The position numbers and the translations under genes were made by a program. A stretch of DNA of 62,967 nt, filler included, from Choristocarpus tenellus KU-1152 (lineage: Eukaryota > Protista > Phaeophyceae), in assembly GCA_964200185.2 (NCBI GenBank). It is 12 parts of 12 records of this genome, joined end to end, with 100 filler letters (N's around TTAATTAATTAA, not from the genome) between each part and the next. Parts side by side here need not be neighbours in the genome. Positions count along the whole stretch, not along the records: positions 53,473 to 59,758 come from CAXNAD020008475.1; 11 more parts are not named here. The stretch is one strand, 5' to 3'. Under the pieces are notes generated by a model that made no database searches, was not told where the DNA came from, and saw nothing but the letters and a program-made list of their open reading frames with translations. The number at the start of each line of letters is the position of its first letter. The stretch's first letter is position 1. Shown here piece after piece: positions 1 through 62,967 of this stretch.

Positions 1-50
1 CAAATGGACACCTTGGTGTAGACCCCCCCCCCTCCCAGATACTTTGGACC
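1..50 (-). mobile_element. MITE subfamily F1, left end (truncated by window start)
   Basis: Reverse complement of the F1 left end at 29241 (gacccaaagtatctgggg...gtctacacctgggtgtccatttg). Confidence 0.8.
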
Positions 51-94
51 TAATACAAAGACGCTCCATGAACTTTACGACGAGTGACGTTGAT

Positions 95-150
95 CCTAAC
101 CCTCACACAATAACACTAACCACTAACCTTACCCTGACCCTTACCCCAAA
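95..150 (+). repeat. Degenerate telomere-like (CCCTAA)n tract
   Basis: cctaaccctc...cactaaccactaaccttaccctgacccttacccc. Confidence 0.5.
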
Positions 151-297
151 CTCATCTACATGCCATGCCAACCTAAAATCACCATGCGTCCTACCCACGT
201 TCCGTCGCTGTGCCATCCTCAACCTTCATTACCCAAACCTAACCCAATCTGTCATCAAGTTGAAACCCAACTCACTAAACTAACCTCCTAACTTTGG

Positions 298-851
298 ATG
301 GTATATTTTTTTATTCTTCATGCGAATCCTAGGACAACAGACCCACTCTAACAGCCCTGTTTATGTACATGCGAAATCTGACACATGGAAACCAAAGAAA
401 CTCTAAACCAACCCTAACCTAAACAATGGTATATTTTTTCATTGTTAGAAATGCGAACCCTTGGACAATGGACCCTAACTAATAAGCCCTGTTTGTGTAC
501 ATACCAAATCTGACACATGCAACCAAATACATTAAACTAACCTGAAAACAAGCCATGGTATATTTTTTCGTTCTTAAAGCAAACCCTAGGATATCATACT
601 CTAACCAAGCCCTGTTTCAACACATTGAGAATCTAAGATATGCAATCAAAGAAACACTAAAATTAACCCAAGAACAAAGGATGGCATCTTTTCCCATTTT
701 TCGTGCAAACACAACAACAACAGACACTATCCAACAGCCCCGTTTGAACTTATTGCAAATCCTACACTTGCAACCAAATCACCTCAAAATGGGAATATCG
801 AAAAAAATATCCCAAACGGATGCCCGCCCACACCCCCAGATACTTTGGGTC
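298..851 (+). repeat. Tandem array of four ~128-bp units ending in an F1-type terminal inverted repeat
   Basis: Units begin atggtatatttt at 298, 426, 555 and (diverged) 681; shared agccctgttt..acat..aaatctgacacatgcaaccaaa; array ends ccccagatactttgggtc at 851. Confidence 0.8.
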
Positions 852-2632
852 TCTGGGGAATATAAAATTTTGTGTACACTAGTGTGCACATGAGCAACTG
901 AAATAGTCTATCGCACAGTATGAGATATATAGCTTAGATTGCAAAAGGGTCCAAACTTGCCTACGTCCCAATTGGTTTGGCCTCTAGCAGATAGTGATTT
1001 ATCGTGTCAACCAAATGATCACATTGTTCAACAACACCTACTATATACATTCGTATATATATACCTACTATATACATTCGTCAAAGTAGATTGCGCACTT
1101 GAAGTCAGGTGTATGCTTGCACATGTGAACGCCCTACCACTTTCTGGAAGAGTACGCCAACCTTTCGAACTATGGAGTACGCACTATCTTGTGCCTACGA
1201 ACACTTCCCAGAAGATTAACATGCGGGCAAGAGGAGAAAGTAGAACATACAAGAGAAACAAACACAAAGATGGATTTGGTATTGTTCACAAGATGACAAT
1301 ATTACGTTGCCACAACAGTTGACCTTGAGGTAGCTGTTATATTATATTCCTCTAACAAACAGATTGTAATGCAGGAGACGTACTGCTAGACACAATAAGC
1401 ACTGTGTGAACATGGTCTTGAAAAATCGAGGGAAGAGTCCAGTGGGGTTGGGCTGACCTCACCTGGAAGCTAATCTTTGTACCTGATAAGCTCATTGCGA
1501 CCCCAAGCTCCACAGTATACAGAAGAAGTAGAAATCGACATAAAAATCATTTAGAGTTGAACCGTGAGTTTGTTTCATGTCTTGGGGTCATTCGTTTTGG
1601 ATTACGGCCGGCCGCCAATGAGCAATCAGTACAGGACAAAGACAGTGAGGTGATAAAGTTGAACAACTAACGTTATGAGGAGAGCGCAGCTGAAATCTTC
1701 CTACGATGTTTTGTTCCTGTGGTCCAAGACTTGGACCAAGCGCACACCTAGCTCCTCGTCCTCTAGCTTCAGTGCCGAAAACTAATGTCTTAGCTCAGCC
1801 AGTTCCTGAACCTCTTTGCAGACATGTCTCAAGTTTTTGGACTGTGTTCAACAAGTTTCACGTTGCACTACTATTACCTCCTATACATCGTAAAACTTTG
1901 CAAATCTCCACGTGTGGGATAGACAGACTGTTAGGTCAGTCTATAGTAAAGTTAGTACACTCTCCCCCATAAGGCGTACAGAGACCACGCTTCCATTTTC
2001 TGCCCCCTTCGTATTGTCCTTTTGTTGCTGCAACAATGACAACGGTATACCAAAGACCCGAGCATGCACACACGCACACACGCACACACGCACACACGCA
2101 CACATCATGTCTCGTGCAAGGATGTTCTCACCGCAAGAGTAATGAGGGTTTATCTTGTACAGTCATCAAATATCATTCCACCATATATATCAAAATAATG
2201 TCATTGTTTTTTCTACACGATGGAAGGGCAAAACGAGTTCCCAGTATTTTTACAACTTGTGCATGACAGACGTGACTTCATGACATGATAACATACTTTT
2301 TAAAGCTAAATAATTGAGACGGAGTACTAGTCATCATACTAATAATAGTTTACAAATACACACAACATTTCTCAATCTCTTGTCCCATTCCGGACCTGAG
2401 GGAAGAAAGAATAACAGGCATAGAGGACGTAGGAGTAAAAATTCTACGGCGAGATTATACTTGTGAGAAACACACCTTGACCGCCATACTGAAGGCTTTC
2501 GTCTATTTTCTACAATATGTGTATGGCCTACGTTCATGTAGTACGCAGCAGAAGAAGCGCATAATACATGTTACGTAGTACATCATATAATACCAATACA
2601 CCAGAGGGTCATTGTCTCGAATGTGGGTGCTC

Positions 2633-2732
2633 NNNNNNNNNNNNNNNNNNNNNNNNNNNNNNNNNNNNNNNNNNNNTTAATTAATTAANNNNNNNNNNNN
2701 NNNNNNNNNNNNNNNNNNNNNNNNNNNNNNNN
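2633..2732. other. Artificial contig spacer (N44-TTAATTAATTAA-N44); also at 7573, 12138, 16126, 25424, 29074, 33263, 43050, 49945, 53373, 59759
   Basis: Identical 100-nt linker with stops in all six frames, 11 occurrences. Confidence 0.98.
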
Positions 2733-5700
2733 AAAAAGAAGAACATAGATGCTGTAATACGAATTCTTTCCTCCTTGCTTGTGGATGAACACGGACACGA
2801 AGGGGGGGGGGTGAAAGGTATACATGGCACGATATTGCCACATGATTCTCGGACGAGAAACAAAAATTTGCTCCATTGGCAGAGGCCCTGCGGGATGTAT
2901 TCTCCAGGGAGAAAGCGGCCTCATCCACAGATCATCAGGTCAAAACCTTTGTCAATGCCATCAAGAACGACCTGAACACGAAGCACACCCGTCAAGTGTA
3001 CAACTCTGTCCTCGCGGGCATTGCACCAGATGTGTGCCTCCTACAAGATGGGATCGCCACAACGTTCGAACCAACCCTGCCCAGGCAAGCGAAGAGATAC
3101 AAAGATCAAGAAAGAAACACTAAAGTCTTTCGCGCACAAGAGGGCCCTCTTCTTACAGGATCACGTGAATCGAGAGGGGGAGAGACGGGAACCAGCGATT
3201 CTTTCAACAACGTACGGCGCTACAACCTCCGCATCTGCGTCTAGCGCCCACAGCCCAACAACAAGTCTTGACAAACTGGGGTTCTCAACTACAAGCCCTC
3301 GGTCCACATCGCCTCGTCCCAGGTGCAACATGGGGTGTCTGTGATGATTGAACATTAGCTCATTACGAATTCTTTAAGACCTCCATCCCTAAATTTGGGG
3401 AGGCCAGTTTACCTATTTCCAACGATGACGCATCCCCCTTTTTAACATGTGCCCCTCGTATACACACGAACTTGGACAGGCCCAGGATATTTGACACAAA
3501 GCGAGACAATTCTTCCTGCCTTTTCAAGAACAAGCATCCGGAAACCCACATCCTTGCCCTGAATGTATGGGAGAACAACAGCAAGCCCATGCCCTACGAT
3601 CCAATCTGGAAACACGATGACGCTACGGGCATGCGCTATCTGGACCCCCGCACCAACAAGAGAGTCTGCCATCCAAACGCTCGCTGCCAACAACAAGCTC
3701 AGAGGTACTGTCGCCTACAAGTGTACAGAGTGTGTTCGCCGCTTCTTATTTTCGCATGCTCCCGAACGATTTAACGTCCCACGCCTCAAACGTTAAACTG
3801 CAGTCTACTCAATTCTCTCCCCTCCTATCCAACAATGACAGAACACAGATTGGAACAGATAAGGAGGTGTATGACATATTCAAGGAGAGGTTGGAGGTCC
3901 AGGGATTGAATGGAGGTACACCTTGTCAAAGTGCCTTCATCAAGTGGAGACCCTTCTACATCACCAAGGCCACCATGAGGTGACAGAAAAATGTTATATT
4001 GCCACCCCCTTGCATGAGACATAGAATAAACCCTGGGACATTCGACACCACCACAGAACAGCTTAAACAAGTAATTCGTGGGTTGCCTCCACAACGACAT
4101 ACAACCAATCCTAAATCCCCACCCACCCTCACATCGTTCAACTGCCATGCAGGTCCTGTGTTTGTGTGCATCACCTGTTAACAGAAAGTCTTATCACAGA
4201 GCCAAAGTATCGTAGAGGGTAGAGCCGCGTCCATTTGGGGGTCAAAATCTAATGTTGTGATTTTGATGTAATTTTGGCTATCGTGTTTGTTAGGAAGTGT
4301 CAATACCCTTGTTCCAGGTACACCTTTTCATAATGTATACAATTTACCGACTCCGAAACATTTTGGACTAGGAATATGTACTTAAAAAAAACGATGGCAA
4401 GTCAAGTCCCAAACGGACAAACAGGGCAAAACTCGTACCCTCTAAGATACTTTCACTCACATACTTGAGGAACAACTGGGAGAAAGTACACAAAAACATG
4501 ATGCAAGAGGGAGACAAGGCGACATGCTCATGTGACTGTGACTTCTGTCGAAATGGGGATGTGTGCCAATCTGTACAGGTTCAGATTGCCCTCAAGAGTC
4601 CTTCGAACATGATGGAGTTCCTATTGTGAGTCGGCTCTCAATCTACTATCTACTTGTGAAAATATTAGCTACTGTCTCTGCACATCCCCTTCAGTACTCC
4701 ACTATTCCTTATAGCGTTTCTTTGCCTTTTCATACTCGTTTACATCCCCTGTTTCATCATGAATGTGGCTGACAAACACACATCATCCACTACATCCAAT
4801 GCACTTGTCCTCCCCATCCAGATGCAAGAGGGCGAATCTCGAGGGGGTTGGAACAAAGACTATGGGTGAAGAGGGAGGATACGCGACCTCTTGCATTAAT
4901 GGCACATGCGATACATGCAAATGGAAGGAGCACCCCATCTGGAAATGTCCCCGTAATGGTCGAATCTCACTCCATTATTGTAACCTGGAACGAGTTCATC
5001 AGTGCATACACCCCTATTGTAGAGAGCGATCTTGAAGGAATGTCGCATAACGAGATCAAGGTGAATGTGGGCCCTGTATGGTTGTAAACAAGGTCGCAAA
5101 TCCTGTATACACAGTTTCCAGGACTTGATTTGTACAAACCCTTCTTTCTTAGAGAAACAGGCTACACCCACACAGGTGCCCACTCCGTAAATTCAACTAT
5201 CCCTTCATTCTTTGCCCATGTTCTTCCTTTCCTCTGCAGGCTCTCCCGGATCGACTAGCTCTACGTGCACCCAGAGGGGCCACAAAGCAAGAGGTGATTG
5301 ATAGGATAAAGGACAAGTATGCAGAGTATAGGGCAAAGGATCTTATGTCTGACGATTCCATCGCAGCCAGCTGCATGCCTGGAGATACCTCTCCGCACGG
5401 TGAAGATATTGATGAGGATAACAACATCCCAACGACCAGAACCAACAAGCACAAGAAGAAGCGAAAGGTGATGACTCCGCAATCCCCACAAGTATCGAAA
5501 AGAAGAGCATCCCCCACTCACTGCAAACAAGGCTCAGTGTTGTTGCTGATCACTAATGTGTCATGGCTCCCTTCTTACAGGTTCTACTCCGAGGACAGAG
5601 ACGTTTCCAACACTTGTTGGAGTCATCCTCAAAAACTTCGACAAGAACTTTTTCCTACATCACAACGCCAGCGGTTGGCAGGCCCGCCACTACAAGCAGT

Positions 5701-7572
5701 CCATAGCCCGTCTACGTGCCGGGCAGGCCGTACTCGATGTAGACTTCCAATCCCAATACAGTCACAGTCACCAGGACTTGACCCAACAGGAGTTCTTCAA
5801 CCTTTTCTTGACTGCAATGTTCCCCGCTGCCGTGTGGATGAAGGACTTCAGGAGGGGGGAGGCCTCGGAGGGGGACAGACGTGGGCGCACAGCTTTGTGT
5901 TCTTAAGTCAAGACACCAGCCAGGACAATGAGTTTGTGCAGCACGTTCTGGAGAAGCTCATCAACGAGTTCTTGAAGCCCATGGCTCGGGAGTATGGACA
6001 GGAACTGCGGGTCCTCCACATCTGGACCGACGGATGCGGAAGCCAGTTCAAGAACAGGTGGCAGATGGAGTGGGTCTCGAAGGCCTTTGGAAGGCATGGG
6101 ATCGCAGTCATCCACAATTTCTTTGCGTCGTGACACTGGAAGTCCCTATCGGATGCGATTGGGGCTGTGGTTAAGTCCAATTCCAAGCTGCTTGAGCGCA
6201 ACAGAGTGAGGATGCCGGGCACATTATCCTTGGTGGAGACGCTCAAAGCTTCCTCAACAGATTTCTACTTGACCTTGCCCACACCGGAGGAAGAGGATCA
6301 AATGCGGAAGGAGTCCAAGGTTCCTCTGGCGCATGCTGTTGCTGCGAAGGTCAGTACCTTGTAAAAGTATCTAACCCTCTAACCTCTTGTGTATGGACCC
6401 CTCCACCCTAAGCTAAAATTCCATTGGTTTGTCTGGTCTAAAGCTCTCACATTCGAGTACTTCTGTCTTTTCTAATTCATGACATATACCGCCATTTTCT
6501 CTTTCGATTTTACTCCTAAATTCACCAACATCTGAATCATAAATTGGATCAAGTGCTGAATTCTTACACACCCATGTGGCTGCCTATGCGCAGGTGTGGA
6601 CTGGCAAGGATGGCAGGAAGCACAGGGAGATACGAGCAACGCTTCTCGCGCCAAACACGCCCAGGAAGCAGACCATTGTTCACGTTCCCCCTCACGAAGT
6701 GAACCGCATCGGGCGACACGACCCACGCGTACCCCTCATTCCAGGCATCAAGTCCATGCACAGATTTATCACCCAACCGTGTTTGAATGGTGGCCCTCCA
6801 TCCGTGGTCTACACCGAGAGGTCGTGTTACTGCACAGGTTGCACGGCTGGCAACGTTGAAAACTGCAGGTGGCGGGTGACAGACGTCCCTGTGTTGAAGC
6901 GGATCAATCTGGGGCTCTCACCTCAAGGGACACCCGGGGACATGTTCCTTAGGCGTCACCTTTTCAGAAGGAGGACCCAGCTAGAAGTGGGCAACGTGTG
7001 CATAGTGAGAACGGATCAATCAGACTACGATGGACTACGGTTCCTTCCCTTCACTGTTCACCAGAAGGAAACGGTACAATGGAATGCCAGGGAACACTCG
7101 AGGTACGGCGGCCAGTTTGGTATCGGTGATGAGGTGGTGTTCGTCATAGAGGACTTCAAGGTCATTCGCAACGTCTGGGTTGATGGAGTGCCAACTATTC
7201 GTCGTCTCTCACGAACTGCCCAGGTGAATACATTATATAGTGACATGAATTGTGAAGAAAATTTAAGCATAAACCTCTTTATACATCTACTGTTTTGAGT
7301 CACCTATACATATATAGCGATTGCTTTCAAATGAAATATTTGACTAACAATAGTACCTCAATAGCACGATCTGGCTACACTGCACTCCAACAAATTAATA
7401 TAACATCAAAACGATTTACCATTGCCACCCCCTCAATATTCGGTTGAACAGTGCATCTGCCTAGGTTGCACCCCCCTTTAACCACTCCAACCGCTCCAAC
7501 CCCTCCCCCCCGACTCTGATTTTTCCACTTCCTACAACAGGACCCACCACAACATCCCCGTGCTGTGTCACT
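2733..7572 (+). mobile_element. Intron-containing DDD transposase pseudogene, Sola2-like (copy 1, catalytic core present)
   Basis: Ordered motifs FIKWRPFYI, TCSCDCDFC, VDFQSQYSHSHQD, LHIWTDGCGSQFKNR, HNFFAS*HWKSLSDAIGAVVK, IPGIKSMHRF, RSCYCTGC; phase-0 GT-AG intron 6350-6593; frameshift near 5870 and stop at 6131; superfamily label is from recalled motifs. Confidence 0.75.
4199..4458 (+). mobile_element. MITE subfamily F2 (260 bp), in an intron of the transposase
   Basis: TIRs gagccaaagtatcgtagagggta / taccctctaagatactttcactc; flanking direct repeat ACA. Confidence 0.9.
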
Positions 7573-7672
7573 NNNNNNNNNNNNNNNNNNNNNNNNNNNN
7601 NNNNNNNNNNNNNNNNTTAATTAATTAANNNNNNNNNNNNNNNNNNNNNNNNNNNNNNNNNNNNNNNNNNNN

Positions 7673-7855
7673 GGGGGCCACTGAACAGTTCAAGGCCAGG
7701 TTGGTGGCACAGGACTTCACTCAACAAGAGGATGTACAAGACATTCAATTATGACAGGCTTCAAGCCTGGGGGAGTGAGTGCTACTTCAACAAAATAAAC
7801 AATGGACAATGGGGCCTGGTCAGGTATGGAGACTCAGATTGGGGGCAATGACACT
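7673..7855 (+). mobile_element. Ty1/Copia pol fragment (heavily deleted)
   Basis: EQFKARLVAQDFTQ (RT start) followed within ~120 nt by YGDSDWG (RNase H start). Confidence 0.7.
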
Positions 7856-7859
7856 ACAT

Positions 7860-9282
7860 CAAGGCGGGGCACGACAGGGCATCATTATGCTGGAACGTGT
7901 AGGAAGACAATCTGATGACCTCAGCACAGGTGACGTTCCAGCCTGAAGCCAAACTGCTGGAGCTAGTGGTGGAGCCAGAGCTGGACATACTGGAGGAATC
8001 AGAATTTGATGAAGACATAAATTTGGATGTACAAAACGTAGAAGAGGCTTCCACAACAGGGAGTGAGGCAGACATGACTGGGGGTGAGAACCCAAATATT
8101 GGACGTGGGACTCAAAATGCAAAGCGCCCAGCTTCCCCTCACAGTCAAGAAATTCCCAGGATGGGACAACGCCAACGCATGGATAGGGCTGCACAAATGA
8201 CAACCAAACGCTTGACCACACACTCTGACAGGCGGAAATCTGCCAGGCTGGAGTAGCGCCGGCGGATGGCCCACACATGCCAAATGTGTGCCCAGGAAGA
8301 GGATGAGGAAATGGAAATGAACCACTTTGTATCAACCCTTATGCAGCAGAACAACGAAGAAGTATACTGCCTTATGGGTCTCATAGGAGAAGTAACAGCA
8401 GGTCTAGAAGAACCATCTACAACCAAGGAGGCCTTGAATGGGCCAGACGCAGATCAATGACAGGAAGCCATGGAAAAGGAATTGCAGGACTTTGGCAGAA
8501 GGGGACATTTAGTGACAAAGCCCTACCCCAAGGAAGGAAGGCAATCAAGACACGATTTGTTTTCAAAATCAAGTACTCTGCAGACGGGACAGTAGAACGA
8601 TATAAGGCATGACTCGACCAGACCTGGCTAATAGTGTTCGTGAACTGGGGCGTAGAGCAGCATCTCCATGCATGCGACACTGGCGCGGATTACAGCACGT
8701 TCTGCGCTACGTAGCAGGGACATTGGATATCTGCATTCACTATGATCGAGGGAACAAAGATATGAACGAGAGAGAAGAAGAACTCCTGGTTGGGTATGGA
8801 GATTCTGACTGGGGCACAGACCAACAAACACGCAGGAGTGTTACAGGGTTCATAATCCTGCTCAACGGATCACCGATCGCCTGGCGCTCTAAGCTTCAAG
8901 GTGCTGTCACCCTCTCCAGCTCGGAGGCAGAGTGGACGGCAATGGCATACGGCATGCGTCACTGCATTTTCCTTCAAGGCATTCTGGGGGAGATTGGCAT
9001 ATTACAGAAACAGATTCCCTGGTTCTGTGATAATCGTGGTGCTATTCAAGCGAGCAGCATCACAGGATTCAATGGAAGGACCAAACATGTGGACATAAAT
9101 TTAAAGTGTACAAGAGAGTATGTAGATCAAGGAATATTTCATGTAGAATATGTTCCAACGTGAAGACAATTAGCTGACATTTTGACTAAGTCTTTGCGTA
9201 AGAGTCTTACTTCTGATTTTGTACATTCTGTACTTTCACGTCTAGAGGTTTGTCAGCAACTTTGCTGCACGCTCATGGGGGA
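7860..9282 (+). mobile_element. Ty1/Copia retrotransposon relic: integrase-RT linker, RT start, RT end and RNase H
   Basis: EPSTTKEAL, KAIKTRFVFKIK..DGTVERYKA, TRPDLANSV, GYGDSDWG, RRSVTG, SSSEAEW, DNRGAI, RTKHVDI, QLADILTK; premature stops; purine run atgggggag near 9275 as a possible polypurine tract. Confidence 0.92.
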
Positions 9283-10179
9283 GTCTGCAACTAGTAGTCT
9301 ATATGGTTTATAGTATATAAGTGAATGAAGTAATTTAACTTGAACTTATAAGTGACTGGCGTAGTGTAACTGTCAAAAACATGTTTGAACATATTTTTGA
9401 CATGTTTGATGACAAAAGAATTAGATAACAAGGGAGAGCACCACCCCCCACCTTGAGGGTAGTGCTCACTCCGCTAATAAATATATCCATACCACACAAA
9501 GCAAAATACTCTACTTGAGTAGCTCTCTCTTGCATAGACTTGCGGACTTTGGGGACAAGCATCAGTAGTGGGGGGATAGACTTGGGAAATCTGTTGTGCC
9601 GACACAGCTGTCAGTGTAGTGCTCAGTAGTCTTTTACAGCGGTGCCATGCATGTTGGTGTACCAAGATCACACAGGACGGCATTGGCAAATCTTTGCTTA
9701 AATTTGAGGTAATTTGTTATTTTATGGAATTTATTTTGTGTAAAGTCCTCTTATCTTGAGCTTCTGATGCATAACCAAACAAAGTTGCCAACCCTGACCT
9801 TGTATCATGACCTTGAGCAACGTTAAAGTAACGATGGTGATCCCAGCGCTGTTCAGAAGGTTGGTTAGGATATAATATTATCCACTACTCAGAACGAAGT
9901 GAGCTGCTCTTGTCCATGAGGACAATCTTTACCAAAATACATTGTCAACAACCAGTTGCAATTGATTTTTCCTTTTGACTGTTATCTCTCAATCACTCTC
10001 TACATTGTACTGACAAATGACTCTTTGTCCTGTAATACGTCTTCCTACATCTTCTTGTATGTACTCTACAAAAAGTATAATACCAATTGTACTGTTCACT
10101 ATCACACAAATTGTCAATAGCGCAAAATGCAAAGCACTGTTTGACAAGCAAGATCCCATCATCAGGACCTCATCCAAAC

Positions 10180-11846
10180 AATCCCTCCGTTTTCTTCCTT
10201 GTACTGGTAGTGTGCTATGAGCCTATTCCTAAGCTCATCAAATCCCATCTCCCTCTCCAAATACTCTTCAGATCCCCCTCCCCTCTGGTCCCTTGGAATG
10301 CCCATCCGTGTGAAATCAGTCTAAGGGCCACTGCAGAAGGCATCGTGCAGACCAGCATCCCTTGTCCAATCAGTATTGCCCTCCAACTCTCCAAGGCCAT
10401 CATATGAATAAAGCATATTTTGCAATATGCTGCATGTGAAGAATATGGTATCTATCTTCTTCCTGTGCGAATATAGTAGTGGCAGGTTGAGGATTCCGAA
10501 GCGGCTCTTGACTCTGCTAAAAAAGCACTCGAAATCCTTGCGTACACTCTCCACTCGTTCGATCCACCTTGCCTGTGCCTGTATGACAGATGCCCTCAGG
10601 GGGCATATTGTGCACCTCCACTGCAGATGCAAAGATCGGGTAGGGCAAAGGAATGTTGATTTGCTAGTTTGATAAGCACTCATTTTCACAGGAGCTAAAC
10701 CTAACATAGGTATGGCCGTACAGTCACGTTTTCCTGTCACCTTGTGGTAGCCCCCATCGACAAGGACATAGGTCCCTTTCTTGGTGTAACAGTTCCAGAC
10801 GGAGTCCTTGATGTTGTACCCCAGCTTTCTGTATGTGGGGTCATTCCTAAGTTTGTGGATAGCACCACCACATATCGAATGATTGTCTTATCGTTTTTGG
10901 CTCCAGGGAACCCAGCAGTCACTCCCCGTGCAAATCCAGCATAGTCAACGGTCACTTCATAGGCGAGTGTCGTGTAACCCTCCTTACCGATGTAATATTG
11001 GGCATCACTAATTGGCGCCCTCTCCCACCGCACATATGTGCCACATCAGTGGAACCCACAGCACCAGGAAACCCCACAGCTCCATATTTGCGCATGACCT
11101 CCCCCAGATCTTCGCCCTCTAGTAGTTAAATCCGACTCGAGTACATATCATGCGCAAAACACTCAAAGAAGCGGTGAGACGTGGGTGGTTTGTGCTGTGC
11201 TCTCAGATATACCGGAACATTTCTTGATATCATCAAAGCAGTTTCCCCTGGTGAGGATTTGGAGGACCGATAGTATCTGCAGGCGGCAAGTCACATCCAG
11301 TATTGTCGGACCAAAGGACGGTTGAATCTACGAGCCCTATCGAGGTAGCCCTTTCACACACAAACTCTACTGGCGGGTATGCTCACCTTCAGCTTCACGG
11401 GTATGCCAGGGCGTCCGGTGGCATCTGCGGTTCGACAACCAAAAGCCACCCCTGCCTTTGTACCTCCTTCACTAAATCTTCAAAGAACCAAATGGGACTC
11501 GTAACCGCCTCCTGAACTTCAGCGACTCCCGAGAAGTGACGTCTCTCAGGACTTCTTCTCTCCCCAGCATAACCCCCCATGTGCTTGCCATGTAAACAGG
11601 CCGGTCTTGGGGGATGCAAAACCTGCGAAATAATGGACGTTCTTCCTCCTCATCCTCGTCCATCAAAGCGGGGATGAGCAATATCCCAGTTGCGTTTATC
11701 TTAGATGTCGCCTCCAACATAAAGGTAGATTCATCGAGAGACGACGAACTAGAAGACGAAGAACTGGAAGACGATGAAGTCGAGGATGATGAACCTGAGG
11801 ACGATGACATTTGGTCTCTCTCACTCTCTTCATCCATTTTGTCCAT
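10180..11846 (-). mobile_element. PIF/Harbinger-type (Plant_tran/DDE_Tnp_4-like) transposase pseudogene
   Basis: FRRRLRVPF, GFPGAVGSTD, GKEGYTTLAYEVTVD, GFPGAKNDKTI, ESVRKDFECFFSRVKSRFGIL, TCSILQNML, spread over several frames. Confidence 0.88.
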
Positions 11847-11937
11847 CTTGAACCAGATGTGCTATAGGTAATGACTCTGTAGCCCCAAGTACATTACTAT
11901 GAACAACAGCAGAGGGCAAATCGAAACACCAAGAATT

Positions 11938-12015
11938 CCGTTCAGATTTGCCTTGAAAATTGTGAAGAATGGTCTGATCCACCCTCCGTTCAGATTTGCC
12001 TCGTTCAGAAATGCC
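11938..12015 (+). repeat. Three direct repeats of ccgttcagatttgcc upstream of the Harbinger ORF
   Basis: Copies at 11938, 11986 and (variant) 12001. Confidence 0.7.
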
Positions 12016-12237
12016 TCAAAATTGCCATACATATGAATGAATACATCGTAACGAGTGTAATTTACCAAAGTTCTGTTCGTAGATAGTGCTGCTGATACAC
12101 TATAGACACCATCGGTGGAGTAGATTAGGAAATGCAGNNNNNNNNNNNNNNNNNNNNNNNNNNNNNNNNNNNNNNNNNNNNTTAATTAATTAANNNNNNN
12201 NNNNNNNNNNNNNNNNNNNNNNNNNNNNNNNNNNNNN

Positions 12238-12314
12238 CAAATCACCCAAAAATCGCGACATGAAAGAATTGACCCCAAATGGACAGCGCCACCCCCTCCC
12301 AGACACTTTGAGCC
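12238..12314 (+). mobile_element. MITE F1 right end (contig start)
   Basis: aaaaatcgcgacatgaaa...ccaaatggacagc...ccagacactttgagcc matches 29340-29419. Confidence 0.85.
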
Positions 12315-12371
12315 TTTGCTAATTGCACGTTTTACCTATTGACTCATGGATTGTCTCATCCCATTTCGAAG

Positions 12372-12504
12372 AAACATGTATGCCACTGGGAGGAGAATGT
12401 GCAAAGAAAAAGGATTGCTGCAGAGACACCAATGCCACAAAAAAGGCCAAGTGCAAAAAGAATACATGCTGCATGAAGAAGAAGAAGACCTGCGCAACAG
12501 ACGA
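12372..12504 (+). CDS. Probable exon encoding a cysteine-knot-like repeat
   Basis: CMPLGGECAKKKDCCRDTNATKKAKCKKNTCCMKKKKTC = C-X6-C-X5-CC-X10-C-X4-C plus the start of a second repeat; AG before, GTGAG after. Confidence 0.55.
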
Positions 12505-12668
12505 GTGAGGGCTATTTATATACCTCATTCTGCGTTATGATTTACCTCTCTATGGCATCTTGACAGAATAGCATTGTCGAATTGTATCATATCTTTGTTA
12601 TGCATCTCTTCTCAACACCAACTCAAATTTCTGTGATAAAGTTGTACATATCTATGATAATATGAATT

Positions 12669-12840
12669 GGGGGTGGAGGAGGGGGAGGTCTACACCAGGG
12701 TGTCCATTTTGGTCCAAAATCAGAAAAAGTGCACTTACATAATCCATCCGACATATGCAACCGAGTCACAAAAAAATCGCGACATGAAAAAATTGGCCCC
12801 AAAGTGACAGCAACCATCCACCCCACAGATATTTTGAGCC
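12669..12840 (+). mobile_element. MITE F1, left TIR eroded
   Basis: Colinear with 29241-29419; ends cagatattttgagcc. Confidence 0.85.
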
Positions 12841-15045
12841 GATTGTGTAAATATATTTTATGTTTGTAGACGCGGGTTGTTGTCTCCTTGCCCTGAACGA
12901 AACTCTAAATGTATGACCGTTCATAATTTGCAACTGTGTCTCTTACCAAATCTTTCCCACGCATGATTTTTTACCTTCCTGTCCAAAATCTTCTTTTGTA
13001 CGATGTTGCCTTTTGATTTTGTCGTGTGATCCAGGCAATGCTGCAAGAAACTCGTATGTGTAGACTCGAAGTGTGCAAAAGCAGTCTAGAACAAGAGCTC
13101 TCTCTTTGAAGGAGAACTGGAACACTGCTGAGAACATATTTGTCATGTCACATTGGTTGATGTGCATCATTATGAACGGGGGAGTTGACTTGGTGTTCCC
13201 TCACTATTTTATATCCTTGAAACACAACAGACTACTGCTTCACATAATGTAGAAGAAGAGGTTTGTCAAAAAAATTACTCTATCTGGGAAGGTTTTCTAG
13301 ATCAGTTCAAATACGCTTATTTACCGTATTTATTCTCAACTTCTCAACGATGAAGTTGTTTAGCGGGAGTTAGAGAAGGGCACTCTTTTGTTGATACATA
13401 GTTCAGGTAGGAAAGCCTTGATTTTAGCATGCATTTTTATTGTGGCTAGAGCCTGGATAGTTCAAATGCGCATACCTTTTCCTTGTTGAGTACGTGTAGG
13501 GGTAGTTTCGCGAGGAGTTGTTTTACTCTCGATATACCTTATTTTTATCTTGGTAAAGGGTTGCTTGATTTTTGCATGTAGGAAGTCGACCAATTTACCT
13601 GTGTACCTCTAGTGTTCTGCGTATGACGTTTTATGTTATTTTTTTGTAATATTTTTTCCTATAGGTAGGTAGCTGAATGATGCACCACCTGTTCACTTGT
13701 GAAGGGTATGCACTACAATGTTTGAATGTGCTGATTTTGCTACACTATCTTGACCATAAGGACACTCAAACAAATGAAGGATTTCATGTGTCAAGACAGT
13801 ATTAATGTAGAAGCATGGGTGAAGTAGTAGGTGCTAGAGGGAATTGAACATTTATGCACAAGATAGAGGAACTTCTGAACATGCGAAAAATAATCACCAT
13901 TATTGTACAAGGAGTTTGTAGGAGAGGTGTAGAAACCTCGTGTATTGATGATAGGTGGTAGACTGTAATGTAGGGAGTAAAGAACATGATCTTTCCTAAA
14001 ACAAACGTGCCGTTATCATCAACGGTGTGTTCTCTCCTTATTCAGTGAGTAATTGTGTATGCAAGTGCACTATCTTACTTTATACATTCAAACCGACTTC
14101 GCAATTCGGAAACGTGTCTTTCTACAATTACACAAAATGGCGTCGTTTTCCTCTTTTTCAGGATCTTTAAAATGCAACCCTGGCTACTTCCCGATTGATT
14201 TGATTAACGTTCCACATACAAAGTGTCACAATAATCCAGAAACCTCTTGCTCCAAATGTCCAAAAAAACACAGACATTTAGGGAGGGTGCCTTGAATTGC
14301 AATTCTGTGTACCTCTCATTTCCTTTCGACTGAAATATAAAAACCAACCTAAACGGTAACATGGTTATGATAGGATTGCATACCTCTTGCATTCCAACGG
14401 CTAAGCGGGTAATGAGTAATGGAGGTATAGGAGGGGGGTGATGTAGCATAGGTGGTAGTCAATTAGTAAAGAGATATAGAAAAATGTATTTCATATATAC
14501 AAGTATACCTTACGTGTATTGTTACGACATTGAATGTACTTTTCATTCACCTTTCCCATCACACATACCCAAAATATCAGATGGTATAGTAATATATATA
14601 TAATATTGAACAGCATCGGTTTTATTTTGGTAGGAACACACCCAATAGTTGGTGTGAAATTAGCCCTAACAAGTTTAAGCTACAGGGTTGAAACCTGTTT
14701 TGAAACCTTCCGTTGTAATGTGGGTGACTCTTCAGCTTTTTGTTGTTTATTCTGCGTGTTGTGTTTTAATACTACCTCCGTGCCATAAGTCTGTTCCACG
14801 TTGTCCATAACAATTGAAGATGATAAAAATCAATTCTGTAAGATTTATTTGGCATCGTTGACGAATTTCTGGTTAGGGTCAGCTCTTTGTGGTATTATTA
14901 CTCCCCATCAATCACAATTTTATCAGCCACAGAAAAAGCCTCCATGTCCACCTTCAGTGTGTCGTCAACCTCTCCAGACAACTGCCTCTTCCTTGCCCCT
15001 CTGTGCTCCACACTGAAGTCATTCTCCCCTTTGTATCTAAGTACT

Positions 15046-15297
15046 GAGCCACAGTATTTTAGAGGGTAGGGTCACGTCCATTCAGGGGCCAAAGTCCAAT
15101 GTTGCGATTTGAATGTAATATTGGTTTTCGTGTTATTTAGGAAAGTGTCAATATCCTTGTTCCGGACACCTTTTCATAACGTATACATTTTACCTAGTAC
15201 GAAATATTCTGGAGTAGGAAAATGTCATGAAAAGAAACTTGGAAGCCAAGCCCCAAACGAACAGAGAAAACTTGTACCCTCTGAGATACTTTTACTC
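15046..15297 (+). mobile_element. MITE F2
   Basis: gagccacagtattttagagggta ... taccctctgagatacttttactc; internal sequence colinear with 4199-4458; flanks ACT/AAT. Confidence 0.88.
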
Positions 15298-15329
15298 AAT
15301 TGATTGTACACCACAAAAAGGAGCTACCA

Positions 15330-16125
15330 AGCCCTCTCAAGTGTGCTTTCATCATACTCCTCATAATGTGTCTTAATTGCCTTCACCATCTCCTCAACGG
15401 ACCCTAACCGCTGCCCCATCACCTGGCATGTCGAAGACCTCAAGAAGCACAGGTCATGATATTGAGGTTGAGGGAGTTTGATGGTGGCGTCACAAGCCTA
15501 ATCGACCACCCCTCAGTCTTCCCTGCCCTGACAAGATTTTTGAGTTCCCCTTTGCCCGTGTGGAGGGTGGCACCATCTTGCTGAACGACAAGGTGCTTCC
15601 CCTGCAACCAAGGTATCTTGGTCTTGATTACAGGCAGGAAGTCCTGTGAGTACCACCTCCTGTACCACAAATGGTCTAAAGTACAGTCCTGCTCATACAC
15701 ATCCTCCTTTTTACATGTCTTGCTTGTCCTGTCTGCCGTTTTTGGCGCACACACATGCCAAACACCAAGCTTTCCATCAAAGCCGTGAGCCGAATTTGGC
15801 GGGCGTTGGCTGCAATGATCGTGGTTTTGGGGATACGACTCTTGTGCTGCAAAGTAGGGGACCCTGGAAGGTCGCTATCATCCTCATGCAGAAACACCCT
15901 ATCCCTTTCCCCTTCAGCCATCACGAAAAACCAGGTTTCATCCACATGGACCGTGTTTGTCATGGAGGCGTACACACCACGATTCCAGTCCATTTGATCG
16001 CAAATGAAGTCCATTCTCCGTACCTTTTGCCACGGTTGAAGCTTGGGTTTGATCCAGCGGCAATTCGGCATAGCCCCCATATCATCCAACCACCTGTTTA
16101 TGGTGCTCGTGATATAATTCAGCCC
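15330..16125 (-). mobile_element. Tc1/mariner (plant-mariner-like) transposase pseudogene, truncated by contig end
   Basis: VHVDETWFF, QHKSRIPK, VVQQDGATLH, GWSIRLVTPPSNSLNLN; frameshifts. Confidence 0.88.
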
Positions 16126-16424
16126 NNNNNNNNNNNNNNNNNNNNNNNNNNNNNNNNNNNNNNNNNNNNTTAATTAATTAANNNNNNNNNNNNNNNNNNN
16201 NNNNNNNNNNNNNNNNNNNNNNNNNAGCAGTAAGGTAGCATTTCAAACAACATCAAGAATCTTCAACCTCCGAGGAAAATAAACAAACCTTACCATTAAT
16301 TAACCAAAGCAAACAATGGATACATACAGGGGGTCGGGGATTAGGAAGTATGACATGAAAAGGAAATGGATGGAAAGAAAAAGATGTGCATTCATGAAAA
16401 AAAATGAATTACAAAGATGCTCAC

Positions 16425-19400
16425 CGGTTGCTGGAGGCGTTTCTTGAGAGGCTGGTAAGACTTGGTCACAGGGATCTTCACCTGCACAGAGTCCAACCCA
16501 AATAGAAGTGGCGAGGTGAGGGGAAGGGAAGGGGGTGGGGGGAGTATTTCAAGCAATGCATAAATATTTGTGTCTGGGTGGAGTTCTAAATTATGCTCTC
16601 CCAGAATAAAGCGAACAAATACGCATTACATAAAATATACTATATTCATACAATTCATTCTACATCAAAACTGAGAAGTATTTTTTTCAATACAGTGAAA
16701 TGCACTGTCAAGTGGAAAACTCTTATATGTATGTATGCATTTATGTAGCATGTAGTGGTTTGATTACACATTTTCTTCCTACCATTCCAATCCTTAACTT
16801 TACACCTATCAACAGAAGTTCAGAAAAATTCTTGCACAGCACAAATAGATAGGGGTTTCCAATGGATACCCATGGAGAGGTGCTGACAACTTCTTCTGTG
16901 TACTACTCTCCCCAAAAAGAAATTCGACCCATCTCACATCAATTATATTCTTAGAAAGCTGAGATGGAAGGTCCACCTTGGCATACTATACTACATTAGG
17001 TGGTTCCCAAGGTAAGGTGGCAGCATACTGATAAGCACAACAGCGGGTGTCACAAAACCCCATCACAGGAGAGTCCAACTGAAAAAAAAATACAACAGTA
17101 TGGGGTCTCTTCTACTAATTCTCTAAAAAAGCTTGAAATTTTTTTGAATGCACATAAATATTAGCTTTAACTTCCACATACGTTCATCAGAAAAAATCAT
17201 CTTTCAGTAGAATGGACATCACATTTTTTCTTCCTACTCCTTTCGACGTCAAAAATGAGGAACCTTTCCTATACTTCAAACTAATCTCAGAAAAGTTGGA
17301 TCCTCCTCCTCCAGTCCCCTCCCTCCCCACACACACAGTGTTTTCTACAATAAAAATAATATTGAAAACAAAGATACTAACAAAATTCTCTTGAGAAGCT
17401 AATTGTCCGACTCCCAACCTCTATAGTAACTCTCCCACTTTGCCCACATACATCACACTGGAAACACCGATGTATTAGGACATGGGCACCAAATAAATAT
17501 ATATTTTTTTAATCTCTGGGGTATGTACTCAAAGATTGCTTGGTTTCCAAATATCTATCAGGCACTACAATTAATAGGGGGCAAGGCCCTTGCTAACACC
17601 GTAACCGTTCTGCGAGCCTTTTTACCGTCCCATATCAACAGCTTTCCACATCTTTGGCTGGCATGGTTATCAACAAGATATTGCATTCAAGAGACTACTA
17701 GCCCTGGGGTCTATCACACCAACAAAAGCTTGACTTACGACTCTGCTCGAGGACTGCACCTGTGTTGCCATGCCTCCATTGAGGTACTCAGAGAACCTCC
17801 TGGTGTCTGCACATATCTTCAACCGGTATGGATCAAATACCATCTTTTCCTCCGAAACCTTCTTGCCATCCACCTCCTTGGTGACCATCACCTTCACAAA
17901 AAAAAATAATGGTGACAAGTGTCAAACAGGAAGGGTATTGACTGGGGGGTGGAGGTGGGCGCTGGGGTGCGAGAGACTGGGGTGTGCACGGAGTCACTAA
18001 CAGGCGTATGTATGAACCATGTGACATCATTCAGCCATGTGGCCAAGTCTTGTTCAATAGATCGAGGTGATAAACCTAACCCTATTTCTATCATCAAGAC
18101 AGGACTAAGAGGGTTTTAGCAGACTAGGAGGCGTTGCAGGGTAAACCTGTGACCAATTACAGTGTTCAAAATGGCACATAAGCATATTATTTATAAATAA
18201 TTTCAATACACTGATTTTCACAAGGCGTACACATCTACCAAGCCCCTCAATAATAATAATTCTGAACCATCTCTATGGTATGAACATGATAACCACACTC
18301 TGCAAGCCCTCTCTATGAGTCCATCGAGTATTTTGTTACCATAGTAGCATAAGCTCTAAATATCCCTGCTCCTTTGACAACGACAGTTACCGCCATTTAG
18401 TTCTCAAGGATTCCTACCAACCAATGAAAAAGGTTGGTAGGCTCCTACACACTACCAAGAGTAGGTGGAGTCCTATATTTCAAAGTGGTTTTGACAAGTC
18501 AAGATAAAAATCACAAATAACTTAATTAAGATTGTTAGGTAGCCTGTGGGTGGAGGGTGAGGATGTCTGTTAAAAGGTGTTGCCAAAAAAATCAAAGGTG
18601 TACCTTTTTCTTGCAGGTCTTAATCTTTACCGGGCCCAGCGCATTGATCGTCTTCCCTGCACCAGCCTTGGCTTCCATACCCTCCACATCAGACAATTCT
18701 ATCCACCCATCATGCTGATCACAAAAGACATACACAAAACAAGTCATTGGCACACAGAGGACACAAAGAGAATCACAATCTAGCATCAATCGTGTATCTA
18801 TCATCAGGGGTGGGGCAGGAGGGTCAAAATATGCTATTCACTTACAACGGCTACAGATTGCTGTAGAGTGACTCCATGATGCCACAGAGTATTCTATCTC
18901 TATCAGAGAACTCGGTTTTCTTTGCAAAGATTGTCTTTGTGGGTTGAACATTTTCAAGGATATTACATGAAAATAATCAAAAGGAAATGCAAAAGAGGGT
19001 GGGGCAGTATGGTGGTCAGAAAGTGTGAACTAAACAGGATGAGCTGGCTTTAGGTTCAACCAAGAGAGAGTCCTTACTAAAACAACACAAATTATTGATC
19101 ACATGCCATACACATAAAAAAAAGATAAAACTAGTGTTTTCAAAATTGTCCATGCACAAAAATATCCTTTGAGGTACTACACATGGTGCATATACCTCAC
19201 TTAAGCCCATGTATGAATCTTTTGTGTCTGTGGTATAGGAAGTACATATTGCATTTGGAGCAGACTAGCAAATACTCCTCCATTCTCTAGAAAATACTTG
19301 TTAAATAAAAGTAATAATTTCTATATTAAGAATAGTATGACACAAACAACCTTACTCACATCATTCTCTTCCATACCATGCATGCGCCCCCCTTCCTCCC

Positions 19401-22400
19401 CGCACGCTCCAAGCAGTGTCACCACTGCCTCTTCCTCATTAGAAATCTGATTTTTTTTAAAATATATGTATGGATGAAACATTAGAATGCCACCATCAAG
19501 TACTACAGTACATAAAATTGAAGCTGTTGAATACACCACCATCTGCAGATTAAAAAATGAAATTAACAATACAATAACGCAATAAATTATAGTAATAATA
19601 ATAACAATATCAATAATAATAATAAGGCAAAGATGAGGCATGATTTAATATTCAATAATACTTCAAGCAGCAAATATGCATCAACAAGAAACAAGACACT
19701 TCAGACACTATAAAAGCACTTATTCACTCCACCTCCCCTTCTGTCCTGGTCCCATTCCCTCTACATTTCCCTCTCCCTCCAGTCACAACCCCTCCAATTT
19801 AAAACACACGAGATCTGTTTTTCTCACATCTGTCACAATGCGACTTGTCGGGGCCTCTCCATTGAGATCTCGAACTGAGAACGCCTTACCAAAGTCACTG
19901 AACACGTACCCAAATGCACCCATCGTGCCTGCCGCAATGAAGATTGCTCCCTGAAAACAAAAAAGAAAAAAAATTACACAACATGTGCATGATCTGTAGA
20001 AGATTCAGGCATATACACAGCATGTGCACAGCCAAGGGCAAGCAAACACTTGTATTGTGTAGGGAGGAGGGATAGAGACTTACAACAAGAATGGACAGAC
20101 CTGCACAGGATTGAAAGACAAACACTTGTCAACTCACATTGTTTAGAACAAAAAGTCTCAAGAGTTGACTTGTCCAACACACATTCTGTCTATTAGAGTC
20201 ATCGAATACAAAAGCTTAGAAAGAGCAACTCAACAGTAACAATAACTACACCCCTGTACCAACTCTTACGATGTGTTACACTGTAAATCATCTGCACGCA
20301 CAGGTTACCTCAAATGATATTCAGGGTGCTGCTGTTTATATACAAAACAGGAAAAAATCATTCACTGGATGAGTTCTTACATGATAGTTTATCCCCGAAC
20401 ATCTCATTGCTGTCTCTCCACCAATGGTACATAAAGACAACACATCTAACTGGAGCTACAAATAACAATACACCATACTCCCCCCCATACACACATCAAC
20501 ATGGGTGTGCATTTGTACCAGCCAAGAAAGTATTCACTCAAACAATATTCACTAGTCGGGGAGAGAAATTGCAGGGTATACAGGTATGTAGATGTGTAGA
20601 TTTGTAGACAAGTAGCAACAATGACAATGGCCACAAAGAGTATGCAAATCATGTACACAACAATAATACCATATATATACTTACTAAATATTCTTTAGAT
20701 ATACACAGTATAAAATAATATATATTTCCTCTCTTCAGAAACATAGAATAGGTTTGGAATTTTTTCCATATAACAGAGTCCCTTAACTTTATTCAAACCA
20801 ATTTCACCGCAGTGAAGAGCAAACTAAAATTGATCAGTTCAACCATCATTTTCAAGTGATATTTGTGCTTTCACGAGGCCACTAGACCCCAGAGTAGGGT
20901 TAAACCAAGACCTAAATTTGAAATTTCTCATCAGAGTCCTTCTAGCACACACTAGGCATACACACTGGTCGAAAAATGCCCTAGATTGTCAAAAAAAAAT
21001 TATACTGGTTGGAAGGAGGGCAGTCGTTGCAGAGCTGCTTCAAGGCATTAAGTAAGAATGGGTTCTTAATGCGCAGCAACATCAAGCAAGTTGCTGATAT
21101 ATTTTCATACCCATCCCATATGCTTGCCCACTTGACCTATGAAGTACTCTCAACAATAATCAATATCCTACCTTCAGTCAAGTCACCATTAGGACCCCAT
21201 AAATGTGAACACTGGAAGAAATAAGTATTTGCCTAAACCTGCAATATATTTTCTAAAAAAAAGTAGAAAAAAAAAGGCATTGGATTTCAACTACAAAACA
21301 TTCTTACAACAGGTCTTTTTTTCCACTTTTCTGAAAACACAATTGATGCTAATTTGAAAACCAGTCAGGGCAAAAAGAGTCCAACTAGCACATCAATATG
21401 TTCAATCCCCCCTTGAAGTTATGTCCAATTCATTGTGAAATCGGAATTTCAAACACACAAATCAAACCTTATATTTTCATACTATGAACAACATGATACC
21501 ATACCAGACAAGTACTGCATTACACCAAAAATTACATCCTGTCATCACTCTTATGGTAAGGACAAAAAAAAGTCAGTGATATCAATAATGATATCAATAA
21601 TGATATCAATTCATAACAATGCAAATGATAAGCATATAACAATAATATGTAATAACGATAATGATAACAATTCGGAACAGATAATAAGAATAAACAGCAG
21701 ATAACAATGATTAAAAACAGCTCACCCACCTTCTCGTGGCAAAAGGTATTCCACCTAACAGTTTCCTCCGGTGCCTGCCCACAGAAAACCACCGCCCCAT
21801 GCACACCCACAACCGCCTCAGTAAGAGCTCCCACATGCACCCTTACAGAGACCATGGAGTTCAACTCCTGCAGCTTTCTCACAACACAGCTGCACACCAA
21901 GGTAGAGAATGGGAGAAGGATGGTGGCGGAATATCTTTGGAGGTATGTGTTGCTCTTGACTGAGTACTGATTATGGGATTCTCATGTGGGCACTATAGGA
22001 GTGGATATCAGATTCTAGTAAGGCCCCTTGGACATAAGTTGAGCATGATGGACCAATGAAACCTACACTTGCCTGTAGGACTAGGACTGCAACTGAGAAC
22101 CAATTGAAACGAACTAGACTCTGAACACATGTAATGAATCATGCCCAATGATTTCATTCCATAATCTCTGCTACCAGGGCGGCCATGACCCAACCTTACT
22201 GCGCTTGTAGTTGGACTTGTACTGTTGTTTCTAAATGGAAGTTTGCATCGAACCAAACCTAACATGTGTAGAAAGGATGACATCATATCCAAACATTTCA
22301 TATTTTAAAAAGAAGTTACATTTCTGGCACCATGTCGGTTCAGTTCACAACTTGATTGACCCCCTCAAACTGCCTGATAACACTATACTCAAAACTAACG

Positions 22401-25004
22401 GCAGTGCAGGGGTGGTAGAGGAAATACATAAATGCATGCCTAGACTTCAGTGGTTCAAGTATATCCACAACATTCCAAGCTTACACCAACCAACCAATTG
22501 GAGTTCAGCGGCACATTAGATGCTACGAAAGTTGCCACTTTTCATTGTGCCTATTGGTAGGATGTTCCTTACATCATCACACATCACTTTTTACTTAACC
22601 ATACATCTCTTTTAAACGATTCTGAACCTGGTCTGTTTCATCACTTTGAGCACGCAGTAGTAAGTAGCAGACAACAACCCCATAAAAAATGCTGTCATTT
22701 GGTGTGGTATGTAACAGCTATGTACAGGTTTCAGGTCATGTCAAAATAAAGCACTTGCAATTTATCTTGACTTCAATGACCTCCCACCACAACATGTATT
22801 ATTGAGTGACCCACAACCAGGACATCCACACACAAAACGCAACCCAAGCTTCTTCATTGCAGATACTTCAAATTATTATGGATCGAGGCCAGGAGGACGT
22901 TGGATAAAGTCACATTCAGGTCAATGGCACACATGACCGAAAACACGTATCACATTTAGCCAGTAGAATGTACAAACCCTGCCCACCCCCAATTATTCTA
23001 TCAACCAATCATAACTCTATTTCAACCCCATGACACCAGATCAATGCTGGATTACTATGCAGTAGAATTCATAATAACAGATCAGCCCCCACACTGATCA
23101 TCTCACACATCTCTTGCCTCAACATGATGTGGAAAATAGAGAGCAGTTTCAACCTCTGGCAAGTTTTTGTACACTCTGCTATACACATCAGAAAAATATT
23201 CTAGAAAACCATGGACATTTAACTGCACCCATACAACCTACTTGGGCAAACATCCAACTTAATCCTACTTATTTCGCTTCTTCAATGCAACATGCACCAA
23301 AAAACACTATACACACATACATACCTCTAGAACATCAAGGGCTAACAAAGCGAAACAAAACAAATTGCAATTACACATCTTGTTGGATGTCACCCTTCCC
23401 TCCATCATCCATTGTCCTCTGACTTGCAAGTAAAAAAACTACTTACACAAATGAGCACTTCCGAATACACAAAAACACACATATATACAACTCACAGTTC
23501 ACATGGACAATCTTGGAGTTCACCCCCACAAGAGAAGAAAATGTGCTTTACAAACAGTAAAAACAATCTTCCATCCAGGCACAACATACACCTACGCCCA
23601 TCCAATTTAGCATCCACCTACCTAGCCCGACCCTTCCCTACATCTGTCTCCTCCAGAAAGAAATTAGCGCCCAGGTCAGGAAGAGACACTACCTCCTCAT
23701 CCACCAGTGTAACCACACCTGGACCTGCTAACACCAAGTTTTTTGCTGTCTCCATGCCAAGGCCCCTGCACGACTCAAACCATAACGAGAATAGTGTAGG
23801 CATTTAGTGGAGGTGATACAGTGGTAGCTGAGATGGGCATTGCTTAGGTGGCAGGGGGGCGAGAGGTTAGCAAACAATATGGGAGCATTAGGCAAAGGAG
23901 GGAGTGTGACCAGGCTACCAGGTTCTTGACCCTTTGGAGCTATGACAACTAAAGCACCCGACGGGTGTGGGCTTTAGGGAGGTGGGAAGGCACCTGAGGC
24001 CCACGATGAGAACCTTTAAGTTTAAGAGTTTGGACATGGCCTCCATGCCGAATGCGCCGATCTGTCGACTGTACTTGTCCATGAAAGCGGCATTGTCTTC
24101 CAGCTTCTCGAGGCCATCCCAGTGTCGAAGTGCCAGTGGTGAAAAGTTGAGGGCATGGGGAGCAGGAAGAAGAGGGGGGTGGTATATATCCATCATGGTT
24201 GGATTGTAGATGATACAGTGGTCATTCTATCGCAAAGCAAGTGAGAAGAACTTTCTCGATACCTCCGTGTGTGTTTGGTTGGGTTGGGTTTCTCATTGAT
24301 GCGAGAAAAGCATCAATATTTTCAATTTCTAAAAAGACACTTGGGCATCTTGCTGTTATCTTAAAGTCTAAAAGATCAAGATCACAAAGAAATTGAAATA
24401 TTTCTAGTAGAGACACAAGGACCATGGCAATTTCAGTGGGCAGTCTCTTTGTGGAGTAAGAGAGAGAGAAAGAGCGTAGATATCACGATGGGCTCTTCCT
24501 ACGACTCTCAACTTGTGCAGGTCAATAAGAAGCTCATAAATAGTGAAACGTGTCTAGAGGCTATTAGCAACGTATTCGGTATGTCAGATAGAGTTGAATG
24601 GTACACAAGGAGGGTATGTATCCAAGTGCTTCAACCGCAACTCACCAGCGAAAAGGAGTCCACTCCATTCAATCTATCCGATATAATCATCGACAGACGT
24701 AAAGCTACAGAAAAAGAAAAAAAAAGAGTTGTGCATTTCCTCTAAGCAACTTCCCTACCTCGCGCCTCACCCAAAGAGAGCGCTGCTTTCCTCCAATGCC
24801 TGAACCATCACGCCCATATTCCTAAGAGGTACGAAGAGCAATATCAATCAAGCACAACCATGGTGCCCCTAAATGCTTACGTCAAGTTACCTATAATAGA
24901 ATTAACGTTCAACCCACACTGAAGTAGAGTCAATCAGGGATCAGTGTGCAATTGGTGAGGGTACAGTTGACCTTGTTCTCAGCAGATATCCTTTCCTCCG
25001 CCAT
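16425..25004 (-). CDS. UBA1: Ubiquitin-activating enzyme E1, 5' portion. Exons: 25004-24972 (tentative), 24103-23994 (or start at 24196), 23765-23622, 21889-21730, 19950-19828, 19446-19360, 18714-18604, 17891-17760, 16481-16425
   Basis: YSRQIGAFGMEAM, VLIVGLRGLGMETAKNLVLAG, DLGANFFL, LQELNSMV, FGYVFSDFG, DTRRFSEYLNGG..TQVK; all junctions GT-AG and phase-consistent. Confidence 0.93.
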
Positions 25005-26199
25005 CTCTGTGCAACGACGCTTGTTCCTCGTCTTGACGAGTGCGTGACCACCTACGACTGAAAGTGAATCTATGCTGCTCCTATCCGTATTGGTTCTCGC
25101 CTTCTCAGATCTCTGTTCTCTCACCAGCTCCAGCGTGCATTCGTCTCCAGGACACAATGGACAAAATATTGGGAGAAGAATGGTGTGCCCTTCCACGAAG
25201 CGTGGGCGGATGGCGGTTGTTAAGGTATTGGAGAGAGAGGATTGTAAACAAGGAAAAACTTGGAGGAATTCAGATCATGTGTATTCTGAGAACATATGGG
25301 AATTCGGAACCGTAGATACGGCTGAAAACAACATCACATAAATAAAAATGATCGTAAATGTGATTCATGTGATTCTGTGGCGGCGTGGTTCACTCAGGCA
25401 AGGGTGGCGAAGAGAATCACCGGNNNNNNNNNNNNNNNNNNNNNNNNNNNNNNNNNNNNNNNNNNNNTTAATTAATTAANNNNNNNNNNNNNNNNNNNNN
25501 NNNNNNNNNNNNNNNNNNNNNNNAGCCCCACCTAGTGACGGTACCTCACTCTCTTCTCAACTGTGATACAAGCTAACAAACAATAATATAACTTGTTGTG
25601 TGGGACAACAGATCGTCAAGGACAGCTTAACAAAATGCTTGTCGACATGTGGAGTCACTTCAGAAAAGATCAGATGTTTTTCATTGGACCGGAAAAAAAA
25701 AATGACCTGGTCCCTGCCTGGCCTGAAGAAAGACCCTGAAAAATATGTCCACAGGGCTGCTTTTTCTACAACTAGCTCAATCATGGCCTATTTGAGGTGT
25801 ACAGGTGTTAAGTACTGCTCTAATTGAGAACCAACAACGGTGAAAAATGCTACAAATATGCATAGGGTTAGAGCTCCATTATCAGTCCACTCGTACAACT
25901 AAACTTTTGAACATGGAATGAATTGGAGGAGACGTGATCTCTGGGAGGCGAGGGGGGGCAGGAAAGTATCACTTTGATACCAATGGGCTTTATACCACTT
26001 GAAAATATATCCACATTGTACCTGCTGGAGCATGCTATAGATATCAAATCTAGTGCAAAGACAAATATATTGATAAAATTGCTATCATCATGTTCCTTAC
26101 ATACTAAAACTAAGAAAAACACAACACGGACATTACAAACTCTCTATCAAAAATGTTAAGTAGACATTGCTAATCCCTCAATAAAACAACAGCAGTCAC

Positions 26200-28198
26200 C
26201 TCTTGGGTAGGGCTTTGTCCCCTTCCCCTCCCAGCTCCACCTTCCCCCAACACCATTTCCTCTCCTAAGTTCAACCCTGCTCGTGAAAGGGCAAGGAGCA
26301 GAAAGCCCCACCCAAGCCTCAGTCTCTCAGTGGTGGATAGAGCCGACCACGCCCTCTTCAGGGTTATCTCCACTGGTCTGTCCCCAAGAACTACCTGGGC
26401 ATTCACCTGTCCCCATCCCCATCCAGGAAAAACACAAGGTGAAAAAAGAATATTAACAAAAATTATGTTATTATAATAGAAAAAAAAGTGCTATGTTTAA
26501 CCGCAGCAAGCACTACCAGTGCTAGCACAAAATAATGAAAAACAAAAAAAAGTAGAGAGACCATGAGGGTGGGACACCATTTAAGAATATGCACAGCTAA
26601 TATAGCGCCTCATCTATTCCTTGCCTCCTCTGCAGCCTCTCTTGCAGACCTGAAGTCGCAGTACATTGTTGCCTGGTGCTGCTGCTGGTCCTGTTCTGGG
26701 TTTCCACCCATTGAGGCGCTAGTGGCCCAGGCCAGAGCAGCACGAAGAATGGCTGTAGACTGGCCCCCAAGTCGCACTGATCTTCCGTGTGGTACATATT
26801 GGCCAGCCCATGAGAAGGGGATGGAGGGGGAGACTAAGGCTACAGGGTATGTTACGAGGTAATGAAGGGGTTTGAGGTGTGTGTGATTGTGAGGCATTTC
26901 CATTCTGCTTTGACTTAACATGTTATCAAAGCACTATGAGGAAAATAGAAAAAATTAGTGCATCTCACTTAGACAAGCTCAAGGAAGAGGATTGGAGTAT
27001 CAACAACAGCAGAAGGGCTAACCACGCCAACCTGACCAGCAGCTGCTCACCTCGCCACAGCCCCAGCAAAGCTCTCACCACCCAGGCCCAGTGGGCGTAC
27101 GGTTGCCTCCTCCTCAGGCGGAGGAAACATCAGCCCTGATCTTGATTTGCACAGCTAACATGATAAGACGTGACAAAACGGAAAATGCCAGGAACGGTGC
27201 GAACGCATGGCAGATCGAGAGGGGCGAGGTAGAGTGAATGGGAAAAGGTGGGCAGTTGGTGCACACTACAAAAATTGTAGAAGGAAGTCATCGATATACA
27301 GTACGTGCATAATGTGGGAATGGGAGGAGGCAGCGAGGGTGCGCAGGTCAAGATCTTCGGGCTTCAACGAGGAATGAGCCCTACTTTCGTCACCTGCGAG
27401 ATAACTGACAATTATGGCTGCAGGGGAATAACTACAGGCAAGATAGTTTGAAATATTGTACTAGATGTAATCTGCCTCTTCGTCATTCCTCAATGGCCTC
27501 AAAATTGGTATTTCTCTCTCACCTCCACTACGACGCTTTGTGGTTGGACCGCCTTGATCACCCTGCGCACATCGTCAGCGCTTGATTCTGAAACGTGACT
27601 CGTCCCCATCACAAAGACCTCTAATGGTTCCGTATAACCGTCCGTTCTCCTCTCCTGGTACTCCGAGGGACGGCGGGCAATTCTCAGAGTCCCTATTCGA
27701 TGCACAGGGATGGTAATTGATGCGAGCAGAGGTCGAACAACGCATCTGTATGTGCAGTGTTCAATCCCAATCAAGAACTGGAGGAGTGCACTGGCAATAT
27801 TTACTTCAAATAATCGTATTACTGGTGCGTGCCTTGTTCCTAATCCCTCTACTAGCCCAGTGACGGCGTCAATTGAGTTTGCCTCTGGAGATGACTAAGC
27901 ATCGCAGATGGCTGTCCTTGTGGAAACATCAGTTTGTCTCACCCTTATCAATCAGATCCAGCAGCGAAGGCATGTCAACCTCGTATCCGTCATCCTCCAG
28001 AGCTGGAGGAGGCGAGAATCCCACTTTCTGCTCCGAGTGCACTGGAGTATTGGAACAACCTACTGGTGTGGTCATCCTGTTGATGCATTGTCTAAGGTCT
28101 CCTCCTCTCAGAGATACGAAAGCCTTAGCAAAAAGGACTCGGATCGAGAGAATTAAGAGAACTAGCTTCCAATTTTCTGCAGATGGACGATTGGCCAT
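26200..28198 (-). CDS. TraB/PrgY-domain protein, plastid-type, 3'-partial. Exons: 28198-27943, 27692-27523, 27154-27051, 26781-26625, 26406-26200
   Basis: VFVMGTSHVSESSADDVRRVIKAVQPQSVVVELCKSR, DFRSAREAAEE, VVLGDRPVEITLKRAW; phase-consistent splicing; N-terminal hydrophobic stretch ending AKA-FV. Confidence 0.88.
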
Positions 28199-28423
28199 AC
28201 TCTTGGTCAGGGAGTGCTTGCCCAAGTGTCCGCTTTTCTGATGCATCTTCCTCACATCATCATCAACATCACAACACATTTTCAAATATTGGTAAATCCA
28301 CTACATAGGGTTAGGGATTTTGCTTTTCTTAACCTCTCATCAAGAATGGACATACCAAATCCTCCTCTAGTAAGAGAGTCCCACTGTTTACACCAGCAAG
28401 TGCAAACAAGGTGAACGGTCAGG

Positions 28424-28609
28424 ATGGCTAGAATGTTCTTCATCGTGGCAATGGTCTTGATGGTGTCTCAAGTCCTATGCTTGTCGGAGGTCGGAAAGAC
28501 AGAACATGAAGATGCAGTCCAGAGGTTGAACCTTGAATGGGAGGCAAGCAGTTTGGATTCATGTTTCCTTGACTGGAGTGGGGAGTGGGTGACTTATTGC
28601 TCTGCATAG
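28424..28609 (+). CDS. Possible first exon of a secreted protein, head-to-head with the TraB gene
   Basis: MARMFFIVAMVLMVSQVLC reads as a signal peptide; no recognisable domain. Confidence 0.3.
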   Translation: MARMFFIVAMVLMVSQVLCLSEVGKTEHEDAVQRLNLEWEASSLDSCFLDWSGEWVTYCSA

Positions 28610-29240
28610 TACCTTGGAAGTGACTTATAGTGCCTTGTGCGCTGGTTATTTGGGATCCCCCCGCTATTGATGACCTCCCTTGATGATAGTGAATGGACGT
28701 TTCGCGATAGACTTGTTATGATGGAATTCACAAGCTAAACTCGAACCACAGTCACAGATCGGTGCGATTGATGAATTTATTTGTAGAGTGATAAGGTTCT
28801 TATTGCTCCAATTAGTCGGTTCCAGTAGCAGAGGGTCGATATGCCTGCCACTTGCATATCAACAAGTGTATGTATAGGGTTGTATTTCGAAGTTTCTTGT
28901 ATCTGCAGTCTGAGACAAACTACCTTGTAAACCCTCGCCCTAGATGAAGCAACACCCGAAATTACTGTCCGCTCACTATCCTCGGATATGGAAAGGGTCT
29001 TCCTTCTTTTCTGCCCTATCACCGAGAGACCAGTGTTGTGAAGGTGTGGGGTCTGGGGTCGAAACCGTGTTGTNNNNNNNNNNNNNNNNNNNNNNNNNNN
29101 NNNNNNNNNNNNNNNNNTTAATTAATTAANNNNNNNNNNNNNNNNNNNNNNNNNNNNNNNNNNNNNNNNNNNNATAAAAAGCATATTCTTAACAGTCCAG
29201 GAGGTAGGACACTGAGTAAATGTACACCCCTGAACCATCT

Positions 29241-29419
29241 GACCCAAAGTATCTGGGGGGGGAGGGAGGGTCTACACCTGGGTGTCCATTTGACCATAAC
29301 CAGGAAAGGTGCACTTACGTTATCCATTCAACGTATGCAACCAAATCACACAAAAATCGCGACATGAAAAAATTGACTCCAAATGGACAGCTGCCGCCCC
29401 CCACCAGACACTTTGAGTC
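29241..29419 (+). mobile_element. MITE F1, complete (179 bp)
   Basis: TIRs gacccaaagtatctgg / ccagacactttgagtc; flanking direct repeat ATCT. Confidence 0.92.
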
Positions 29420-30900
29420 ATCTACGTGAACATCGCTGACCTTCCCCTGTACGATGACCCCCCCACTCGCGCGTAGGATGAAGCTGGTTCCTCGACCGAA
29501 CCTGGCGTCGGATGTGTCCCCAAGTCTGAGTTGCCTAGAGAAGCGAGTAGGTATCCCACCGACGGGTTGACGGTTGGATTCCGAGGTGAATTGACCAGGT
29601 AGGATCGTGAATGTGTTATCCAGGTGCTTGTGGTCGTCGATGTCTGCGAAGTCTGGGATGATGATAGCCTGAAGGGGCACGACGCGGGGACTCGGTTGTG
29701 CGTCCTGCATCACCACAAAGAGAAAACGTATCTTAGAGGGTACGAGGTTTTCCCTTTTTGTCCATTTGGGGCTTGGATCCCATGGTTTTTGTAATGACAT
29801 TTTCCTACTCCAAAATGTTTAGGAGTAAATAAAATGTGTAAGTTATGAAAAGGTGTGTCTGAAACATAGTTATTGAGACCTAACAAACACAACAGCCAAA
29901 AATACATCAAAATCGCAATATTGAATTTTGACCCCCAAATGGACGAAGCTCTACCCTCTAAGATACTTTGACTCAAATATGTTCGTTGCAGGGGCTGTGT
30001 TGGTGTGTAGGACTATTGGCATGTGTTTGCACGTGATGGCCTTGTTTGGTTGTATAGGGGTGTTGTTTGTTGATCTTTTTGAGAAACGGATAGTTTTATA
30101 TATGATAGAGGATACACTTAGACAGCGAAATGAATGAATGGGATGCGCTTATTTGCCCTGCGTAACTTGTAAAATATTATGTGAAAGGTGTCAGTGGCGG
30201 TTGCAGATTAGGAGAACAAAATGACACTGGTTTGGACGTCAGGATTGGACGTTATGGGAGAAATTTATTTGGGTTAGAGGGGATGTAAGGGAATATGTGA
30301 CATCTGTATATGGACAGCGTGGATTCATTCGTCTGGGGCATTGTTCTCTTAGAAGCAATAAGAAGCGTTTCTCACCTTGTCCGTCCGTGACATGTGAATA
30401 GTTGGCACTCCATCAACAAAGCTAGCACTCAGCACCTCGAAGTCCTCAGTGACAAAGACGTTTAGTGACGGACAGAAGGGATTGAAACGTCGATGTCACC
30501 CTGTCATCGCCTATTTCAACATCAGGAGTGATGCTGACGAGGATGGATTTGTATACCTAGCGGGTGTGATCGGTGCTAAGATCATTTTTTATACAGTCTA
30601 GGAATGTCTTGATCTGAAGATCAGGTGTGGATTCGCGTTGTTCCTAAGCCAGCACAACTCGCAACACGCTCTCCAATGGTGCAAATCTGCTTTTCTCGTC
30701 CAATAACCAAGAGGCAAGGTCGTTCCAAGTGCGGCCGCTTCCTTTTCCATATCTTCTGGACCATCGTGGTTGACAAACATGGAGAGGAAGAGGTCCATGA
30801 TCTGGTCCGTTTTGGATTTCTTCCACGAACAAGCGGCACTGGTCTTGGGCAGTCTCTTTAGTACCCGTTTCCTGAGTGGGAATTCAAACAATGTTACAAT
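29420..30900 (-). mobile_element. Sola2-like transposase copy 2: internally deleted, intron-containing derivative
   Basis: Homology to copy 1: DEKSRFAPL/DEKQKFAPL, QIKTFLDCIKNDL/QVKTFVNAIKNDL, FVTEDF..VDGVPTI/FVIEDF..VDGVPTI, DAQPSPRVV/DPPQHPRAV; shared intron position. Confidence 0.85.
29720..29974 (-). mobile_element. MITE F2, reverse orientation, in an intron of transposase copy 2
   Basis: TIRs present; flanking direct repeat AAA. Confidence 0.9.
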
Positions 30901-31496
30901 ATGAGTTGGTGGGTTTGTTTCCCTTTGACAATTAGTGATCAATCTTAATGATGCGAACATAGATAATACCGCCACTTTGTTCGGGCGAAGGGGCTTGCAC
31001 AATTTTTGGTCTAAAAGTGTTCCATGGAGTACAGCCGTGTTGGATGACACCCCACGTTGAAAGCGTAGAGTAGGGTGTGTTGGATACATCAAGAACCGAA
31101 ACCGCCCCGATTAGAATATCCTGAAAAGGTGTGCATCGCCTATGCGGTCACTTGTGAGCCAGATCAAAAAGGATATGAATACATACCATGAAGTATGTAG
31201 GGCGAAGTGAATTGAGGTAGTTTATCTGATTTTGTTAGGAAACAGTTGACAAATGCTTGGTGGGTGTCACCCCAGATAATATTGGCGTGTACGTATGTAC
31301 TACAATTGATATGTTCTGTCAAACGATAAACTATTGTGTAGGATGGGTCTTGTGGTGGAAGGGATACTGAACGTTTCGTGTGGTATCGGTCAATACATAT
31401 CCCCAGATGCACATACCATTATATGTGCCTCTTTCCCTACGGGGGATATGAGGTTACGATTGAGTTTTGTGGAAAGTCGAGGACGGTGGATTGGAG

Positions 31497-31770
31497 GCGT
31501 GTGGCTTCAAAGAAGTTGGTATGTGGACAGCCGCAACTTTTGCCATACTTTGTCGTACAAGTGAAGTAAGGCAAAATGAGATACATGAGGCGTGCGGCTT
31601 GAAAAACGTTGGTGGTATGTGGACAACCGCAACTTTCGCCACACTTTGTCATAGGACAAAGTACGGCAAGAATGACATGATACGTGTGGCTTCAAATAAG
31701 TTGGTATGTGGACTGCCGCAATTTTTGCCATACTTTACCGTATGACAAAGTATGGCAAAAATGACATTAG
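31497..31770 (+). repeat. Three tandem ~92-bp units, each with an internal palindrome
   Basis: Units at 31497, 31590, 31682; unit 3 has a perfect 16-bp stem atttttgccatacttt / aaagtatggcaaaaat (31721-31762). Confidence 0.9.
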
Positions 31771-32228
31771 GCAAGCGGATGACGGAAGAGCGAAACATGA
31801 CTTGGCATAATTTCATAATTGTGTAAGGGTGAGGGGTGGTATGAGGGTTGGGGCACAGGGTTAGGGTTGGGACAGGTGCCAGGGTTGGGATCGGAAACAG
31901 AAACTGGAAGGAACATCGTTTACTTCTGATATATATATTGGAATGCGGATATCGGAGGACATGAACTTCCTCGTTAGGTTTCGTTCTGCTCTTGATGGGA
32001 GGACGTGTGCGTCACCGGTTCGGAGCTACTTGTGGAACTGGTGAACACCACGTCTCTCTAATTTCGATGCAAATGTGTGATTTCGGAAGGCTATGGTGAC
32101 CATATGCTTCACTATGCCTAATCTTCAAGCGCTAATCCCTCTTTCAGGAAATTACAGAATGCATCAGGACCACAAGGCTGTTTGAAGGGTTTCATCCGTC
32201 CAGCACCTTCTCTCACCCTCTTCTTCCT

Positions 32229-32864
32229 AATTATCGTCCTTTTCCCCTTTCCTTTACCCTTCTCGGAAGGCTTGTCCCTCGGTGTTGGGGTAGGATCATC
32301 GGCATGGACGTGGTTCTCACTTCGCCTCACAGTATGGTCATAGGTGTTCCCTGGCACTTGGGACTCGTCGCCGCCGCTGCCCACCGAATGGGCGTTTGGG
32401 AACATTCCGGGGTCACTCCCGACAGGCGTGGACTCTGAGTCCGTGCCTAGCCGCTCACCTACGACGTCCTCCTGTATAAGTTCCTCTGGACCTGACAAAG
32501 CATCACAATCGGGTCGGTCCCAATCGCTTTCAGAGTCTCTCTCAACCCCTTATTCTCAATTATCGTCCTTTTCCTCTTTCCGTTACCTTTCACGGAAGGC
32601 TTGTCCCTCAGTGTTGTTGTTGGATGGGCATTGGGCATGGTTCTCACTTCGCCTCACAGTATCGTCATAGGTGTTCCCTGGCACCTTGGACTCGTTGCCA
32701 CCGCTGCCCACCGAATGGGCCTTTGGAGACATACATGGGTCACTCCTGACAGGCGTGGACTCAGAGAGTCCCTACCTAGCCGCCCCCTCATATCCTCGTC
32801 TGCAAAGTTCCTCTGGACCTGACAAAGCATTACAAACGGGTCGGTCCCCATCATCTTCAGAGTC
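32229..32864 (-). repeat. Tandem duplication, period ~329 bp, in degenerate low-complexity coding sequence
   Basis: aattatcgtcctttt at 32229 and 32558; cagagtc at 32531 and 32858; both encode DSESTPVxSDP..AHSVGSGG..VPGNTYD on the minus strand. Confidence 0.9.
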
Positions 32865-33377
32865 GTGTTCCGAGAGTGTGGTTGTATGCCTTCCCCCTTG
32901 TAGAGTCCTACTTCCCGTACCTACTGTATAGGGCTAGGCGATGGGTTATCCTGTTCCTCTTAATCACCTGGTGGGTTGGGTCTTCCACAAGGTATAGGCG
33001 TGGATATGCCACCAGCTACCGGTGTCTTCAAAGTCTATTGGTCGAAGACGAACATACATATCAAGGAGAGCTCGAACTTACACGCATTCCAAATAATTCG
33101 TTTACGTCGTATGGTTCACACATGTGTCCATTCTACATCGGAACTTATTTTGACAAAAAAAAAAAGCACGACTGCTGTCATAAAATTCACCGCCCCCTTC
33201 CACCCCTTCAACCTCACTCTCCCTTTCAGTCACACATAGCCACACACAACCCACACACACACNNNNNNNNNNNNNNNNNNNNNNNNNNNNNNNNNNNNNN
33301 NNNNNNTTAATTAATTAANNNNNNNNNNNNNNNNNNNNNNNNNNNNNNNNNNNNNNNNNNNNGGGGCGGAAACAGGG

Positions 33378-36191
33378 GTGCCCACACCCCCGGGGGTGGA
33401 GGAGGGGGGGGGGGGGGGGGGGGGAGGGGGAGGGGGTGATGAGGCAGATGGTCTGTGCGACATGGAGGTAGAGGCTGTGTCTGGTGCAGGGCAAGAGGAT
33501 AAGGCGACTTCACCCGACGACTTGCATGTCTCGTCAGTGAGAGTGTGTTCGAGTGAGGTGGACCCGTTGACGCCGAGCTCGCTGCACCAATCGACATCTG
33601 GAAGTGATGTGAATCTGTCCTTTACATTGCTAAGCAGCAACGGTCGAGATAATGAGGATGATTGCGAGGAGAGTGTGGAGGAAGAGGCGTTACTTGGGAG
33701 AGTTCTGTTTAACGATGGTGGGTTGGAGATTTCACCCGGGCTTCCTGCTATGCCGCCATCGAATTGGAAGAATGAAGGTACTGAAGACCTTGGACACCAT
33801 AGGCAAGAAGTGGATGTTGCAGAGGAGGCAGTATTGGGGCAAGGTGGAGGAGCGCACACTGGCTTCCGTGACTCTGTTCGAGATTGCCTATCTCCCGGAA
33901 TAATGAAACACGGGGACGGGGCAGGGCGGGTCAGATCGCGTAGCCCGGGTTCTGAGCAGCGGCATGTACACTTCGCCCCTGGTGACAAGCTAGTAGAGGT
34001 TGCTGGGGATGGCAACAGGATGATTGCTGCCCTTGCCTCTCCTTGCCGTGCAGGAGCATGGTGCCTCACCAAGGGTCAGAAGGGGTTGGCTAGAGCTTCG
34101 TCCTTACCAAGCTGTTGGCAAGATTCTGAGGATTTTGGAGGGAAGGAAGAGATCGAACAAGTGATGGTAGCAAAGGTCAAGAATTTCTCCTCCGGAAGGG
34201 ATCCTAGAATGTTGAGTAGCGGTTCTGCTGGTCGTAAGGTCGAGGTTGAACCTCAGGGACTGGAGGACAAGGGCAGCACCCCGCAGTGCTCCTTTGTAAC
34301 TGTTGGTGTAACTGCCAGTCTGACTGTATTGACATTGTTGAGTGCCCTTCTGCTGCTGGGTGGCAGTGTGTTTGAGAATCTGGATGGCGTTTTATTTCCT
34401 GCATGGCGGGTCCACCCAGATCTGTTATCATTTCTTACAGACAGAACGCAGGGAAGGGTCAGACCTGTGGTTCGTCAGATGTTGGAAGGCGGTGAAAATG
34501 TGTTGGAAGGCGATGATGGCATGGGGGGGAGTCAGAGACATGATGAAGGGGGTGCTGAATTGGATACCTTCATTGCTTCTGGCCCGAAGGATGGTGGGGA
34601 GGTCTCATTGGTTGATTGGGGTATTGGTATTGGAGGCACAGCCTGGCGAAGGAAGAAATTTTCAGAGGAAGAGGTGGTGACAAACCTGAGATCAGGTCTT
34701 GAATTTGAGGAGCGCCTGGCAACAAATAGGGAGGAGGACCAGACCTTGCAGATTGACGGTCAGGAAATGGGTGATGTTTGGGTGGGGTTAAGGTTTGACA
34801 GAGGTGTTGCCGCTCCTATTAACCCGTTGATGGATGTTGCTCCACCTGTCAATGATTTTCCCTCTATGAATGGGGATGGAGAGGGGGTTAAGCTGGATGT
34901 ATTGCTGGAAGGGGAGGAACAGGATAATATTGTGAGTGGAGACTTTGGAAGTCGTGAGTCAAGGGTTCTAGCCGAGGCAGTCCTTGATGAAGTGATGCCG
35001 ATTTCGTTTATTTCTGAGGATGAGCCATGTGGGGAGACATTTGAGGAAGTGGTCCGTGAGAGTAGTTACACGCTTGGCATGCTTGAGGATACAAAGGTTG
35101 GGGTAGAGGCATTAGCAGCTGCAGATATTTCTCCAATTTCGATGGCGTTGTTGGAGAGGAGACAGTTGGATGGAGATGGCACTGAAGAGAGAGGTGAAGC
35201 CTCAGAGAAGGTAATGGCCCCTGTGGTTGCTGCTGATGGCGGTAGTGATGATGCCAAGGAGCAGAGTAGCGATCTTGCTGCAAGGTACGCTGAAGAAGTG
35301 GCCAGGTCTTTTGAACATGAGGAAGGCGTGGACGAAGGGGTAATCAACGAAGTATCTGTGGTGGGGGGGGGGAATGGGCGTGGGGTTGAGGAGTTCGCTG
35401 TAACTGCAGAGGCTGGGGTGAAGTCCGGGAATGAAGAGGCACTGGAGACCAAGGAGGAGACACTACTGGTTCATCTTCAGGACCAAACAGGTGAACTTGA
35501 GGTGTTGGGTGAAGTGGAAAGTGCCGCAGAAGGAGTCGTAGAGCATGCTGTGTCTACAGATACAAGTGGAGGGGCTATCACTCCTGCCAACACTGGCTCG
35601 ACTGTAACTCATGTGGAAAAACGGCAGCAAGGTGATAGTACTCCTCATGTGATCAGGGTGGCTGTGCCATCTGTACCTGTAGGCTTTGCCCCAGTGTCAC
35701 AGTTTCTAGCTTGGGGGTGGGCTGAGGTGATGGTGGCAATGGCAGGAGCTATGGGCCTCCTGTGGTGGGTGGTCTTCACTGCCCAGAGGGATGTTGACAG
35801 AAAGGGTGATAAGGGTAACAAATGTGGAAGGATGCATGAAAAGGTTGTGACAGAAATGTTGGGGGAGGTAGGTGGGAATACCAGTTATGGAGGGGGCGGT
35901 GAGAGTGGAAAGGATACCTCAAAAACGTTGAAGGACCTCAGGGCCTCTGCCACCCCAACTTGTAGGGTGAGCGGTACGTCACCCGGGGGCTGGAGCAGAC
36001 GGGCTAGTATGAGCAGTGTAGGGGAAGTGAGAGATGGAATCAGAGTCGGAACGATTGATGGGAGTGGGGGTGGGGAGGTGGACATCGACAACCTGCTTGG
36101 TACATACAAAACGGTGGAGATGGTGAAGAGGGGAAACACGCCTGCGAAGTTACAATCGGTGAAGCGCTCAAGGCGTATCAGCTCTTCATAT
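33378..36191 (+). CDS. Very large exon (938 codons) of an unknown acidic protein with two predicted TM helices
   Basis: Open for 2.8 kb; hydrophobic stretches near 34290-34375 and 35700-35780; donor GTGAGT at 36192; 5' end at contig edge. Confidence 0.75.
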
Positions 36192-37316
36192 GTGAGTTCT
36201 AGTCTTGAGTTTTTATTTTATTTTATTTGCTTTTCGTGGATGAAATGATGAAATGGATGAAAGGAGGAGGGGGTACATTTCATGCTTTGGGGGAGGGGAG
36301 GGGGGGTGTCTGGGAGGGGAAGGGGAATTAGATTTAGCCTTTTCTATTGGATTGATGTGGAACAATGATAATTTGTTGTGAGAGCCATCTGTCGTGCCCT
36401 GTGGTGGGGTTGCATTGACAATACCCGAGTGAGAAAGATGGATTTGAAATATACAGATTATCCTTGGTTTCAGTTCATTTTTTTCCTGGATCAATATCAA
36501 GGTATTTTGTCTTTCAGGGCGGATGATATCTCAACTCAATGAGGAGATCCGATTATTGGTAACCAAACAGGACCTGATGCTGAGTACATAGGTGAGGGAG
36601 GATCGGTTATATGAGAAACACTACTTACTTCAAGTGTATTGAAGAAGGAAATGTCTGTGGTTGGCATAGAGTTGTAGAGGTTTGTGAACCTGTATGGATC
36701 AAACTGTTCTTGTTGATGCAAGGAGATCAACCTCAAGCCAGGTGCATTTTTTTTTTACATACCAGTGAGTGTCGTCCTCCGTGTTGTCTTACCCGAATAT
36801 ATATATATATATAGGGTTAGGGTTCGGGTATATATATATATATATATATATATATGAGGAGGGTTGAGATCACTTCACAGTATGGTTATTCTTGCCTTTT
36901 TTTTTTTTGAGTGAACTCTTGTTTCCATTCGAGGAAAACAAAAAAATAATGAGGAAAAAGACGTGCCACCGTTATCTGTAGGAATTACTGAGCTTTAATT
37001 GTATCATATTTGCCACGTGGGAAATCTTCCCTTTTACAGTCCGGAAAAGTGGGAGTATGCTCTCTACCTACCGCCTGATTTTTATACAGGCGCCCTTTTT
37101 CATCCTACTGTGAACTCCTTCGTGTTCTAAGATGTTTGATTTTTTTAATTTGGTGTAACCGAAGAGTGACCTTCTGGAATTGTACATACGTAAGTAAGCC
37201 ATAGAATCCGTTCCCCGAATGTTCCAGAATTTGGTCCAATATCTACGGCTGGACTAATAGTGGGTCTATCAATGCGGGAACGAGAATCATGAATGGAAAG
37301 TTGTCTAGAGAGTTCG

Positions 37317-37433
37317 CTAACCCTAACCCCTAACCCTTCAACCAATACTGCTGATAACTGTTGTTGTTGGGTACTTCTTCAAAGAAAAACTAACCCTAAC
37401 CCTAACCCTAACCCTAACCCTAACCCTGACCCT
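37317..37433 (+). repeat. Interstitial telomeric repeat (CCCTAA)n
   Basis: About six near-perfect taaccc units at 37391-37433, a short run at 37317; opposite-strand tagggttagggtt at ~36812. Confidence 0.85.
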
Positions 37434-40400
37434 GACATTATGAGTATGTACGGTAGCTTTAGTTGTGGAGATGGAAGGCTGGTGTGGGTTGGAGGGTGGA
37501 GGACCTCTATGAGTATTATTTTTTTTGTTCTTCTCTGCAGTTCGAAACAGAAATATTTTTAAATTTCTTGAGCAGTTCTTTTTTTTTTGATGTCCGAAAA
37601 TAAATAAATAAAAGGAGCGAGATCAATTTCAATTCGTGCCACCTGACATAATCACTACTAAAACCAAAGAAACCACAAAGACATTATCGAAAACCACGAT
37701 GATATCTGCTTGCTGAGGAAGGGGTGTCAAAGAACATCATGAAAAGCAGTGAACACTTACACCCGATTCTTGTACCCCTTTCAGTCCAATTTTGCAGAGT
37801 TGTGCTTTGTTTGGACCATTAATCTTCTGTGAAGGTAAAACACCCAAGACAGTATCTTGGGTTTCTTGCCCAGATCAGCCTGTATCATTTTCCCAGTGCT
37901 TGAGTTGTCTCTCTGCTCTATCCTGTGTATCCTCTGGGAAGTAACCAATCCCATATTTTCATCCTTAACCCTTAGTTCATTCGACCCTCACCTTAACACA
38001 CAACACGTATAATTTGAGAAAACGTCCTTCCTATCTCTTCCCCTTGTTTCAGAAAAAGCCGATTGGTTCAGACCTTGTGGTGGTTGACCTTGGCGCCACA
38101 GCTCTAGAGATTGCCTCATAAGTACAAGGAGACAGAGGGGGTCAACATTCTGTGTCATGTCCTTGCTGTTTGGTTATACACAGTATCTCACGGTTCTTGA
38201 TAAGAGATGGAAGGGGGTCTGTGGGATCCTAGTGTGTGTGGGGTCAATTGGAAGATGACTTGTTGGGTCTGATGAGTTGGTTGTAACTGTGGTTTGGATG
38301 TGATTCAGTGCGGCTTGAGCAATGCATGGTTCCTGGTTGATGCTTTGTTGTGTAGTTTGTCATGGAGATGTAAGGCATGTAAGTCTTACCTCTCATATCC
38401 CACTGTAAACAACCCTCTTGTGGAGAGGGGAACCAAACTTGTGAGGGCGCAGGGTAGAAGAGTAAGAAATGTGTTGGAAATATGTGGCACATTGGGGGTG
38501 TTTCTGTGTTGGAATGCAAATGCAAGCAATGAATGCCGCTGTTACTGCAATGCTGTGATAACCGGGATCAGCAGCAGTATCTTTCCATGCGGTAGGGAGG
38601 TGCAAATGTGGGAGGAGGGGGTTTGGTAGGTTGGAGGGTTGCTGCATGTTTTATGTTTCCATTTTTTGTGGAGTTATCTTGTTTATGTGTATTTTTATTT
38701 TGTGTGTTGGAATCTAAGAGGGTGAGTTGAGGCACAAAATAGTGCAGTGAATAAAGTAACATAGTATTATATAGTAGTATGTTCGTCACCAGGGGAAGAG
38801 GGAGAGGAAATGGGCCTTGTTCTATATTTGAAGGCACAGAGAGTACAGGCTTTTGCACCGGGAATGTTGGTTGCAAATGAAGTCATATATTGTTATAGAA
38901 CTTACAGTTGACGAGTTCTCATCTTCATGAGCACATGGAACTGTTTGTAGATGAGATAATGTCCTGGTGGTATGATTAGGTTGAAGAAAAGTGAGTGCAG
39001 TCGGTGCTTGCAGAACTGACTGTAGCTCTGTGGCCAGTTTAGGGGTGGCTCTATGACCAGGGCCTGTGCCACCCGCTGTGATAGAATTGAATCAGTAGCA
39101 TGATATATATATACCCATGTATATATCACAAACTTGTTCGGTGTTTGTTACATAATCTTTGTGGTATGACTGAGACCACTGTTGTGTATGCTGAAGTATT
39201 ATTAGTACATCAGTGCAGAAGTGAATTAGTTGCCTGAGTCTGAGACATGGAAAAGGCAGAGCTGGACTGTGTGGTGTGTTTTTGCAGGAACAGCGGGCGG
39301 GGGCCTTGAGAGTAGTAGAGTATCAGTAGTTGCTGGGTCAGAGTACTCAAGCAGCACACTTTATTATTACAGTCAGTCGTGGTCCCACTTTAGTAAGACT
39401 CCTTTTAGTCAGCCCAAATTGACATGGCATAGTGTTCTGGACCACTTTTTAGGCATGTTGAGGTCTAGGGCCTTACACCTTAATGTTTCTTCAAAATATT
39501 CTATAATGGCTCGAAACTCGAAGCAACATGGGCTGCATTGCATGGAAACGACATGTAGTTTTACTTGAACATAGCGTTTATGTCCATGCAAAGTGATGTG
39601 TCTGTCTGCAATTGTTGGGGGTGCAGGGTGTATTATAAGTACCACTACACACACACTACTGATTAATACATCGAGGAACCCTAACCCTATCCCTAAGAAT
39701 CCGCTAATGTCTGCCTGAACCACAGGTCTCTAACCATGAAAACGCAACACTTCATTTCTGCTGTGTGGTACACATTTGGTATCCAATTTAACACTTAATT
39801 GCTAAAAACTGCACTTCCGCTCCTCCTTCAGCACGCATGGATGTGGCAACAAGTTCCAACTCTAAGCAAGAATCTCTGTTGTTGGTATAGTCGCGTTTGA
39901 AGTAGTGAGACGTGGGTGTTAAACCTGACTGCCAATAATTTGTAAAAAAAGAAAGTATAGAACATCCCTGCCCCTTTGGTGCCACTTCGCAGGAGGAGCC
40001 TGGCGGTTTTTGACCGTCATGTGGTGAGGTTGGTTGACTACTTCCTCTCACTCGTCTCCCCGGTCAGGACGAACTTTGTTGTGGAAAGCCAGTCTCTTGT
40101 TTCACACCACCAGAGGTGCAATAAGCGATTGTCAATAATCAAAGATGCGTGCACTTCCTACATACATACTCAGCATATTGTGACATATCATTGAATGCAC
40201 CTTAAGAGTGATGGGGGTAATACCTTTTCCACAATCCAATCCACAGAAATTGAGGATAGTGTGGTCAGTGGTCAAGCAACTGCAGCATGCAGTTGAAGTA
40301 CACTCAACACCGCTTGACATTATTATCCTGAGCCAAGGTAAATGAGGGGTATCAAGGGATGCATTTTATGGATGCTGACAAAGGTGTAAAGTTTGACTTA

Positions 40401-40811
40401 TTTTGCAAATGTGTATGGGGACTTTTCTGAATTCTGTTGAAGATTTTCAAACAGCAGAGAAATAAACGCTCTAGAGTCAATTTGGGCACTTCGTCCATGC
40501 AAGTAAAGGTAGATTGCAAAGGAGGAGAAAATTGGATTAAAATGCAATGCGGCCAAAACCTGGGTAATTCTCACTTACTTTGATTCGCCGTTTTTGTGGG
40601 CAGCCATCCAGCATGGTATCATTTCCTACCACAGGGTTCACAGGAACAACTTGACAAGCTCAAGACAATAGCAACACTACCGACAAAACCTATGCTCAAA
40701 CACGTAAGGTGGTAGGTCCAACATGTTCCAGCTGGTAGTACATTCCTCTTGACCCGTGTTGTTGTTACGGAGTACCTCTGGAGAGATAGATGCCTTGCCA
40801 GCCAAGGAGGA

Positions 40812-40843
<32 letters not shown>

Positions 40844-43023
40844 TGTATCCCTCCTCAACCTCCTTTACCACGAAGGGGATTGATGTGTTTGAGTGTGAAG
40901 AGGTCGCAGTCTATTTATTGTTGTCTCCTGCCACACTATTCTAGAGGCAGGGAGAGGGAGGGACAACCTCAACCAAAGTGGAGTAGCACTTCAAGTTGCT
41001 ACTGATCAATCCTCCTTGGTTCTTCATAACTGCAGCTGTCCTGGTGCAGCCTCGCTAGTCGCGCATGTTGGGTAACTGTGTGCAAGGCCACTATACCTGT
41101 GTTGGGAAATGCTACCTCCATAATCACATTTATCATGAGAGATGGGAATACAAATCAGGACTGGCATTATTATATAAGGAGTCAACAGTTGTAGTGCCCC
41201 AAGTGGAGTTTGCACAAACATTCGCAATATGCATAAGCTAGTATATCGCCTCTTGTAGGAGGTATGGTACCAAGGTTTCTATTGTTATGGACGGTTTGTT
41301 GTTTGGGTAGTTCAGGCAGTTGAAGCGGCAGAGAAGAATAAACTCATCTAGAGTGAGACCTTACTCCCTTCGTTAGTAAGACTTGCAGATCCCAAACATC
41401 CCAACCTACAGCGATCGTGGTGGATTATTGAAAGAAAGACAGAGATTCCTGCTCTATCCTTCCTACCTTGAAGTTTGCATTGAGTGAGCATTTGTGACAC
41501 ACACCATTTTAGCAAATATTAGCACTTATGGTGTTGGATGGACCAGACATTCACGGTGATCTCCGGAGGGAGTGTGGTGAGATGGTTTTGGTGAGGTGAG
41601 CTTGTGTCTGGAGACCAACGACAACAGCGAGTCCTTTCTTTGTCAAACACACAGCAACACACAGGGAAGACCTCCATCTTCAGTCAAATTGTTAGCAAGG
41701 GGGTGGGAGGATGCAAGCTTTGAAGCAAATCGTTATGACAATGTATACTATATTGCTTACGTACAGATACATCCCTGATGCTATAAACTTAACCCAGCAT
41801 ATTTTTGAGTTCCTTCACAGTCATACTGTACTATCGACTCCTATCATTTCTATTCGTACTTCCCTGCCCACCAGGTATGTATCAACTCAACATCAGGAAC
41901 CGCAATTATTTTCAAGCAGGGGAGTAAATCCACTCATAATCACACATCGGAAAAATCCAGGTCAAGTACTGTATACCCACCAGCAACACAAGGATAACAT
42001 CAGTACCAAGGAGGGTATCATAGACCACACCCCATGTCCTACCCATACGCCAGCAAGCAATGACGTGCGTATTTGGTGACTAGTATCACTCTTGCATGCA
42101 AGCTGTGACTGTTTCGATCTTCTTTGTATGCCATTCGCCACTATTTCTTTGACTTTGTGTTCTACAACAAAAATGTAAGCCAAGTGTCCATTTTTGTGTG
42201 CAGCAACAGATTTTTCCCTTTTTCGGAGAGTTGGGGGGACCAGAGAAAGAGCAGTCATAGGTCCTGCCTTGATACCATCTACTGCGAGATGCCTCAGTGC
42301 CACCTACCACATCAATAGAGCGTCCATACCCCACAACTCTGATACAGCAACATCTACTTTCTCTCCCCTTTCCTCGCACACACCAGCTACACCAACAATA
42401 TTATCCCCTCACCTCTCCGTCTTACATGCATGCCACAAGAGGACCGGACACTCCCGTAGGCGCCTATTATTCATTTGAACTGTGTGTTTAATACATTTGC
42501 AGCAGCATGTCTTTAAAACATGCTATTTACTGCATGCTACACCGTCAATAAGGACCACAACCACCCTACTTGATTGGTGGTAGAAACAGCCTTTTCATTC
42601 ATGACCGTGCCTAGTAGGGAACGAGATATGTACAACAAAAATATGAGCCAGGATTGATTGGCAGCAACGGTCACAAAACACAAGGCACCATAAGCGAGCA
42701 CAAGCAGTTGATGGTCTCCTCAGGCTCTTGTTTCTTCGCTACAAATCGCATCATCATGCCAAATGCTTCTTGGTAATGATATATGTACTCCCTGTCTCCC
42801 ATAAGTCTGGGTCGTTAAGATGTAGCTCTTCAGGATAACCTCCGATAACAAATGAACCTTTGCGTGGGATTCCTTGAAATATTTTACATCAAAAAAATAT
42901 GTCTCGCCTTTGTTCGAGACACTGTCAACCCACCAATTCAGGGCCGCCGTAGAGGCTGCTCAGTCTACTTCGACTGATCTAGCCAACCCGCCCTCCCACT
43001 GCCTTTTTTTGGTCCTGGTGTGC

Positions 43024-43049
43024 GAGCCAAAGTATCTTAGGGGGTAATG
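43024..43049 (+). mobile_element. MITE F2 terminal repeat at contig end
   Basis: gagccaaagtatcttagggggta. Confidence 0.75.
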
Positions 43050-43149
43050 NNNNNNNNNNNNNNNNNNNNNNNNNNNNNNNNNNNNNNNNNNNNTTAATTA
43101 ATTAANNNNNNNNNNNNNNNNNNNNNNNNNNNNNNNNNNNNNNNNNNNN

Positions 43150-44442
43150 CCTTCTACCCCACCTATACCAGTCTTGTCCCTCCCCCTAACCCCATTGCCC
43201 CCACCCTCCCCAGAGTGGGTCTTAACACTGTCAGTCATAATGACATCCAACGTGGGCACAGCAATGGTGCGATAGTTGTTCCTGATAGTGCCCACTAAGG
43301 GTTCCAACCATCCTTCCTGGACTTCAATGTGAGCATCGAAGAACACTAGGACTTCTCCTCTTGCGTATCGCGACCCAATCATCCTACATAAAGAGGGCAG
43401 AAGAGAGGTGGTTGGAAGTAATTGGTGTATGCTATATCGACAAAACATAACAAAACAGTAATGGGCAGATTGGAAGTAGTTCTTATTTCACTACGCATCA
43501 ACACGGTAACCATTGCAGTCTTCGGAGATGAATTGTTTCTCTACATAGTCAATCCAGTCAACAACCTGGAAACATTTTCTATGATCGAGGGAGAGAAGAA
43601 CCGCATCATCAGTAGTTGAACTTTCACGCTCATGTCTCACCTAGCACGCATGATCCCCTCGCGTTGCTTTGTGCGCACCAGTCTGACCTTGGGCATGGAC
43701 CAAACCGGGGACCCTTCTACAGCAGCGTTTCCGTCATCAACCAGAATGATGTCCAATAGCGCATCCCAATTCGTTCGCTCTAACAGGGTCTTCTCTCCAC
43801 GATCATAATATGGCAATGGAAGGGTATGTTCATAATTGGGTTACAAGCGAATTACAATCTTCTACTGGAGAAGAGAGTTCCAGCAAAGAGAGGTATGCCG
43901 AGAGTGCATGTCTTTGTAGAAGAAGTGCAACATCAACACAAACAAACTGACTGTGAAGGACTGCCCCAGTATATCATTGGTGAAGTACTCACCATCACCG
44001 AACGCTCAAGATTTGCCGCGCTTTCATTGTAGAACGACATGATCACCGAAGCTGTCTGCGGGGTCGAGGTTCTTGGCGCGTAGTGTAGATTACAGACTGG
44101 AGGCTGTTTCTTACCAACCGCTCGCGTGCTGAAGTTTCGCCATAGAGGGTCAAGCTCACATAGACTATTTTGAACATCACAGACCAGGTTATCCAAGCAC
44201 CCTACCCCACTCGTAAGTTCGATGCAGGGACATTGGAATGTTCCTGAAATGCAAGAACTGTCCCAATTGTGACCTCGAGAAGGTGAGGATACACCACCAG
44301 TGCTGTGCTGGTTGAAAAACGCAACATCTACCCTCGGACCACGGTGATGTGCTAGACGTTCCACGATTGTCTCGAGATAAAACATTGTCACTGCGTAAGC
44401 GAGCAGTACTCCTAGGCACCCCAGAGGACGCTTTATGTCCAT
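43150..44442 (-). CDS. Polypeptide N-acetylgalactosaminyltransferase-like (GT27), 5' portion. Exons: 44442-43993, 43789-43641, 43383 to about 43200
   Basis: Type II signal-anchor; ASVIMSFYNE, DIILVDDG, REGIMRARMIG, VLVFFDAHIEVQEGWLEPL (DxH motif), PTLDVI; phase-consistent GT-AG. Confidence 0.88.
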
Positions 44443-47400
44443 CTTTACTACTTAATACTACTGAAAGAAGAACAGAGTACAATGACAAGTTAACCTCATC
44501 TCACTGCGGAAAAACTGTGGTGTACCTTCCATTTGACCCCTTCCACAGAATACTGTACTCTGACACTCAAAGAAAAGGTACCTACCAAATTGGAGATTCT
44601 ATCTTGTATCATAATACAATGAACATACTGTATATACGAAGTTTGAAAGGAGTCAACACACGTTTCAATTGTGTGTGATATCAAAATACATTACCGTCTT
44701 GGCTCTTGAAATATGAATTGATTTTTGATCTTATCGCATCTTTCACGTAATGCATTGCCCAGACATGACTTCAGGTGGATAGACATGCCATGCCAACAGT
44801 GGTGAGAACCTGGTTTGTGGTCGCGACCAGTCAAGCAGTGAGTGCCCGTCCCGTTCAACTCCTGCACACTTTGGCCATTCCAGGCACAGCATTGAACCGC
44901 CATATCTCAATTCCTGTCATCACACAGGGACCACCACACTCCAGTGGGCATAATGTCGGGTGAACACTACCTTCACGGAATTTGTGGCACCATGGATCCA
45001 GATGGGGACAATGAAATGAGGAGGCTATCCTTTGGTTTGTCATATTCCTGAGGAGATGAGTAGTGATAAGGCTGGCAGTGATAATGAGAGTGCTGTTTCT
45101 TAGGACTTATTTACCCCAACTGGAGCAACCCTCTTGTGACCGACTAGCAAGTTACAAATGTCTGGCACGGTTGGCTTTGGCGGAAAGTGCTCCAAGATAA
45201 GGTTGGGGGGGCAGTGCCATGTTCAGCATGGTAAACCATAAGAAGGGAAATCGCACGGAGAAGCAAAAAGACCGTCAGGTTGCACCGACGAAGAGAAAAA
45301 TATATATAGCCCAGAAAGGCGAAGTGCTGGACTGCTAGATGGATGGACACAAAGATAATCCAAGTCAACATACGGAGCGATACAGGGTTGGTATGAGGAC
45401 AATGGCATAAATTGGAGCCAGCAAGAAAGACCTTCAGAAACAGCTTCTTGCGAGTGGCAAGGGTGACAAGAAGGTGGTTAGGTAACCTTGGCAACCGGAA
45501 GAATCTTTTATACTTGGAATTGTGTGTATTGTGGTACTACTGCCTGCACTACTACAGTGCTTTCCCCCGTGCAACTGCTGTCTAACCAAGGAGGATGTAT
45601 TTGAGGCCTTAGCACAGGGTGTAATGGGATGAGCTGCTGGGGGTAGCTCGGATTGCGCTACAAGCATTGCTAGTAAGGCTGATGATGAGGAGGGGAATGA
45701 ATTGTCAAAAGTCAAGACTTAAACACAGACAGGTGGTGGTGGTGATGGGGCGAGGGGCCGAGTATCCTTCTCCACCTCCCTTTGTTGAAGTTCCTCCACG
45801 TATTATATTTGGAGGCAAAGGCGAAAGAGAATATACTACATCCCTACACATTGCTGCATCAGGCGAAAATCGAGTTATTCACTGCTTTTGCTTCAAGATC
45901 TTCGATGCGGACAGATACTAGACACGTCCTTGACTGATGCGTGTTGTGATGCTGTAAGTCGTTCCTATACTCTGTATCGTCAAGTTTTAATTTTCACAGC
46001 ACACACAACATGGCAATTACAAGGAACAACATCATACCTGGGTGAATCATACAAGTCGTAAAATTCTAAACCTACACACTCGAACACACGTGTCTAAGAA
46101 ACACGCATCAAAACAGAGTCATTTTTTTAGCTGGCTACACGCATTTTAATAAGGAAGTTCACTTTAAGCCATGTCAAAAGCCCTGAAATAGGGGTACATA
46201 CCTTTGACGTGAACTTTTCACAATAAGGTTTGTTACTTGGCTTTGCGCAATCTGGTTTTCGTAGTGGATTTTCTTATCGCCGTTAGACAAAATACCATAA
46301 TGTATTTCATTTAGAGAATAGATGCTTTAAAGCTGTATTTAATAGTTGAGTGTAGACGATTAACTATAATGCCCTATTTAATTTTCACCTGCATTTACTT
46401 CGTTTTGAGTGAGTAGGCGTAACTGTTTGTCTCGGGCAGTATTGATTAGGTTCTCTGAAACATGATCAATTTAACGAGTGTGACATATTGTTACGTTTGC
46501 TAACAACCTCAAAAAACATCTTCTCGGAACAAACGCAAACAATATGAGGAACTTGAAGCTATGGGAGGAAAGGGGCGGTCAAATCCCGCCTACAACAAAT
46601 AGTCTCGGTAACAACGCAAGTGGCACTGTCTAGATGTGTGATGCGTTTTAAGCTGGAGTCATCAGGGAGATGGGGAAGGAGGGGCTTGTTAGATTCTTGG
46701 AATGCTTCCCTAGCTCCTCACCCTGGGGTGCAGGAATAGGTAGGATAAAGATACAGGAAGGCAGTGGTACAACTTAGATGGTAGTAAAATAGCAAATAGA
46801 TACATGTTTTTCACATTTGTGACAGCTGTTACCTCCTTAGGGATTTTTCTGGCATGTGAATAGTTTTGATTAGTTTTCACACATCTACAAAATGTTAGAG
46901 AGCATAATAATAAACATAAAGATATGTACAGTGACCAAAAAATTGCTAGATTTTTTTCCTAGAACGACCCCATTCCTCAAGGACATAAATAGAACGAGTG
47001 GCGACCCTTTAGAATGAAATGTCTTAATTAATTCAGAACACGTTTTGAGTGGGAATGCGTAAAATTCTGTCCGCACGGTATCCCACTAGACACTGTAAAA
47101 CAATATCATTTAGCGAGTGTCACAGATTGTCATGTTCGCTAACGCATCTTATAACTTGTTTTTAGAACTGCAGTGATGTGTACACTCGCTAAGAGAAGCG
47201 TTGCTCTACTATGGATTGGATGAAATTTCTTTAGGGCTAATAACGATATATGTATAGTTTTCATTGGTTTTCCCCCTGACACATCTGCAAAATGTCAGAG
47301 GGCATAATAATAAATGAAGTTGTACTGTAGATGTAGGTGTCAATACGTGTCAGAAGTCGTGTTATCCTATGAGACTGTATATCAAATACCATATAGATGG

Positions 47401-49912
47401 TCTCTCTATTTTGACCAACACTACTAGAGTTGTACTTGACAGATTAAATTCATTGAAATGGTCTACTCACCTTCTCTTTGGGCGGAACCCAATCAATGGA
47501 AATCTCTCTCAACTCGGAATCGTTTTGTGAGAGAATATCTATGTAGCTGTCAACATTATTTATGGTTGATTACTTCAGCGATACAACATATTGTACAACA
47601 AAGAATTATTTGAAATGGCAGAACCTTCACACTTAGGGTTATTTTTGTGATAAAATCCTCTTTTTTCGCATGTGTTAGGAAAATATATAACAGCTGTTAT
47701 ATATGTATTGCAAGGACTACACTGCTACTGTGTGTAGTAAATGCAACAGTCGACAGGAGGCAAGTGGGCAAAAAGGTCATGCCTCACAGATTCTTGTGAT
47801 ACTTCCCAACTCCTCGCACACCTTCTTAGGACTAAGCTAGGTCAAAATATCAACAGTATACACATTACTCTCCTACCTTCAATGTATTATTAAATGTTTT
47901 ATTATTTTAATATTTTTTCGACAGGTGTCTTTACGTAGACAACTAACTGTTGTTGTATCTGTTGCAGTCTGGAAGTCTCGGTAGGACCTCCATGTTACAG
48001 CATGCCCCTCAGAACTCACCTCCACAGAATATGCAACTCAAATCCAACGACCTTAAAACGACTCTATGGGAACGTTGCCCTTGATAACAGTTTGTAGGGT
48101 GTCAGGTATCCTTCTCTCTTGATATTCCACTCAGTACTTAGCTCAAAGTTCGACTCAAAGTTTCGTTCAATTTAAAGAAAAAGGACTGAAAAGAGGGGTT
48201 AAAGGATTTTGACCAAAGCCCTCTTATTATTTTCATCATCCACCCAATTTCTTTGGTCTTCTATGCAACTGCTCTATACGTACTCCAATCATAAACCTTT
48301 ATTCTGCTACTTCTTAGGAACTTTGACACTTTCTTCTGTAATGTGACGTATTCATTACGAATCTTACTCTGTATCTTCTATGAAATCAGCATTCATTCTT
48401 TAAGGCTACCTATTATTATATGTTACTAATATCGTATATTGTTCGCACTTGTTAGTACGTGAGAAATAATCTTCGCACTATTCGTCTGTCACAAACGTTC
48501 GTGTTTGCTAAAACACGAGAAGAAATGCTCGCGCTATTCGCGTGTAACATATCTACAAGAATAGCAGTAGTGGTTGATATGATTATTTCTAGTTTATTTA
48601 TTTTTTATCATTTGTTCCACATTTGTCGAGGACGATCCCCAATGTGGCGTGGTCAGAGACACTACACCATTGCACTACTTCTCATACTATCTATCAACTA
48701 TGGTTGCATTACGCCTAATTAACTGCTTCCGTTCCTCTGTTGCTTCTCTCGCATTGAGGTCACTAGTCCCACCTCTCGTCGCTCCGTCTCCTCTCCCTCG
48801 AATCTTGTACTACCGGTACCGGATCTGGTCTGCAGTTTTTCCATCTTGATCTTGATTTGGCGTTTTTGTGGTACAACACACATATGCTACTATAGGTGTA
48901 CGTGCAATACATTGTGCTTGCCATGTATGTGGAGTACCATAATCGAAACCATATTTTCGTTAATAGAATTATTGTGTAGCAGGCACTCGAACCTACTAGT
49001 TTCATACAGGTCGCTGCTGCCTTAACCATTGAATGAGTCGAAAGGATACCTGTCATATACAGCAACTGCTACACATCCTGTAGTAGAACCATTGGTTTGG
49101 AACATCACATGTGTAGAACAGTTCTAGATATCATATTCTGGGCTAGAGTAATTTGGATGGTTGGTTGGTCAATATGTCGAATACAAGTGTCCGTGATGAA
49201 AGATTTGAAAAAAGTAGAATACCCTACCTGTGACATTAACCAAGACTCGCTGTCTCATATGTGGAGTTAGATAAATACACGCCTAGTATAAACAGAGGAA
49301 ACCGATATATTCCGTTTTGGCTATGGTTAGATCAACATGCTATCTAGCATTTCTCATTTGATGCTGTAACTAGATAGTACGAGAGGGAGATAGGAGCAGA
49401 AGCAGCAAGGAAAGGCGCAATGGTAGATGGTGAAAACGAAAATCAATTGGTGAGGAGGACTCAAATGCCAATGTCATCACTGCACATGGTAACAGAGGGA
49501 CAAGTAAAAAATATAGTATTTTAACTGTTAGTCGCCAAGTGAGGTATTCACACCCTCGAAGAGTCAATTCGTGCCACGGGATGGACTGGAGTGAACTGAG
49601 GTTTGGTGGCGATGAACAAGTAAGTTTCGGTTGGGAAAGATAGAGAATCCATCTCCAAATATAGTGGAGATGAAGAGGCTGGTTAACGAACTTCATAGGA
49701 TTGGCCACATCACCAATGAGGATGAGTGAATTAAGTGGTTGCATATCGTTCTGGATGGGGATTATTTCGATGAAGTCAGGAAGGTCCAGGACCCTGGCAC
49801 AAATCCTCCTGGTCCTGGGCGTTCAAGAATGTATACTTTTTACGAGACATCCTTTCTGGTCGAAGATGTCCCTTCGACGTATCATGGTCCTGGACCTTCC
49901 TGACTCCATTGA

Positions 49913-50073
49913 GACCTAAACTATCTGGGGGGGGGATCTACACCNNNNNNNNNNNNNNNNNNNNNNNNNNNNNNNNNNNNNNNNNNNNTTAATTAATTAA
50001 NNNNNNNNNNNNNNNNNNNNNNNNNNNNNNNNNNNNNNNNNNNNCCGCCACCCCCTCCCAGATACTTTGAGCC
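49913..50073 (+). mobile_element. F1 MITE left end (49913-49944) and right end (50045-50073) on either side of a spacer
   Basis: gacctaaactatctggggg..tctacacc and ccgccaccccctcccagatactttgagcc. Confidence 0.75.
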
Positions 50074-53000
50074 ACTACTTCTCATATATCTACAAACTGA
50101 CAGTTGCACTATGACACATTGTAGTGCGCCTTGCTTGCCTTCAATTTTTCTTGCAAATTGGTATCACACATCCCACTATCTGTTGCTGTACCTCATCCCT
50201 AGAATCTTGGTCAGAACTTGCCTGGCAGCAATGAAGCCTTGTCGCCACGAGCCAGGTTTTCCTTGTTCTTTCTTGAGGGATAGCGACAGACAGAAAGGTA
50301 CAGGGGTGTACCTTTCCATTGCGATTTGTATGCGATCCGACGAAAAAATGTCCTTGAAAAGAAAAGCAGACATTGCCTGATCTTGAACCTACATTTCTGT
50401 GATGAAAGGTGATAGACCACCACTATTTAGTCATGACAACACTTCATTCACTACATATACTCCCAGGTATAACATACATTCCTTTTGTGCCTTTCGACAC
50501 TGAGAAAAGAATAGTGTTTAATACCTCCATCTTAAAGGCTGAATAGTGTCTGTTGTGGACTTCAAAGGTAACACTCGGTCATTATAGCCAGAAGCCCTAA
50601 TTCTGACTATGACTTCCTTGGAACGCACCCTATCAAACCAACACACATAATCTTGAATAATGATTATCTTGGGTCAGTTTTGATGTTGTACAGGTGGATT
50701 CTAGGTGTATTACTAATATTATAATATCCCAAAATCGTAAGATCAAGAATTTCCTTTAAATATGTATACTTCTGGAAAATACACGTAGGACTAATGGTGG
50801 TCGATGGAACGACTGCAATAATAAAATACTAGTAGAGGGAAAAAAGTACAACTTACGGTACATGATACTGACCATCAAATGTTTCTGGATCATACTAAAT
50901 CTTCCGTATACCGAGAAATGCAGTGTCCTAGATTCTGACAGGGACGGTGTGCACATTTTTTTTGATGTCAAGCAGTTTCAACTCAGACTCCTGTTCAATA
51001 GTAGAACATCCTGCAAGAACAGTAAGAGAATGTTCTATTTCCAATCTCCCACACATGAGGCCTATTTCCTCGCAGCAATACTGCTTGGTGGATGTGCACC
51101 ATACATGATGACCTGTACGATCAATCGTTATTAATTGGCAATGGCATAACCGATTGTAATTGTATGTCGCAAATCCTGTTAGTTTACATCTCAAATTTGT
51201 TCACATTGGTCTAATATAAATAGTCCCAAACCCACGGTCAAGAGGTATGAATAGTTAGAAGAGAAGCATTACACAACAGATGAGAAAATAAAAATATAGT
51301 GAGAAAGAAAAAAGTGAAGTATGAGAAAAGGAGAGAAAAACCCTTACGTAACTAAGAAGTCCGACACGAAAACCCAACCCAATAGTTGGGATAGGACTTC
51401 ATTAATATCATCACACATCAATTCAGTGGCATATCCACTCGATCCAGTCTGATTTGCACTCAACATGTGTCACACAAAGGAAAGAGGATCGCGCGAATAA
51501 CTGACCCCAAAAGAAAAGCGAAAATAATGAGAAACGCAGCATTATGTGCAACCAGTAGTGAGTGTGCATGCGCCCTGATTTGCATGGGCTGCTTAGCTGT
51601 TGATCTAGTATTGCACACACAAGGCAACAACCACAGCTTCCCTGGAGTGCCACTCCCCCCAAAAGCTCTATGTTCCATTAACCACAAACAAATACCACCT
51701 GTGTCGAGCTTTGCTGCTGTACTACATCCCTTGGTATCACCAAAACGTTCTTGATCAGATGCCATTTTGACTTTAAACCCAAGAAAGCTTAGAGCATCAA
51801 CATAACTTAGGGATGTTAGGATGCAATTGCCCTCACCTTCAAACTATTGTAGGCCTCCCAGCCTTCAGAAGTCCAATACATTACTAAAGTAGCAGAAGAG
51901 CGCCATTGCAAAAGGAACCATGATGCACACAATTTTGGTCATACTTCAAAGTAACTAGTATGATCTCCGTAGGTGGGTGCAGCTTCCAAAACATTAAAAA
52001 CAATCCCGTAGGTGTTTAACCTCACCTTCAATTAACAATTCTACCATCTGCTTAGAAGGATTTTCCCCCTCAGGATAATTCAATGATGAAACTATTACAT
52101 TTTTTTTCCGGAAAAAATGCTGTAGAATGAGGGAGCAGTGCTTTTGGATACTGTTTCCTTAACCTATATCTCAAGCAAAGGCAGTAATTGCTATGGAGTA
52201 AATGATATTCCTGCCCCCTGTTTGCCAGTGGCCGCGTTCATTTGTATAGTGCCACTTTTGATTGCTGACAACAGAAGGCTTTCATTTTCCACTCCCTTCA
52301 TCCACCCCTGTTGCGTTCATCCCAAGAAATGTGTGGTGTGGTGTGTGGTTAAAATCATCACCACCACACCTTCCAACAACAACTGCTGCTGTATTGTAGG
52401 TGTTCGGGGGTCAGGTTATGAGTCCACAAAAGCAGGGGTCAATTCCCTTTGCCTGCCTATACACACAAAATCAAGCAGGTGGTTGAAAGGTGACTGTTAG
52501 AGCCACTCAGCATGCTCCAGTCCTAAATGACCAACTGGCTAGAATGAATAAACCTGTTTGCCCTTCTGCACAATACCAGCTAATTGTAGTGTACATGGTG
52601 ACTTAAAAAGATCTCTAGACTGTACGGATACATTATATCGTCTGATGATGAAAAGCGAGTGTTTTCATTGACTTCACACCTTAAACATAGTACAAAGTAC
52701 TTCAGAGGAAATAATACTATCATACTGTATGCGCAATTCAAAAACCGTCTTTGTCCCCAATGCCATTGAATTCTTGTGTAGTCATAGATGGAAGGTTATA
52801 TTCCAGTTATTGCAGGTTCAGCTCTTAAACAGCAGACGGATTCAAAATCGCCTTTTACCTAGAGAAAACACCTTCAATTAGTATTAGTGTGTCCGGATCA
52901 AATTTTTGTTGTGCCACCAACTAACACTGTTGGTCGAAAGCGGGCACAGGTAATCAACAACCACATATACTTCCACTTTTCTTACTGCTTGGGACAAAAA

Positions 53001-53334
53001 AAGAACAATATTACTTCAACTAACGGAATAGAATATCCTTCGAATCCCAAGATTTGAAAAGCTTACCTACTATCAAATTATTCCGTGTTGTATGACACGT
53101 ATTCACAAACCCACAGAGGTATATTCTCATCCTTTCAAAGAACCCACGGCTTTGAATAGTCTGTTTAAAAGTCCAGAAATTGGCTAAATGGCGACGCTAA
53201 GAATGCAGATATTTCCCTGAGTAAAGACCAGCTCGTACCAGCAATTTGCACACCTCCAACAAAAGGTGTAGTATTGATTTCAATGAACAATATGTCAAAA
53301 CCTTTTAGACAGGTCACAGTATGTGCATGAACGA

Positions 53335-53515
53335 GACTCAAAGTATCTGGGGGGGGGGGGGTGGTTTGTGAGNNNNNNNNNNNNNNNNNNNNNNNNNNNN
53401 NNNNNNNNNNNNNNNNTTAATTAATTAANNNNNNNNNNNNNNNNNNNNNNNNNNNNNNNNNNNNNNNNNNNNCCAACACCACACACACACACACACACCC
53501 CAGATACTTTGACCC
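53335..53515 (-). mobile_element. F3 MITE ends (53335-53372 and 53473-53515) on either side of a spacer
   Basis: Match the reverse complement of the two ends of 59522-59699. Confidence 0.75.
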
Positions 53516-54679
53516 AAGTATGAGGATTTTATGTACCCCCTGTGTTGCCAATAATACTCACCATTGCTCATCCTTGGAACACAACTCATGTTTAATTTGA
53601 AACATCAAACTGCTATCATGCGTTCTCACTATTGCTGTTGCTCTTCCTCCCCCTCATACAGGATGACAATAGCCCAAACCCAAAAATCCTGAAAGGTTCA
53701 ATCACTCGAGCAAAAAATGTGTCATCTCTATCCCACGCAGCTTGCTTTACTCTTCATGGACATAAAACTCCTCAAAAAACTGCATCGGTACAAAACTGTG
53801 TCATTACAACTTACACTCCCACTACCATTAGCATTAGATCCCTACTGATTCTCTTTTGCCTACTATCACCAAGGACAAAGGAAAATTGATCTCCCTCAGA
53901 ACAATATTCCGCCTCCCCCCCAACCCCCGCCCACCCCCCAAGAAATAATTACATTATATACACAATTCAAGTAAATTAGATCAATTCGAGATAGTCCTCA
54001 AAAAGTGACTCCCCTAATGTATCTCAAACACCACTACTAAAACAAGAACCCCACGAAACTCGAGTATTAGAATTCAGGACACTCGCTCGCGATTATGACG
54101 ACTTTGAAATCCTACCATCACTGGAGGAGCAGCCTAACAATAATGCCAGTCAGTTCCTGATCTCTATAGCGACAGGGACATCGAGCACTGGCTCTGGGAA
54201 TGTTGGATGTCAAGTGGAAGATGGCACAACACTTTGGAATCTAAGTTGTAATGAGGGGGAGTGGCTGAGGTATATTTCTCAATGTCCTTTGTGATTTCTA
54301 CATGTTACAATGGACAATATACAGAGGTGAGTTTACAAATGACTAGTAAATGAAAATCCGTCATATACAGGCACAATCTCGTGTAATCAAATGTGGAATT
54401 GGTTCACCTCCCCCCTCCCCCCCCGCTCTCTAGTTAATTGAACCATCTAGTTATACGTAGGTGGGTCCCGTCAGTTACACCTATATGCATACATACAATA
54501 ATATCAACGTTGAAAAACAGTACAATGCAGGAGTAGTCACAGCTAACGTGCATGATGAAGGACTCTCAAAAGGAGAAGGAATCACTGCAAATGGCGCCTG
54601 GATATGGAGGCGAAATTCTCAAGTACTCATATAATGCCTGCCACCTTTTTGGAACAACACTCAGACCACCAACACCCAC

Positions 54680-57600
54680 CTTCGTATCCGGGCACTCTTG
54701 TCTTCCCAGCGCTCATTGAAGAGGTCTTTTGGCCAGGAGTACTCTTCCTTTCCCCACCTCTCCTCCCCAACCCCTGACCCTTCCTCTCCACTACCCTCCA
54801 TTTCTTGACCAGAACTATTATTTTTATCTCTTCCACTTCCTTCACCTGACATTCCCCTCTGGTCACTACGAATGGGTAGAACCTTACCAAGCAACGGCTC
54901 TCCAATTTGTGCATCTGGGGAGATGGTTCCAGCAACAGTCCCGACACCCATGCCATCACCATGGTCCCTCGCCTCACCCTCTACTAAACCCATTCCCAAC
55001 TCTTCATCCTCATCTCCAGCTAAGAGACTGTAATCATCACTACCATACGCACTTCGATCAACACTGCCGGCCCATGCTCTTCCTCCCTCTCCCCTTACCT
55101 TCCCCTCTGCACCTTTGCCCTGGTTTCCCCAGTCAAACTGCCCCCCACCAACACTTACTCTTGCCATTGCCTCTACTGCTACCTTTTCACCAGACTCCTT
55201 TTCCTCAACTGTTCCACCTGCCGGACTATCTGTGACATCCCTACTGCCCACAGATAGAGTCCACTCTCTACCCCCAGGGAGGCGTATAGTTTTGTGGATT
55301 CGGACTGAGGGGGCGGGGCGTGGCAGATGCTCCTGCAACCACTGCCATCGCCAATTTCCTCCTTGCCCCTGCTCTGCAGTTGCACCTTCCCCATCCCTAT
55401 CCCCTTCCCCTTTCCCCCTGCCAGCACCACCAGCCAATAGCTTTTGGATAGGGGCATCTACCACCTCAAAGCAGACAAAACATGGCACACGCTCCTTAGT
55501 TGAGAATGCAAATGACTCTGATGGGTGCACATTCACCACACGGTGCCTTCTGTTTCCAAGAGGGATGTAAATCAACTGCTCATGCCCTCCCCCCAACTTG
55601 TTATCCTCAGCTTTTGTTTCCTGCAGCCTCTTGGAGCCCTCCTCAGTTCCCACTCCAGTCCCCCCCAATTCTTCAATCCCAAACCTGTCCCTACTGGCGA
55701 AATCACCTCCACTATGGTCACTGGGAATGCCATAGCCCTCTCTCAAACTACTTTCTCCCCTCACACTACCAAAGCACTCCATTGCAATGGCACTAAGTTG
55801 ATCCCTAAGCCCCTTAGTTCGCTCTTCCTTGGGCAGGGTCCTCAGCGATCGGGACATACCTGTGAGCCTTGCCAAGAAGGAGGGGGTATCCGTATACAGA
55901 TTCACATTCTCATCCTTTAACTGCCCGCTCTCCTCCATATCCAATCCCTCTTCTGTTTGTATTGCCTCTGTCCCTCCAACATCCCTGACCATCCTATAAG
56001 CGGCCTTTTGACCACATTCCCCAATCTCAACTAGTAGGCGCTTGAGAGCCTTAATTCCACGTTGATCAATAATTATCTCATCACCTCCACCCCACACCTC
56101 GTTTGTGTTGCTGGCGTGTCCTTCCAAGGCCCCATTACCTCCACTGTTCTTGCCAGAGGTATCACTATCCCCAACACGGTCACCACCTATGCCTGTTGAG
56201 GGAATGGAAACAGAATCGACAAGCTTTGAAGGGGGGAGACAAAAGGCCCTCAACTGGAACTCCAAGGCATGTGCAAAGTAGAGATTTTCTGAGCACCGGT
56301 TGAGGAGCCAAGCCTCGAGCTGACCCCCAGTGTAGTAGGAGTTCCACACAAGAAAGGTAGCTAACTGCAGTGGCAATATTTTGTGCAGGGAGACGGGAAT
56401 GGAACTGAACTTGTAGGGGTGACTGAAGTGGTCTCATCATAAAAATTCTCCGATTGTGATCTTGCATTGGTCTGTTCAAACCAAGTTATTTGTCAGTTCA
56501 CACCCAATTGTGTTGTATGCAATAAATGGAAATAAACCACTTCCCACATATCCACCTAAAGCATTAAAACCAAGTTACACAGATGTATGATAGGCAGGTA
56601 CGATCCCCAAAGTCCAAGAACCAACAACAGTAGTAGCGGTTGTACATTAGCACACTATTCAAGATATGAGATATGGGAATTAACAACTACCTCCAAGCTT
56701 GCTCCCATCTCACCTGTGGAGCAAAGAACTCCAGGCATGAGGGTTCACTGGAAGCCACCTTCAGGAGGTCACCAAGAGTATCTTCATACGCATACATGCG
56801 CACCAACAGCCCAAAGGTCACCCGAAGGATCCTGTCCCGGCCCACAGCCCCTCCTGCTTCCCAACCCCACCGGCGTGTTATACCCTGCCCACTTCCACCA
56901 CTACTGACTGCTCCAATGGCACCACGCAGCCTCGATGACTGCCACATCTCAAGTAGGGAGTCCAGGCGGAAAGACCAGGTCTCCCTGGCCTCCTCCATCC
57001 TCCATGCAAAGTGTTCGACAATATCTATGGAAGAATCCTGTCTACTCGAGGTCCCCCCGTCACTCTCGCTTCCCTGCCATCCCTCCTGCTGCCTCCTTCG
57101 CTTTTGGTGGCGTCGACCATGTTGTTCCCCTGCCTGTTTCCGTTCTCGCGACTGAACGTCCTGGGTTCGACAAATATTGTCCGGTGCACCACCACCACCC
57201 AAACCCCCTCCTTCCTCCTCACCAGTTGGGACTTTGTTACCAGTGCATTCAGCACTGGAGAAGCTTGCGGATTCGCCACGTTCACTATCTATGATGCTGG
57301 CGCTTTCATTGTATGATGAGCCATACAGGCTGTCTTCACCCAGGAGGCGTGTGCTCAGTCGGGACCCCATAAAGATGGTTTTGTATCTTTCAAGTCCGAT
57401 TCCACCAGGGTAAGCAAGGGCACGTATCGAGTAGTGGTTTGTGGAAGGGTGGTGAGTTGAGTTCATGAAAGGGTTACTAAGTCTGGGGGTATGTTTGCTA
57501 GTCGTGGTATTCACGCCTTGCGCATATTCTTGCCCTCGCTCCAAGCTGCAATGTACAGTGGGGAAGGTCTAAAATACAACTGACTAATATTGCAACCTAC

Positions 57601-58279
57601 TAAACCGCATGTCCTAGAGAGTCAAACGTGGACACCAAGACTGTGCATGGGCATGACGGTAGACGAGGCGAGAGCAAACCTAGGAGTTGGCTGGCTGCTC
57701 CTCAGATGATTTAAGCACACAATCTGCATGGCTACAGATGCGATAGACAGCGCAATGAGCGTCCACCACAAGAAGACAGATATCTCACGGGGATCTGTGA
57801 CAAGGACTACCCCTTTTGCGACGAGATAGCACAAATTTGCAAATGCCCAGACTTTTCGTATAAAGGGCCACGTTAATTTCCGTCTCTGGAGAAAGGGAAG
57901 CACGTGTGGGAGAAGTACCAATATTCGGAGCAGGGCGAGCCATACCTTTTACAAGGGGTGGGGAAGAGAGGTGGGCTCATAATGTTAAATTAATATTTCA
58001 TGGCAGGCTACATATTTCGAGTAATACATGTTAGCATCAAGTAGATACGGGCAAAAGTGGGAAGAAAAGGAGGCAGGAGATCAAGGGAAGATACGAAAAT
58101 CTTCCCCTATCCTCGCCGACGCAAACGTAGCGTACCACATCCACCATTTGCGTGGCAAAGTCCTTTCCACTCAAGGCTGTGATGTACTGAGTACCACCAT
58201 ACTCGTAGGGGTTTTGCAGATATAGGAACACGACCGCCACATCACAGCCAATTGAAGCTGAGAATGGAGGAGTGAACAT
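54680..58279 (-). CDS. Phosphatidylinositol 4-kinase (type III beta/PIK1-like), 5' portion with N-terminal TM module. Exons: about 58279-58136, 57945-57680, 57545-56714, 56364-54680
   Basis: LEFFAPQLATFL..LLNRCSENLYFAHALEFQL (helical PIK region); IYIPL..RVVNVHPSES..STKERVPCFVCFEVV and FNERWEDKSARIR (lead-in to the kinase domain); the catalytic C-lobe was not found in this contig. Confidence 0.85.
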
Positions 58280-59521
58280 GAACAATTTCTATCCCAACCC
58301 AGCAACACCTTTCCTATCCACTATCCTTCTGATGCAATGAGACAACAAAGAGAACCTCACCTCACCATCATCCTCGCGCGGGATATGATGCGCGAAAAAT
58401 TAAAGTGGATGTGTATACTTGAATATTACGTGTGTGTTGTGAATTAAATTACCCCGAAAAATGTGTTAGGAAGGGGTTAGAATTAGAAGTGCCAAAAAAA
58501 ACAATGGTACTACTATTACATACTCCTACTACTAATACTAATATGTTTTGATATTATTGTAAGTTAGAAGAATTTACAATCAATCCATTTTGTTGAATCT
58601 CAAACTTTAAAACTTTATTCTCCCACTTTTTCGGTGAAACCAGACGTGTGACACCCTAATACCTTAATACTATGTATATGGTTGATTAAGTTCAACGATT
58701 TTGTATTATCATAACAACAAATAATAATACAACGATAAACACTACAATAGAGTAGTAGTTGTAGTGGAACTCTACACACAACTTCAACCTCGTTCCACAA
58801 ACATTCAACCCCTACAAACCAATTTATTAACTTCATAATACTGGGTATGTGAAAATGTCAACGCACCAAAGCTCTTGCAACAAGGAGGCAATCACAATCA
58901 CCAGACTGAACTCTTCCACCTCAGAGGGTAAGATTGAGTTTCACATATCATATCCCAACATCTCAGAATTAGTTGAGGAAATCCAGAACAGAACAAAAAA
59001 CTGAAAGCACAACAAATAAATGTCCCAGAATGACTGAGCAACATCACAGCAGAGAAATAGATCGGTCAGAATCGGAATGGATCTTCGTTCTGACAGTCAT
59101 TTTGGCTGTTTGGTCAAATCCCCATCTTGTGGGTGTGGTTGGTTGTTATGAACTGGTCCGTATAGCGAGTTTCAGTGAGGTGGTTGGCGGGCGCAAATGT
59201 ATATGACCGCACGTCTTATCCACTAATAAATGTGTGTGTCCGAGCCCCCAAAAAGGAATCTGTCCTTGACAGGTACAAAATGAAGGGAGATTCCTTTATA
59301 TACGCAGAAATGTCGTCCACATCACACTAAGAATCAAAACACCAATCAATCCTTCAACTTCATTGTGCAATACATATTGTCTTACGTCATCCCATACCAC
59401 TAAATACACACACGGCTTCTGTTGAGGGTTACCCCACCTATTTTAATAGAGTGTTCTGTGAGAGCCATATTCCACAGAAGGTATGCCCTGAAGGTTACCT
59501 ATCTTGAACATCATGCGGAAG

Positions 59522-59699
59522 GGGTCAAAGTATCTGGGGGGTGGTGTCGACGTCCGTTTTTCACCCTTTTTTTCTTTTTTTTCTTTTTTGGAGTGATTTG
59601 GTCGCACCTGTCGGATTTGAAATGTCAGCAAAAAAAATAGTTTGACCGAAACGGACGCCCCCTCACAAACCACCCCTCCCCCCCCATATACTTTGACCC
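59522..59699 (+). mobile_element. MITE subfamily F3, complete (178 bp)
   Basis: TIRs gggtcaaagtatctggggg / cccccatatactttgaccc; flanking direct repeat AAG. Confidence 0.92.
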
Positions 59700-59858
59700 A
59701 AGGTATACCCTGAAGGTGACCTATCTTGAACATCAGGATATTCGTGTTACTTTTGTTGNNNNNNNNNNNNNNNNNNNNNNNNNNNNNNNNNNNNNNNNNN
59801 NNTTAATTAATTAANNNNNNNNNNNNNNNNNNNNNNNNNNNNNNNNNNNNNNNNNNNN

Positions 59859-59880
59859 CCCCCCTCCCAGATACTTTGGG
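59859..59880 (+). mobile_element. F1/F3-type terminal repeat at contig start
   Basis: ccccctcccagatactttggg. Confidence 0.65.
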
Positions 59881-60621
59881 TGATTTGTAAAAAAAAGTCA
59901 AATTTTGCACATTTTTGCCAGCATCCTTAAAATGAAACTCCGGATACCTCTCATTACTTTCACTCAGTAGTATGCATTGATTTATCACAAATTGAGGACA
60001 ACATTTACATAAACAATAGCCAGCTCCATATTTTGAGGGGGGAAAATCAGATGTTCAAAATAATACCCTTTATCATAGTACGCTTCAACCTGTCTCAATC
60101 AAGAAATACATCCAACCTTGAAAATATTATGTGGAAGTAGCTTTTAATTCACTGTGTGCCCAGTTCAGTTTGTAATGTCTTCCATCATACCACCCACCTC
60201 ACCTTGTCCTATTGATGGGTACGTTGTCAAAGACCTCGATGTAGCTCTCTAACAGAGCTTCATGACCTTGTCTACTCTTAGCTCCATTTTCTTGGCAGTG
60301 CTGGTTCATGGTTATGGCATTTTGCGTTGTGAAGGTGTTGATGGTCAGGGACACCACACAGGTAAGGGAAGGGAAGGGCCGGGGCTAGGGGAAGAATGGC
60401 TGCCAGCAAAAGACACGATAATATGATGATGATGTCTCAAATGTCTGAGTCATGTTGTTGTGGAGGATGGATCATCTAAGTAGTACCAGAGACACTGTTC
60501 GAAGCAGTGAGCAAGAACAATATTGAATTTGTACTGAAAGAGGTCAAGGGATAGTCGAGAATGGACCTTTTGGTCTCGTTGAACCAATAGGTTGTGTTCA
60601 CCTTGTAACCTCCCATGCCCC

Positions 60622-61491
60622 CTAGTCCCAAATACATATTTTTTCTACCGGAAAACGTAGTTTACATGTCATGGTGGCAACCTTCTTCCCTCCCCCATGC
60701 GCATATGCCTGCCCTACACATTCCTGCATCATCTCAGCCTTCTCTTCCTGGGTCATCACTAGGAACGTCTCACTTCTCTCTACTCCAGACCTCACAACCT
60801 CCACTGCCAAGGCCACCTCGATCATCTCCTTTCTGACCTCATCCAGATGCTGCTTCAGCCCGTCCACCTTTCTCTCTGCACCACTGACATTTGTGCATGC
60901 CTCTCCTGACTTGTACATCTCCTCTTGACCTGCCATCAAATGGTGGGTTGACAGCTCTGCACACAGTGTTTCTGATGCTCCTGCTCTAGCTTTCTCTTGC
61001 ACCACCTGTGCATCAGAAATTGGTGCATCTTGCTCCTTTGAAGATATCTCTACTTGCTCTAATCTCAGCTCCATACTTCTCAGCTTTTCTTCAGCTTTGT
61101 CAGCTCTCATTGCCTCAGAATTCCAGGCAAATTTGATATCTGTCAACCTCTTCTGCACGATTTCTGTAAGTGCTGCCTGTGCATCGATCTTTTCCTGTCC
61201 AACACTCCTCAGCCTCTCTGCCTCCTCAGCCCTCTGGGCTTGTGCCTGCAGATCCTTTGCCAGGCGGTCTAACTCCATCTCATCCATTGAGGCCTTGAGT
61301 GCCATGGCCGCCAGTTCACCCTTCAAACCTTTCCTCTGTGTGTCAGTTGGGAATGTTTTTATCGTGTTAGCATGAAGGAGAGAGGCCATGAGGACAAAGG
61401 AATAGAATATGAGGCTAGAAGCTAAAGATGTAAGTGTCAGTCTTATGTTTGGGTGTGACGAATACCTGGCTGACCACACCATTTGGCTCAT
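60622..61491 (-). CDS. Exon of an unknown coiled-coil protein (ORF limits exceed the true exon)
   Basis: E/K/A/Q/L-rich heptad-like core (ELDRLAKDLQAQAQRAEEAERL..RADKAEEKLRSMELRLE). Confidence 0.6.
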   Translation of the reverse strand: MSQMVWSARYSSHPNIRLTLTSLASSLIFYSFVLMASLLHANTIKTFPTDTQRKGLKGELAAMALKASMDEMELDRLAKDLQAQAQRAEEAERLRSVGQEKIDAQAALTEIVQKRLTDIKFAWNSEAMRADKAEEKLRSMELRLEQVEISSKEQDAPISDAQVVQEKARAGASETLCAELSTHHLMAGQEEMYKSGEACTNVSGAERKVDGLKQHLDEVRKEMIEVALAVEVVRSGVERSETFLVMTQEEKAEMMQECVGQAYAHGGGKKVATMTCKLRFPVEKICIWD

Positions 61492-62259
61492 GCTTCACAT
61501 CATGTAAACTAGCTCTACGGATACTGGTAGAGGGTACAACTTCCTGCTATGTATGTACTATCATTTGGAAGGGAATAGTGACTTCCCAGCAGTTTGCTGT
61601 TTAAAGGTACAAAACTTTTGGTGGATTTTGTCTGGTAAGTCAGTGAGGAGCAAGTGCTGAAGAAGCGAGGGACATTTGATGAATGTCATGACGGGAGACA
61701 TCTACACTATGTGATATTCCTTTCTACAATCAGAGAGGGCTGCCTGTAGATGTGCAGCCAAGACTTGAGAATAAGTTGTTAGAGGGAATTGCATTGGAGA
61801 GACTGACGAGCGATTTGAATGAAAGCATCACAGAGAAGAACGTCATTGTTGTGAACTCATGGATCCAATGGGTTGGTACAATTTATATTCCGAAGATCAG
61901 AGTATGCAGAGCAAAATGGGAAAATACGAGATGAGGTCCGGATTGTCCACCAAACCGATGCCATGAGGGAGGAGACGTGTTAGATGACTGGCCCTAGGAG
62001 TGGGCAGTGGATATTGATGTGGAGGACGGGAGAGGTCAGGAAGCAATTGACCACTGTAGTTTCGGCACAGGAGGTCAAAGATTTGAGAGCTGAGAGGACT
62101 GAAACTGGTGGAGGCCAGATGAAAGGACAGCAGCAGGAGAGGGGTGTGTCAGGCAGGCCATGCAGGTGAAGGAGGGGGAGAGCCATGCTGAAACACATAA
62201 AGAACGATGGGGGGCAGATGTGTAAGACCATCAGCAAGCAGGTGGCCACACACCATGTG

Positions 62260-62513
62260 GAGCCAAAGTATTATCTTAGAGGGTAGAGCCGTGTCCACTT
62301 GGGGACAAATATCCAATGTTCCGATTTTGATATAATTTTGACTATGTTAGGGAGTGCCAATATCCTTGTTCCGGACATACTTTCTGATAATGTAAACATT
62401 TTACCTACTCCGAAACATTTCGGAGTTTGAAAATGTCATAAAAACCCTGTGGGAAGCCAAACCCCAAACGGACAAACAGGGCAAAACCTGTACCCTCTAG
62501 GGTACTTTAACTC
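62260..62513 (+). mobile_element. MITE F2
   Basis: TIRs present; flanking direct repeat TGTG. Confidence 0.9.
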
Positions 62514-62624
62514 TGTGGTGAAGACGCAAAGCCGACTCAAATGGCCACGGGGAGAAGTTGGTCATAAGTGCAACCTCCTCCAATATAGCACTTAAGGTTT
62601 GAAGCCATGGTCAAACTTGATGTT

Positions 62625-62892
62625 AAGCTAAAGCATTTAAGAGGGAAGAGCCGCTTCCATTTGGAGTCATAAACCCAATGTTGCGATTTTGATGAATTTT
62701 GACTATTGTGTTTGTTAGCAAGTGTCAATTCCTTCCTCGGACATACATTTCATAACTCTATATGTACTACCTATTCCGAAATCCGAAATTGTTCACCCAG
62801 AAAACCGAAAAAAGGCAAAAAAAAACTGTGGGAAGCTAAGCCCCAAACGGACAAACAGGGCAAAACTCATACCCTCCTAAATGCTTCGGCTC
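62625..62892 (+). mobile_element. MITE F2, diverged copy
   Basis: agagggaagagccgcttccatttgg ... ccccaaacggacaaacagggcaaaactcataccctc. Confidence 0.8.
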
Positions 62893-62923
62893 TTTTAGGG
62901 GATTATCACCTTGTAGGATACTT

Positions 62924-62967
62924 GGCTCAAAGTATCTGGGGGGGGGGGTAGCAGCGGTCCGTTTGGG
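62924..62967 (-). mobile_element. MITE F1 right end, reverse orientation (truncated by window end)
   Basis: ggctcaaagtatctggggg..gcagcggtccgtttggg. Confidence 0.8.

What the first reader, a model, noticed from the sequence alone, without database searches (positions are those of the whole stretch)
54680..58279. PI 4-kinase apparently fused to a 4-TM TAPL-TMD0/MENTAL-like membrane module
Seen: two short upstream exons splice in phase (58136|57945 phase 0; 57680|57545 phase 2; 56714|56364 phase 0) onto the PI4K helical region. They give SIGCDVAVVFLYL..DFATQMVDVVWLALLRILVLL..NLCYLVAKGVVL..FLWWTLIALSIASV, i.e. four hydrophobic helices with intramembrane D (TM1), D and R (TM2) and K (TM3). Known: type III PI4Ks are soluble enzymes recruited by adaptors. 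The ABCB9/TAPL TMD0 and STARD3 MENTAL domains are 4-TM late-endosome/lysosome modules which, as I recall them, show the same D / D..R / K pattern. Inference: an integral-membrane PI4K carrying its own endolysosomal address, an architecture I do not know to be described.
Basis: partly seen in the sequence, partly recalled or inferred. Interest (0 to 1): 0.8.

Follow-up and report, generated by a model that had tools for sequence, protein, structure and literature searches.

The report
Membrane-anchored PI 4-kinase of stramenopiles
Brown algae, diatoms and water moulds share a lipid kinase that makes the membrane-address lipid PI4P and, unlike its soluble animal, yeast and plant relatives, carries its own four-helix membrane anchor; which compartment the anchor targets is not yet known.

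Summary
The fusion is real and old. The piece is a contig of the brown alga Choristocarpus tenellus holding the 5' part of a PI4KIIIbeta gene; the catalytic exons lie off the contig. Two short exons encode a ~135-aa hydrophobic module. They recur at the same intron positions in other brown algae, and single-chain module+kinase proteins exist in Ectocarpus, diatom-clade transcripts and oomycete 'PIK-J'. A second oomycete PI4KIIIbeta clade lacks the module (0/17, against 29/37). AlphaFold gives four helices; only a TM1 Asp/Glu and a TM2 Arg are conserved family-wide. One correction: RNA-like contigs and orthologues put the exon-3 acceptor at 57386, not 57545. Splicing of intron 1 was not seen in the one RNA-like run. 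The TAPL-TMD0/MENTAL link is unproven: the helix layout of the oomycete model matches TAPL's NMR layout, but Pfam, PDB-sequence and fold searches found only generic four-helix bundles. Best reading: an integral-membrane PI4KIIIbeta that makes PI4P on an endomembrane without needing a soluble recruiter. The lysosomal address is a testable guess. No description found in searchable papers; Meijer and Govers 2006 could not be read.

The parts
58136..58279 (-). Exon 1 (48 codons, ATG at 58279): TM1 with conserved Asp13 (codon 58243-58241), luminal loop, start of TM2 with Asp47
   Evidence: mostly not covered in RNA-like run X3
57946..58135 (-). Intron 1 (190 nt, phase 0, GT-AG); position conserved in orthologues; unspliced in X3
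57680..57945 (-). Exon 2 (266 nt): TM2 with invariant Arg55 (codon 57927-57925), basic cytosolic loop, TM3 with Lys92, TM4, conserved HLRSS end motif
57387..57679 (-).
   Evidence: joint 57386-57680, depth 122, in X3; orthologous acceptors
56714..57386 (-). Exon 3 (673 nt): conserved juxtamembrane helix, low-complexity linker, start of the helical (PIK/LKU) domain
56365..56713 (-). Intron 3 (349 nt, phase 0)
   Evidence: joint seen at depth 309 in X3
54680..56364 (-). Exon 4 (1685 nt): rest of helical domain, PI4KIIIbeta N-lobe pieces with long Gly/Glu-rich inserts, up to the start of the catalytic region; later exons lie beyond the contig

Best explanation
This is the brown-algal member of a stramenopile-wide (ochrophyte plus oomycete 'PIK-J') subfamily of PI4KIIIbeta that is an integral membrane protein. 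A ~135-aa N-terminal four-helix bundle, both ends cytosolic, is inserted at the ER. A buried TM1 Asp/Glu - TM2 Arg ion pair holds the bundle together and probably licenses ER exit. The bundle then holds the cytosolic helical and kinase domains on an endomembrane (Golgi/TGN about 0.45, endosome/vacuole/lysosome about 0.35, other about 0.2), where the enzyme makes PI4P. It thereby does the job that soluble recruiters (ACBD3, NCS-1/Frq1, Arf1) do for animal and yeast PI4KIIIbeta. Shown: gene structure, conservation, single-chain fusion in relatives, beta type, intact catalytic motifs in the Ectocarpus orthologue. Predicted: four helices, topology. Inferred: membrane insertion, ion pair, sorting role, compartment, activity.
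For: Exons conserved in order and phase. Exon 2 spliced to exon 3 in X3. Single-chain natural models: Ectocarpus fasciculatus CAM9598174.1, 1306 aa, module to kinase C-terminus; Mallomonas module + PF21245; two MMETSP transcripts, at least one labelled a complete ORF, and P. infestans PIK-J. All 14 hits of the exon-2 profile in 1.84 billion proteins resemble this module, and each one followed up with enough flanking DNA sits on or just before a PI4K. Kinase is beta type (PI4KB E 3e-67 vs PI4KA 3e-45). Four predicted helices, pLDDT 79 and 87; mean hydropathy 1.0-1.9; basic loop 2 and C-tail in P0015 (4 and 5 K/R vs 0 and 0 in loops 1 and 3). TM1 acid 31/31 and TM2 Arg 34/34. Module tracks one oomycete paralogue clade (29/37, support 99) and is absent from the other (0/17, support 100).
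Against: No localisation or activity data. TM1 and TM3 are only moderately hydrophobic (1.0-1.15 in P0015). Loop 3 of P. infestans is basic (5 K/R), against the positive-inside rule. In Choristocarpus run X3 intron 1 is unspliced and intron 2 partly retained (91 vs 122), so the full four-helix mRNA was not seen in this species. Ochrophyte-oomycete module homology is modest by profile (HH probability 58% at best). Catalytic exons of this species are off the contig.
Confidence: 0.8

Rival explanations
1. One reading: the module is a true homologue of TAPL/ABCB9 TMD0 and STARD3 MENTAL and is an endolysosomal or vacuolar address, so the kinase makes a lysosomal PI4P pool.
For: P. infestans model helices 2-25, 29-38, 48-70, 75-101, 117-159 versus TAPL TMD0 NMR helices 2-30, luminal 32-38, 41-64, 81-107, 115-140 with both ends cytosolic (PMC6199259). 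TMD0 alone sorts TAPL to lysosomes (PMC5297682, PMC9532399). From memory only: TAPL Asp17-Arg57 pair, and an F-x-x-S/T-x-x-D-x3-L-A-x-x-R pattern in MENTAL TM2 in the same register as here.
Confidence: 0.35
2. The module is a sensor or docking unit rather than an address: it binds a lipid, ion or membrane partner and regulates the kinase, in the spirit of the oomycete GPCR-PIPK fusions.
For: Polar residues inside TM3/TM4 vary by lineage as a set (K/Q in brown algae, H/H in the diatom clade, L/Q in oomycetes); stramenopiles fuse membrane domains to lipid kinases (PMC5784254); TMD0 and MENTAL are also interaction modules.
Against: Luminal loops are short and unconserved; a long, variable low-complexity linker separates module and kinase in brown algae; no conserved ligand pocket shown.
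Confidence: 0.2
3. In Choristocarpus itself the main product lacks TM1 or the whole module, because transcripts start near 58162 or retain introns 1-2, giving a soluble kinase like the NCBI model; the four-helix form is minor or condition-specific.
For: X3: unbranched contig 57680-58162 through intron 1, no depth over most of exon 1, intron-2-retaining contig at depth 91; NCBI model P0001 starts inside intron 2.
Against: Exon 1 keeps ATG, donor, frame and 60% identity to Discosporangium, with fewest changes at codon position 2 (22/15/29 and 24/13/31). One run, kind not on record, contigs only, depth falling 5'-ward; contigs drop rare forms.
Confidence: 0.15
4. Separate small membrane-protein gene upstream of a soluble PI4K.
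For: The NCBI model for this species omits both exons; many database models of relatives start downstream of the module.
Against: Exon 2 splices in frame to exon 3; exon 2 ends at a phase-2 donor without a stop; single-chain proteins in many species; most module-less models of the diatom clade start within about 60-140 residues of the PIK motif, against 219-315 in complete ones, so look truncated.
Confidence: 0.02

Closest known systems
PI4KIIIbeta / PI4KB / Pik1 (PF00454, PF21245)
   Same: Helical + catalytic domains; best PDB match E 3e-67; VIVK, DRH and DFG motifs intact in the Ectocarpus orthologue.
   Different: Characterised members are soluble and recruited by ACBD3, NCS-1, Arf1, 14-3-3 (PMC6563779); this one has four N-terminal hydrophobic helices and long low-complexity inserts.
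Oomycete PIK-J (annotation name in P. infestans T30-4, P. palmivora, Achlya, Thraustotheca)
   Same: Among the closest kinase-domain relatives (about 60% identity to the L008 query); same N-terminal four-helix module with TM1 acid and TM2 Arg in register.
   Different: Module under 20% identical; Glu for Asp in TM1, no TM2 Asp or TM3 Lys, an extra luminal helix. No functional study found; whether the 2006 annotators noted the helices could not be read.
TAPL/ABCB9 TMD0
   Same: N-terminal four-helix unit, both ends cytosolic, near-identical helix spans and a short helix between TM1 and TM2 in the oomycete model; charged residues inside helices (PMC6199259).
   Different: Sits on an ABC half-transporter; no sequence or structure match could be obtained; lysosomal sorting shown there, not here.
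STARD3/STARD3NL MENTAL (PF10457)
   Same: Four-helix N-terminal membrane unit before a cytosolic domain; similar TM2 motif as recalled from memory.
   Different: Pfam model does not match any member; no long cytosolic N-tail or FFAT-type region; cholesterol binding untested.
Oomycete GPCR-PIPK fusions (PMC5784254)
   Same: Membrane domain fused N-terminally to a phosphoinositide kinase in stramenopiles.
   Different: Seven helices, and a PI4P 5-kinase of a different fold.

Membership tests
PI4KIIIbeta | PI3K/PI4K catalytic domain closer to PI4KB than PI4KA or Vps34 | tested here: met
   Orthologue P0026: E 3e-67 PI4KB, 3e-45 PI4KA, 8e-29 Vps34; the window itself ends before this domain
PI4KIIIbeta | Helical PIK/LKU domain before the kinase | tested here: met
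   PF00613/PF21245 in relatives; window exons 3-4 align to that region though Pfam misses them directly
PI4KIIIbeta | Catalytic Lys, DRH and DFG motifs | tested here: met
   Present in P0026; not testable for Choristocarpus (off contig)
PI4KIIIbeta | Soluble enzyme recruited by adaptors | tested here: not met
   Four predicted hydrophobic helices at the N-terminus; a prediction, not a fractionation
PI4KIIIbeta | PI to PI4P activity, wortmannin/PIK-93 sensitivity | not testable with these tools
   needs assay
PIK-J subfamily | Kinase-domain closeness plus shared N-terminal module | tested here: met
   the quick tree does not resolve ochrophyte + PIK-J as one clade
MENTAL (PF10457) | Match to the Pfam MENTAL model | tested here: not met
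   not among listed families at E<=10; single-sequence scans are weak for remote membrane homologues
MENTAL (PF10457) | Four helices with TM1 Asp, TM2 Asp..Arg, TM3 Lys | tested here: inconclusive
   Full pattern in brown algae, TM1 acid + Arg only family-wide; MENTAL pattern is from memory
MENTAL (PF10457) | Late-endosome targeting and cholesterol binding | not testable with these tools
   needs cell work
TAPL/ABCB9 TMD0 | Four helices, N-in/C-in, short luminal helix after TM1 | tested here: inconclusive
   Met in the P. infestans model, luminal helix absent in the brown-algal model
TAPL/ABCB9 TMD0 | Profile or 3D similarity to TMD0 | tested here: inconclusive
   No hit, but no TMD0 sequence or 3D structure was confirmed to be in those libraries; PMC6199259 reports that its 3D structure could not be solved
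TAPL/ABCB9 TMD0 | Autonomous lysosomal sorting | not testable with these tools
   needs GFP fusions

The most novel reading that the evidence does not exclude
TAPL TMD0, MENTAL and this module are one ancient, mobile four-helix sorting domain built round a buried acid-Arg pair; stramenopiles fused it to PI4KIIIbeta before ochrophytes and oomycetes split, giving a hard-wired endolysosomal/vacuolar PI 4-kinase.
Probability: 0.25. Interest if true: 0.8.

Novelty: new variant of a known kind. Interest (0 to 1): 0.58.

Why it matters
Type III PI 4-kinases are textbook soluble enzymes placed by adaptors. A multi-pass version conserved across kelps, diatoms, chrysophytes and oomycetes would show a second way to fix a PI4P pool, in lineages with tractable models. 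Oomycetes keep it beside a module-less paralogue, so the division of labour can be tested directly. The module has no Pfam family and is missed by many gene models, including this species' own. If it proves homologous to TMD0/MENTAL it would unite two mammalian lysosomal sorting domains whose mechanism is open.

Full report
Source and method. The piece (53473-59758) is a 6286-bp contig whose NCBI gene model is an 818-aa protein of the brown alga Choristocarpus tenellus. Folding and profile work used natural database proteins of relatives (P0015, P0067 and others).

Observation. Of three public runs, X1 and X2 have flat depth like DNA; X3 has 344 on exon 4, 241 on exon 3 and 7 in intron 3, so I read it as RNA (its kind is not on record). 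X3 shows the joint 56714|56364 (depth 309) and a joint from the exon-2 donor 57680 to 57386 (depth 122), not to 57545. Orthologues begin exon 3 at the 57386 codon. X3 also has an intron-2-retaining contig (91) and one unbranched contig from 57680 to 58162 through intron 1 (100), with nothing further upstream. So junction 1 is not seen in this species. The catalytic exons are off the contig.

Conservation in brown algae. Loci L001, L002 and L004 carry exon 1 (48 codons, 40% identity) and exon 2 (47-57%) upstream of the kinase exons, with the same donors and phases. Exon 1 changes least at codon position 2. NCBI models of Discosporangium (CAM9723104.1) and Ectocarpus fasciculatus (CAM9598174.1, 1306 aa) join the module to the rest in one chain; the window's exons are 60% and 65% identical to the former. 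The Ectocarpus kinase domain is beta type with intact motifs.

Range. A profile of exon 2 against 1.84 billion proteins gave 14 hits, including Mallomonas annulata with a PI4KB PIK domain and unnamed algal contigs in which PI4K frames follow directly. A kinase-domain search from one of these (L008) returned oomycete 'PIK-J', diatoms and other ochrophytes. Fifty-one of 121 proteins carry the module at 20 bits or more (about half were in the profile, but hydropathy alone shows three or four segments). They include two MMETSP transcripts in the diatom clade. In the quick tree the PIK-J clade has 29 of 37 with the module and a second oomycete PI4KIIIbeta clade has 0 of 17; most module-less diatom-clade models look N-truncated. 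Profile-profile probabilities: brown vs other ochrophytes 99.7%, brown vs diatom clade 96.7%, oomycete vs other ochrophytes 58% (E 1e-4), reversed controls about 1% or less. The oomycete link therefore rests on position, helix count and residue register as much as on score. Lineages outside these were not sampled.

The module. AlphaFold gives four long helices for Discosporangium (pLDDT 79) and for P. infestans PIK-J (pLDDT 87, plus a short helix 29-38). In P0015 loop 2 and the C-tail are basic and loops 1 and 3 are not, which fits both ends cytosolic and so a cytosolic kinase. Both conserved charges fall mid-helix, so a buried ion pair is the simplest inference; I could not measure it in the models.

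TMD0/MENTAL. For: the oomycete model's helix spans track TAPL TMD0's NMR helices closely, including the short luminal helix (PMC6199259), and TMD0 sorts TAPL to lysosomes. From memory, TAPL uses an Asp17-Arg57 pair and MENTAL TM2 has the same F..D...LA..R register; these are leads. Against: no MENTAL listed in Pfam scans, no PDB-sequence hit, and only generic tetraspan fold hits. The libraries may hold no TMD0 or MENTAL structure and I had no tool-held sequence for a direct profile test, so the question stays open (about 0.35-0.4). It should not be filed as TMD0 or MENTAL; it may still work like them.

Mechanism. Most likely the module is inserted at the ER, stabilised by the acid-Arg pair, and carries the kinase to an endomembrane where it makes PI4P, replacing the soluble recruiters of animal and yeast PI4KIIIbeta (PMC6563779). 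Beta type favours Golgi/TGN; the TMD0 likeness favours endosome or vacuole. A sensing or docking role, and a module-less isoform in this species, remain rivals.

Novelty. The enzyme class is known and the oomycete member has an annotation name. Ten paper searches found no account of a multi-pass PI4KIII, but the 2006 Phytophthora survey, which from memory reports other membrane-fused lipid enzymes, could not be read and may have drawn these helices. Verdict: new variant of a known kind, real and broadly conserved, with an uncatalogued domain; interest 0.58.

Noticed in passing
window:58880-59150: High-copy repeat upstream of the gene: summed contig depth 6500-8000 in X1 against 16 for the gene, also 300-400 in RNA-like X3. 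Probably a dispersed transposon-derived element.
   Followed up: no
window:59478-59735 and 53494-53515: 20-nt inverted arms 138 nt apart (59522-59541 / 59680-59699), a 36-nt direct repeat 222 nt apart, and a third copy of the arm at the other end of the contig: MITE-like, and a likely reason the contig breaks there.
   Followed up: partly
window:54661-57466: The NCBI model P0001 starts inside intron 2, omits exons 1-2 and reads through the exon-4 donor to a stop at 54661; it is mis-annotated at both ends.
   Followed up: yes
window:57387-58162: RNA-like run X3 shows intron 1 unspliced and intron 2 partly retained while intron 3 is nearly fully spliced; could be a way to make a module-less kinase, or 5' assembly loss.
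   Followed up: partly
L008:4166-4700: An unnamed alga (eustigmatophyte-like by my guess) appears to have an intron at the same place after the TM2 Asp as brown-algal intron 1, suggesting an old intron.
   Followed up: partly
A5, positions 92 and 122 of P0015: Diatom-clade modules have His at both the TM3 and TM4 polar sites (10 of 12 each) plus the conserved His128; a possible metal, haem or pH site.
   Followed up: no
P0101, P0056, P0091: Oomycete PIK-J models with extra RCC1, protein kinase/CDC50 or RRM domains; probably merged gene models.
   Followed up: no
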